From Vitrella brassicaformis CCMP3155 (taxonomy: Eukaryota; Protista; Chromerida), in contig CDMY01000571.1 of the NCBI GenBank assembly GCA_001179505.1, forward strand, positions 267,702-331,701: DNA of 64,000 bases. The letters are read 5' to 3'. The position numbers were made by a program, and so were the translations under genes. Shown here piece after piece: positions 1-64,000 of this stretch. Position 1 is the stretch's first letter; each line of letters begins with the position of its first letter. The notes under the pieces are model-generated. The model saw only the letters and a list, made by a program, of their open reading frames with translations, searched no databases and had not been told where the DNA came from.

Positions 1-122
1 GCCAAGGTCAGTCAGTGGGTCGACAAATGGCTGGCTGAGCACACCATGCACGCTGTGTCATTTGTCATTGCCCACTCCCTCCTCCGTTTGCCTGTGTGTG
101 GTAATACCTGTGGTTGTGTGCA

Positions 123-267
123 GGGGTCTGTCGGAAAGAAGCACCTGCCGATGCTGGAGAGAGCCATCGCAGACAGCTCTAGTGCACTCGACCGACTTGA
201 TGGCTTGGCACTGGTATGCACACACGCATGCATCATTGATCCGCCCTCCGATCCATTCTGAGCTTTG

Positions 268-303
<36 letters not shown>

Positions 304-2048
304 CTCAGCTGGAGGGCCACTTCAAGAACTTCGCACTCGCCCCTCCTGACGATGAAGTCGAGGAGGGATGGGGGAGGATCGAGCCCTTCTTTGCAGAGGC
401 ACGTGTACCCATCGATTCGATGGACGCACACCGACATTGTGGCCGGGTGGACTTAATTGCCGCATCTGATCTGCAGGCGCCGTCCATCACCATCAGTGGG
501 GATCTCTCTGACCACTCATCCGACGCAGTCGACTCGCAGACAGAGACGCTGGCACAGGTACGAACAGGTACAAAGCCACGTATGCTGTACCTGTGCCTTT
601 CGTATTGCATATCTGCTTTTGCTCCAGGGCCCCGGCAGCCGATTTGCCGACAAGGCCGTCACTCATGAGACCACTAAGGCCACTCAAACACAGAAGAAGG
701 TACGACAGCGGAGCTGGTACACCGTGCTGCCGACATCATGACGGCCGACGTATGCTGTCTGTGCGTGTCATTCGTTGTCTGTTAGGCTCACTTGATTGGG
801 TTTGAGTTCGTGCGGCAGCTATACGCCCTGCCCGAGACCCTCATGCACGGCACACTTTTCCCCCTCATCCACCAGCACCCCCACACTGCACTCGCCAAGG
901 TCAGCAGTGCCCTCTGCTGCACCTCACCGGCAGTCGGCAGCGCCGTCGCGGCCGCCCTCATCGCACAAATCGACAGCATCATCGAACGCCTCAAGGGACT
1001 CATCGGCTACACCCAGATCCGTCGGCACCTGCAGTGGCACCCGGGTCGGTGTGTGGATGTCCGTCGGCCATCCCGACTGATCCGCCTTCACTATGTGATG
1101 GTGACGGGCGGCGACTGGACGGGCAGCGCGCCGCTGCTGCGGCTGGCCAAGAGCTGCAGTGAGATCCAGTCGCTGCCGATCGAGCTGACGGCTGAGGATC
1201 TGTGGCGTGCGGGCAGCAAGGCCGTCATAGACAGCCGCCCGCCCAGCATGAGGCAATACGCCCTCTTCAGCCACCGACTGGGAGAGGTCAGGCACCTGTC
1301 GCGCGATGCCAACGGGCGGGAGAGGCTGGGCGGCGGTGTGGTGACGGTGCACACACAGCAGACGGTGCCGGTCAGATATCGAGATCGATTCGATGCGGCC
1401 GATCCCCCGTGCCGACGTAGGAGAGGGGAGGGCACAGCACCACAGGGGAGCCAACTTGACATGGATGGTGTCTGCCGCTGTGTGTCTGTGTGTTGCTGCA
1501 GACGTTCGTGACTTCGGCAGCTTCCGTGAGTTGGTCATCGAGAGGTAAGCAGCGAAATGAGAGAAACACCAATGTCTCCTGCTGTCTGCCTTTCCGCTTC
1601 CTGCTCTTTCAGTATGGTAGTAGAGTCGTCGTTGCTTCAGGTGTGGGATCGTTGGTGTTATGAATCAGATCCGCACTCTGCTGAGTTTGACCGCATCTGT
1701 GCCCTGATCGACCAGCAGCCGCCCGTCTGCCGCACCATCAACTACGGCATTGCGATACACACGGACGGCATGAAGGGCCGGCTCGTCATACTGCATGGCG
1801 ACGAGAAGGGCGACAATTTCATGGCATACATGGAGATGGCAAAGTGGAGTGACGTGTGTTCATCCATCCACCTCTGCACCACCGAGGCGCCCCATCAGGG
1901 CGGCAGTGGTCCTGCTGCCTTCCCGCGGACAGTGGCCATCGCCAACAAGAGGATGGGCGACGCCGTCACGCTACTCCCAGAGGTCAACAACGCCATCAAC
2001 ACGGGTACATACGCACGAGAACACCAGATGAGCCCAACACAAGAGTGA
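123..2048 (+). CDS. Multi-exon hypothetical protein, 5'-partial; probably a lineage-expanded family
   Basis: Coding-like exons bounded by GT/AG: GSVGKKHLPMLERA..., QLEGHFKNF..., the long exon IGFEFVRQLYALPETL...DAADPP, and VWDRWCYESDP...SPTQE ending at stop 2048. No domain recognised. Confidence 0.55.
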
Positions 2049-2843
2049 GACTGTCTCTTGTTTCATGACTGCAGCTGTCGGGGTGACGTCGACGTGACTG
2101 AGGTGGGCTTGGGCGGCGGCACGCACGACATCGGAAGTAGCTGACGTGCAGTGGGGCGGCAATGGGAAGGGCGCGAGATGGACCGACCAGCCTGTCTGTG
2201 CTGCCTTCATCTGTGTCTGTCATGTGTTTGCTCCCGGCCGTTTTTCTTCCTCGTGTGTCGATGTGGTGCGTTTATCTGTCTGTCTGGATGGACATACACC
2301 GCATGAACCGAGTGCGTGAGTGGTCGGACTGCATCTGTGCACGAGCATCCTTTGGCTTGATGACACACCAAACGTCAATCTGAGTCTGTCAGTTTGTTTG
2401 TTGTGTTTGTTACTCTACTATAAGCTGCTCACTGCACATGCACACTCATGCGACCCATCCATTTGGTGATAAAGTCGTTGCCTCGTCCACAACGATAAAG
2501 GCCGGGAAGTTCTCCACCTCTATTTTCCACACAGCCTGCACACATCGCATCCATTGCACCCAGAGAGAGCGGCATCCAAATGGCTGTATCATATTGCATT
2601 TATCATATTGTACTCACTCCGGCAGACAGACAGGGAGACATACATGTGAGCACAATATGACCTTTCATCTGTTGGCTGGCCGGATGGGTGAATGGATGGA
2701 TGTTGTTGCTTGCTGATAATTCATTCAGTCGAGCTAGAGGGGAGAAAGGTCCCGTACGCATTGTGCGACTGTACCCGTGTTGTGTGTGGGGTTGTGGCTC
2801 TTCTGCATGGCTGAATGAGTGAGACAGAAATGCATCGCTCCCT

Positions 2844-5800
2844 TCACACGTTAGACAGTGTCGGTCGAGTGTCCACCAGAAGCTGCCTCCTCCGGCACTC
2901 AACACCCACTCTGCGTGCCCTGCTTTCTTCAAAGAGACTCTCGGATATAAAATGGAGGCACCGATCGATGGCCGCTGCCGCCAACAAACACACACATACA
3001 CACAAAGAAAAACCACACAAGACCGCATGTCTCTCTTCCCTCCGCCCTGCCATGTATCAGGTGCACTATTATGGCCATTTGCACCCGTCGGGCTCCTGGA
3101 TGGTGACAGGATATACACACATTCGCACACTTGAAGCACATCCAGACAGACAGACAGACGTGACCTCTTGTCTGTGTAACTAATGCCATGCTCATGTACT
3201 TGGCGAGTGCAAGGAAGCATAGATGTACCACTCGAGAGCTCATCAGACCATACTTTCGCGCCACTTCAGCAACAATGGGAAAGCACACGGCTAATTCTAG
3301 AGAACACAAGAAATGATGTTAGCACAGAGGCGTCTTTGTGAGAGGCTGCGCACCTTCAGCTCTTGGGCCATTCGAGGCTTCGCCGATCTTCTTTAGAGCC
3401 GACTCAATGACTGGCAGATCTTGGTCCAGGTCTCCTGTGGCAGAGACGTGTATGCAGAGGAAAGCATCTATGTGTCTCTCTTTTGCTGCTGGTCGGTACC
3501 CGTGAGGCTTCTCAGGTCGGCAATGATTGATTATGTTTGGGACTTGAGTGTTGTCAATGCTCGTCTCATCTAGCTTGGATGGTGCGGCGCCAGCCGCTCC
3601 GACATGCCGCTGTTTCTGACGGCATTAGGGGCTGCAATCTAAATGACAAGCCTTGAGCTGCCGCTCCATGTCGCTCTTGATCTCGGCATTCAGGTCATTG
3701 CCGAGGTCTGACGGCACAGCACAGCGCAAGCCGTGCGTGCGGGCCTGACCTGGAGTGATACCACCGTCGCCATCATCTTGTCAACTTCCTGAGCGCACAC
3801 CCACAGACTAGCGCTTCCGCTACACAGTGGAGACATGACGATTGTACACTTCCCACCCTCGAGTTGATGTCCAGATCGGTGTCCGTGTCGTTGGATGCCG
3901 TCCGTGGTCGGCTGATCCTTGGCCAACACGGATGGAATCTGGATGGCCCTCTGGATGTTCCAGAACATGACGCCTGTGACATTAGGGCCTGCAAACATCA
4001 CGCCACAATACAGACAATACCACTTTGACACACGCATGGTTCTGCATCTTGTGATATGTATGTTGTCAGTTCGGTATCCTCACCCGAACGCGGCGTCATG
4101 GGTGAAGGCGGAGAGCGGCCCGCAGGTGTTCGCGCCGTTATTGTGCTTAAAAGCGATGAATGACGACTTCGCTTGGCCTGTGTTGGTGTCATCGATGGCC
4201 GCTTGCGCTTATCATCATATGACAAGCTGCAGAAAGAGAGACACGTCCACCTTCGTCTTATGAATGATACAAGGTATATGACGCGCACACACAGATCCAC
4301 GTCACCTTGAAATGCCTTCGTGGCGGCCGCCTCAACCGCGCTGCAATACTGCCAGGTCGGCGCTGCCCGGCATGGCGACAGGACAAGGGGTGCGAAAAAC
4401 ACCAACAACACAAGGACCTGCCGCCACAACAACAGCACACCACAATGCATGACCCCACACAAGCCCCCATCGATGGCTCGCAGTTGGGAAGTCTTGAAGC
4501 TGTCTTGTCCGTCTGTCTGCGTTGATGGCTGCTGCTCTCATCATCTCCTTACACTTCACCAAAGGCGTTGCTGTGCACGCACACAGACAGAGAACCGGAT
4601 CCCATTATTGCGCATACCTGAAAGCGCTGATGTCTACAAGATGAGGCTCTGAGTCACACACACACAGATGGAGAGAGAGCACCAATTCGCTGAGTGTGTA
4701 CGCTCCCCTCGGTCCCTCACCTGCAGTTGATGGTCTTGAGTGCCACTTATGTCCTCGTCTCTGCAGGTCTGCAAGACGAAGTACAGGTCTCGATCAGATG
4801 CATTGTCTGCCGGCTCGTCACAGAGCCGTCTTCGATGGGAGGGGAGGGGAGGGGCAAAGAAGTCGGGCGGACTGAGTTGATGGTCGTTGGACGTCCGGGC
4901 CTGAATGTTCCAAGGAATCCGATCAACAAAATCCATAAACGATGATTCGGCGGACTGAATGAGAGTGTTTCTGGTGCATGAATGCGTCTACCTGCCGCAT
5001 GAAGCGACGGTGTATCTTTTGTCTGGCTTGTTCGTACTTCCTCCATTCCACCCATGCTGTCCTCTAACGCGCCGCCGTCGGCCTGCTCCACAGCCGACTT
5101 GGAAGACGAGGGGCGACTCGGCGGTTCGTTGGTCAGAAAGAGTCGTCGGAACGTGAGATGAAGAGCCAGAGGAAATATGAAATGCAGACAGCGATTGAGA
5201 ACTCACTGACAATAAAGACACATGGGAATAATGCATGAGTGCAGGGGTATCGTGTGCAAAATGTTCACCTGCCTCAGGGACGGCGAAGGAGTCTCTTGGC
5301 TGATGTCTGTGGGGGCCGCTGCCTGCTGCTGCTGCTGCTGTGGGGAGGTGGCAATGGGGAAGGAGCGCTGCAGCTGCCTCTTGTCGACCGCCGGGCTGGG
5401 GGGCGAGTCGGGGAGGCTGAGGTCGGTGTAGGAGCGTTGGAGGGCTGTGGTGGATCGCCAAATGGGTGGCGAAGAGGCGACCGTACTGGCAAGAGACAAG
5501 CGGCGGGCGGCACCCTCCTGCACCTTGTCATCATCGCTGCACGGATGAGAGGACACAGACAGAAGCGACATATATATAAATCCATCGATGTCCCCCATTC
5601 ATATACGTACGCTGTATGTACGCTTACCCCTTCACTGCTTTGGCGTCAGAGGGGCGGTCACTGAGGGCTTCGACGGCGCTGCTGAAGCTCTCCTCCAGCT
5701 GCTTCTGGACGCCCAGTCGCCACTCAGCACTGACACATATAGTTGACATACATACGCTCATGTGCCATGCATACCTGTTGCTATGGCTGTCGGTCGACTC

Positions 5801-6456
5801 ACGCCTTTTGGCGATCTTGTTCCCTGGCTGCCGTCAGCTCCTGATTAGCCGCTCCACCCGGCCCTCTCTGGCCTTCTCGCTGGCCTGCAGCTTCTGCACC
5901 GTGTCGCGCACCTCCCTGCCGACGTCCTCGGCGTCGATGCGCTGCTCCATGCGATGTATCTCCTGCCTGCAGCGCAGCGCAGCCCAGAGAGACATTTGAA
6001 TGAAGAGACCAAAGTCCAAAGTGACCGACCAGGTGCGGGTGGGCGATGTGCCTGCCTGCCTGCCACGAGTGTGTGCCCCTAAGTACATATGTAAGTATTG
6101 CTCACTCACTTGAGCCTCTCGTTCCTCCCGCGCTCCTCTTTCTGCTGAGGCTGGGGTGGGCCCAGACAGGGCGTTTTGGCGGTACAGAAGGCGTCAATGG
6201 CCGCCTCCGGGGAAGAGGAGAACAATGGACTCGAGAGAGTGCGATGAGTTTCTGTCTTACCAGCCTGACGCTGGGAGATTGCCAGTTCTGCGGTGGCCTT
6301 GGATGCCTCGGCACGCACCTGAACTAGTTCCTTGTCAAGCCGATGACGCCAAATGGCAGGTTGTCTTCTCGAGAATAATTGCTTCGAATTAAAATCATTC
6401 TCGGCAGTCTCCTGCCGAGCTGCCGAGAATCTTGCCGTTGCTGTCTTTGCACCCAT
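2844..6456 (-). pseudogene. Coiled-coil/low-complexity gene whose 3' exons are paralogous to the kinesin tail at 10.5-11 kb; apparently frameshifted
   Basis: ATG at 6456. Exons [41 protein letters not shown] and IVAEVARKYGLMSSRVVHLCFLALAK match kinesin exons [41 protein letters not shown] and [26 protein letters not shown]. Apparent frameshifts near 5850 and 3520. Confidence 0.55.
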
Positions 6457-6549
6457 AGCTTAGTTTCTGACAAACTTTGTGTCCGTTAGCAAACGGCTGA
6501 GCTTCGCGAGCTTAGCTTGGCCGATCTCCCCACTAGCTAACGACGGAAG

Positions 6550-6577
6550 AAACCCTAAAGGTGCACATTTAGGGTTT
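6550..6577. promoter_or_regulatory. Inverted telomere-repeat-like (telo-box) motif: AAACCCTAAA-ggtgcaca-TTTAGGGTTT
   Basis: Near-perfect 28-bp palindrome read directly, about 95 bp upstream of the ATG at 6456. The regulatory role is inferred. Confidence 0.35.
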
Positions 6578-6704
6578 CCTTTTCGGCCTCATGGCGATGT
6601 CAAGCGCCCGCTGGTGGTTAGAAAGGTGCGCTTCTCGAGTCGCGCGGCACAGTATCTCGCGAGCATAGTGCAATTCGATCAAGATCTGGGCCCAAGGGAC
6701 ATTC

Positions 6705-6725
6705 AAACCCTAAACCCTGAACCCC
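6705..6725 (+). repeat. Short interstitial telomere-like array: (AAACCCT)2 plus a degenerate unit
   Basis: AAACCCT AAACCCT GAACCCC read directly. Confidence 0.5.
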
Positions 6726-7589
6726 AACCGAGCGGCTTCAGGCTTCTGTTGCAGAACCTATAAAGACGTGCGCCGAGGTGGCGTTGTCAACCTTATTACT
6801 TTGCCCGCTCCAGCTTGAGCTCCTCGGGATCCACCGGCCGGCACAATACTCGTCTTACTTATACTGTGATTGATTCACCAACTTTTCGCGAGTGGCGCGT
6901 TCTCTCTCGGGTTAAAAGGTGCGCCACTTCGTGCCATTGCCTGTGCTCTGGCGTCGCGGCCTGGGGCGGCGCGGGTGGCGAGAAAGGACCGGAAATGTCG
7001 GTCGCAAAAAGCTCGCAGATGGCCAACTCGGCAAAGACGGGAGGCTGGCGCGGGGCGCCACGCCGGTTCGAATCGCGCAGGCGGTCGATATGCGGGTCAG
7101 TAACGGAGAGTGTTACGGTAAGGTCAGGGTAAGGTCATGATTGTCCGTGACGTCCACATGCCCTTCTTCATGAGTGACGAGGGCGGCGAGTCGCTTTGTG
7201 CCTGCCTACTGACCGAAGCCACGGGTCAGCAGCGGGGGGGTCGCGGGTTGGAAGGAAGCGCCTTGTGCAACGGTTTGTTTGAGTGCATGCTGCCTGTGTC
7301 CTGATGTGGACAGTGTAGCGTCGGGCTTAGGAACAGGTGTTTCGTTAAACCACTTAAGCAAGCGGGTCTCCCAGAAGCCCGCGCAACGCGCGGGCGAACG
7401 CTAGTCTTCCTTTGGCGAAGGAGGATTGAGAGGCTCAGGACCTGTGTGTGATTGATCTGTGTGTGTGTGTCACAGATCATGACGGCCGACTGATTGCTGC
7501 AGTTCAAGTACTTTGAGCAGGTGAGGGAAGGCGAAGAGGCGTAGGATGGCGTTGAAACGCATTCATTCTGTTTTCTTTCTCGTCTGCAG

Positions 7590-8790
7590 GTGCTCGTGGC
7601 GGGTTCATTGAGGGCCAAGCTTGCGACATCTGCATCGAAGACATGGTTGACCGCAGCACTGCCGACATCGTGCTGCGGCAGGAGCTGGACATCGTGGAGA
7701 CCCTCGTCCCCGCCCCTCCAGTTCGACGTCGACGCCATCCTCTCGGGCAGCAACCAATCCCTGATGACACTCATAAAGAAAAAGGTTGCTCACAGTGCGT
7801 GATGTGAGAGGTTGGTGGTTGCGTGTGATGCTATGGTTTGCTTGCGCAGGCTACCTCCGCGGGCTGGCGTGACGACCCTGCTGTTGCTGACGCCATACTC
7901 GACAAGTCTGGTAGGTCGGCTGCATGCATGCATACACTATAACACACACACGTGGTTGCTGCTTGCGTGTAGGTGCCTGGCCCGCTTCACCTGCGAAGGC
8001 CGGTTCTCCTCTGAAGTCCGCCGCTGTCTGCTGCCACGGGTGCTCAAAAAAGAGGCCGGAAGTCATCCGCACCTTCCGGATAACCTACAAATGGCGGGCG
8101 GACCACGAGAGCAGTATATGGCGTGCGGTATACTGGACGCAGGGTGCTGTGCGACAGCACTGACCTCGGCATCAAGATGGCCATCAGCCTCATATCCGAC
8201 CTGGCCACGTCGCTTTCGAGCGACACGATTCACGCGTCGATACAAGACCTGGGCGACTTTCTCATGGGGACCACTCAGTCATCAAACATAGCCGGTGGAT
8301 AGCAGTGCTGGGTGAGGTGATCGGTGTCGGAATGCAGCACACGTGCTTCTTGCAGGCTCAGGTGTGTGCATTGCGTTTGGAGTGTCAGCGAGACCAGCAA
8401 GACGCCGCCAAGGCCAAACAGCACGACGAGAAGTTGCAGAAGGGAAGCCGAGAGGTACGCATCGCGGGAAAGATGGAAGAGGGGGCAGAAAGGCTGTGTG
8501 TCCGTCAGGTTGCGTGCGCGGATAGCCACGACAGCGAGCCTGCCGATCTCTCGTTAGCGACGCAGACGACGCTGATCAGCATACAGATGGTATGCGTCTC
8601 CTGCAGCAGCACCACCTGCAGGTGGGTATGACACTCACCACCGCGCACATACACCCGACACTTCCTGACGCTCCTCTTCGGTTCAGGCCGTCGCGGAGAA
8701 CGAGCACGTGAACGAGCGCGTCGTTGCGGAGAACGAGCGCCTCCGTCAAGAGCACAAGACTTTAAAGGACAGTCGAACAGCGCACACACA
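7590..8790 (+). CDS. Hypothetical multi-exon protein; structure and ends uncertain
   Basis: Coding-like GT/AG-bounded segments (VLCDSTDLGIKMAISLISDLATSL..., CQRDQQDAAKAKQHDEKLQK, AVAENEHVNERVVAENERLRQEH). I could not resolve a single reading frame. Confidence 0.35.
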
Positions 8791-8964
8791 TGGGGACACG
8801 GACACATAGAGCCGTACACCGAGGAACGGGGCAAGCTGGGTGTGAGGCTACTGCTCTTACGTTGTGTCGACGTGCTGTGTGTGTTGTGCAGCTGAACCAC
8901 CCGTCCAGACATCTCATACAAGCGGACAATGCATTTCAATGTGTGTGAGGATCGACCCATTTCA

Positions 8965-8995
<31 letters not shown>

Positions 8996-9507
8996 ACGTG
9001 TCCATCGCAAGTTCGTTCATTCACAGAGGTCGCGACCTCACACAAAGATGCATAGGCCGTAGTCGGGTGGATGCTCCTGTCATGATCCACCAATGTCGAA
9101 CACTGTATATCAGCCAATTCACACGTTCGATTCAGTCAGTGACCGCCACTTCAGTGTCCAACAAACAATCCTCAAACAGACAATGCCAGACAACCCAATC
9201 ACCCCCAAAAGAAGCAGTGCAGCGGAATGCAGAGAGGTGTTAGTTAAGGGAAACCGAAGTGTTTGTTGGTTTGTCTGTGTATGTGTGTGTGTGTATGTGT
9301 GTGTGTGTGTGTATTTGTGTGTGTGTAGAGAGAGAGGGAGACAAAAGGAGAGACAGCAATCACACCCCAAAACAGCAACAACAGCAACCACTTCTAATCA
9401 CTACGGACGATGGCCCAAAAAACGATGCACAGCAGAGGACACTCCCAATCAATCAGTGAAGCGAAAATCCCTGCCAAAACAGACCAAATTTGGTCCATTC
9501 ATCAGCA

Positions 9508-12500
9508 TCAACGCCCCACTGCAGTGCCTTGGCGAGAGAACAGCGCCCTGAATCGCCCAATTGCTTTCTCAGCTTCAGCCCAGCCGACCTCTTCCACGGG
9601 ATCTCTGCCGGACTTCTGGTGCTCCTTTGTGATGAGATCCATGCTCGCATCGAGCGTCTTCTGTATCCCCGCGCGTTTGATGAGGATCTCCTGTACGGAT
9701 TGGTTGCACTTCGGGCTTTTGAATGCAAGCTGGTGGAGCACCAATGCCACAAATCTACACAGAAAGGAGGACAGAAAGAGAGACACGTGCAGGCAGATGC
9801 GGTGCAGCAAGGAGAGCGGGTTGTTAGCAAAGCTCACTTGACAAGGCTCGTGTGTGCGGGATGCACTTCTATGCACTGAATGAGCAGCTCAACCCCCTGT
9901 CAATGCACCAACCGGGCGAGCACCGTCATACAACGTTACTTCGTGTTCATGAAATTGCACGTCTCACCTCATTCTCAATGATCTTGTAGTGCCCAAGATC
10001 CATTCGGATGCAGAAACTGCATGTACAGACACAGAGACAAGCCAGACGACAATGGGGACTCCTCGACAGCGGCAATGGGATGATGACAAGTAAACCTACC
10101 AATACACGACTTGCGCGACGGCGTTGCAGCACTTCTCATCCTCGAGAAATCTCCTCAGCCCTGAAAAAATCCTTGTGAAGCCATCTTCGTTAAGCAGCTT
10201 GGCGCGGAGAGTCGAGTCATTGGCCGACATAGATGCAATCGCATGGCAACCTAACCCAAACGCATCCTTGTCGTTCTGATGCAAGCACATGGCCTCCATC
10301 ACGTGACCTGTAAGTCGAGGACAAACACAGTGCGACCGATCAGGCGCTACATGCGTATCTCGTCACTTTCCAGTCAGTGCATACCCAGCGCCAGCTTCGT
10401 GTCGAAGCTCTGGATGCTCTCCTCGAGACCGATGACGGAAAACAGCTTGAATGCGCTCTGCTGGACCTTGGGGTCGTGCTTGTGGATGCCCACCAACTCC
10501 ACCATGAAGCTCAGGTTCTCTCGGAAGGGGAAATGAGTCACTTGGCGGCGGTTCGGCCTGCTCTTGAAGCACATCTTGGCCAAGGCGTAGAAGCTCAGAT
10601 GCACCACGCGGGCGCTCATCGGACCATACTTGCGGCAGACTTCAGCAATGGCGAAAAGGCACACATGCAAACCTGTGTGGTTGGCAATGGAAGAGACCAG
10701 AAATGACGTTGGAACACAGGCCGCGTCTTTGTGGGGATGTCGCACCTCCAGCTCTGGGGCCGTTTGACGCTTCGCCAATCTTCTTCAGAGCCGCTTCGAT
10801 GATTGGAAGATCCTTTTCCAAATCTCCTGCGTGTGACAGAGATTTGAACAAGGAAAGTCGTTTGGATGTCGCTGTCTCTCTCCTGGTCTTTGGCACTTAC
10901 CTGTCAGGTTTCTGAGCATTCTGTTGATTTCCTCGGGCAGGTTGATGTCATCAACGCTCATATCATCAAGTTTGCAGCGAACGCCACCTTCCGCGACAGG
11001 CGACTCCTCCTGACCGGCGCTGCTGAGCTCGCCCTCGGCGCTGCTGAGCTTGGCCTCGGCGCTGCTCAGCTGGGCCTCGGCGCTGCTCAGCTTGGCCTCG
11101 GCGCTGCTCAGCTGGGCTTTCTGCAGACAAACCCCAAAATGTCTGGGGCTGTGCCGTGCGGTCGTGTCTCTCTCCTTTGGTTGCCTGTTCGTCTAGGGTG
11201 GTTGTGTAGTACGCTTGTTGGGCTGCCTTCTCCTCCTCCAGGGCCTTGTAGGCGCCGATCATCTCCTCCAATTCAGAGTCCTTTTTGCTGACCTGCACAT
11301 ATTGGCACCAATCGTCCGTGCATCATGTTTTAGTCATGTTGTCCACTGACCTGCCCTCGCATGGCGTCCAGCTCTCCCTTGAGTGTTTCTACCAGATCTT
11401 TGAAGGTCTGCATCGTGTCCCTTTCTGCTGCGATCTGTCTTTTGAGATCATCATTGACGTCGTCCAGCCGCTTGCCCGCCTCCTTCTCTCGCTGAAGCTC
11501 CAACACAGCCTTCTTGAGGGCCTCGTCCTTCTCCTTGAACTGACGCCATGAAGCAAAGAACGAAACACGAAAATCACCGCAAGATGCATCTTTCGAAAAA
11601 TGACCTTCTTCACCATTTACCTGAGCCTCGAGCTCTGCCACACGATTCCTGAGAGATGCGACACTTTCTAGAGCCGTGCGCTCGCCCTCCTTGGCATCAG
11701 ACACCTCCGAGTCCTTAGCTGCCAAGCGGGCCGTCACGTCCTCCTTCTCCTTGTTCAGGGCGGCAGCACTCTCGTCCGCTGTGGCCTTGGCGTCGGCGAG
11801 ACGGCTCTCTAATGCCTTGGTCCGCTCCAGCTCCTCCTTTCGCATCTCCCCTATCCGCCGGTCTCTCTCGGCCAGCTCCGCCTCCTTTGTCGCCAGCTCC
11901 GCCTCCTTTGTCTTCAGTTTGCCGTCCAGCTCGGCCTCCTTTCTATCCTTGCTGTCGGCCTGTTTTTGAAACACTTGCAGTATCGACTCATAGTGCTCCT
12001 GCTGCCTGATCTTCTCTGGAGACACAGACGAGAGGAACAGAGACATAAGACACATGATTAGGCCTGCAGGCGTGTGGCTGGCGACTGATGTGTGTACCTG
12101 CTTTGAGAGTGTACACTTCTTGGTTGGCTTCATCCAGTCGGGCGCTTTTCTCTTTGAACAACTAGAGAGACAGAGCGAGAATGGGATGGCCACGGAAAGC
12201 CTAAGGATATTGTGTTTCATCCTAGCCCACTGTCTCCTTGAGTTTGTCCTCCGCCCCGGTGTTCACCAGCTTGCTCTCAATGTTCTGAACACACACACGC
12301 ACACAGTCACACGATGCGAGCAGCTTTTGCGCACTCGTCTGTGCCGTATGCCATGTGTCCATTAATGCGACTGACCGCCAAGGCTTCGAGTATCTGCACC
12401 TGGTTCTCCTCCAGGTCCTGCTTTTTGGCCAGAGCTACCTCAGGGACTTGTGCAGGAGGAGGATTCCGGGGCTGCATCAAGCACACAAGGACATGGAAAT

Positions 12501-14588
12501 CCATGCTTCGGGTGATGTGATATTCTGTTTGATTCTCACCGCTGCGGCGAGCAGATCTTGCAGTCGGGCTATCTCAGCCTCCAACTCGCAGAGCTTGCCG
12601 TCCTTTGGATCAAAGTTGATCTTTGGCTTGTTCTGTACCTGTGGACATAAAGCCAAAGCGCTCCTCTCTGAGGTGAGGCCGTCCATCTGCGGTCAGAGTG
12701 GTCAGGGTCTGTACCAGGGTAACACGTTCAGCGAACCGGAGTGTGCTGAGGGTGTCCTGCATCTGCTTCGCTCCGGGACAGATGCACGCCACCTATGCCA
12801 CCCAGAAACAGACGGAATGTATGCACATGCAAGTAGCCACAGTCCCCTTATTACCATCAAGGTTTTTGAATTTCCTCCGAGGGAATCCTGGAGCGCACAC
12901 ACACAGCCGCACACACGAATGACATTCTCGAGAGACCTCTTGGCTCTCTGTCTGCTCGTTTCAACCTGCAGGACTCGCGTCAGCTTGGAGTCTCTGTAGG
13001 GGATGTGCGTTGGTTTGTGGGGTTGCTTGATCTGTTTGTTGAGCGCGTTGATAACGTTGCCTGCAGTAAGAGAGGTACATATGCAGTGATACAACTACTA
13101 TGGAAGACGGTACCGAGAGCAGAAAGGGACGTGTTGATTGACGTTGCCTCTTTCATGCCATCTCCTTCAACGCCTGACCAAAATGCAGTTTCTATGCTCA
13201 GGTCTTGTTGCGTGCCTCTGCCGCTGACCAGACTGCTTGACGTGCTCGCATCCAGCGAGATCGACAAGATTCAATTTCCCAAGACGAATCTATTGAAATG
13301 CAGGCCAGCAAATTTGGCAGGTGACCATGTGTCTGCGCTCGTCGATGCGATGGCCTCACCTGCCTTCTGCCGCCTTCGGCCTCAGCTGACGACTCCACTA
13401 TCACAGTGAAGATCGAATGACTCCTGAGGCACGAGACAGACACAATTAAATGAAGCTTTTTGCGCCATCCTCTCTTGCCTTACCGTGACGAGTGTTGGTT
13501 CATGTCTGTGCACCGGTGGTGTTGGTATTTGCGGCCCTCCTCCAGCACTTCCATCATAGCATGCACGTTCTTTGCCTGAAAACATCGGTGCAAAAGCGAA
13601 GCTCGGGTAGGGCATGCTCCGTGCCGTGCATGGATGCTCACCTCTCTCTGCGTAAGCTTGTCGACCCAGGGGCTGTCCTCGCCCCTCAGTTCCAACGCCA
13701 CGCCTCTCTCCTCTTTGCTTCCCAGCAAATCGTAGAGTTTTTTATCATACATCTCCATGAAGGAGACACGAACAAGGAAGCGACGCTCGCCTCCCACTCT
13801 CGGAGTGCCTTGTTCAATGGGCGCTCGGGGCGTCTCAGGCATAGACAGGCTACCGCCGCTCGCTCGGCGCTCGAGAGGTTGGTGGGAGCCGATCGCGTCA
13901 TATATCTGAATTTTGTAAAGATCCGTACAATCGCACGGGGAGTGAGCACACACATGTCAAGGGCATCTCTTGGCTACCTGTTTGACGGCTCGTGGTATGA
14001 TGCCCAGCCGTTCATCGAAGATGGAGCTGTGAGTGTCGGAAGTGACTTTGGCTTCATGGGGGCCCATCTGATGACAATGACACTTATAATGTTACGCCTT
14101 TGTGCAGGATCAAGCCGCCTTACTTACCATTGTGTAGGTCTTTCCACTCCCAGTCAGCCCATATGCGAATATCGTCCCTGGAAAGCGGAGAGGCATAGCA
14201 TTACAGACACAGTTTCCTTCAAGTTCCTGCCAGCCTGTTTACCGTTGAAGCCCTGCAGAACCGATTCCACGATCTCTGCGGCTGTGGCATCGTACACATC
14301 TTTCTGAGTGGATGCCCAGTCGAAGACCGCGTCGTACCTGCGCGTCTTTTCACTCGTCTGATTTATCCTGCATCACAACAGGCAACCACAATCGACGGTT
14401 TCCCCCTCTCTCCCTCTCCCCCCTCACAGAATGGAGGCATTGTCTGTGTCAATGACGAGATTCTCATCGCTCTTTTTGTCCTCTCCCTTCAGGAAGGGCC
14501 GGCAGCGAATGACGACCTTTATCGTCTCCTTGGACTCGCCCCCTGGTGCCCCGGGCAGGGCGAGTTCGGGAACTGGCGATGCGGACAT
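9508..14588 (-). CDS. N-terminal-motor kinesin (kinesin-2-like neck) with coiled-coil stalk and C-terminal armadillo-like helical repeats
   Basis: Spliced motifs in order: [28 protein letters not shown] (P-loop), [26 protein letters not shown] (switch I), [13 protein letters not shown] (switch II), [55 protein letters not shown]. Then a long coiled coil (11330-12050) and ARM-like exons ([23 protein letters not shown]; [21 protein letters not shown]). Confidence 0.92.
11016..11117 (-). repeat. 21-nt tandem repeat, about 5 copies, encoding heptads LSSAEA(K/Q) in the kinesin stalk
   Basis: GGCGCTGCT(G/C)AGCT-N-GGCCTC units. The minus-strand translation [35 protein letters not shown] is in frame with the downstream exon sequence. 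Confidence 0.9.
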
Positions 14589-14599
14589 CCTCTCACATC

Positions 14600-14667
14600 A
14601 ACATCGAGCGGAGAAGCCCCAAAAACATCGAGCGGAGAAGCCCCAAAAACATCGAGCGGAGAAGCCC
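14600..14667. repeat. 24-nt tandem repeat, about 2.8 copies (AACATCGAGCGGAGAAGCCCCAAA), in the divergent intergenic region
   Basis: Units start at 14601, 14625 and 14649 (period 24), between the kinesin ATG (14588) and the next ATG (14787). Confidence 0.9.
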
Positions 14668-14786
14668 GCGGTGCGGGAGGTCGCCCTTCTATCGCTCATT
14701 CCTCCCTCGGCCCCCATGGGCCCCCACCAAGCTCGCAGTCTCAAAAACCTTGGTGTGTGGAGGGTGTGTGTGTGTGTGTCTGAAAC

Positions 14787-15887
14787 ATGTCGCTCAAGGA
14801 TCCGTTGTGGTTGGGTGAGAATGAGGACAAGATCCAGTACCACAACTTTGTGCAGCGGTGGATGGACTTCCGCAAACACACCATCCGGCAGCGGCTGAGG
14901 GAGGGGGAGCGGCGGCAGGGCTACACGTGGGCGCAGCTGCACAACTACAAAGAGGACTACTGCCTGCCGAAGCTCCCACCCGACATGCCGGTCACTGCCG
15001 TGCCGCAGGTGGCCACCTGTGAGCTCTACTTCAACTGGGTCGACCGCTGCGTCACCCAGGGCATCCTCAACATGAGAGCCAGATGGCCACTCGCCAGACT
15101 CCAAATCTGCAAACCAAACTGGGTCAGTCAAGAAGGGGAAGGAGAGAGACCATCTTGTGGTGGGACTGCCGCTTCCTCTGTGTGTGTCAGACGCTGCTGC
15201 GCCGCTGCTGCAAGCGCCGGGATGCGGCCATCTTGCAGGCTGTCGAGCAGTGGGAGGCAGACCACGTCAAGAGACTCTCACCCCAATACCAGTACGCACC
15301 AAACGACAGTACTCTCACAAGAGAGGTGCAGCACTGATTTGTATTGGGTGGGTGTTTCATTCAGGCAGGAGTACGTTGACGACTTGGACCAGAAACTGCG
15401 CTACCTGTCGGTACGACGACACCTGCATATCACACCTGACCTTCCGCCCATTGAAACGCATCGCTGCTCTTTGCCACTCGTCTGTCTGTCTGTCTGGCAG
15501 TACATCGATGCCCGCACACAAGACGAGCTGGACCTCCTCAGGTGGGTACCTCAGTGACACAACAAAAGGCCGAGCGTGTGAAGGCGCCTCCCTCATTGTC
15601 AGGTTGTGTGTGTGAATGTATGCAGGTTGAAGCGTGACGTGGAGGATTTGAAGCGTCGCGCCAAGTATTTGGTCAAGAAGACCAGGCTGACCCCGAGCCC
15701 CTACCTGGCGTACCAACACCCAGAGGACATACCCTACTACATCAGTAAGACCACCCACTGCCAACTGCCCCTGCCTGTCCTCATCAACATGTTGCTCTGC
15801 CGCGGTTGCAACTGTGTGTGTGTGTGTGTGTGTGCTGCAGAGGAGGGAGGCGACATGCCGATACCCCGACAGACGACGCTGGGATGA
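14787..15887 (+). CDS. Hypothetical protein, about 6 exons
   Basis: Long first exon MSLKDPLWLGENEDKIQYHNFVQRW...ICKPNW, then GT/AG-bounded exons, ending EEGGDMPIPRQTTLG*. No domain recognised. Confidence 0.7.
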
Positions 15888-16425
15888 GAGAAGTGAGTGC
15901 GGAAGCAAGACCAGAGAGATGCGTTTGCTCTCCAACGGGGGAGGAATGAGTGACAGGCGGTGAGGCAGGCAGGCAGGCAGTTGCGTGTTGGTTGTATTGC
16001 GCTGTGTGAGTGAGGGAGGTTGGTGGTTTCTGTGGGTCTGTATCATCTCCCTGATGACACAGCTGTGAGGGGACGGGGTCTCCCACACGTATTTGGGCAG
16101 CGTCTCTGGGAAGTTGGTTTGGATCCACAGGTCAGCCCAGCTATCGCCAGTGTACACACATGAGGGGTGAGGTGATGCGAACTGACCACTGCCAGTGGCC
16201 GTAGAGGATGCGTGATCCAGTGAGTCAGTGAGTTAGTGAGTGAGTGAGTGAGGGAAGTCTTTTTGCGTGATGGATGGATGTATGATTAATGATGAGTCAA
16301 TCCGTCAATTCAATTGACTACTGCCATTCAATAGCTGCGTACGCACACGACAAGGGTCGACTGTCACCATCGCACCAACACATGCACCACTCATGCGTAA
16401 ATAAAATGTCATGCACTTCGCTACG

Positions 16426-18837
16426 CTACTGCTCTCCCCCCTGCGGCCCAGTCTCGCTAGTGCTTGAGTGTGTGACCTGTTGGTCACCTCCTTCTTGGCT
16501 TGAATGCACCTCTACTCCTTTGGCACGCAACCTCTCGGCGACCTCGTGCAGTGGCGGCATCTCAGCCTCGCCATCCACCAGCCCCTGGAACATCATGATC
16601 ACTGCACCACCACAAGCGACACAGCCATCACCACACGGCAATAAGACAAACAGTGGCGGATGGATGGATGGACCACGGGCCGTGGCTGCCTGTGACATAC
16701 GTACCTGCGTTCTTGCCAGCTCCCTTCGTGTAGTCGTTTTCTTCCTCCTCCTCCTCGTCAGTGTCTCGTTCGCCGCTGTCCTTGTCAGGCTCCTGTGCGG
16801 GTGTTGGTGCGTTGGGGAGCGGCGCGAGCTCGACTCGGATGGGGAATGCATTCCACATCAACGGCAGCTTGATAAGAGCACCCAACTCCTCCATGATAGT
16901 CGGTAACCAGACGGCGTCATCGGTGAAGTCCGCCATGCGGCTGTAGCCCGTCACTATGCACAGCTGATGGATGCATAGATAGATAGATAGATAGATGGAT
17001 TGACACACACAATAGATAAAGAGGTGACATGGTGCCGAAGGGGGCACGAACCCGTTGCTCCCCTCCCTCCGTCACCTTGTTGTTTTTGAGGAGGTGTGTG
17101 AGAGTCGGCAGCCAGGTGTCGAGTGATCTGTCGATGGACGGGTTGGACAGCAGGCACAAATCCGCACACAGGCCGCCGCCCTCGGCCACATCGTCACCAT
17201 ACACCTACACGACACGACACGACACGACACGACACGCACCCAACCGTTTTTCACGGCGGGTCATCACAGCAGCCACCCAGTGTGTCTGTGTCACCTGTGT
17301 GAATTCGTGGTAGAGGCCCCTGAAGTGTCGGCACTCGAGCGTCTGCCCGCTCTCGAGTGTCTTGGGCAGCGGAGGACCGAGCATGCCGTATGTAAGCTCC
17401 TTGCCCCACCTGTCACCCTCACCTAAGAAGCCCACCAGCACCTGCAGGCAGGCGACACAAACGCAGTGAGTACAACATCACACTAGCTGACAGCGCTGCT
17501 CGCCTCGCTCTCTTTCCCCCTCCCGAGCTGACAGACAGCCGTGCTGAATGGGTGACTGACCACGATGAGCTCCTTCAAGCTGGGCACGCGTGTGAGTATT
17601 GCCGACCACTGGGCCTCGGCCTCATAGTCGCCAGCCACTCCCACCACGTGCATGACCACGCGTGGCTTGGCCAGCTCATTCACCGGTGGCGGATGCAGCT
17701 GGTTGAGGGCGTTCAGCACCGTCAGGGGGTAGGACAGCAGCAAGGGCCGCCTGTCCTTCTTCAGGGCATCCACTGTGTGGCACTGCCGCCACAGCTGGCT
17801 GCTCAGGTCATCGGGGTCGAAGAAGATGTACTTGTCCTCCTCTGCATATGACGAGGACGCGACGGCTGCCTCTGGAGTGCTTTCTTGGCCAGTCTCGAAG
17901 CAGCCCTCCTCGAGGGCCGACCGCATCATGCCGGCGTAGAGTTTGGATGTCTGCTGAGCGGCCCGCCTCTTGTCTGCCTTGACCGTCGCCCGCAGCTGCT
18001 TGGCGGCCGCATTCTCGGGATCGACGCTGAGCAGCCTGTCCACCGTGCTAAGCGACTTGTCCCAATCCTGAGTGGGTGGGACGAAGAAAGAAAGAAAGAA
18101 AGAAAGAAAGACAGACCTACGTTGAGTGGTCGGAGAGCCAGCACTTCTGCCCTGCTGTCTGTGTTTCCCACCCACCCACCCACCTGCATGTGGTGGTATG
18201 CGAGCGCCAGCCTGTAGAGGGCCTTGACGTTGTCCGGCCGATGATTGAGGACAAACTCACACTGCACCCGTTCCATGCAGCACACAGACACAGACACTAC
18301 TATCTGTCAAACGCATGTGTGTGTTTCCTCGCCTGTGTGACGGTGTTGTCGGGCTCGTCCAGTTTGAGGTAGCCCTGGGCCATGTTGAGGCGGAGTGTCA
18401 GCTGCTCCTCGAAAGAACCACCGCCGCCGCCGCCTGCTTGCTCTTGGTCAAGGCGACTTGCCGCCACGCCGGCCTTCAGAATCTCTTTGAGCGCCAGCTG
18501 CATGGAAGAAACAGACAGCAGACAGACGTCATGCAGTGAATGTAATGGTCTGTGTCTTTGCTTTGCTTGCCTTCCAGAGGTCCACGGCCGCCTTGTACTC
18601 GCCTCGTTTGAAGGCATCATTTCCCGCCTGCTTGACTGCCAGCGGGTTCAACGTGTCGTCTTCGTCATCATCGCCGTCGCTACCCGGGTAGTCGTCGCTC
18701 TCATCATCATCGCCATCTTCGTAGTCTTCCACGTCACCATTCCTCTCGGCTGCCGCCGGTGGAATGGGCGCATTCTCGTTCGTATGGCTGCTGGGGTGGT
18801 CCTGGGGCTGCTCTGTTTCATCATGAGGAAGGCTCAT
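16426..18837 (-). CDS. TPR protein with a C-terminal MSS51/ZMYND15-like (MSS51_C-type) domain
   Basis: TPR motifs KQAGNDAFKRGEYKAAVDLW, LRLNMAQGYLKL, DNVKALYRLALAY, LSVDPENAAAKQL. Then YPLT...MHVVGVAGDYE...W...LKELIVVLVGF, YHEF, DLCLLSNPSI...WLPTL, which follow the MSS51 C-terminal pattern. An upstream ATG at 18942 is an alternative start. Confidence 0.75.
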
Positions 18838-19040
18838 CCTCACCCAAGCAGAAGATCTGCGAGCCAAGCGCGCACACAGGATCGCCGAAGAAGCTTCGCG
18901 CGTGATTTCCCCAATGGTTTGGGCCTCGATAGCCACAGACATATTGCATTCATACGGGAGTCGGGAAAACTACTTTGCAAAAGTAGACTGGAACACTCCG
19001 TTAATGCAGTCTGCCACTCCTTAATTAGCTACCAGCTCAT

Positions 19041-19094
19041 TCACACGGAGTGTAGCTCTCGACTGTGCTCCCCTCCCCTGCTCGTCCCGGCCCT

Positions 19095-19125
<31 letters not shown>

Positions 19126-21568
19126 ACACTTATCCGTCGTGTGTGTTTGCGCCTCTCTTCTCGCCGTTTCTTGGCCATCGACCGACACCACAGCCGCAGC
19201 GCAAAGGCACATGCGATGATGCCGCTGCCCAGGCCGACCAGATCGGCGTAGAGGAAACACTTGGACCCCATGCACTCGAGGTTGGCACCCGTGGGGTCAC
19301 TGCCCTGCTGCAGAGAGGGCACCGCCCCGCTGGAGGTGTCGTTGGTGGCTTGGTTGCTCATCTTCTGCATGACCAGGGCGGCCTCCCTGTCGGTCAGGTT
19401 GCTGCTGCTGCTGCCGGCTGCTGCCGGTGCTGCCAGGGATGATGATGCTGGCTCGAGGACGATAGTGTCGCCCTCCAATTTATCAGCGAAGACGTCGTAG
19501 AAGGTCCCGGCAATGAGATTGAAGACAGTGGCGAACAGAGAGAGGAAGGACACCAATGTGCCGAAGAGGAAGCCCAACGAGTTGTTGCCAAAGGTCTCCT
19601 GCACGCGTCAATGGATGGAGCAGCACAACAGAGGATGAATCAATGAGTGGTATGGATGGCTGACGGTGTCGGTGTTGCGTGCCATGCCACACCGTGATAA
19701 ACACAGGCGTGTACGAGAAGTTCATGCCATAAACAAGGCCGACCAGCGAGATACATGCGGCCAATGACGAACCTGAACCACATGATGCGAACGCGGATCG
19801 GATCTGTGTCGATGGCTGTGAATGATTTGTTGTGTGTGTGTATCACCTCACTCACCTGGCGGGTCTCTCAAGGCATCCACAACCAGACTTATCTGAGGCA
19901 GGCACCACCGCACACACGCAGAGGCAACAATCCCGGCCGGCTCTCATGTCTTCAGTGACTCTGTCTCTGTCCGTCTCATTCACTTCACTCACTTGTGCGA
20001 TGATGAACAGCACAGAGCCGAGCACGAAATGGAAGGCCGTCACGACAACACTTCGACAGCCGTCCAGCAGCAGGCCGCCGACAAAGCGGCCAGCACAGTT
20101 AAAGTAGCTCAGCAGCTTCACCAGCTCGAACCTGGCGCTCTCGCTGTAGCCGTATGAGTGGGATAATAACGAGGCGTTGCCGATAACCATGGAGCAGCAG
20201 CCCTGCACCACACAGAAGTACGCCCCGAGCATCAGCATGTCAGCAGAAAGCACCATCCGCATTTTGTCGTTGAAGGTTGCAGTATGATGATGCGGCTCCT
20301 GATGTGACGCCGCTCCCTCCGCCCCTTGTTGTTGCTGTGGCCCCTGCTTGATGGCCATCTGAGCATGTGCATGGGCCGCCGTCCCGCCCCCTCTCCGCCT
20401 CGACTCGTCCGCGGCCTCCTCCCCGCCGCCCTTGTCGCCATCTCTGCCCTCGAACATCACTGGGCTGGCCGGGGGAGTGGCACGCAGCCTCGGCCATCCG
20501 ACGCGTGTGGGGCTGAGGCCGCCGCCACCACCCCCATCTGCAGCCGTCGGGCTGCCGGCCGGTGGCGTTATCTCGCCAGATGGCAGCTTGTGGTACCGCC
20601 GCATCTTGCCCGTCAGCCACCTGAACACCCTTCCAGCAGCGGTCTTCCCCACCTCATCCCCTGAGTGCCTGTCGGCGCCATTCTGGACAGCTGCGACCGA
20701 TCCGTTGACGGATCCTGCGTCCGTCGAGGTCTCCTCATCGGCGGGTGGCAACGTTACCGAATCAGATGGGGCCACCAATGCCTTGTCGACTGGTGAGGTC
20801 GGCTGTGCAGGGGCAACTAGAGGCCTCTTGCGCAGCAGCAGGGCGCCGGAGAGAGCGGCGCTCCCCAGAAGAGCCGCTAGGCAGTAGAGGAAGGGGATCA
20901 GACGCTGTGGGCCGAAGAAGGTCTCGAACAGCAGTCCGATGAAGGCGGCAGAGAGGCCGTATGCCGAGGCCAATAGACCGACGATCCGCCCCCGATGCTC
21001 TGCGTGGAAGTTGTTGAAATTGGTGAACAGGGCCGAATAATACATGGCGACGGACCCTTGGCCAGCCAGAAAGTAGCAGAAGCCCAGCAGAAGGGCGCTC
21101 GGTGATGAAGACAGGACGTCCAGACAAAGGGCGAAGCCACAGTAACCTGCCACGCACAGGTACCCATGACTCGCCACGAGTGCCTACCATTATGTATGCA
21201 CACCGCTCTCTCACCAGAGAATGCCAGCACCGCGCCAACGAGCGCTGTCAGGTTTGGCCCCGCAGCGTCGTAGAGCATGCCTCCCAATATGCCCAAGTAC
21301 TGACCAGTGGCCCTGCAGGGACAATGCGCACGCACAGGAAACATGTGAAATGCACCCTTAGTGGTTGTAGTGCGTGAAGTGAATCTTGCCCCATGGAGTA
21401 GATCAGTTCAAGGTCTCTCGTGCTGAGGTGGTAATGCCTCTTGAGCTCGAGTGAGAAGACGCCGAAGCCATAGATGCTGCCGCTGCACAAGGACATGCAC
21501 GTGCCGACAACCAGGGACGGCACAGACGGAAGGCATGGCGCAGACGCCTGGCTCTTGAGAGATTTCAT
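19041..21568 (-). CDS. Nodulin-like major facilitator superfamily transporter (MCH1/NFD4-like)
   Basis: GSIYGFGVFSLELKRHYHLS...LELI, GILGGMLYD, SALFTNFNNF...RGRIVGLLASAYGLSAA, LLSYFNCAGRFVGG, ETFGNNSLGFLFG; many hydrophobic helices and a long central loop. Confidence 0.88.
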
Positions 21569-21841
21569 CTCATCACAGGCCGAGCACTCTTAGTTCTGCA
21601 TTGTCCTGCACCGTTCACCCCGAACTTTTTTGCAACGAAGCTCGCACGAGGGGCTCGTAGTGATCGGCGGTGTGATTTGCTGTCCGGGGGGGTCAGATCT
21701 GGCAGCAGAAGGTAACTGCAACAAATCACACACATACTTCACTCGTCCCTGGCTCATTCCTCATCCTCTCTGTCGTGCTTGCGCCGACAGGCCCTGTACC
21801 CAGGTGCTGAGGTCGCTAGTCAGCTTGTCGTCTCGTCAGTC

Positions 21842-23164
21842 ATGACGGATTCCAGCTCGGGCCTCTCCGCCTTCCCGACTCATGACGGTACCGCGAAGCT
21901 CATCAAGGTTATCCAAGACGGCCCTCTCTCTGGCAAGAAGGTCCGCCGCCTCATCAAGAAGAAAGGGGCTGATGCTGCAGTGCTCGTCGGCCATCTGAGC
22001 CTCATTGAGATTGCCCTCAAGCATCATGGAGAGGGCCCCGTCAGCGACCGCACTCTCCACGCCATCGCAGAGCTGCTGTCGGGCGGCGCTGACCCTGACC
22101 ATGGCCGCGTCGTTTGCAGGGCAGTGCGGTGTCATGACTATGCGCTGGTGGACCTCCTGCTCGACAACCACGCCGATCTGAAGGGGCTGTGTCTGCTGCA
22201 CATGATCGCTGAGAGTGACCACCAACCGGCCGCTGAGAAGCTGCGGCTGGTAAGACAGCTGATCGACCACGACCCGGCCATCGTCAAGGAAGTCGACACT
22301 CACGGCCGCCATCCCCTCTCGTGCTTCTGCCGCCATCCCCTGCCAGAGGCTTGGCTGCAGGAGGCCCTTCTCGACCTTCACTACCAGAATGGAGCAAAGA
22401 CAGACACCCCAGACAGTGACGGCTACCGGCCGCTGCACCACGCCATGCACACTGGCGACAAGACCACGGTCCGCTGGCTGTGTGGCAAGACCAACGACAT
22501 CGATGCCAGGGCCAGCCGGGTCACCGCCCTCAAGCTGGGTGCACTCAACGGCCTGCCAACGAAGCTCCTGCGTGTGCTGCTGGTCCACGGCGCGTCGCCA
22601 TCCGAGGCCACACTGAGGGCGGGCCGCGCACTCAGGAGCGAGGAGTGGGAGAGGCGGGTCACGAGGGCTTATCTCGATTACCTCAACAAGAACGTGCCCC
22701 GGCTGGTCATCGAAAACATCAACCGCACCCTTCGCGCCCTCCGCTCGCCCTTCGCTTCCCGCGAGTGGCGGCGATCCTTCCCTCGCGCATCCCTGCCAGC
22801 GGAGATGGTCACACACATCCTGCAGTTCGCCGCCCACCCTCGCCCCATCCCCATCGCTGACGAGAGGCTCGCCAGCCGCATCAACACCGCCGTCGGCCAC
22901 TACTGTGCCCTCACCGCCAAGCTGATCGCCAAGAGGGGCAATGGAGAAAACGTCGGTCCGATGCGATGCTTCATGGTTGGCGGTCGCCGTCTGGGTGTGT
23001 GCGAGGTGGTGTCTCGAGCAATCAAGGATGAGGCCCGGCTGTACCAGTGCGATTGGCGGCCCTCCGCATCGACAACGGTCTTCCCGTGGCAGCATTTGGA
23101 GGGGCTGCACCTGTCTGGTGATGATCTGGAGCACGAGATGTTCGAGTCGCTGGGCCTCGAGTGA
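21842..23164 (+). CDS. Intronless ankyrin-repeat protein
   Basis: Single ORF with ankyrin-type motifs GADPD...RAVRCHDYALVDLLLDNHAD, DTHGRHPL, DSDGYRPLHHAMHTGDKTTVRWLCGKTNDIDAR, LLVHGASP. Confidence 0.85.
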   Translation: MTDSSSGLSAFPTHDGTAKLIKVIQDGPLSGKKVRRLIKKKGADAAVLVGHLSLIEIALKHHGEGPVSDRTLHAIAELLSGGADPDHGRVVCRAVRCHDYALVDLLLDNHADLKGLCLLHMIAESDHQPAAEKLRLVRQLIDHDPAIVKEVDTHGRHPLSCFCRHPLPEAWLQEALLDLHYQNGAKTDTPDSDGYRPLHHAMHTGDKTTVRWLCGKTNDIDARASRVTALKLGALNGLPTKLLRVLLVHGASPSEATLRAGRALRSEEWERRVTRAYLDYLNKNVPRLVIENINRTLRALRSPFASREWRRSFPRASLPAEMVTHILQFAAHPRPIPIADERLASRINTAVGHYCALTAKLIAKRGNGENVGPMRCFMVGGRRLGVCEVVSRAIKDEARLYQCDWRPSASTTVFPWQHLEGLHLSGDDLEHEMFESLGLE

Positions 23165-23438
23165 GTGATGCGTGTGGGTGTGGTCTGGTGTGGTCAAGAC
23201 TTTATTCGTCGAGCTGCGTGCAGGATGGTCCTCTCTGTACTGAGTTGCTTGTTGCATGATTGCATGATTGATTGGACGTTGGCGATGTGTGCGTGCACTC
23301 GTGCGGTGAGAGAGTGTATTTGCAGGACAGACATGGATGAGATCTATGCATACAGACACTAACTGGGTGCATCAAAAGGCATGCGGGGGCCCCCGAGGGG
23401 CGCGAGCTAGACGGAGGCTACTCTCGAATCTCGCCGAG

Positions 23439-25405
23439 ATGGCGGCACCCGCCCAGCAGCAGGAGCAGGAGCAGGAGGAGCCGCCCAACGTGGCGCGGCT
23501 GGCCTTCAACTGCAAGTGCGAGAGAACCAACCCCGGCGAAAGTGTTAACGTGAGGATAACCAGCCCGGACGACAGAAACCTCTTCCGGGTGAGCTGGGGA
23601 GGGCAGGGAGACCCTCCTTCTGCGTCATGATGGCCATGAGACACGGTTGGTGTGCTCCTGCAGGCTGTGCGGCTCACCACAACTCCTGTGGCGTGGCCCC
23701 AATGGAAGTCAAGTCTGCTTGACTTTGACACTCAGGCAAGCGACAGGAGATGGCCACGTTCGGCTTGGGGCCGGGTTCACAGAAAGGTCTTTGGCCTGGC
23801 TGCAGGATGCCCTCAACCTCAACTACAAGTATTTCTTGCAGAATGACGTGGGGGACCACCGGCGCGAGGAGGTGAGAAGGTCGAGGGACAACCATGCATG
23901 TCGACAGACAGGCAGTCTTTCTTTCGCCCATCTCTCTGCTCTGTGTGCGCAGGGGGGATTGGACTGGGTTCCCGCGAGAGCACTCAATGAGGTCGGTTTC
24001 TGTTTCTATCAGCTCGATTGTTTGTTCGTTGCGGTCATTGATTCTTTCCATGTGTGTCAGACGGGCGGTAGCGTTCGTGCCGTGTGTCTCGTGCGCGGCT
24101 ACAAGACCGTTATGCACGACGTCTGGGGCGACCCTGAAGAGACTCGCGTCGATGTCGTCGAAATGCCCAGAAACGTACGCACCGAGCCACCAAACCAATA
24201 TGCAACCGCCCATTGCCCCCGCAACCGGAATCGGTGTGTGTCGCCTTCCATACCTGCCTCCCTCCCTCCCTGTGTGTGTGTGTGTGTGTCTGTCTGTGTC
24301 CTGTCTCCATTCTGCTGACTCATTCAGTATGGCCAGCCGCCGCCCCCGCGCCCTGCGCCAGTGCAGGCGGTCCGCGACATACGAGTTCTCAACGAAATCA
24401 TGGCAGATCTACGCAACCACCGAAACAACCAAAACGCCGGGGAAGCCAACCGAGGTGGCGGAGCGCGGGCACTGCTCCAACCTCCCCAGCCACAGCCACA
24501 GCCGCAGCTGATTCCCCGGCCCCAGCCTGCCGTCGCTGATGCCCCAGCTGCGGCCGCTGCTGCTGCTGCTCCAGCTGCGGCCGCTGCCCGGGATGTTGAT
24601 GCCCGGAATGCTGCAGCCCGGGCTGCCGCTGCCCGGGCTGCTGCTGCCCGGGCTGCTGCTGCCCCGGCCGCTGCTGCCGCTGCCCCGGCTGCTGCTGCCG
24701 CTGCTTCGCCGGCGTCATCCTGCTCGTCGTTTGAATCCGCTGCCTCGTCAAGGCCCTCGTCGGCCACCCACTGCAAGCGGCCCCCTGCTGAGTCAGAGGA
24801 GGCCAAGGGCGCCAAGAAAACCATGAACGAGTCGCCCAGCCGCGGCGAGCTCAGGACGGCCCTGGCGGGGGGCAGTATGCTGGCGCGGGATGTGGTGGAG
24901 GGCCTGCCACTGGAGATCGTCAAGGTGGGTGGATGTGTGGATGTGTTGGTGTCTCCTTAGTAGGTGATGTCTCGCCCATTTTGTGTGGTGCTGGGAATGA
25001 ATGGCATATGGATGCAGGAAGTGTTGGCTGAGCGTAACAAGGAGGTGGAGATGCTCAGCACCATCGTGGGCAAGAAGGAGTACGAGCAGTCCAACATGTG
25101 CGTTGTCTGCATGGAAGCACGCAAGGAGGTCGTCCTTCTGCCGGTAGGTACTACACATCGTGCGTGTGCCCTCTTGGCTTTTCTGCGCATAATCGATGTA
25201 GGCCTTTCTGTCCGTTCACCTGCAGTGTCGGCACCAGTGCATCTGCCGGGACTGCGCTAACAAGTTGCGGCAGGGTCCGGCGTCCTGGAAGTGCCCCATG
25301 TGTCAGCAGATGGCCAACGAGATCATCGTAAGTGAACTCCTCGACGCAGGCGCGAGCCTCCGAAAGCGTTTTCTTTGCTTTTAACAGGTAGTGTTCATCC
25401 CCTGA
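23439..25405 (+). CDS. CBM20 starch-binding domain plus Ala/Pro linker plus C3HC4 RING (candidate E3 ligase), copy 1
   Basis: Spliced N-terminus LAFNCKCERTNPGESVNV...AVRLTTTPVAWPQWK...LNYKYF...W...MHDVWGD (CBM20 pattern). C-terminus CVVC-MEARKEVVLLP-CRHQCICRDC-ANKLRQGPASWK-CPMC (zf-C3HC4_3 spacing). Confidence 0.82.
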
Positions 25406-25919
25406 CTGACCGAGCCATCCATCGGCACATACATGGAGCATTCACTATCATACACCACGCAGAGGGAGAGGGGGGCCACTCATTCTGCATGCCTATACTC
25501 GATTTTTAGCCATCAGGTTGCATAACACCAAGATTTTGGCCATACGAGACAATTGGGAGAGGGCAGGGAGGCAGCCTCAGGGGAGGGGAGGGGAGCGAAG
25601 AGTGGGGTGAGGGACACAATGCAGTCGGGAGCACCACAAGGATGCGACTGGTCTCACACTCGTACATGAATGAGTTGGAGGGAGACATCGAGATACTGTG
25701 TAATCAGACTGCCGGTGAGTCTCAAAGATAAAAACGCGCTCGGCAGAAGGTCGACCTGGCGCGAGACGCTCGTCAGCCCTAAGCAGCTGTGTAGCTATAG
25801 GATGCGCTGAGCTCCAGTTGTCCTTGGCCATTTCGGAACGCATGCCATGCTTGGGGGAGGCCCCCACGAAGCGAGCTTCCCACTGGCAGTCTCCGTTTTT
25901 TCGGCCTCTGGACTCAAAG

Positions 25920-27300
25920 ATGGCGGCGCGTATCCAATTCCATTGCTTGTGTGGCATCACCGTGCCTGGGGACATTGTGCACATCACCATCCGCGGCCCC
26001 GACGCTGGACCACTGGAGTATCCGCTGCTGACGGACAACAGGGAGTGGCCCCACTGGAAGACCCTCCCGCTCGAGTTTGTGGTGCGCGGCGCCCTCAGAC
26101 TCACCTACAAGTACTTCATCAAACGAGACGACGGGGGAGGATTCCTCAGAGATGAGGTGAGGAGGGGTGGGGTGGGGTCCAGAGGAACGCCCTCTCTCTA
26201 TGCATGATTGTTGATGCTCCCTACCTCTCCTCTGCGTGTGTGGCCTGTGTGTATGCAGTTTCACTGGGGCAGCCGCTCGGTGACGTTGCTTCAAGGTCAC
26301 GCACACGTCGTTTCCGACTTCTGGGGTGACATCCAGCGCACACGCGTCGAGTGGCAGCGCATGGCACCGGCACCGAACCCTGCACAGGGCCTCCAGCCCG
26401 CATGGGTACACACAGACACACACACAGCCTCGCACTCATTTCAACACATCCTTCCACCCCTCCCTATATCTCTCCCCTTGGCAGCCACCAGCAGCAGCAG
26501 CGGCAGCCCCACAGCAGCCAGCGGTGGGTGGTGCGGGTGGTGCGGTGCTGGCGAATGCCGTGTCTGCCTGCGCGCTGCGGTTGTCCAAGGAGGAGGAGTT
26601 GAAGCAGCAGGTGCGTCGCGCGGCCAGCAACAGCCTGTTGGTGCGAGAGAACCTGGAGGAGATGCCGCTGGAGATGATCCGCGAGTTGATGCACGACAGG
26701 CGGCGTGACCTGGAGTTGCTCGCCGTTATGGTGGGCAAGAAGGAGGCGCAGGAGCAGGAGACATGCATCATCTGCTGCGAGAAGGTCCAATAGCCAGTGA
26801 AGCAAGGCAAAGGAATGTCGATTGCGGAGTATGAGACACGCTGCTGTTGTTCTTCTGTGTTGTGGATTGTGTGTTGGGTGGTTGTAGGAGAAGGAAGTTG
26901 TCTTCATACCGGTACGCACACTTGTTGTGTTGGTGGATAGGCCAGTGGACGGAGGGAGGGAGGGAGACAACACTCGCTGTATCTCTGTGTCTCTGCCTCC
27001 GTTTGTGCCTCTCTGTCTGTCTGTCTATCTGTCTGTCTGTCTCTCTGTCTGTCCGTTTGTCTTCCACATTTGGCCGCACTGCATGCAGTGCCGTCACCAG
27101 TGTATCTGCTCAAGTAGGTGCCGGCCCCTCCAGTGCCAGACCGATGGCTGTCTGTCGACATCACTCCCTTCACCCATGTCTATCCGCTTGTGTGTCTGTT
27201 TGTGTGTGCAGCGTGTTGGCGCAAGCTGCGGGATCGCGGCATCTACAAGTGTCCCATTTGCCAACAAATCCCGGCGCGCATCATCCTGCCCGCCAAGTGA
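25920..27300 (+). CDS. CBM20 starch-binding domain plus C3HC4 RING (candidate E3 ligase), copy 2, tandem paralog
   Basis: IQFHCLCGITVPGDIVHI...LLTDNREWPHWKT...LTYKYF...FHWGSR...VSDFWGD. The RING splices from four exons to CIIC-CEKEKEVVFIP-CRHQCICSTC-WRKLRDRGIYK-CPIC. Confidence 0.82.
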
Positions 27301-28272
27301 CACACCCACCCGTCACCCAACCTACACCTACATTGGCAATCAAACACCATTTTTGCATCGTTCATCGGTTCTGGTCAATGGAGGGTCTGAGTTTCTGTTC
27401 TGTTTTGATCGATCCATGTATGAGTATAAGGCAGTGTGAGGGAGGCAAAGAGGGGGGAGGGGGTGAGGGAGATCGGTAGGACTATTGTTAGGCAGACCCC
27501 GGCACAGCAGAGGGATAGATACCCCGTGACGCGGCGCCGCCGTGTGTGGAGGACACAGACAGGGACACACACACACACATAACACATGGGCTTTTGAACG
27601 GTTGACGGTGAGACAGAGCGTCAGGGCTTTGTGGTCTAGGAGGGGAGGGCGTGGGTACTCAATTGTCACTCACTGCTCTGTTGTCTGTGGCCGATCATGT
27701 GTGGTCCATCGGTAAGTGAGTCAATGGTGTGGGGCATGGATGGGAAATGGGCGACACGGGGAGGGAGGGAGGGAGGGAGGGGTGAAGTGCTTGATAAATC
27801 GATGCAGACACACAGATGGACATATCATATGCACACGCGAGGACATCTTTCAAGCAGATGTTAAAGGCAGACGCAAGGACTTAAATGTCCCTCCATGTCC
27901 GTCTCTTGTCTCGTCCCAATACTCATTGCGATGCGAACGCAGGCACAGAGTCGGCGAAAGCCATGTTGCAGTCATACAATGCATGACCTTCATCCAACTC
28001 ATGCCCAGCGCATGCACCGCAACAGCAGACAGGAAGATAGCCGCACCCATCGAGTCGAAAACGTATGGCAACACGCCCATTACCGGTGAGTGCATCGGCA
28101 TCATACACACGAACACGCAGATTCACTCACTCACTGGCCCTCACGTCGTCACTACTGTACGTGCACATCAACACGGATATAAAGCGTGGCCAAAACTGCA
28201 TGGGCGCCTGAGTGAATGAATGAATGAATGAAAGGACGGACGGATGGATGGATGGAGAGAGCATGATTGGAT

Positions 28273-28571
28273 NNNNNNNNNNNNNNNNNNNNNNNNNNNN
28301 NNNNNNNNNNNNNNNNNNNNNNNNNNNNNNNNNNNNNNNNNNNNNNNNNNNNNNNNNNNNNNNNNNNNNNNNNNNNNNNNNNNNNNNNNNNNNNNNNNNN
28401 NNNNNNNNNNNNNNNNNNNNNNNNNNNNNNNNNNNNNNNNNNNNNNNNNNNNNNNNNNNNNNNNNNNNNNNNNNNNNNNNNNNNNNNNNNNNNNNNNNNN
28501 NNNNNNNNNNNNNNNNNNNNNNNNNNNNNNNNNNNNNNNNNNNNNNNNNNNNNNNNNNNNNNNNNNNNNNN
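28273..28571. other. Assembly gap (N run)
   Basis: Run of N, flanked by (GATG)n, (GAAT)n and TA-rich microsatellites. Confidence 1.
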
Positions 28572-28920
28572 NGGGCGATCTTTGCCGGCTTGAAGCGGAT
28601 ATCTATGTACGTACGTACTTACGTATATATATACGGATACATACGGATACCTACATACATATATGTATATATATATGGACACATAGATATGCAGAGGGCA
28701 TATGTATATGAACGTGTATACGTACGTATAGAGACGGACGGACGGAGGGGTATGGAGATAGATATAGAGAGAGGGGTGGAGGGGTATGAAGGCACCGGCT
28801 GAGCCAGCCTAATCTACATGCGCACACCACACAAACGCACATCCCACGCATCCCCCCCCCTCTCTCCCCCCCCCTCTCTGGCTGCGATGCACCTGCTTAA
28901 ACGCCCTATCTGTTATGATG

Positions 28921-31382
28921 TCAGATTCTGGCCACAGGCAATGCACACATCACCATGAGCTGCCCACCCCGCAGCGGCCCGTCTCCCCGCCGCAAGTTCC
29001 ACTGCGCAGAGGACGCCACGCGGAACTCGCCGATGAAGAGCCCATCCATCACGCTGTGCACGTCTTGCATCATCGACCTACGGATGTGATGCAGGACAAG
29101 CTTCACCTCGCGGACGCCCCTGGCCGCGACCAGCGACGCCATGCTCGTACTCGTAAACTCGCCGGCATCGGTGTCGCTCGGCACTGCAGACACAATGCAC
29201 ACGCAACGAATGATCTCTGTCTACGTGCACCCTGTCCCGGTCTCCTTACATTTGGTCCAGATCTCGAGATTCTTGACAGATGGCAGCCCCTCCGCCTGCG
29301 GCCATTTGATGGCCCCCGTGGCACTCTTCAGCTCGACATACAGTGAGTCGAGCCTCGCCTCATCGCCAATGGCCGCCAAGACGGAAGACGCCTCATCCAC
29401 AGACACACCGTCGAAGAGCAACACCCCTGCCAGCGCTGGCAGCCGCACACCTGCCTGCATGATGTGTTGCATGGCTGTGCAGGCCACACTGCCCCTGAGA
29501 TGCACCCTGGTGACGCTGGGGAAGGCGTGGCGGTTGATGAATGCCGTGTGTGCGATGATGTGGGCGGGGAGCTGTGTCGGGTTGGTCTCGTCCGTGACGA
29601 CCTTCAGAGAGGCTGCCTTTTTGAAGGTGAGGGATGCGGCGAGCTCCTCGGCCGCAGCAGATGATGCCTTGTCGCCTCCCCCGTCGTCACCGAGTTTCCA
29701 CACGACGTCCTCTGTGTGGTCGGCCAGGTCGCTGAGCGCCGTCTTGACAAATGGGGTGGTCACACGAGCGGATGCACCGAGAAGGGCCAGATCGAAGACC
29801 GACGAAGAGCCGCTGGTGAAGTGGAATATGATGGGCGTGTCGGGCGATTTGCTGACCGCCGCGTGGAGGAACTCGAGTGCCGCGAGTTTCGGGATGATGG
29901 ATGCGTCGACGTGGGTGCCGACATGCGCTTCGATGGACGTGAGGGAGTGGCATTTGCGGGCGACCAACGCATCCTTGAAACAGACCGACAGGGAATGTGA
30001 GGGTGAGGTGAGGGAGTCCGTCGCGTCATCCGTCCTTCGACTCACGTACCTTGAGTCGCATCAGGTCCTTGTCGGCTCCCTTGCCATCGATGTGCAGCTC
30101 CCCAATGCTCTCGAGCTGAGAAGCGGCACCCATGCTCTCCACTATCGCCGCTTTGTCGGCCAGGGAACATGAGGCATCCAGCCGCGTCAGTGTCGTCAGC
30201 CCCCCAACGAACCCACACAGCGCTCCACCGGAGCAGATGTGGCCGCCCGTGGAGTCCACAGCCAAACAGCGCAGCGAGGGCCACTGCCAGCCCCGCCCAG
30301 CCGCCGCCTTGGCGAGCACACGATGGCCGTATCGGATGCCGCTTATGCTCACGAGTGCTGGCAGGGATGTGGGGTGCGTCGACTTGGGTGGGAGGAGATC
30401 CGGGGTGGGTCGCTGCTGTTCGTCGGTGAGGGCAACGTCGACGCTCTCGAAGCTGATCGACGTCAGGGTGCCTTCTCTCAGCTGCGACACCTGCAGGTGA
30501 GAGCGGGCGTGCCGCACGACCATCGCTCGTCGAGCAGCGGCATGGCCCTCGATAAGCGATATCAGGCTGGTGAGGCACCAGGCTGGTGTCTTGTTGGGGT
30601 ACTTGAGGACGATCGACTCCAACCGGGTAAGCCGCTTGCCCCACAGCCAACAGAGGACGGGCTTGGCTGACAGCATGTGCCAGAATAACTGCTCGGCCTC
30701 GGTGGATGCGTCGATGGTGAGGTGGGTGTACTGCTTGCTGACGTCGGGCAGCAGGGAGCGGGGGAGGGCGGCGAGCAGGTGGAAGGGCACGAAGGAAAAG
30801 ACATCCCCCAAAATGACGAGAGACTGCAAACAGATTCACAAGCAGCCACACACACACAGAGCGACAGCACATAGACAAGATCCACATCCGGTGTGTGGTT
30901 CTCTGTCTCACGTGCGATTTGGCAAATTTGGCGAATGTCTTCAGGTCAATCTCGCCATTGTTGCCAACTCGCATGGCCGGCTTACTCCTGCGTCTGGTGC
31001 TGGTGCGCCGCTTCTTATTCTGCAGGCCACAAACATCACACACAGATGGACCGACCACACGCCGCCAGTATGGGGAGCCTCAGCGTACCTCAGAGCGTAG
31101 GATCGTGCGCCCCTTACGATGCTTGGGCGGCCAGCGGCTTCGTGTCGTCGGCTGTGAAGGGACGCCGTCTCCTGAACGCCACACAGGCACATGCATCAAT
31201 GACCCAGCATTTGTTCCACGTGTGTCGGGAGGCTCACCTGCATTCACAAACGCTATGGCCTTCCTCTGCCGCCCGCACGTCGTACGTGTCACGATCTGAT
31301 AGCGGCCCTCAGTCGCCGGATCCGTGGCGCGAATGGCCGTCAGCAGCGCACTCAGCTGCGCCTCCTCACTCGCGCTGCCCAT
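28921..31382 (-). CDS. F-box-like/LRR-like protein of a lineage-expanded family
   Basis: Start MGSASEEAQLSALL..., F-box-like SLVILGDVFSFVPFHLLAAL, then degenerate LRR-like units (LTRLESIVL, LPALVSISGI, WPSLRCLAV, LTTLTRLDA, FPSVTRVHL, LPSVKNLEI). Last exon ends ...LPVARI* at 28921. Confidence 0.62.
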
Positions 31383-31714
31383 CCCGCCACCACCGCCAGC
31401 GCCCCTGGTCGCCAGAGAGGCCCTCCCGACACTGCCAGGAACACCACGATGAGTTATGATGAAAGATGGAGAATGAAGTGTTTCCGTACCTGGCGGAATC
31501 CCTGCGCCGGAGAGGAGGGGCGCGAGGGAAAAGAGGGGTGCCGCCAAAGGCAAAGCTCGCAGACGGATCTGGGAGGAGAAACGGCTTCGAAGGGGCTTAT
31601 TCGGAGTACCACTGGGTCAGATCTCCCTTCATGTTCGCAAAATGGATCAAAGAAGGGGAACTCATGAATGCATCTATGCGACGAATACCTGGTCTATGTG
31701 CTTCCTTCTGCAGG

Positions 31715-32887
31715 ATGAGGCCTTCGGTATCGGGATCTACCTCACTCATGCTGCTGGCATTGAGCTTTTCTGACGCTTTCACCACTCCCAAGCTCACACC
31801 ATCTCGCCTGCCATTCACTTGGCGAACACGCCCGCCAGCCGGGCTGCTCAGCCCGGGCCGCTCTTCAGTTCTGTACACGCAGCAGCAGCAGCAGCAGCAG
31901 CAACAGCAACAGGCGTCGGCGTCGGTCATGCCGTCCAAGCGGCAGCCCAGGAAGAGGTCAATGAAAGGCTTCTACGTCCGGCCATCGAAGGCGCTTGAAG
32001 TGGGAGGCGGATTCTTCGTCCCTGGTACGCACACACAGGGCAGGACAGGGCAGGAGGGCAGAAGAAAGATACGCCCAGCTGGATTGGCGAATGTCGATCT
32101 TGTCCTGTGTGCCCACGATGTGTCAGGTTTGGAGGGTTGGAGGCTGCCTGTGGCTGGAGGGTTGTTCTTCGCCGTGTGTTTGGCTGTCAACCACCTTGCC
32201 AGTCTGGAGGTGGCCATTGGCCAGACCATCACCGAGGCCATCGGTGCCATTGCCGTCCTGACGCTCATCCTACAGGGCCTCTTCCGCCGACAGCTGGACA
32301 TGGCCGCCAAGTCGGGGGAGCTGTTTGCGGATGTGCTGGAGAGACAGCGAGTGGCTTTTGTTGACGAACAGTTTGAGCGCGACTATGTGGAGAGCGACGC
32401 CTTTGAGTCGGTGGGGTGGATGGTGGAGACCCTGCTCAATATCATGGGTGCCACGGCTGTCGTGCTGGCAAGCCGCGAGAACGGTGCAGACGGGGGCGGT
32501 GGGCTGCAGGTGGTGCTGCGTGCTGGCGACTACACGGCTGACGAGAACGCTGCCGTGATGGACGAGAATGCTGTGCTATGGGATGATGGGCAGAAACAGC
32601 AGAGCGGTGATGGTGGGCCTTGTCGGAGTGTGCGAGTGGTCGAGAGGCACAGGGTGAGGGGCGGCAGTGAGGCGGCCAGTGTGGTGTCGCTCTTTCCCGC
32701 CAACACCAAGAGCATAGCGGTGTTTGAGCTGCCCTTCTTATCATCACAGGGGCAGACGGGCGGTGCACTGTCTGAGTGGTGTCTGTTTGCTGGGCTGCGA
32801 AGTGGGCCGTCGAGTGTGTCGGCGGACGATGCATACTGGCTTGACAAAATACAGACATTCGCAACGGTGCAGACCAACTTGACGTGA
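31715..32887 (+). CDS. CCB2: CCB2-like cofactor assembly of complex C (cytochrome b6 heme ci attachment) protein with a bipartite plastid-targeting leader
   Basis: After removing one intron (32025-32126): RPSKALEVGGGFFVPGLEGWRLPVAGGLFFAVCLAVNHL...ITEAIG, which fits the CCB2/CCB4 family (CCB2-type FFVPGLEG-x-R and LNH). N-terminus is a signal peptide ending ...LSFSDA-F followed by an S/T/P/R-rich transit-like stretch. Confidence 0.72.
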   Translation: MRPSVSGSTSLMLLALSFSDAFTTPKLTPSRLPFTWRTRPPAGLLSPGRSSVLYTQQQQQQQQQQQASASVMPSKRQPRKRSMKGFYVRPSKALEVGGGFFVPGTHTQGRTGQEGRRKIRPAGLANVDLVLCAHDVSGLEGWRLPVAGGLFFAVCLAVNHLASLEVAIGQTITEAIGAIAVLTLILQGLFRRQLDMAAKSGELFADVLERQRVAFVDEQFERDYVESDAFESVGWMVETLLNIMGATAVVLASRENGADGGGGLQVVLRAGDYTADENAAVMDENAVLWDDGQKQQSGDGGPCRSVRVVERHRVRGGSEAASVVSLFPANTKSIAVFELPFLSSQGQTGGALSEWCLFAGLRSGPSSVSADDAYWLDKIQTFATVQTNLT

Positions 32888-33293
32888 ATGGCCATGGATG
32901 GCGCCGGTAGCCGGTGCTGATGTCTGTGCGTTCTGTGAGGTCAGTCGGTTGTGTTTGTGTTGATGCTGGATGCGTGTTAGAGAGGAGGGGATGTAGGTGT
33001 GAAAGAAGGGCACGTGTGTGTCATGACGATTGATCCATAGCGTTTGAAACATCGTGTACAGTGTGTCTCTGTCGGAGTCTCATGAATGCAATCATTACAA
33101 AGGAACCAACTTGTGTCGGTCATTCGTTACAAAAGAACGTGTGTGTCCCCTCTCTACTTTAGTTAGTCATCGCACCGCTTGTCTTTGTCAGCACTCTTGA
33201 GCTACTTCTCCTTCACGTCCGCCTCTGACACACACACATACACACAAGGGGTGGGCGCCCACACCCAACACCAATACATACTGCATACTCTGC

Positions 33294-34466
33294 TCACTTA
33301 CCCATCCAGTATTCGGCGATTTTTCTATCCTTGGCATCGTCGTTGGCCTTCGTCACGTTCATCTGCACACACAGAGAGACACAGACGTGCTCACGCCATG
33401 TCAGACGCTTCCTTTGCTCACCCAGTATTGTTGCTTGCTGATCTTGTTCTCGACGGGGCTCCCGTGCAGCTTCAGGATCTGGGAGATGGTCTGCTCCGTC
33501 TTGTCCCCTCGGTCTATCTTGAGCAGCATCAGGTTCAGCTCCTCCACGTTCTTGACCTTGATGCCCTGCCCTCCACCTACGGCGCCCGTGACGAGCTGGC
33601 GCACATTTTGCTGCACACACATACGGACGGACAGAGAGACAGAGGGAGAGCACATTGAATGATCCCTCCCCGTCTGTGTGCATGTCCCATATATCAGTCA
33701 GCGCACGCGAATGGCCCCGCCTGGCATCTCCCACAGCGCCACGTGGTGGTCTGCCCAGCAAACATTGCATACAATGCAGTGTGATGCGTGGGGCAACACA
33801 CGCGTCTGTGCTGCTGTCTTCTCGCTCATCTGCTCGTGTGTGAGCTTCCTTCGTACCACTGATGTCGGTCTCCCGCAGGATCTTGGCCTTCTCAGGTATC
33901 TCCTCCTCCTCAGGGGCCCAGTCGGGATCGTCGCGGGCGGAGCGGGCCCTGCCCTTGCCGGGACTGCCGGCGCGGCTGCCCTTGGACGGGCTGCGATGGG
34001 CCCCCCCCTCTCTACCTTCTCCTTCTCCTTCTCCTCCTGCTCCTTCTTCTTGTCGTCACCTTCGTCATCGTAGTCCTCTACAGCGGCACCGAAAGCCGCA
34101 GCCGCAGCAGCCCGGCCCGACCCCTGCCTCAGTGGGCCTGAGACACACAGACAACATCATGATGCATGTCGGTGCAGGGCGGGATCATGCAGCGCCTGCA
34201 TGTACCTTCGGGCAGCCCCACGGGTGGCGAGTTCTCCCTCGTCATGAACGCCCCTGACGTGACTGCAAACAGCAAAAGGCACGTGCAGGCAGGTTACATG
34301 CCCATGCATGAATGTACTCATGGATAAATCCACCGCAAATCGGCTCACCGTTGGCGCTCTTGGATCTCATCTTGGCCGACGCTCTTTCCTCCCTCCTCGC
34401 CAACTCCCTTCTGGCATTCATCTTCGACTGCAGAGAGCGTTTCTTAACGCGCGGCGGATCCTCCAT
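33294..34466 (-). CDS. Hypothetical protein with an apparent 1-nt frameshift in a G8 run
   Basis: Exons MEDPPRVKKRSLQSK..., ...EDYDDEGDDKKKEQEEKEKEK, PEEEEIPEKAKILRETDIS, QNVRQLVTGAVGGGQGIKVKNVEELNLMLLKID..., MNVTKANDDAKDRKIAEYWMGK*. Confidence 0.55.
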
Positions 34467-34575
34467 CTCTACACCACCACCGCCGCGTTTCCCTTTCTGA
34501 TGCGAGCTTCTCGTCTCGCATGTTCACAGAATTTTACAGCTTTCCAAGTGTTGTTGAGCTCCCCGTTGTTCCAAT

Positions 34576-36112
34576 ATGAGTCAGTGTGCGGGTGCTGCCG
34601 GCACCGCGCGTCAGCGAGGGCTTTTGAGGAGTCAGGCTGGGATACGCCCTGGTGCTGGGGGAAAGGGTGGGGCGGCAGGGAGGGCGCGCAAACCGCCAGA
34701 AGGTTCCTCAGGAGGGCATTCCGGTGACGCCCATGTGGTGGAGGGGAGGCGGAACAAGTGCTGCATATGCCAGGAGGCGAGAGACGATACCGATAAGGTG
34801 CGTGAGACCAACTGATGCTGTGTTGAGGAGTCCCTGCATCCTTTGTCTTGTGTGCAGGGCATACTCTCCTGTGGGCATGAATTTTGCTTTGATTGCATTG
34901 CGCAAGTAAGCACAGACACTTAAGGGCAGAGAGAACCTGATCAATCCCGTAGCGCATGCATGAATGTGTCGGTGTCTTGTTTCCGTTTCCATTTCCAGGC
35001 TTTTATCGCTCGCACCAAGGCCGGCCATGCGTGCCAGTGCCCGCTCTGCCACCAGAGCAAAGTCAGCCCCATCGTCACGCGCGAGACTCTCGTCCGCACG
35101 ACGAGGTCCAGGAAGCGCAAGGCCCAGGACATCTCCGAGGAGGAGGGCGACCCTTCCTCATCGGAGGGGTATGCTGTGCGCGTCGAGGACAAGTTGTAAG
35201 CCGCATGCACGGAAAGAAAGGAGTCTTGCTCACACACAGCACTACTCATTGCATGCTGTCATGCTGTCTGTCTGTGGTATTGACCATCGATTGCAGCGAG
35301 GTCCGTGTGAATGAGGACGGCGTTGAGGAGGTGTGGCGGATCTCCAAACAGGACCTCTCACACAAGTATGTACACGCGGACGCACTCACCTGCAGACAGC
35401 GCACAGCACATCCCCGGTGTGTGTCCATCCATCTCTTTCTGTGCAGAGGTTTCAGAGGGCCGATGAAGGGCGGGGAGATGTGGCCGCCGGCCGATTTTGA
35501 TGTGGATCAGTTTATGGAGGTCATGTCGGACGCGGACATCGACTACGTCACTCGCAAGGCCGTGTCAGTGCACCACAAGTGGACGGAGGACTCTCAGATG
35601 AGAAAGTTTCGCCGACTGCAGACCGGTACAGAAGAGTGACGGCAGACACTCGGAGTAAACGACCCCTGCCCATCCCATCTTGTGTGTGTGTGCACGTGTG
35701 TAATGCTTCTCAGTTATGGATACGCTGACTGCGCAGAAGGAGTACTGTGAGGTGGAGAGGATCAAGGAGATGATCGACTGGCCAGGTAAACGACGCGGGG
35801 GATGTCCGCCATATCTCTGTCTCTGCCTCTCTCTCTGTGCATTGATCAACAGAGCCCGGCGTAGGGGCGTGGAACAGGACGCACCATCGTGGGCACATCG
35901 ACGGCGCGCTGACTCAGCAGTGGGTCCGCGAGGGCAAGCACAAGCACTTCCACAAAGATTTCTACGACCGCTCCCACTGGACAGCCTATCAGTTCATGGA
36001 CGCCGAGCTGCTATGCGACCAGCAGCAGACGCGCCGGCTGAAGCGCTCCACAAGGGACCTGCTCTACCAACACGATGTCAACTGTGTCCTCACCTCAGCC
36101 TGGCGACCATAG
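34576..36112 (+). CDS. RING-HC (C3HC4) zinc-finger protein, candidate E3 ligase
   Basis: Spliced CCIC-QEARDDTDKGILS-CGHEFCFDC-IAQAFIARTKAGHACQ-CPLC, followed by basic RSRKRK and an uncharacterised C-terminal half ending ...SAWRP*. Confidence 0.8.
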
Positions 36113-37695
36113 CCTGCCTGGTTGCCATGTCTCGCCGCTTCCTTCGTCGTCCATGTCTCGTTCATCCGCGTCTGTTTGATGTCTGTCGGCCTGCCTGGAC
36201 CCTCTCTCTCGTCTTTCTTCTGTTCCCTATCGTGGCTAGCTATCGGATCCCATCGATCGCAGCTCCAACCGTTCACCCATGCCCATCGCCCGCAGTCCCT
36301 CCCTCCCTCCATCTCGCCTCGCCCCTCCCCAGCCGCCCTGAGTCACCTCTGCCCAACCCAGCAAACGCGGCCAACAGTCGCTGAACCCTCCATCGTCTTA
36401 GATGGGCGCCCTTTCATCTATCGTCATCTGCTTATCACAAGGGCACCAGAGTGCTGGCTACGTACTGGCTGAGTCGACCTTTGCGGTGCGGCCGCCTGAC
36501 TGATCCACTCGTCTGTCTACGCCATCCCAATGGGCCGCCCGGACTTTGGCTGACGACGTCCACACCCCTCAGCGACTCGTCGCCGCAGCAGACCAAAACA
36601 AGCCATCCACCGCCCTCTATGTATCGATATGGATTGCCTGCTATCGTCTGTCCGGTGTTTGTGGTCCGTAGCCAGCACAGTGCCCCATTCAGAAGCCGGC
36701 CCCTTGCTTATGGCGTCGATCGTGCCCTACGTCTCTCGCTGCCAAGGCGAGCACAAAGCAGACATCAGAGGGCGAGCACTCGACGGCTGTTCTCAGAAGA
36801 TCCCTGTCGCGATCCAACCAACGCCCAAACCAACAGGGCAGCGGCGTCGATTCTTCATCAAGTCGGTCCAGAGGCGGCACATCCATCTGCGTCTCGTCCA
36901 TCCGCCTGACGGCAAGTCTTATGACGGCTCGCGACGTCCATCGACAGCCAAGCCGGCCCAGGCGCAGCAGGGCACAGCCGCCAAGCAATCCGTCTGAGGG
37001 CCCATGTGCGCGTGTGAAGCCGAGCGGCGTGTCGCGCCGAGGGCGTGTGATAGAGCATCTGCTCGGGGACCTCTTTTGGCTCTTCTTATGTCTCGTCTCA
37101 TCTGCTGACTGCATCCCCCCCACCCCCACCCCCGCAAGCAGCATGATGGTATGGCCCACCGGCTGAGAGACAAGAGAGGACTCGAGGGAGTGTCAGGGAA
37201 GGAGCCACCGAGTGGGATGCGCACGAGAGGGACGAGGGGGGCGGGCAGGGAGAAGTGGCGATAGTCGGACAAGTCATTTGCGGCAGATTGATAGCATTCA
37301 TCAGTGGTCTTGCTAGAGAGGCTGATAGGTTGCAGGTTGACGCGTACATGTATATGTGTGTGTATGACACAAACCCGATATGGTACCTTCGTGTGTGAAT
37401 GTATGAGATACATTGACGTGTGAAGGTGATCGATCAATCGTTCATGGCCACCGGCGTGAGGCTTTTGCATGTCATAAATGGCGTGGGTAGCCATGCAGGG
37501 TGGTGTCTCCGATGCTGTATGTGTACCCAGCTCATGAGAGAGTGACAAGCGTGTCCGCTGACTGATAAAACAGACCAGCCCCATTCACCCACCGACAAAG
37601 TGACTAACAGGTGTGGTTGAAAAAGTGACAAACCACTAAGAAAACACCACCATGCATCTATCTATCTATGTGTCTCCCTCGCCGCCACCCGCATC

Positions 37696-40600
37696 TCAAG
37701 AAGCGAGTATGCTGGCTACCTCGTGGTAGGCTCTCTTGGGCTTGTAGTCGCGCGTGAACAGCAGAGGGTGGTCGCCGCTGATCAACAGAAGCCAGCGACA
37801 CAATGCACGGTTGCGAGGTGAATGTTCAACGCTCGATTCATCCTCACCGCAGCCATGTCGCTCTGTCGGTGAAGCCCCACAGGACGAAGCCCACACAATT
37901 GGGCTCCTCCAGGCAAATCTTCAGCAGAGAGCCGTACACCATCGCCTGACAGACAGAGACACACCACAGGGGTGCAACGAATGTCCCCTCCCGTCTTGCT
38001 GTCAGTTCACCTGAATGTACTGTAACTCTGGGGTGAAGGTCGCGCACGGCGCCCACTTCCCGTCCTCCCAGGAGCCACAGGGCACATCAACTTCGGTGAA
38101 GCACACCTCCACACCTATTGCAGCATACCTGAATGGGCATTACCCACACATACACACACACTTTGGCTACAGAGTGGTGTGGGCCAATGTGGATTACCTC
38201 CGTATGTTCTCTCGGACGCCGTCAAAGTCAGCAAAGGCTGTGGTGATGTGCGTCTGGAATCCGACGCCATGCACAGTGAATGATCGCTGCAGAAGCCCCA
38301 ATATCATGCCGTAAACAGCAGCGCTCTGAGACAAGAAAGAGACGGACGGCAGATACGTGCGGTGCTCATTCATATGTCTCATCTTGCCTTTCTGCCTCGG
38401 CGCGAATGGGGTGTGGCTGTGAGGATACTGTAGTCGTTGTAGTACATGCGGGCCTTGTTTCCGGGCCGCGCCTTCTGCACCATGGCTGCTGTGCGGAAGG
38501 ATATCTCCACCCAATCTGGGACTTTCGACAGCCAGCTCTGCCGCCACTTGGGGTTGCTGACTGGATCTGCGGTGGGCTGATCATCATCCACAGCTGCAGA
38601 CAGACACACAGAAGGGGCCAAAGGGGTGTGCGGCGGCATGTCTCGTTCTTGCCTTCGTTGGCCACGTCAAAATGAAGCATGTGCGGCATGTCGATATAAT
38701 GCTCCATCACCCCCTCCACCTAATGGGCAAAGGATGATTGCAGAAAGTACCTTTCGATTGGCATGATGCGCTTCTTGCCTGCTTGATGATGATGTCTCGA
38801 AGTTCCTCCTTTTTGGTCTTGAAGATCCATCCAGGGACCCCGGAGTACCTGCGCACATGGAACGACAAAAAAAAAGTGGGCTCTTCTTTGTGCAGCGCCC
38901 TCTTATGTCTCACCAGACAGCAGCGTGGAATCGCATCATTTGCCCGTTGGTCTTGGCGAGGTCCGCCATCTTGTCGCAAGATGCGAAGTTAAACTTGGTG
39001 GCAGTGGGACGGATCCACGACATCTTGCACTCGTTCTCGGCAACTAACGAATTGAACCTGATGTGTAAGCAGGCAGATTAGAGGAGTAAGGGCATCACTT
39101 GTCGCTGGCTTACTCTCTCGCAAGGACGTCTCTGTAAGTTTGGCCACCGACGAACCAGTTTGAAGCGGCTGCACCGATGTAGAGCTTCTTCTTGTCAGCC
39201 AGTGCGCGCAATGAGCCTGCAGGAGAGTCCAGAGATACGCCATCGGAACGCTCTGTTTTGAGGTACCTGCCTCGCCCTGCACAGAGGGCGCTGCGAAGCC
39301 ACGCAGTCTGAAGTCGACTGAAGAAGTGGGTGCGTATACACGGCCTGATGATGACAAAACAGACAGAGTATGTGTGGACCAGCCACTTTGCTATCCGTCG
39401 GCTGGCTTACGGTCGAAATGGCAGGGCGGTCTCATGGTGTCTTCGCAGGTCTTGGTGAAGTCAGTGACGATCTTGTCTCCACAGCAGTTGGGCCGTCCGC
39501 CTGGACGATTCTCGCATCCGACGCCCCCACATGTGCCACAGTATGCCGGGCAACACGCATCATTGGCACTGCACAGACCATCCCATAATGGCAGCTTTGT
39601 GTAGTGTGTCTAATCATCTCCTTACGCGTCATATGTTCCGCCGAGCTGTCTGGTGCAGAAGGACGCGTGGCTCGTGACAGGGTATGTGAGAAGAAGGCTG
39701 GGAGTCAGGTTGCACGGCGCCGTGTGCAGCCCGCACTGACGATCTGTCTTCTTGATGGCGTTGGCGCAGCAGTTCTGAGGCCCAACTGACAAAAGAAACG
39801 AGGCCTGAGACATGGAGCAATCCATCCCTGTGCTTTACGTGGCAGTTTGTGGCATTCGGCGCCGCCGCATCGAGTGCATTCCTTCGGGCAGCACACAGGG
39901 CCGTTGTCGTTCCAGTAGCCGTTCACCTTGTCGCACAGAAAGTGGCCCTCACTCTCACTCAGCGGAGACATATCTGTGCAGACATTGTGGGGTATATGAT
40001 GGGGAATTTTTTGATGGTCTCACGTACCCTCAGCGCAGTACTTAGGCCCCGACACGACGGGCCCTGGCACAGCGGTCTTGCCGCCAGCTGCTGCGGCTCC
40101 CTTGAGAAGGCAGTTGGCGGGCGGCCAGGTGAATGCCTGCCAAGACCAAAAGTAGCACTCCGGCTCTGCCTGACAATGCCTCTGGCACTGCTGGGGAGAG
40201 ACACTCTGGGGCACTGCATAGATGTCGCTGCCTTTGTACTCGGTCCTCTCGTGAAAGCAACCTGGCGACACAAAATGGTGATGTGGCCATGTTTTCCGCG
40301 TCCTGTGTGTATTTGTGTGCTGACCAGCAGCTTGTCCGCATAGCAAGTCGCCCGATATGGTTGCTCCAGGAGACCACTTTCGCTCGCCAGGCATCCAAGA
40401 CTGCAACGCCATCCAGGGTCTGCTGAAAAGCTGTGTGCGCTTGGGTAACTTACCTTGAGGTAGCACTCATTTGTTTTCGTCTGAAAGGAGTAGAACTTGC
40501 ACATGGCCGTGCGGTGACAGGCCAGGTGACACATCTCGGCAGAGGAAACCTCAAGCGGCTTCGGCTGGAGGTCGTTGCCGGGGTAGTCAAAGTTTCCCTT

Positions 40601-42655
40601 CCAGCAGGCTGACAAAATGACCAAGAAGACAATGAGAGACATGCTGCGATCTGGATATTTCTCCTATGTGCACCTTCGGAGCACTGCCCAGGGCCGGACA
40701 CGGCATTGTGTTCCGTGTGGTAGAATGGGAATGTCCTGACGATGTCCGACTTGTACAGGAGGCACTGCAGTGGCCCCAACAGGTAGCTGAACCGGCGACA
40801 CTCAGAGTCCATCGCACACTCCTGAACGGAGACATTGTGAATACGCCCAGAATTAAATGCATGAATAGCTGTCCTCACCTGTTGGCACTCTGCGGCCGAG
40901 TGTATGCCTTTGATCTCTCTGATAAAGGGCCCCTCATATTTGGTGTAGGGCTCGTAGCAATCTGATGGAAGAGAGAGACAGAAACAGCGTCAGAGGCGTG
41001 TGAGAAAGAAACCTTCCATGGAATGTACCATATAGACATCTCTTTGGTCCAGAAATGGCACTGGTGTCATTTGTGCGACCAGTCATCGTCCGCATCAGCA
41101 CACAATCGCCCCTCGCCTTGAGATATGTGAAGAACTTGCAACCGCTGGAAGCGCTGCACAGCGCCTGGCATGCTGGTGCCGAACCGACGTTTGTTGATGT
41201 CGCCATTGTATCGCCCTTGTAGCTGTAGTCGTACTCCGCACAGTGGGGCACTTTCTGTGAGAAAAAGGACGGAGAGGAGTGCAAGCATGCCTGCTTGGAG
41301 TATGGAGCGCTTCCCTCACCTCGAAGGCCATGTCGCTTGTGATCGTCTGAATAGAAGACAGGCCTCGTAGCGGCAGAACACCGTACGCTTCAGCCCCCTA
41401 CGCGACACATATTGATTCGCTGCTCGTCTATATACAGGGCATTGCAGCTGGGCACTCTCACCGTGTTGTCTGTGAGCTTCAGTAAGTATCCCGGCCGCCA
41501 CTTGTTGTTGGGCCATGAAACCGAGGCAAGAGAGCTCACATTCACCTGACAGAGATAACGAGCCATGCAGCTCTCTCAGCTTTGAAAAGCTGTGTGTGTC
41601 ATACCGTGAACGCCCCGAGCTCCTTGTACGTGTCGACGAACGCCTTGCTGTCCTTGTGCCAGATGGACATCTTCACGATACCCACTGGGGAGTTGGACAC
41701 TTGCAGCTGACAGACACCAGGATACCGTGTCTCCTCGGTCTCACTGCGTGTTCTCCTTTATGTCTCTCACCGCCAGCCAGTAGGCCGTGCTATCGGCAGT
41801 GAATGTGAATTTGAGAGTCGTCCCCGTATGAGCGAGACCTCTGCAGACATTCGATTGCAATCGAACACATCATCGTCAGCAAGCGGTTTTCTCTGCATCC
41901 CTCCTTACAGCTCTCGCACGGTGGCGATATCAGAGGCGTTCTTGTCTGTTGCGTCCGCATCAGCCAGAGGAGAGACACTTGCGGCAGAGGGACACGGGAT
42001 TGCATGCCATCGTATCTGCGCAGAAGAGAGAAACAGGAAATATGCTTGAAGAATCAAGTGTCGTCCTTCGAACCTCTGCAGTGTCGTTGAGCCCCAGATT
42101 GGCATCCACTCGGAGGTCCCCATCAGCACATTCATGGCAGCTGCACACATGAACCATGCAATGTAATCCTTCAGCGAGCATCGTGTTTCTTGGTTGCTCA
42201 CAGGTCAACGACAAGGGCGCGGAATGTCTTGACAGGTAAGTGGCCGCCCGCAGCCGAGAGGAGCTCAACCTGTGCACAACAAATCACAGGAGCGAGGTAC
42301 AAGACGATGAATGACTCTGCATTCTCACCTCAAGGCAGGTGCCGCAGGCTTCGAGGCCACCATGGACATCAAAGAAAACGGGACTGGCAGCAGCAAGCGT
42401 GTCGATACCGTCACTTCCAGTGGCCGTCAGGGGAGAGCACATGCCTGGCCGGTCCTCACTGATGGTGAGATCTGGCAGTGCCCTCCCTGACACGAGCATC
42501 CACGAGCAATGAATGGGTGAAGAGCCAATGCATGCGCGCAAGGGCATCCAGGTGATATGCTTACCATGCAAGTTGTCCTCGTATCCATGTATTCCCGTGC
42601 ACAAGCTCACTACGGAGAGAAAAAGCGCCACAAACGTCGACATCCAAGGAGACAT
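37696..42655 (-). CDS. Secreted multimodular glycoside hydrolase: signal peptide, expansin-like DPBB, CBM63-like domain, 4 PAN/Apple domains, 2 Cys-rich modules, GH10
   Basis: Exons join in consistent phase from ATG 42655 into the GH10 domain. DPBB: TLAAASPVFF...ACGTCLEV...VVDLCHECADGDL...IRWHAIPC. CBM63-like: STAYWLALQVSNSPVGIVKMSI...LKLTDNTG. Four PAN units C...Y-x-G-x-D...CQ-x-x-C...C-x-x-F...C-x-L...SG(P/D)-x-x-C. GH10: EFNSLVAENECKM, RFHAAVW, FDVANE, YYNDY, GVGFQTH, FTEVD, WGFTD, KPKRAY. Confidence 0.9.
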
Positions 42656-42694
42656 TCAAGTTTACAACACAGAGAACGCGCATCCTACCCCCCC

Positions 42695-45051
42695 ATGACC
42701 ATGATGCTGCGCTTTTTGGCTTTTTTGGCGCTTGCGTTCATCGTGGCATGTGCGGGGGACGACGCTCCACCCACCAATGACGCCCCTCCCGCGGTTGATC
42801 TCGTTGAGGGGCTTGACCAACTCCAGGTGAGCAAACCATCCGCCGATGGGAGATGGGTGGACCTTTGTGACGGCTTATCCATCCCTTCGTTGGTGGTGTC
42901 TGATGGTCTGCTCAGGGACTGTCATTCACTAACGCCACGGAACCTGATGCACCGCTACGTGAGCTGAAGAGGGAGCAAGGGCCGCTTGGGGCTGGGCGGG
43001 GAGGGTGGGGCCATGAGATCTTTGCGTGTTCAGGGATGCTCAAGGCCAAGTCCTTCCGACATCTCTTCAAAAAAAGCAAAAAGAGCAACAAAAAAGGTGG
43101 GATAAGACCATTGGTGCCGTCAAGGCAGTCCACGCACCATGCTCTTTCTATGCGTCCTTGATGGGTTGCCGGTTGTGCAGGTACGCTTCGGTTCCTGGCT
43201 CAGAAGAAGAAGATCTACGTTGGTGCGGCCATCAACCAGGTACCATTCATGGGCTCACGCAGAGAGGCTAGCGAGGGGGCGGTCAGGCATGACATTTCTC
43301 GCTGGTTGATGATTTGCTGTCTGTGTTTGATGGGTGGGTTGATGGATGGATGGATGCAGTGGAACCTGAAGAAAGCGCAATACATGAACACAGTCGCCAG
43401 GGAATTTAGCATGATCGTTGCGGAGAACGAATGCAAAATGAACAATATAGTCACACCCAAAAGTACGCCAACCCGAACACACCGAAACACAGAGAATCAC
43501 CCCTGCAAGTGACTGTCTCCCTCTTTGTGCTCATCCATCAATTTGAACTGCATCACCGACATCAGAGCAGTACAACTACGGCACGTGTGACCGCATTCTC
43601 AACGTGGCCAAGAAGAACGGTCAGGAGATGCGCTTCCATGCCCTCGTCTGGTACAGGGCGGCCCCCAAGGTGCTGCAGGCGGAGTCGAAGGCCAAGGTTG
43701 CCGCCTCACTCAAGAAGTTCTGTACCACCGTCACCAAGCGCTACGTCGCCAAGGGCGTCAGATGGTTCGACGTCGTCAACGAGGGTCAGTTAGCAGTCAC
43801 CAGGAAGCCGACGGGTCGCTGATTGAGAAAGGTCATTGCTTCCCCCTTTTGTTTGTTGTCTGTCTCTTACATTCATCCATCCATTTGCCAGCGTTTGCTG
43901 ACAAGCAGCCGAAGAACAGCATCAACAAGCCCTCGTGGCGCAAGGCGTGGCCGTACACCAAGCTCCCCAACTGGGCCGAGGTCTCACTGCGGGCCGCCGC
44001 CAAAGGCGCCGGAAAGAAACGCAAACAGACACGGTAAGAAGTGTGACAACAGAGCAAAAAGCCACCCGTCCGTCAGTCACTTATGTGCGTGGTGCATGTC
44101 TGCACGTATGCAGTCTCATGTACAATGGTCAGCATGACCGAGAAGGGGAGAGATGGACGGAGAGAAAAAGAGGGTGAGCACATGTATATGACCATGTGTG
44201 TGCCTTTGTTGCGCAGACTACGGCATCGAGAGCATGAAGGGCTACATGAAGGGCAAGTCCGACGCCGTGTTTTGGATGGCCAAGACGTTCAAGAAGCGCA
44301 AGATCCCCCTCGACGGCATTGGCTTCCAGACTCACATCAACATGAATTTCAAGGACTTCGACGGCGTACGAAAGAACATACAGCGACTCGGTCAGCCACC
44401 ATCCGCAGCCACAAAGCCAACGGCCGAGCAGACCACAAATAGACGGGCATACGTCTCGTGTCTCGTTGTGTGCGTGCCTTTGCCTGCCTGGGTTTGTGCA
44501 GGCAAGTTGGGCTACGAGGTGCAGTTCACCGAGGTAAGTCATTGACCCGCCCTGTGTCGCATCATCGATTATCCTCCGAGCGTCGGTGTGTGTGTGTGTG
44601 TCTTTGTGTCTGTGTGTCAGGTTGACGTCTCGTGCGGTTTCTTCAACCCGGCGGGCAAGTGGATCAAGTGCAAGAAGTGGACAAAGGTCCAACAGAACAT
44701 GCAGGTACTGTACAACGGACAGTATTAAGCATCCAGCCACACAGACGGCAGGCAGGCAGGCAGCGGATGTCTGTCTCACTTCATTCGACCGATGACTGCA
44801 TGTGTGTCAGGCCAACATCTACAAGACCCTGATGCGCATCTGCCTGCAGTCGCCCAACTGCACCGCCTTCGTCATGTACGTATCTGATGCACCTGTGTAT
44901 GCTTATTGGTGTGATGTGTTTATGTCATTCATCGGTCAGGTGGGGCGTCACGGACTCTGTCACGTGGCTCAACAACGACCACCCCCACATATTCGACAGG
45001 AAGTACAAGAAGAAGCCCGCCTACCACGCACTCACAGCCGCACTCAAGTAG
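42695..45051 (+). CDS. Secreted GH10 endo-xylanase-like glycoside hydrolase, Lys-rich single catalytic domain
   Basis: Signal peptide MLRFLAFLALAFIVACA, then GTLRFLAQKKKIYVGAAINQ, EFSMIVAENECKM, RFHALVW, WFDVVNE, LMYNDY, DGIGFQTH, FTEVD, WGVTDSVTW, KKKPAY, and stop at 45051. Confidence 0.93.
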
Positions 45052-45828
45052 CACACAATACACACAACACACACACACACACACATCGACACACACACGG
45101 GGAGAATGATAGGGGCCTCGGCATGCGCACGACTCGATGCGCGAGCGGTGTTTTTGCAAAAGCGCACAGGCAGGTGTTTTCGATTTTTTGCGTGTCGTTG
45201 CGCATACAGACGGGTGAACGGTTTGATCGGTCTGTCTGAGGGGAGTGGGTGTGCATATGTCTGTGTGAAGCTTGTCCGATTGTTTATCACCTCTCCCTCC
45301 CTCCCTCCCTCTCTCTTTTGTGTGTGTCGCTGGGGCACTTTTTCCTCTCTGGATGGTGACAAGCCACACGCCGGGCGCCCTCTGGTGTTTTTCCAGTCGA
45401 CAAATGGATGGATGGATTGTGTGCGTGCGCAGCAGACGACCCCCTGTGTCCCCAGCCTCCCCTCTGCCTGCTTTTTTCTTTTCCTCCTGCGCGTATGGAT
45501 GGATGGATGTCTGCAATGCTTCACACGGACACAAACACGGGAACGAGGCAAACAGAACACATGAAAGGATCTGCAAACGGTCTGCGCTGAGGAATCGGTC
45601 CACGTCTGCACACACTGGCATGCACACACATCGAAGGGCACCACAATATCGACACACCCACGTTTCCCCTTCCCCCCTCCCTCCCTCTCCAGTCAGTTCT
45701 CTCCAGCCGGCCCGACCGCACCCCACACCCGACAGCGAGCCGGGTGGGGCATTTTCGTGGTTTCCGAGCCGCCCGTCACTCGACGACCGGAGGGAGCACG
45801 GAGGAGGACCCCTATGGTCTTCCCTTCG

Positions 45829-46338
45829 TCACTCTTGTGGTATACTCTGCAGCCGGATGGGGCCTTTGGCCTTCCGAGGCTCATCAACAACAGCGCCTGT
45901 CCCCCACAGCACACAAACAGATGTGGCCTTGGTCAGTGATCCGCCTGTGGCTGCAGTATGTACGTACCCTTCTGCAGTATGTGTATCCGTTTCTGGTCCA
46001 CTAGGCGGTATGCCGCTTGGCGAGTCACCTCCATCAGACCCCTCCAGTTGTCCACCAGGCCTTCAGCAGCCAGCTGACAGACGATACACACACCGACGTC
46101 ACGTTGCCAGCCGAGATGAGATGTCACTGAGTGAGTGCATCCCCTCCCCTCCCCGGATATGTACCTGCCTGGGTATCTCGCTTGGTCAGCAGGTCTTGCG
46201 AGGGCCGCGCTTCGTGACCAGATCCATCACTCTGGCCTCCAGAAAAGCATCGAGTTCAGGGCCCCTCGGCAACTCGCCGGAGGCGGGCGGCGCAGGGGGA
46301 GCCTCTTTACTCTTGGCCTTCTGCTTCGCCTTGGGCAT
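45829..46338 (-). CDS. Possible small hypothetical protein; frame unresolved
   Basis: MPKAKQKAKSKEAPPAPPASGELPRGPELDAFLEARVMDL... and exon-like LAAEGLVDNWRGLME. An early stop (…PRKTC*) prevents a clean gene model. Confidence 0.3.
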
Positions 46339-46705
46339 ATCTATCGGGCAAATGGATGGGGTGGGATGGGATGAATGGATCGGCTCTGTGTGCCACTGCA
46401 GCGCCACTGCCAGATCTCTGCTCAGATCCTTATCTGACAATACAGAAAGCGTATGCGAAGGCACAGGAGATTCATCCGGGTTGATTCATATGCGTTCTCG
46501 ACTTGGCGAGCTAATGCTTCGGTCCGTTGTAGCTCGCTCTCAAAGCACAACGGCTACACCCATCCTCACCGGCTCTCTCCCCTCTTGAAGTGTGGATTCT
46601 ATCGCATTATCGCATCTGTGAGTCAGACTTGACTGCCTATTCATCCCTTGTCTTGCTTCTCTTCTCTTGCCTGACTGACTGACACCGCTGCCACCACCAA
46701 CCACC

Positions 46706-49129
46706 ATGCGGACCCTCTCCCTCGCCATCCTGACACTCTCCCTCTGCTTATGCTGCATCGCCGGTGAGCAGCGTGAGACAAGCACAGACAAGCACACATG
46801 CATCGGCATCCCGCACATCTGTGCCTGTGTGTGTGTGTGTGTGTGTCCAGATGCGACGTCCCTCCGTCGCACCCAGGGAGCCGAGGCAGGGAGCGGTGGG
46901 TACAGCGCCGACCGCATGCCCGACCCTGCAGAGGCAGCCGAGGCAGCCCCCGTCCCTGAGGTGGTCGATGTCCCGCCTGAAGGCGTCGAGGAGATCCCTG
47001 CCCCAGCCAACGTGACAGCCAACGCCACTGCCGCAGAGGAGATCCCCATGGCCCTCCCCGCTGATCCCGCAGCCCAGCCTGTCGACCCCGCAGCTGGAGG
47101 CGGCACTCGCCTGCGTCGTCTGCAGGCAGCGGGAGCCCCCCCTCCCCCACCGGCTGCTCAGGTCCTTCAGGAGGAGCCGGGCGCCAACCAGACGGCAGCC
47201 AACGCCACCGATAGCGCTCTCGGTGAAGATGGACAGACCAGGCGTCTGCAAGACATGTCGGCGGCTGGTGAGACGAGCATCCCGGAAGTGGCGCAGAACC
47301 TCACCACCAACACCACCGGCGCGACCAGACGTCTGCAGGAGACAGGGGCTGCCGGAGTGCCGGTGGGGGCTCCTGAAGCAGTGGAGGCAGCCAACATGAC
47401 CAACGTCACCGACCCGGCCATGGGGGTGCCAGCGGACGGCAGCACCAGGCGTCTGCAGCAGGACTTGAGCACTCTCCCGGCTGAGCAGACGCCAGTGGAG
47501 GCCAACGTGACCGCCAATGCCACCGAGGGCACCACAGAGGGCGGCGTGAGACGCATGCAGGACCCGGTGGTGCCTGGGGAAGCACCAGTGGACCCAGCCG
47601 TCAACGAGACAGCCATCAACACCACCGTCGAGGGGGCTCCGGGCCAGGGCGGCGTGAGACGCATGCAGCTGCCGGAGCCCGCACAGGAGGCCGCTGCCGA
47701 GCCTGCAGCTGAAGGCGTTGAGGGCGATGTGCCGGCCGGCGAGGAGGCAGCCAACGTGACAGCGGTGGGGCCCGTCCCGGTTGTGGAGCCCATCAACGCG
47801 ACAGAGCTCGAGGAAACGGCGCCCGAGATTGCCGACGAGGTCAGCGAGGCCATCAACCCGGCGGAGGCCGAGGAGGCAGCGGAGGGCGGCGAGAGAGTCC
47901 GACGCCTTCGTCGCCGCGTGCAGAGCTACAGCGACACGAGCATCCCTGCAGCTGAGCAGCAAGTGCCGGAAGTGGCGCAGAACATCACCAACACCACCGG
48001 CGCGACCAGACGTCTGCAGGAGACAGGGGCTGCCGAAGTGCCGGTGGGGGCTCCTGAAGCAGTGGAGGCAGCAAACATGACCAACGCCACCGACCCGGCC
48101 ACGGGCATGCCAGCGGGCGGCAGCACCAGGCGTCTGCAGGACTTGGGCACGCTCCCGGCTGAGCAGACGCCAGTGGAGGCCAACGTGACCGCCAATGCCA
48201 CCGAGGGCACCACAGAGGGCGGTGTGAGACGCATGCAGGACTTGGGTGGGGCCGCTCCCCCACCCCCTGAGGCCAACGTGACGACCAACATGAGCGACGC
48301 AGCCGTCCAGCCCCCTGATGCCGGCACGAGGCGCATGCAGACGGTGGGTGGTGCTGATGCTGCGCAGCAGCAGGCCGGGTACGTGGCGGCAGAGGAGCAG
48401 GCCATGGCCAACGTGACCAACGCCACTGACCCGGTCAGCCAGGGCGGCACCAGGCGCATGCAGGACAACATGGGCGGGGTGATGGAGATGCCCGTCAACG
48501 AGACCAACACGACCACCGAAGGCCAGATGGGCCAGGGCCAGGGCGGGATCAGGCGCCGCCGACTGCAGACGTGTGAGTGTGGACACGACACACAGCCGAC
48601 ATACATGGGTGTGGGGTGCATGGTTGTATGTATGTCCGTGTGTGCGCGTGTGTGTTCAGTCGATGGTGCTGAGGGTCCTGATGCTGCCGGCACCGAGATG
48701 CGTGATGACAGCCTCGGCTATGATGCCGCCCAGACCGAAGACCAAGCAGGTACCGTACCACGTGAGGCGGTGCACCCCACGCAGAATCACGCTTGACAAT
48801 GGATGTCTCTTGTCTGTGGCCTCCGTCAGAGTCGGTGTCCGGCGGAGTGCCACAACAGGGGACTGAGGTGGGTGCTGGTGCTGCTGGCGCTGGTGCCGGA
48901 GAGGAGGATTTCCCCACCGCTGAAGAAATCACTCCCGCACCCGAAGGTCAGTCACGCACTCCCGTCCGTCTGGACATCACATCTGTCTCCGCGCACTCAT
49001 CCCTGTATGTCTGTCCCCGCCTGTGTGTCTGCAGAGGTTCTGGCTGAGCCTGAGCAGCAGGTACCCGGATTCCTCGAGGGCGAGCTCGTTGGTGGACCTG
49101 ACAGCGAAGCCCGCACTGGTGGAGAGTAG
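46706..49129 (+). CDS. Secreted acidic, N-glycosylation-rich repetitive protein with 13 RR(L/M) sites; candidate polyprotein
   Basis: Signal peptide MRTLSLAILTLSLCLCCIA, an in-frame 87-nt intron, a long repetitive exon to about 48572, then three short exons ending ...EARTGGE*. No TM segment or GPI signal seen. Confidence 0.85.
47282..48241 (+). repeat. Internal duplication of about 280 nt (47282-47563 vs 47966-48241) within the repetitive secreted protein
   Basis: PEVAQNLTTNTTGATRRLQETGAAGVPVGAPEAVEAANMTNVTDP...EGGVRRMQD vs PEVAQNITNTTGATRRLQETGAAEVPVGAPEAVEAANMTNATDP...EGGVRRMQD; nearly identical at the DNA level. Confidence 0.92.
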
Positions 49130-50024
49130 ACAGACAGACCCGTGGTATGTCGTTTTGTTTCGTTCCGTGTCGTGGCGTGAGCGGTTTTACATAGGTGTTT
49201 GCTTCAATCAACGTGTGCGTGCAGATGTGTGTGTGTGTGTGTGTGTGTGTTTGGCTGACTGACTGACTGACTGCATGGATGGATGGACACCGACAGACCG
49301 ACCGACGAGTGCGTTTTTTCCACACGGACGTGCGCGCCCTCTTGAATGACATGCGGGCACACGTGTATGGCTGGCTGCATGTGTTGTGGTCAAGCGTGCC
49401 TGTGTGTGATTGGTGTGGGGGGGCGGAGTTGGGTGGGGTGAGCGCAGCCATGCGGACACGCATCGCATCGGTCGACGTGTCCGTTCTGTTTTGCCGGCAT
49501 GTGTGCGCCTTCCTTCACTCGATGGAATCGGTTGCGGGGCGTTTTTTCGCTGCACACACACACGCGCACACATTGTCACGCATTTTGCCATGACCTCACT
49601 AACTCACTGCATGGTGTTGTCATTCGTTCTGCTTCACGTGCTGGTTGCTTGGTTCATCCACACAACTTGCTGCAGGCTGGGCATTTTGTACATACCCATG
49701 GATGCGAAGTCAGTCATGTTAGTTACACGCCCACCCGACCGACCCATAGACGTGCCTTGCTCGATGGCTCGATGGCCTGATTGCTCGATTGAGCACTTTT
49801 GACACACCGTGGCCTGCCTCCCTCCGTGGTTTGATCATCATCCATCCACTCACCACTCACTCGCTGCCTGGCTCACTTTTGGCCGCCGAATCGAGCGTTG
49901 GCTGAGCGTTTATTCAGTTTCTTCTCGTTGGCTTCGTCTGTGTGTGCACTCATCACTCATCGGAGAAGACAGGGAGGGCATGCACGTGACTTCGGCGCAC
50001 ACAGACAGACAATGACGGGGGGGG

Positions 50025-50324
50025 NNNNNNNNNNNNNNNNNNNNNNNNNNNNNNNNNNNNNNNNNNNNNNNNNNNNNNNNNNNNNNNNNNNNNNNNNNNN
50101 NNNNNNNNNNNNNNNNNNNNNNNNNNNNNNNNNNNNNNNNNNNNNNNNNNNNNNNNNNNNNNNNNNNNNNNNNNNNNNNNNNNNNNNNNNNNNNNNNNNN
50201 NNNNNNNNNNNNNNNNNNNNNNNNNNNNNNNNNNNNNNNNNNNNNNNNNNNNNNNNNNNNNNNNNNNNNNNNNNNNNNNNNNNNNNNNNNNNNNNNNNNN
50301 NNNNNNNNNNNNNNNNNNNNNNNN
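50025..50324. other. Assembly gap (N run)
   Basis: Run of N flanked by G-rich ends. Confidence 1.
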
Positions 50325-51023
50325 GGCGTGGGGGGACACACAGATACAATGGATGCATGTGCACCATGCCTTATTTCTTGAAATTTGTGGACCGACCGAT
50401 GGATGGATGGATGGATGCCTTGCTGGGGCGGGGAAGAGGAAGTGTCAAGAGAGCTGATTACCATCACCAAGTGGTACCCCCGCCCCCGTCAACCCCGCAC
50501 AGCGTGGCTGTCAGTGCTGCGCTGTGCTGCGTTGGCGGGGGCGGGCTGCCACTGTGACGGATGCAGCTCGATGGACGGATGGGATGGATGGACGGACGGA
50601 TGTGGCAGGGTGTATGCTGTCGATTTATTGGTCCGTGGACGTGGGTGGCTGGAAGTGTCCAAGTGATCAAGTGTAAGGTCGGCCTGTGCGTGTGTGGGCA
50701 TTTTATGTGGAGTGGGTGGGGTAGCGAGCGGCACACATGCGTGGCATTCATCCATGGGAGAGAGGAGGGGAGGGGAGAGGTACACACTAATGAATGGAGG
50801 GCTGCATTGGGTGGAGGAAGACGCAACACGCGCACTGACTTGGTCGTGAGTGGGCGTGGTATACCGATAAGTCGACACAGCAGTGGACAGAATGAATGCA
50901 TCAACACAGAATGGCGAAGAGTGCGCAATGAATTCGATCCTTCATCGTCTGCAAGCTTAGCGCCACACGCTGCAACATCACACATGCAGGCAGCCATGCA
51001 CTCAAGTAAAAAGAGCCATGCAC

Positions 51024-52372
51024 TCACTCTCGCGGCGGGCCCGACACATCTGTCTCCCGCAACCATGTCTCAAGGACATCGCTGAGCTTCCTTGCCCATC
51101 CCGGGGATGTGGCGACATGCCGATGAGATCTCAGCAATCCGTGTGTCGCACATGGATAAGTATGATCGAAATGAAACAGACATTGATCGAATTCATCGCA
51201 TTCCTGTGTCCCATCGATCACTCGTGCGTCGGTCCACGTACACAACTAGAGACACGACGAGTGAATAGAGAATGAAGGCAAAATGGATAGGCGAATGGAC
51301 GGACGGACGGACGGATGGACGGATGCTGACTGACGGACCTGTATCAATGATACATAACATTGGTTCAGACAGACAGACATTGACAAACCGAACAGGCTCC
51401 AGTTCCCCATAGTTCTCCCAAGAATGCACGCAAACAAAGAGTTCACACTGCCATGTCACACATACATTCCATCTCACTTCAACCCCGTGTCATGCCATCT
51501 CAACCAAAAAATGACTTGCCAGTCATACTCAAGGACAAAGGCAACAGACCTCTATGTCCCATCGCTACCGCCCTGGGCAGAGTGGTGTCTGGGCTCGCGC
51601 TCCATGCAAACGGGCGACGTCTTTTTTGCCCCCGAATGCCCTTGGAATCACCGTTGAGTCTACTGATGGTCAGACAGACAGACACACGCCCGCACACATC
51701 AGTGTCGATGTCACCTCGTGTGTAGCGTACGTGGCGGTAGCGGCTTCAGAAGTTGCACGGTGAATGGATTCTCCTTCGTCTTGCCCCTACACACACACAC
51801 ACACACATACACACACAGTATGTCTGACTGTGGGGTGAGTGGTCGAGCGCGTACTCGTTGCCGAACTCCTCCTCGATGAGGTCAGTGTCCTGAGCGTCGA
51901 GATGGCCGATGAACTTGACGTCACCCGGACCGGTGGCCCCCGGAAGCACCTTCATCATCCATATGACCGACTTCAGGTCGCCGACGGTGTGGAAAGCGCC
52001 TCTCTTGATGAAGGGAGTCAACCCGAGGGTGACGACCGGTGTGGTATCCTCGGCATAACGCCACTGAAAGTACCGCTCCTCCTGCATCTCCACTTTCAAC
52101 CACTTTGTGATCTTAAGGGCTAGAGAGAGAGTGCGTTTCACGCGGGGAGCGCAGTCGTGGGGGAATATGAGATTTTTGCAGTTGATCCCGTATGGTCGTC
52201 GTGACAATGACGGAACGATAATAGTGAACGTCGATATCCCCGCCCCTCCCACCCCGTCCACGGGAGGCACTGACCATTTCAGCAGACGCTCCGCGATGTC
52301 ATGGATGAGCCAGATGTACGGGCGTGGTGGGCCATGCAAGATATGAACGGCCGTGATATGCATGGAGTTCAT
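51024..52372 (-). CDS. Hypothetical protein; 3' structure uncertain
   Basis: Coding-like ORF of about 180 aa (52372 to about 51830) containing TVGDLKSVIW, which is weakly ubiquitin-like. Downstream segments could not be joined confidently. Confidence 0.45.
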
Positions 52373-52499
52373 GGACTACACGGCGAGTTCTCAGCCACTC
52401 AATCGTCCACATGCACACACACACACACACGCTGGATGAATGGTTCTCTCCTCTCGCTGCCTGGTTGTCTGGTGTGTGTTCAGCCCCACTCAGAGCAAT

Positions 52500-53019
52500 A
52501 TGAGCGTGTCAGACCTTTTCCCGAACGAGGGACTCCAGGAGACGAACAGAGTCAATATCTTTGTGATCGGTATGTGTGGGCTCAGGGAGAGAATATGCCC
52601 GTTCCGTTTGCGTGTATGTGGTGCAGGCGGGCGCGTGCACCTTGCAGCTCATGCGGCTGCAAAAGCACAGCCGGCCCAACAAGCCATCCCGAAGATACCC
52701 CCGCCACCACACTGGGCACCCCAGCAATAACACCCAAAGGCAGGCGGTTGCGGGGCATGACTGACCTGCCTCCATGTTTATGTATCTCTCTCTCTCCCCC
52801 CCCTCTGTGTGCGTCAATCAATCCATCAGGTGTTTGTGTTCCGGGTGAGCCGGTCCACCGGCCGCTTCATCGACGACCCCGCCAACATACCGCCTAAAAA
52901 GCGAAAGAAGCTGCCGCCGGCAGGTCAGTGAGTGAGGGCATGAGTGCCTGCGGCATGTTGACTGACTGACCAACCCAACCCGGTTGTGTGTGGTGTGCAT
53001 TGGTCTGTGTGCCTGCGCA

Positions 53020-53053
<34 letters not shown>

Positions 53054-56000
53054 AGATCGTTTGCAGGAGGGTCCGGCTCCGTGGCGGCTGCTGCAGGTCG
53101 ACGAGGAGGCGGGGGAGATCAACCAGATCACTGTCGAGATCTGCGGTGACACCGAGAGCCTCATCGTCGTCACCATGCGGGCACAGGTGAGGTGTCTGTC
53201 CACCCAACCACTCAATCACTCACTCACAGAGAGAGAGAGAGAGAGAGAATGGCCCTGTCTGTTGTGTCCGTGTTGCATAACGCCCGTCCGTCCGTCCGTC
53301 AATCCGTCAGGTGCGCATCTACCCGCTGCAGTTCATCCGTGAGAACCGCGACCCCATCATTTTCGACAACGTCTACACCAACGAGGACGACTCCACTTGG
53401 AGCATCTCGGCGGCCGCCCGCCCGCGGCCCTCACAGGGGCCCATCCTCGCCGTGGGCAGCAACGCCCACGTGGTCACTGAGTGGAATCTGAGCGGTTCTG
53501 AGGACCAGACGCCGCACCGGCTGGTGGGGCATGGCCACAACATCCCGTCTATCGCCTACTGCCCGGGGTATCCGGAGAGCTGCGACTATCTGGCATCGGC
53601 CTCGATAGATGGGACCTTTCGGCTGTGGTACCAGAGTGGGGCCACGTGGGGTGTGCGGTGCGAGGAGGGGATGGATGCGTGTGTATGTGTGTGTAGGCAC
53701 GCTGCTCGTGGTGAGTGTTTGGGCATTTATCGCATCGCCGAGTACGGGTGGGGAATTCGATGGGTCCACAAAGGCGACATTCCTGAGGTACACTGACACC
53801 ACGCACAGCCAACCATGACAGACACCTACACACTCCTTCGTCCTCCTACCGACCTTCACTCAGGTCGACCTCTCTCGCAGCCTCCGGCTGCCCCCCCGAA
53901 TGCGGCTAGCATGGTCCTCCCTCACACGCACAGGGCCTCTGGCAGACATGGCCGGCCACCCACACCCGCCCCCGCCCCCGCCCCTCAGGGCGCCCGTAAT
54001 GCGCACATCCAGGTGGCGCAGAAGGCCGCCAATAGCGCCCCTACCGCCTCCAGCAGCACCAGCAGCGGCAGCAGCACCATCGGCAGATGGTGAGTCTCAG
54101 CGACAGTCCTCATCGGCCATCGCGCGGTCGTTTTCGGAGCTGTCGAGGGACGGCGGTGGTGGTGGTGCTGGTGGTGGGGGTGGTCCTATCTTGATGTCCT
54201 CCGCTGCGTGTGGGGCGGCTGCTGCATCGGAATGAGATCCATCCGCTGATAGCCCAGTGGCTGGAGAGGTTTTCCAATGAGATGGAGAAGGCATACAGGC
54301 GACCCACCATCAGAAGGGCCATTGAAGAATGGGTGAGAAACACAGAGAGGAAAGGTGGTGTGGGAGGAGTGGCGTGCGCATGTAGTTTGTATTGGCTGCA
54401 TGTGTGTGTGTATGTGTGTCAGAGGGGGAGTCAATCATCGTCTCTGCTGACCCGTCAGCAGCTGGGCAGCGAAATCGGCGACGAATACTCGTTCGGCCTC
54501 TTCATGGTGCGCACACACACATACACAACACAGGCCACCAGCAAGACAGCATCATTGTGATGCATGTGTGTGTGCAGAATCCCCAGTTTCGGTCGACGCT
54601 GCAGGCGGCCATCGAGTCCGAGCTGCGCGAGATGCTGCCCTCCGCGGCAGCCATCGCACACTCGTCCTCCTTCCCGGCCGCAGAGAGACATCGGGTGAGG
54701 CCATTGCACAACAGACAGATACAGACACGCTCACATACCTTTCCATGGATGGATGGACGGCTGCAATGACTGACTGAATGCAGGCTCGCCAGGCAGCAGC
54801 GGACAGGCTGCCCCCCTCCCTCCCCTCCACGCCCGAGACCACACCCTACCGCCCCCCCGACCACGGCCACAGCAGCAGCGACAGACACACACCTCCTCGG
54901 CCCGCTTCCGCACTCTCTCTCATCAACCCTTCAGAGCATGACCCTCTCAGCCCCACACACCCACCACCACCAGCATCGGATGAGCCCGCGGCAGACGGCG
55001 GCATCCATGAGCGGCGCTACTCGATCGTGCAGTTCATCGCGGCGCGGCGGGAGCACCAGGAGCGGCTCGTTGCGGGGACGCCCGAGAGGACAGACGCCGT
55101 CCCACACCCAACACCAGTGGCACGGGTGAGGCCAGAAAGCGATGCTGCCGCTTCGCCGGCACCTCGTGGCGACAACGGTGCAGGGAACACCGATCAACCA
55201 GGACAGGCAGCAGAAGCCGAGGAAGAGCAGACGAGAAGCCGCGAGGCACCTGCACCGGCAGCCGCAGCAGCAGCAGCTTCGTCGGAGTAACGTCATCCCA
55301 TGGGCGAAGAGGACTTCAGGCGAGCCAGCGAGGCCGTGGCCGAGATCCTGGCGGAGCTGCGCAACGGCGGCCGGTCGGCATTGGAGGTGCATGACGATAG
55401 GGACAGTTTTGAGGAGGCCTTCATGGATGCGCGTGAGGGGGAGGAGGAGGGGGCCGACAACGGCATGATGGACAGCTACGAGGGTGGCGAGCCGCAGGGC
55501 GGGGACGCAGAGGCGCCTCATGCGGATCCAGACGCCAATATGGATCATGACCATGCGGACGCGCTGCACGAGCCGATCGAGTAAGCGGGTGGATGGAAAT
55601 TCGATCGCAGAGAGAGGACTGTATCCATCCATCCATCCACCCACTTGGCTGTGATGTTTGTGTTGTCACTCTCTCTCCCTCTCCCTTGCACGCCCTTCAG
55701 CTTGGCCGCGCTGTTCCCCGCCCACCTGCAGGTGCCTGACGACTGGCACCGTGCGCTGCTGCACGGCGACCATCCTGAGCACCACGATGAGGGCGAGGAC
55801 GACAGCAGCCCCCACGACATGGTGGTCGTTCAAGACCAAGACGAGGGAAAGGAGCCGTCCGACGACGAGACCATCGACTACAGCCTCAACGGGCCCTTCC
55901 ACATGCGCCACGCCGCCCCCAGCACGCCGCCACACACACCACACCCACCGTCACTGCGGGCGAGGCCAGGCGGCTCTCCGATTGGCTGCTGGTGGGGTCA

Positions 56001-57178
56001 TCTCAGGCGGCCCTCTATCTGATGAAGCCTGACTTCAACCAGACCGACGCACAATGGACGGCGACAGAAAGGGGGTGGCCGAGAGGGTCAAAGATGCGGT
56101 CAGCCGGTGTCTTCAGCCATTCAGAGGTGGGGGGGGGCCGTTCTTGGTGGCGAGACAGAGAGCAAGGGTGAGAGGGGCCAGACGATGCGCGAGATCATGA
56201 TGGAGGTGGCTGACCAGGAGGAGCAGCGACTGGCCGCAGCCGACGAGCAAAGGACGGCAGAGAGGACGAGCCGGCGGCGTCATCTGCGGGTGGGGCTGGT
56301 GGGGGTTGGAGGGTATCGATGCACTCTCAGCCTCAAGGTGGGTCGGTGTGAGAGCAACCAATCAGCCAGCGAACAGACAGACAGACAGACAGACAGGCGC
56401 ACCCAACCAAGACACACGTCTTCTTCGTTTGTTTATGTGTCCATCCACAACACAGGCTCGTGTGATGAACGTGTGGGCCGGGCAGCCCACCCGCTTCCAG
56501 GTGGGCGGCCTCAACCGGCTCTCCTTCTTCGAGTGGGTCCCGCAGCTGGGCGTCCTCGTCACCGCCTCCAAGCGCGGCCCTCCCGTCCTCGTCTACTCAA
56601 TCATCCGCTGCAAGCACACCCAACGGCTCTACTTCAAGGCCAACTGCCGCGTCATGGACTACCACAGACACGTCGACCCCGCCACCATCTCCGGTAATGG
56701 CGGCAATGGGGGCGACACTACTGGGAGCGAGATGGCGATCCGTTTCGGCCAGCGCACCCTGCTGCTGCGGCGGGAGAGGCCAACGCGAGAGCAGGATGGT
56801 GAGGGGGCAGAAGGGTCCCCCCATCGCGGCAGAGGGGCGGCGCTCTTAGGCCGTCTGCTAGGTCTGACAGCGAACTGACAGCTGCCGTGCAGGAGACCGC
56901 CACCGGACAGGCAATGCAGCCACGCGACGCCGCCCATGACGAAGCGGCACCCTATGTCAGTTGTGTGTGTCAGTTGTCATCATCGGCAAGCAAGCCGCGG
57001 ACCTCCGCGGACCTTGACCCGCGGCGGCGACACGAATTCCCACGGCGTGCAGAACACTCTGCGCTACACCCCTCTCCCCCAAGTCAAGCTGACTCCCCGA
57101 GGGATCGTGGGCCTCTGGATAGCTCCAGCTTTGATGGCGGACGGACGGATGTATTGTAGCAAGGGAAGAGGAGGATGA
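52500..57178 (+). CDS. CRT10-like WD40 beta-propeller protein with long low-complexity insertions
   Basis: GEINQI, DSTWSIS...ILAVGSNAHVVTEW, GHGHNIPSIAY...LASASIDGTFRLW, GWGIRWV, LNRLSFFEWVPQLGVLVTASKRG, and PRGIVGLWI follow the CRT10 family motif order. The start exon is uncertain. Confidence 0.68.
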
Positions 57179-57224
57179 AGAACAGATTTTTACGTGCGTG
57201 AGCGAGGAAAGGGGGGGTGGGGGT

Positions 57225-59753
57225 GGGGTGCCTGTGTGTCGCAAATGGTGCCCGGCATGGCCCATGTATACATATGAGACTGTGAGACTGGAGATCTTTC
57301 CGTCGAAACGAAACAGACATTGATCGAATTCATCGACTTCAAGCCCGGTCAAGAAGCGCCCCCCATGGGCCACGCATGCCATGCGCCAACACAAGTGTGC
57401 CCACAGAAGGGCCTGCCTGCCAATATACAGGCGCATGAATGGCCACGAGTCACCTCTACGCTGCGAGTCTGACTGAGACAGGAAGCGGCTGGTTGGCGAT
57501 CCTTCGCCTGACTTGGTGGCCCTGCGGCCTCCCCTCCCGCTCTGTGCTGTCCTCTTCGTCCCTCTCCCTCTCTCTCCTTTCCCTGGGGTGGTCCCTCTCC
57601 ATCTCTCTCTGCAGCTGCTGCAGCTGCTGTGGCTGCCCACTCTTGACGTGTCTCTCCGCCCTTTTTCTGTCTGCAGAGTGTCTGCGGCCCTCATTGTAGC
57701 AGCTAATGTTCCTCGGATGCAGGTAGCTGTTAAGGTAGCGGACGCTCTCCACCCGATCGCGCGCACGCATGTCCTCGTGGGACCGATACCAGTGCTCGAA
57801 GGGGATGGGCCGACCGAACTCCGTGTACTGATCGTTGCAATAGCCACCCCGCATCATCGCCATCTGCTCGTGGGGGTAATAGTTGCCCCACCGTGCCGGC
57901 GGCGAGCAAGAGCGAGGGATCGGCAGCAGACCGTCGCTCTTGTTGTCATTTGTGCGGGGGTTGGAGGGGCTGGGGGGCCGGGAGGCTGAGGTGTGGGAGT
58001 GGACTCTTGGCGAGCAGCGCTTGATGTACTTTGCACACTTCATCCAGTCCTGCCACGTGTCCCTTGTGGAAAGGTCCAGCTTGGGAAGCGGCATCTCCAC
58101 ATTCAGCGAGTTAATAAGGCTGAAATCGGGCGACCCTGCAGCAGGGGAGTTTGCAGGCTTGGCCACAGCAGGAGACGGCTGAAGCCACAGACGGCAAGAA
58201 GACTACCAACACTTTGAGCGTGCCCTGGTGAGTTGTGTTACCGTCTCTCCGCTGTTGCTGCTGTCAATGATCTCAGTCGACGCCGTCTGGTTGCCCTTCG
58301 ATGTCTCCGTATCCTCACTGGTCTGTCGGTCGTTCTCAGCAGGCAATTGCTGCTGCTGCTGCTGCTGGTGGGAACTGTCACGACGACGCCGGGCGTCCAA
58401 CGAAAACACTGGCAGCGTCTGAAGGCAACAACCACAGGCACATTCCATGCCGACTTGCCTTTACTTGATCATGTCTCTTGCCTGCAAACGGGCCAAGTCA
58501 CCCTCTCCCTGCTGTGGGGGCAGGGAAAGCGGCTCGGCTTCCCGCTCCCATCCCTCCGGACCCTGCGCACCACCATCGAACGCCATCATCTCATCAAACG
58601 ACACTGGAGGCGGCGGGCATGACGGCGGCGGCACATTGACAGTCCCAGGCAGCGGCAACAAGCCCGGGGCCTCCCTGATGCTGTGTGACGACCTTCTCCG
58701 CGGCCGATGCTCATGTGGGTGGAGGGGGGGAGACGGCGGGCGATAGGAACACAGCAGTGGGGGCGGGGTGGGAGGGGGAAAGGGCAGGATGGCGATCGGC
58801 GGGCCAGGCACAGGTGGTGGACGGCAGTCGTCTTCGAAGAAAGGAGGCCGGAACGGCTCCACTGGTTGAGGCAAAAAGGAAGGCGGCACGCTAATTGGCA
58901 TTGGCATTGGCATTGGCTCGAATGTCTTCGGCGGCGGCTCATCGGGCGGCGGGCCTCGAAAATGCTCCGCCGCACGGACGGCAGCCAGGACAGCGTTATC
59001 AAGGGCAAACTGGACTGTGGCGGGCTGCCACTGCTGCTCCTCCCACCAACGCGGAGGAAGCGATGTGCGAATGACATTCCGCTTGTGTGCGCTGAAGATG
59101 GCCTCCAGTGTGAAGCTGCACTCGTTGGATGGCGCACTTAGGGGCGGAACAGAGGAGGGACACGCAGCAGATGACTGCTGGTCGAGCGCCTCTGCCGAGT
59201 CACAGAAGGAAGGGTCGGGAACGGACGAAGGGCTGTTGTCGTTTTCGTGTCTTCGCTGGCAGAAGGCCTTCTGCTGCGCCTTTTGGATCATGTCCATGGT
59301 GTCCTGATCCATGGTGCTGGTCTCCTCTTCCACCTGCTGCTGCTGCTGCTGCTGGTGGTGGTGGTCGTTCTCAGCAGGTACATCCTCAGGGACGGACGAA
59401 GGAGCTGGCACACACGACATGGGCAGGGCATCAGGGTTCTGCTGCACCATCTGCAGCGCAAAGAGGAAGAAGTCCATCTGTTCGGGGGTCAGCTGGGCCA
59501 TCAGCTCGGCAGGCATAGGAGGGACAGGGAAAGGGAGGGCGCCGTCAGGGAGAGGCTGCTGATGCATCGACAGGCCGCCACCGAGAGCGGGGGGAGGGTG
59601 GGGAGGAGGGGGCATGAGAGGCATCAACGGCTCCATTGGCATACACGCTGGGGCTGGAGACGACGGCTCGTTGGATGTCGTTGAGGCTTCTTCGGGCGGC
59701 CCCAGTGCAGAGCAAGTTGGCGCAAAGTCGGCAGACTGCATGACGCGTGACAC
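57225..59753 (-). CDS. Pro/Gln-rich low-complexity hypothetical protein
   Basis: 430-aa first ORF (MSRVMQSADF...) and further coding-like exons (NYYPHEQMAMMRGGYCNDQYTEFGRPIPFEHWY...; RDHPRERRERERDEED). The 3' end is uncertain. Confidence 0.55.
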
Positions 59754-60048
59754 TGTTGATAGGGAAGCGGTCGTGACACGCCTTTGGACTGAAGAACAGC
59801 CACCAATAGAGAGTCACTCCGGTAGAAGAACAGTGAAGCAATGGCTGTGAAGCTCACCCAGCGAAGAGCTGGTGAGCGTCGTGGTCTAGCTCATGTTCGG
59901 TGAATCTTGCGGTCAATGCAATGGGGCTGCGGCACTCGGACAAGGAAAGATAACTGCGGGCGGAACAGGCGTAAAGAAACCCAGGCGTCACCAGAATGGG
60001 GGAAGCTTGCAGTCTTGAGCTCGCAATGCCGCCTCTCCTCCCGTGGCG

Positions 60049-62865
60049 ATGATGGAGTCACCATCGAAAAGACGAAGGCTGTCGTGTGCAGAGGTGAGAA
60101 CGGATGTCACCAGGCAGTTCAGTTGCTGGGATGGGCTGCAGCGAAGCCTGCCTTCTTGTCCTGTGTTCATTCATTCAGGTGGAATCTCTCGACGCGCTGT
60201 ACGGGGCGGATGCACATCTAAAGTGGGCGGAGGGCACGTATGACGATGTGGCACAGAAGATACGAGAACTGCGCCGACAGGTGAAGACCACACACAGAGA
60301 TCCGAGACGAAGACCAGGTGTGTGGATCTCTCTAGGTGGGTGAGGTATTCGAGCTGAAGCAGAGGAAGGAGCAAGAGCTCGGCAAGGAAATCTGCCCCAA
60401 CGTAGCCAAGGTGAGTTGAGTGAGCTACCACAAAATGACACTAATGCAGTCAGTGCCTTCTGACCATTCTGCCCGTTGCCTACCCTACCTGCCTCTCCTT
60501 GCCTGCCTGCCTCCATGTGTGTGTGCAGATGGTGTGTTTGGATTACCAGAGAGTTGCGGCCCTGCTGCGCAAGATAGCAAACGCCGACGTGACGCCTTCC
60601 ACACTGGACATCCTTATCAGCATCGCCCAGCAGAAACTCTCTGCCATCACCCACAACCTACGCCTAGATGTAAGGATGGTTACAGAATGACGGCCGCCCA
60701 CGTGCAGTTGGACAGAGAGGGATGGCACGTGTGTGTGTGTGTGTGCTGTGTTCTGTTCAGTCGTTGGCCCCGTCGCTGCTCACCCTCCCTGACGCCTTGC
60801 TGTTTGACCGACTCGGCCCACTGCTGGGCACTGAGTCCATCATCGGCGGCCTCTCACGCGCCCACTCGTCCTTCCTGGGCCCCTCCCGCGACCCCGACAT
60901 GCACACCACCATCACATTCATGGCGGACCGCAAACGCCGCGCCATCCGCCTCACCAGGCAGCAGCTCGAGGCATGGCGGCCCCGGCTGGCCAAGACCCGC
61001 CGGGCGGTGGTACGGTGTCATATGAACATGAGCATGGTGAAGCTGCTCGACGGCGTTAGTAAGAGCCTCGAGAGTCTAGAAGCCGACAGCCACAGCGTCA
61101 AGCAGCACGAGATAGCCTCTCCGGATGACAAGGGTAGGAAGCCGGTGGAGTTCCCACGGTTGAAGACGGTAGTGGTGGGCGGGCGGTGGGCGTACGTCTC
61201 ATATGAGCGCTCCTGGAGACTGTGGTCAGTGACAAACAGCACAACACACATCCAAAAGCCAGAAACACACCACACCACCCGTCCCTGCCTGTCGTGTGTG
61301 CCGCAGGTCGCTCGAGTGTGTCGAGCTGCGCAAGTTGACCACCAGGAGCAGACGGCGCACGACATCGAATTTATGGATTGGGAAACATGGTATGGGCGCG
61401 ACTGGCTGGAGGAGCGCGACGGCGTGCACACCGTCAGCACCGTCACCCTCTCGCCCCCATTCGCGTGGGATGCGCACGACGCGATGCTGCTTGTCGAGCT
61501 CACGAGCGTCGACACGGTGACGAGCTTCAGCATCACAGCGGACATACCCGACCTGGATGCCTGGATTGACGACTTCGGTACGCCGATGAGGTCGCTCGAG
61601 GACATCGAGGCGACCATTAATGCCAAACAGATCACCCCAAACATCATATCGGTGAGTGGCCAATGATGCGCACGCACACAAGGGAGTGGTCATCTGCACC
61701 CTGTCCGTCGCCTGTGGTGTTACACAGTCGCTGAATGCGGTTCATAAGTACTGTGTGGACCCTCACTGCAAGGAGGACTACAGCAGCAGCGTGTTTGACT
61801 TCCCCTTCACCCTCCTCTGGCCCACCAACCCCGGCAGCCCCATCCACAACATCTACGACGACGAGAGCCCCGCATTCGAATCGTCCACCCTCACCCTGGT
61901 GGCCTCCCTCGCCACATCGCTGAGCTTCCCCACCAGCCTCGCACAGGACACCATCATCCCGGCCTTCTACTCCCTGCTGCCCAAGCTGGTCTTCAGCTCA
62001 GCCCGCACCCTCACCCTGCAGCCGGCCAGGGACACCGACAACCCCCTCCCACAGCCACTGCTCTTCAACATCGGCCGCGTCTTCCCATCGGTGCGGTCCA
62101 TCGACATGGGCAAGGCGCACCAGCTGGGCGAGGAGGCCGTCGTCAAGACGATAGACGACCTCCCATCGCTGCGGGTGGTGTGCTTCGAACGGCAGCCCTC
62201 TTTTCATGAACAGCCGGTTTTCCTGCCGTCCTACCTGCGCAACTGTGCCAGTGGGGGGCGACTGCTGCACGTCAAGTGTGCGTACTACAAGTCCCTTGAC
62301 GGCAGCGAGGATTGGTCGCTGTGGGAGGGGCAGCCAGATGAGGGCAGTGAGGATGGGGCGGGTGGGGCGGATAGCGGCAGCAAGATGGAGATAGATGTGT
62401 CGGTGGGGGAGGCAGAGGGCGACAAGTGCAGCAGCAACAAGGGAAAGGGAAAGGGCATAGAGCATCGCATCCAGCACATTAGCGTATTTCTCGCTACCAA
62501 CTTCGCTGCAGAGGGCGGAGAGGGAGATGAAGACGAGGAAATTGGAGGCAGATGAGGGCGAGTTGCTACTACGTTTGCCAGTCTGGTCTCGCCTCTTTCG
62601 CACATGCGTCAATGCCATCTCCTCCCTGCCTAAGCTAGATTACATCACACTCACCACCGACGATGCACTCCCTGTCGAGTCGTTGCACGATGATGGGGAG
62701 GCAGGCGTAGCCGAGCGGCTGAGCCCTCACGGGTTCGCCGCTGTGCAGGCAGGCCCGTGTAGTGTTGAGCTGTATCGGGAGGGGCTGCCCATCACGGCGG
62801 GCCAGCGACTGATCACTGACTACTTCTCGCCCATCTGTGTCGATAGCAACGAGATGGTTGACTAG
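60049..62865 (+). CDS. F-box-like protein with a degenerate LRR-like C-terminus; possible frameshift near 62541
   Basis: MMESPSKRRRL, a coiled-coil segment, F-box-like SLLTLPDALLFDRLGPLL, then FPRLKTVVV, FPSVRSIDM, LPSLRVVCF, LPKLDYITL. Confidence 0.6.
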
Positions 62866-63538
62866 ATAAGGGTGCTGACTGACTGGGTGTAGTCTGTTTG
62901 GGGATGTGTGTACAAATGGAAGATTCCTGGCTTGTCATTGGTGTCTGTGTAGTGCGTGTGATACCGTTGTCACGTCTGTGGTGCGGGCGTTTCCTCTGTA
63001 CCTTGTTGAGGTCATGTGTGTCGTTTCTGGCCATTCCATGGGCCGTGAGCGATCCCGATGGCCTTCGATGAGGTGCAGGGGAGCGCATTTGGCCCACTCC
63101 ACTCATGTGCCTTACGGACTTGACGGTTACAAAAGTCTCTTATGATCATCAGAGAGCTGTGGGCGCACGGATGTGGTGTACAGACTGCTGCATGCTTCCG
63201 TGTGCGCCTGCTGTATCCATATATCTCTCTTGTGTACGGCTGGAACGGTTCCTGGAGGGTCGGGGGGTCGTAGCTAGACGCCGAGGAGTGCGGCGGCACC
63301 GGCACCTGCGCCGAGCTGTGGTGTCTCCCGATGTGTTGGGAGAGCTATGGGTGATTTCATATCATGCTTGCATGTGTGTGTATGAATGAATGGTGATGGT
63401 TTTCACCTTCATTCGCATTGACCCTCGATGAGTGGAAGGCTGTTCATGAGGTGCATCGGCTCGTGGAAGGAACTAAGAGAGACCTGGGTGTCCAAATGAC
63501 ACCTAGGTCAATCACGACACTCAGTGTGTGGCCACATG

Positions 63539-63592
63539 ACACACACACACTCAGAGAGAGAGAGAGAGAGAGGGAGAGGGAGAGAGAGAGAG
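63539..63592. repeat. Compound (AC)n/(AG)n microsatellite downstream of the retroelement 3' end
   Basis: acacacacacac tc agagagag...gggagagggagagagagagaga read directly. Confidence 0.9.
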
Positions 63593-63746
63593 ACGGAAAC
63601 ACAGGCTACCTGATCCTCTGTCTCGGTCGGTCGATCCATCCTTCTTCTTCTCGATGTGGGGAAACTGTCATTAACCGTAACACTCGTCTGTGTGTCCGTG
63701 ATACTCATACAAATACAGTCCCATCAGCACGCAGACCCAAACAGGC

Positions 63747-64000
63747 TCAAGGGGAGGAGGGATCAATCCCCGCCCCATCAGCACACCCCAGTCCCGCAAA
63801 CCCTCCCCTCCCTCCCCCACGCAGACAGAAGCTAGTCGCACGCGCGAGGGCGATAGACAAGCGAGAGCGAATCCATCCAGACACATGACTGAACCCCCGA
63901 CCCTTCCACCCCTCCTTCTCCAACAGCGCATGAGCCATGTGGGCGATGAACACGTTGGCATCGTGTCCCCACACACCGTCACACGTCACCACCAGAGGGC
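63747..64000 (-). mobile_element. 3' end of a CRE/R2-group non-LTR retrotransposon ORF (C-terminus of the restriction-like endonuclease region); continues beyond the window
   Basis: LVTCDGVWGHDANVFIAHMAHALLEKEGWKGRGFSHVSGWIRSRLSIALARATSFCLRG...DGAGI matches the typical tail of CRE-like elements: PLV-x-x-DG-x-x-G-x-E/DA...L...W...S-x-V-x-GW-x-R-x-RLS-x-A-x-x-RAT-x-x-CLRG...DGAG. Intronless, unlike neighbouring genes. Confidence 0.72.

Follow-up and report, generated by a model that had tools for sequence, protein, structure and literature searches.

A Vitrella-specific gene for a putative secreted precursor with 13 RR(L/M)Q sites, a candidate substrate of plasmepsin V/ASP5-type proteases

The alga Vitrella brassicaformis expresses a gene whose spliced product of 693 aa begins with a signal peptide, continues through 13 acidic units that are related to one another and closes with an acidic tail; the motif at the unit ends has the form G-x-(T/V)-R-R-(L/M/V)-Q. 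We consider it about an even call that this product is a multi-site precursor and is processed on its way through the secretory pathway, with Leu or Met as the most probable residue before the cut. According to this explanation, which we favour, the signal peptide would be removed first, and cleavage of the chain at the 13 sites would follow in the ER or Golgi, with the bond after Leu or Met as the likeliest target and one of two membrane-bound plasmepsin V/ASP5-type proteases as the likeliest enzyme. The products would be approximately 13 acidic glycopeptides, mostly of 29-42 aa with two sequons each, and an acidic tail of 101 aa. Gln would stand at the N-terminus of each fragment and could there cyclise to pyroglutamate.

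Gene structure and anatomy of the repeat units

The gene occupies positions 46706-49129 on the + strand of the window, which is the whole stretch of 64,000 nucleotides that was analysed, and this span, corresponding to coding sequence plus introns, comprises five exons and four GT..AG introns (Table 1). A listed open reading frame of 696 aa results from readthrough of introns 1 and 2, each of which measures 87 nt, keeps the frame and contains no stop codon; the true product is the spliced one, and residues were counted on the joined 693-aa model. Expression was seen as spliced transcript contigs in runs X1 and X2, which directly confirm introns 2-4, and a complete MMETSP open reading frame (P0002) contains the same four junctions as the genomic model, reading CCIA/DATSL across the junction of exons 1 and 2. 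For intron 1, one X1 contig covers 46557-46763 and 46855-47334 with 4 letters between the two parts, and a joint is not listed because the (TG)n stretch is skipped in read mapping.

Table 1. Features of the gene and of the internal duplication, in window coordinates.
Feature	Position	Strand	Basis or remark
5' UTR, minimum extent	46557..46705	+	X1 contig starts at 46557 and continues into exon 1
Exon 1: start codon plus signal peptide (residues 1-19; cleavage predicted after C-I-A)	46706..46763	+	
Intron 1, 87 nt, GT..AG	46764..46850	+	contains (TG)n; in frame, stop-free; P0002 junction
Exon 2: short pro-segment ending RRTQ, then 13 acidic units with two sequons each	46851..48572	+	
RRTQ closing the pro-segment	46865-46876	+	within exon 2
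Site 1, RRLQ (G-G-T-R-L-RRLQ-A)	47114..47125	+	
Site 2, RRLQ (G-Q-T-RRLQ-D)	47240..47251	+	
Three-unit duplication, first copy	47282..47563	+	repeat families D2, D3, D7
Site 3, RRLQ (G-A-T-RRLQ-E)	47327..47338	+	
Site 4, RRLQ (G-S-T-RRLQ-Q)	47447..47458	+	used in complex model
Site 5, RRMQ (G-G-V-RRMQ-D)	47549..47560	+	
Site 6, RRMQ (G-G-V-RRMQ-L)	47657..47668	+	
Site 7, compound RRL-RRRVQ	47900..47923	+	
Three-unit duplication, second copy	47966..48241	+	90-95% nt identity to first copy
Site 8, RRLQ (G-A-T-RRLQ-E)	48008..48019	+	
Site 9, RRLQ (G-S-T-RRLQ-D)	48128..48139	+	
Site 10, RRMQ (G-G-V-RRMQ-D)	48227..48238	+	
Site 11, RRMQ (A-G-T-RRMQ-T)	48329..48340	+	
Site 12, RRMQ (G-G-T-RRMQ-D)	48452..48463	+	
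Site 13, RRRRLQ (G-G-I-RRRRLQ-T)	48551..48568	+	
Intron 2, 87 nt, GT..AG	48573..48659	+	in frame, stop-free; joint 48572>48660 in X1, X2
Exon 3, acidic tail	48660..48749	+	transcript joints, P0002
Intron 3, 80 nt, GT..AG	48750..48829	+	joint in X1 and X2
Exon 4, acidic tail	48830..48946	+	transcript joints, P0002
Intron 4, 88 nt, GT..AG	48947..49034	+	joint in X1 and X2
Exon 5, coding part including stop codon	49035..49129	+	P0002, spliced model
3' UTR, minimum extent	49130..49216	+	contigs end at (TG)n repeat

The original prediction had named 13 sites, all of which lie in frame from 46706 and in exactly the order given there: RRLQA, RRLQD, RRLQE, RRLQQ, RRMQD, RRMQL, RRLRRRVQ, RRLQE, RRLQD, RRMQD, RRMQT, RRMQD and RRRRLQT. 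The sites cover residues 108-592. Every junction contains RR, and Gln follows RR[LMV] at 13 of 13; RRL is found at eight sites and RRM at five, with RRVQ following RRL within site 7. The recurrence of the motif is far beyond chance, with 13 occurrences of RR[LMV]Q compared with a mean of 0.02 and a maximum of 2 in 20,000 composition-preserving shuffles. The units are 26-58% identical to the first unit, and the RR(L/M)Q motif is their best-conserved part; the Arg codons vary between sites (AGA, AGG, CGT, CGC, CGA) while the residues stay constant. A degenerate RRTQ, located 5 residues after the signal peptide, is the sole motif near the signal peptide and lacks Leu. Arg had been described as nearly confined to the sites, and 35 of the 39 Arg residues do fall there, with R41 as the only one outside them in the repeat region. 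The pair of sequons said to be usual for a spacer proved to be exact, with two N-x-S/T per unit in all 13 units (26 in total). The proposed spacer length of 30-40 aa describes eleven units well (29-42 aa), but the other two units measure 83-85 aa.

A stretch of three units is duplicated within the repeat region, and a codon comparison of the two copies revealed 13 nonsynonymous and 6 synonymous differences. None of these changes falls on RR[LM]Q, on G-x-T/V or on the N or T of a sequon, and two fall on the free x of a sequon; the chance of such sparing is approximately 0.01 by our own arithmetic, in which about 30 of 101 codons are taken as constrained. The transcript assemblies P0001 and P0002 merge or mix the two copies.

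Long chance reading frames are frequent in GC-rich repeats, and several overlapping ones occur here on both strands, as would be expected if a non-coding repeat had been read as a gene. We regard this artefact, or alternatively a plastid protein with a bipartite leader, as highly improbable. The four introns are spliced exactly as the + frame needs in two transcript data sets and in the complete MMETSP reading frame, and the sites and sequons are preserved despite the nonsynonymous divergence of the duplicate copies. In addition, Asp is the first residue past the signal peptide, and the acidic character of this region sets it apart from a transit peptide. Splicing, P0002 and the duplicate-copy comparison thus largely refute the artefactual or mis-targeted reading, and a polyprotein of the dinoflagellate plastid type was rejected because of the same acidic region.

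By heuristic reading, the signal peptide consists of M-R, a hydrophobic core of 15 residues and C-I-A before the predicted cut, and this core, with a Kyte-Doolittle mean of 2.59 over its 15 aa, is the sole hydrophobic stretch in the whole chain. These heuristics, along with the lack of a plastid-type transit peptide, uphold the earlier claim of a secretory product, and we infer that the protein is secreted. It contains no Lys, His or Trp, has Cys only in the signal peptide, and is disordered in its Atlas model (pLDDT 0.37). The 101-aa tail after site 13 has a net charge of -23 and lacks a sequon, a transmembrane segment or a GPI-like end. The sequons are probably N-glycosylated, as judged from sequence, and the Vitrella genome contains STT3 as well as two glutaminyl-cyclase loci. 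Transglutaminase cross-linking through the invariant Gln is unlikely because the protein has no Lys.

A signal peptide, 26 sequons and a disordered composition rich in Pro, Ala, Thr and Glu would also suit a mucin-like, N-glycosylated acidic protein of the surface or wall that is never cleaved, and cleavage in our favoured explanation is a prediction. In such a protein, the RR(L/M)Q patches would bind or cross-link, e.g., through ionic contacts with acidic wall polysaccharides. However, simple charge patches would need neither the invariant Gln nor the G-x-T/V lead-in nor the restriction to Leu or Met. Furthermore, RR(L/M) recurs in unrelated, putatively secreted Vitrella proteins, where it lies between pro-like units and a Cys-rich body, and a structural model docks the motif in the cleft of a protease. 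We consider an uncleaved wall protein rather unlikely and think it probable that the chain is cut at the RR(L/M)Q sites by some secretory protease. A matrix or wall role for the released products would be a guess.

Candidate proteases for the RR(L/M)Q sites

The Vitrella genome encodes two membrane aspartic proteases of the plasmepsin V/ASP5 type. For one of them (P0003, at C231), plasmepsin V leads the solved matches at 1e-61, with the next family at 8e-12, and the protein contains DTGS and DSGT catalytic motifs and a C-terminal transmembrane segment. The other, the C688 gene, also has plasmepsin V as its best solved match (4e-39; next 3e-7). The C266 and C646 genes were rejected as members of this type and are pepsin/cathepsin-like or PMX-like.

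We modelled a complex between residues 36-415 of P0003 and a 34-aa unit that contains site 4. The complex scored 0.83, compared with 0.07 for the best of three controls. Of 78 solved complexes, 51 attain this mark, as do 2 of 108 mismatched pairs; calibration of the score does not extend to peptides or disordered partners, however, and the result may be an echo of protease-inhibitor complexes whose structures have been solved. At least 54% of contacts were common to the model runs, and the pLDDT of the partner was at least 46. The modelled peptide lies in the cleft from G13 to L22, with Leu18 of RRLQ contacting the catalytic residues Asp72 and Asp276, which suggests, as a model rather than a measurement, that RRL/Q can dock in the cleft of the active site with the register of a TEXEL substrate.

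If the chain is cut, we find it fairly likely that the enzyme is of the plasmepsin V/ASP5 type. Toxoplasma N-terminomics lists a peptide, present in wild type only, that starts with Gln right after RRL (PMC6212819), and plasmepsin V has been proposed as a general secretory maturase (PMC10900883). In tested peptides, ASP5 strictly requires Leu at P1 (PMC4764566), and the favoured explanation is weakened by Met at this position at five sites and Val at one. The sequons lie 4-12 residues upstream of the sites and, if glycosylated, could hinder a protease. To our knowledge, an invariant Gln is not among the requirements of plasmepsin V or ASP5 at PEXEL or TEXEL sites, and the substrates known to us have one or two sites each, not 13.

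Alternatively, the enzyme that cuts the same precursor could be a serine protease (subtilase family), acting either in kexin-like fashion (RR/LQ) or, like a site-1 protease, after the Gln (R-R-L-Q/), which we judge to be unlikely. At least 30 subtilase loci are present in the genome, where plain S8 loci are numerous. Known substrates of site-1 proteases (SKI-1/S1P, plant SBT6.1) contain RRLL, RRIL or RSVL, and their rule of R-X-aliphatic-Z, in which Z is any residue but a few, fits RRLQ and RRVQ (PMC8310232). Plant peptide precursors mature by site-1-type cutting at RRIL/RRLL-like sites, and RRIL/RRNL ends are absent from mature silaffins (PMC4557024). Processing of the kexin/furin type had been put forward on the strength of the dibasic sites, and RR is indeed found at all 13 junctions, but the P-domain (PF01483), which is the hallmark of kexin/furin convertases, had no match in the whole genome, a soft negative from an exon-by-exon search of an intron-rich genome. 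The S1P-specific MBTPS1_3rd domain (PF23094) gave no genome match in an exon-by-exon search with no positive control, and Peptidase_S8 was the only domain found in ten long S8 reading frames. A kexin requires nothing beyond RR, which would leave the invariant (L/M)Q unexplained. A site-1 protease would have to cut after Gln with P2 occupied by Leu or Val at eight sites and by Met at five, and Met is unusual at this position. Alternation between Leu and Met is, by contrast, typical of what the S1 pocket of aspartic proteases like BACE accepts, with Met in the APP beta-site and Leu in its Swedish variant.

Comparison with known processing systems

The original prediction had likened the sites to TEXEL and PEXEL, and the likeness is partial: RRL is present at eight of the 13 sites, but five have Met and the full pentamer R-x-L-x-E/Q/D is found at only five (RRLQD twice, RRLQE twice, RRLQQ). 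The TEXEL substrates of Toxoplasma, such as GRA16, MYR1, GRA44 and LCAT, are secretory proteins with RRL that are cut after Leu by the Golgi protease ASP5. TEXEL sites can be anywhere in the chain, some substrates have two, and there is no constraint on P1' and P2' (PMC4764566, PMC6212819). Vitrella resembles this system in having two ASP5-family enzymes and in the modelled docking of RRL/Q in the same register. In contrast, its protein has 13 sites, five of them with Met; P1' is always Gln, G-x-T/V is conserved ahead of the motif, and no GRA protein is homologous to it in sequence. Host-cell export would not be involved, since Vitrella is a free-living alga. The sites share with Plasmodium PEXEL the P3 Arg, the P1 Leu and an acidic or amide P2' in five of 13 cases, and the signal peptide is likewise on a short first exon. 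However, PEXEL is a single site near the N-terminus, approximately 15-30 residues past the signal sequence, whereas the Vitrella sites run to residue 592, have position 4 fixed as Gln rather than free, and miss the full pentamer in eight of 13 cases.

The closest overall architecture is that of the diatom precursors with RXL junctions, i.e., silaffin Sil1p, silacidin and cingulin. The silaffin parallel drawn earlier is real in layout: junctions are RRIL or RRNL, and the precursors start with a signal peptide, which is soon followed by an RXL-like motif and then by tandem units ending in RR-x-L, with the motif absent from mature peptides (PMC4557024). Silaffin units are basic and rich in Lys and Ser, whereas the Vitrella units are acidic, lack Lys, carry sequons and have no link to silica. 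An exhaustive profile search of 1.84 billion proteins yielded no silaffin homology, and the likeness is one of analogy. Silacidins are reportedly acidic, too.

Fungal Kex2 repeat proteins, which include yeast alpha-factor, Ustilago Rep1 and the KEPs, have a signal peptide and many short repeats with dibasic junctions, from which peptides are released. In those proteins, KR or RR alone is cut by a P-domain kexin, whereas the Vitrella motif extends to (L/M)Q. Oomycete RxLR effectors are similar in having an RxL-type motif after the signal peptide, in a SAR lineage with clade 5 membrane proteases that are plasmepsin V-like (PMC3116508), but they are host-targeted and carry a single N-terminal motif, in contrast to the repeat polyprotein of Vitrella.

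Orphan status and RR(L/M) motifs elsewhere in Vitrella

As judged from database searches, the gene is a Vitrella-specific orphan. A paralog search of the Vitrella genome returned only the gene itself, and a word-based search of 5.8 billion proteins returned two transcript versions from Vitrella and nothing else; the internal duplication has distorted both. The 13-unit alignment, used in the exhaustive profile search of 1.84 billion proteins, retrieved only P0002 and nothing outside Vitrella. Pfam gave no match for the reading frame, for P0002 or for pieces of a second gene, L012; the Atlas had no related cluster, and structure matches to the disordered model were below TM 0.5. A literature search on chromerid PEXEL, TEXEL and ASP5 work found no prior report.

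Genome-wide, a DNA pattern for paired sites had 37 matches, compared with 6 for the control, and 10 of the 37 are within this gene; an extended single-site pattern had 26 matches, compared with 3, and 6 are within this gene. The original prediction had proposed a genome scan for multi-site proteins; among the paired-site matches outside this gene, one case, L012, was convincing, and most of the others lay out of frame or in short frames. Neither L012 nor its paralog P0057 is related to the gene, and both encode N-x-T units that end in RR(L/M)(Q/H/S), followed by a Cys-rich body. In their alignment, RRRRLQ is paired with RRRMQ, and RRMQ with RRLH, an exchange of Leu and Met at corresponding sites. 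By sequence, RR(L/M) is reused in this unrelated pair of putatively secreted genes in Vitrella.

The DNA had been assigned from its letters to a probable free-living chromerid, and the organism is Vitrella, a free-living relative of malaria parasites. The accompanying claim of an ancestral role went too far, because a gene restricted to Vitrella cannot by itself show such a role; the idea draws on the protease family and on the other RRL-bearing genes. We tentatively suggest, as a possibility that we hold to be somewhat less than even, that the secretory pathway of free-living chromerids has a general maturation code, similar to that of prohormones, in which plasmepsin V/ASP5-type proteases cut many unrelated precursors at RR(L/M), and that PEXEL and TEXEL derive from this older system of peptide processing. 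If so, the 13-site polyprotein would be the most extreme substrate of the code. The older system may be common to diatom RXL and oomycete RxLR processing, as both lineages carry plasmepsin V-like proteases, which makes these enzymes, such as P0045 of Cylindrotheca, candidates for the diatom RXL endopeptidase.

In malaria and Toxoplasma parasites, which process exported proteins with plasmepsin V and ASP5, these proteases are essential or linked to virulence. With two such enzymes, 13 candidate sites and unrelated RR(L/M) proteins, Vitrella offers a direct test of what this family did before parasitism, and its putative substrates bear on the age of the code relative to host-cell export, on the tolerance of Met at P1, and on the possible formation of pyroglutamate-capped peptides from Gln at P1'.

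Gene structure and protein anatomy

The original prediction described a secreted precursor with 13 RR(L/M)Q sites and paired N-glycosylation sequons, and both features were recovered: all 13 sites are present as predicted in the plus-strand frame from 46706, and the same frame encodes 26 closely paired N-x-S/T sequons. The gene is transcribed, and its real product is a 693-aa protein encoded by five exons (see table). Spliced contigs from sequencing runs X1 and X2 omit 48573-48659, 48750-48829 and 48947-49034, each with GT..AG ends. For the first intron, a single contig covers 46557-46763 and resumes at 46855, with a (TG)n stretch skipped and no joint listed. All four junctions of the model are also found in P0002, a complete MMETSP ORF. 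Contigs from runs X3 and X4 are unspliced across the same intron positions, which indicates that they represent genomic DNA. A 696-aa ORF that extends through two introns was for that reason rejected as the product. Introns 1 (46764-46850) and 2 (48573-48659) are each exactly 87 nt, in frame, stop-free and (TG)n-rich, so that retention would preserve the frame and add 29 Cys/Val-rich residues. The transcript-derived database versions P0001 and P0002 are both distorted by an internal duplication of the gene, P0002 missing the 227 aa that separate the copies and P0001 carrying copy-1 sequence where copy 2 belongs, which suggests that public gene models of the locus may undercount sites. Downstream, transcript contigs at 49291-49600 are deeper than the gene (word depth 175 vs 95, X1) and begin right after a (TG)n repeat (49217-49290); they belong to a long 3' UTR or else to a transcript of their own. 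The window contains two assembly gaps, each a run of 300 N (28273-28572 and 50025-50324).

Coordinates of the precursor exons (window numbering) and of related features elsewhere in the Vitrella assembly (G000)
Feature	Location	Strand	Basis
Precursor exon 1	46706-46763	+	X1 contig and P0002 junction
Precursor exon 2	46851-48572	+	Transcript contigs and P0002
Precursor exon 3	48660-48749	+	X1/X2 joints and P0002
Precursor exon 4	48830-48946	+	X1/X2 joints and P0002
Precursor exon 5 (coding)	49035-49129	+	X1/X2 joints and P0002
PMV/ASP5-type gene P0003	G000:C231:120956-124338	-	Encoded exon by exon
PMV/ASP5-type gene L030	G000:C688:131670-133394	-	Plasmepsin V best match
L012 gene	L012:1067-3030 = G000:C388:61758-63721	+	Paired-motif match
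G-(G/A)-(T/V/I)-R-R-(L/M)-Q matches outside the precursor gene	C604:8012, C1057:100073, C571:137842, C474:4092, C182:124134, C428:68700, C781:102886, C593:11338		G000

Residues 1-19, the sole hydrophobic segment, resemble a signal peptide and have C-I-A ahead of the predicted cut; the acidity of the region past it speaks against a plastid transit peptide. The mature protein begins D-A-T-S-L-R-R-T-Q and continues through 13 units into a 101-aa tail (net charge -23, zero sequons). Lys, His and Trp are absent, Cys is confined to the signal peptide, and 35 of 39 Arg lie within the sites. Shuffles of the mature sequence yielded a mean of 0.02 RR[LMV]Q sites compared with the 13 observed. Gln directly follows RR[LMV] at every site, and every unit holds exactly two sequons. 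The units are homologous, yet their identity to the first is just 26-58%; their consensus opens acidic, continues with P-x-x-A and N-x-T-N-x-T and closes on G-x-T-R-R-L-Q. The only invariant columns of the 13-unit alignment are the two Arg, whose codons vary from site to site while the residues stay constant. A three-unit block is duplicated within the gene (47282-47563 and 47966-48241), and the copies show 13 nonsynonymous and 6 synonymous differences, none of which falls at RR[LM]Q, G-x-T/V or a sequon N/T, and two of which occupy the free middle position of sequons. The chance of sparing the constrained codons is ~0.01 by our own arithmetic, taking ~30 of 101 codons as constrained. The spacers thus drift, whereas sites and sequons stay conserved. 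The Atlas model of P0002 (mean pLDDT 0.37) predicts no fold. One main rival explanation is that such a protein is an uncleaved, mucin-like wall component; most likely it is a multi-site precursor processed within the secretory pathway, and we regard cutting as reasonably probable.

Comparison with known processing systems

ASP5 requires Arg-Arg-Leu, with no constraint at P1' and P2' (PMC4764566). Of the 13 sites in the precursor, eight have RRL and five RRM. In Toxoplasma, a neo-N-terminus with Gln right after RRL was recorded, without validation, in wild type only (PMC6212819). The PEXEL, R-x-L-x-E/Q/D, lies near the N-terminus; five of the 13 sites match this pentamer, but the other sites, and the position of sites along the chain, depart from it.

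The second main rival is that a subtilase cleaves the same sites. S1P cleaves after R-X-aliphatic-Z (PMC8310232), a rule that RRLQ would fit, and the genome holds at least 30 subtilase loci. Ten long subtilase reading frames contain the S8 domain only, and whole-genome searches, made exon by exon, found neither a kexin/furin P-domain nor the MBTPS1_3rd domain of site-1 protease; both are soft negatives, the latter obtained without a positive control.

In the diatom silaffin Sil1p, RXL follows the signal peptide, and the units end in RRIL/RRNL, which the mature peptides lack; RXL is regarded as a processing signal of general use in diatoms, read by an unknown protease (PMC4557024). Sil1p has the architecture closest to that of the Vitrella precursor; the predicted silaffin parallel stands in architecture but not in homology. 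Cylindrotheca fusiformis, the diatom in which that unknown protease cleaves the silaffin precursor at RRIL/RRNL, encodes an aspartic protease (P0045, EukProt) with plasmepsin V as best solved match (3e-18), then BACE2 (1e-8); P0045 is a candidate RXL endopeptidase of diatoms. A 2011 paper described PMV-like membrane aspartic proteases from oomycetes and one diatom and tied them to RxLR (PMC3116508), and an ancient role as a general maturase has been proposed for PMV (PMC10900883). The literature searched yielded no paper on RR(L/M)-type processing in chromerids.

Candidate proteases and a model of site 4

Vitrella has about a dozen aspartic protease loci, including two of plasmepsin V/ASP5 type (P0003 on C231 and a gene on C688), which agrees with the host enzyme anticipated by the original prediction; two others tested for this type were rejected. 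The two enzymes are ~51% identical and share the catalytic motifs DTGS and DSG as well as a membrane span at the C-terminus. P0003, which has a signal peptide and DTGS and DSGT motifs, matches plasmepsin V at 1e-61 (next family 8e-12). The C688 gene scores 4e-39 against P. vivax plasmepsin V (next family 3e-7) and has the Cys-rich insert, with the membrane span in a later exon. In a HMMER alignment, P0003 keeps the Glu and Gln that by our own count match the P. vivax PMV S3-pocket residues Glu141 and Gln183, which are named in PMC9102085. The Vitrella enzymes have relatives in dinoflagellates and coccidia, with more distant ones in diatoms.

We modeled a 34-aa stretch round site 4 (47402-47503) in complex with residues 36-415 of P0003. 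The predicted complex scored 0.83, compared with 0.07 for the best of three controls, on a calibration that excludes peptides and disordered partners, and a pass may reflect memory of similar complexes; in the benchmark, 51 of 78 solved complexes attained the mark, as did 2 of 108 mismatched pairs. Runs had at least 54% of contacts in common, with partner pLDDT of at least 46. The confident interface comprises peptide residues 13-22 (G-S-T-R-R-L-Q-Q-D-L), and Leu18 is predicted to contact both catalytic Asp72 and Asp276, a register in which the cut would fall after Leu. The model indicates compatibility, not proof. If the precursor is cut, we somewhat favor a PMV/ASP5-type enzyme.

Reuse of the motif, ancestry and products

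Within the 72.7-Mb Vitrella assembly (1064 contigs), no second copy of the precursor gene was found. The precursor matched no Pfam family, a word search of 5.8 billion proteins returned the two Vitrella transcript versions only, and the 13-unit profile, run exhaustively with HMMER against 1.84 billion representatives, matched P0002 only. At the sensitivity of these searches the gene is a Vitrella orphan and is therefore itself silent on ancestry, so that the ancestral role once read from it is not supported by the gene.

Genome-wide, a pattern of two RR(L/M)Q codon motifs separated by 60-140 nt matched 37 times vs 6 in the control, with 10 of the matches inside the precursor gene. Of 15 outside matches read, 14 fell either out of frame or within short frames, and the exception was L012, an unrelated gene encoding a signal peptide, S-T-R-R-S-L-Q, four or five one-N-x-T units ending in RRRRLQ, RRMQ, RRRLQ and RRRQLQ, a Thr-rich linker and a Cys-rich body that has no Pfam match (predicted introns ~1208-1266 and ~1905-1974). 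Its Vitrella paralog P0057 (298 aa, 55% identical) keeps the sites, which align as RRRRLQ/RRRMQ, RRMQ/RRLH and RRRLQ/RRRLQ. These swaps indicate that Leu and Met are interchangeable at the same site, where Gln is preferred rather than obligatory. L012 and P0057 are the two genes taken here to show reuse of the motif. Exact codon matches to G-(G/A)-(T/V/I)-R-R-(L/M)-Q numbered 20 outside the precursor gene vs 3 in the reversed control; one of the 20 is on the same contig, 177 kb upstream. Separately, a plus-strand open frame at 34953-35636, upstream of an expansin-GH10 gene, ends K-F-R-R-L-Q-T-G-T-E-E and contains a further RRLQ.

An STT3 gene is present in Vitrella, so the sequons of the precursor can be used, and the genome has two glutaminyl cyclase loci of the plant type, by which an N-terminal Gln could be cyclised. 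The products may serve as matrix, wall or signal.
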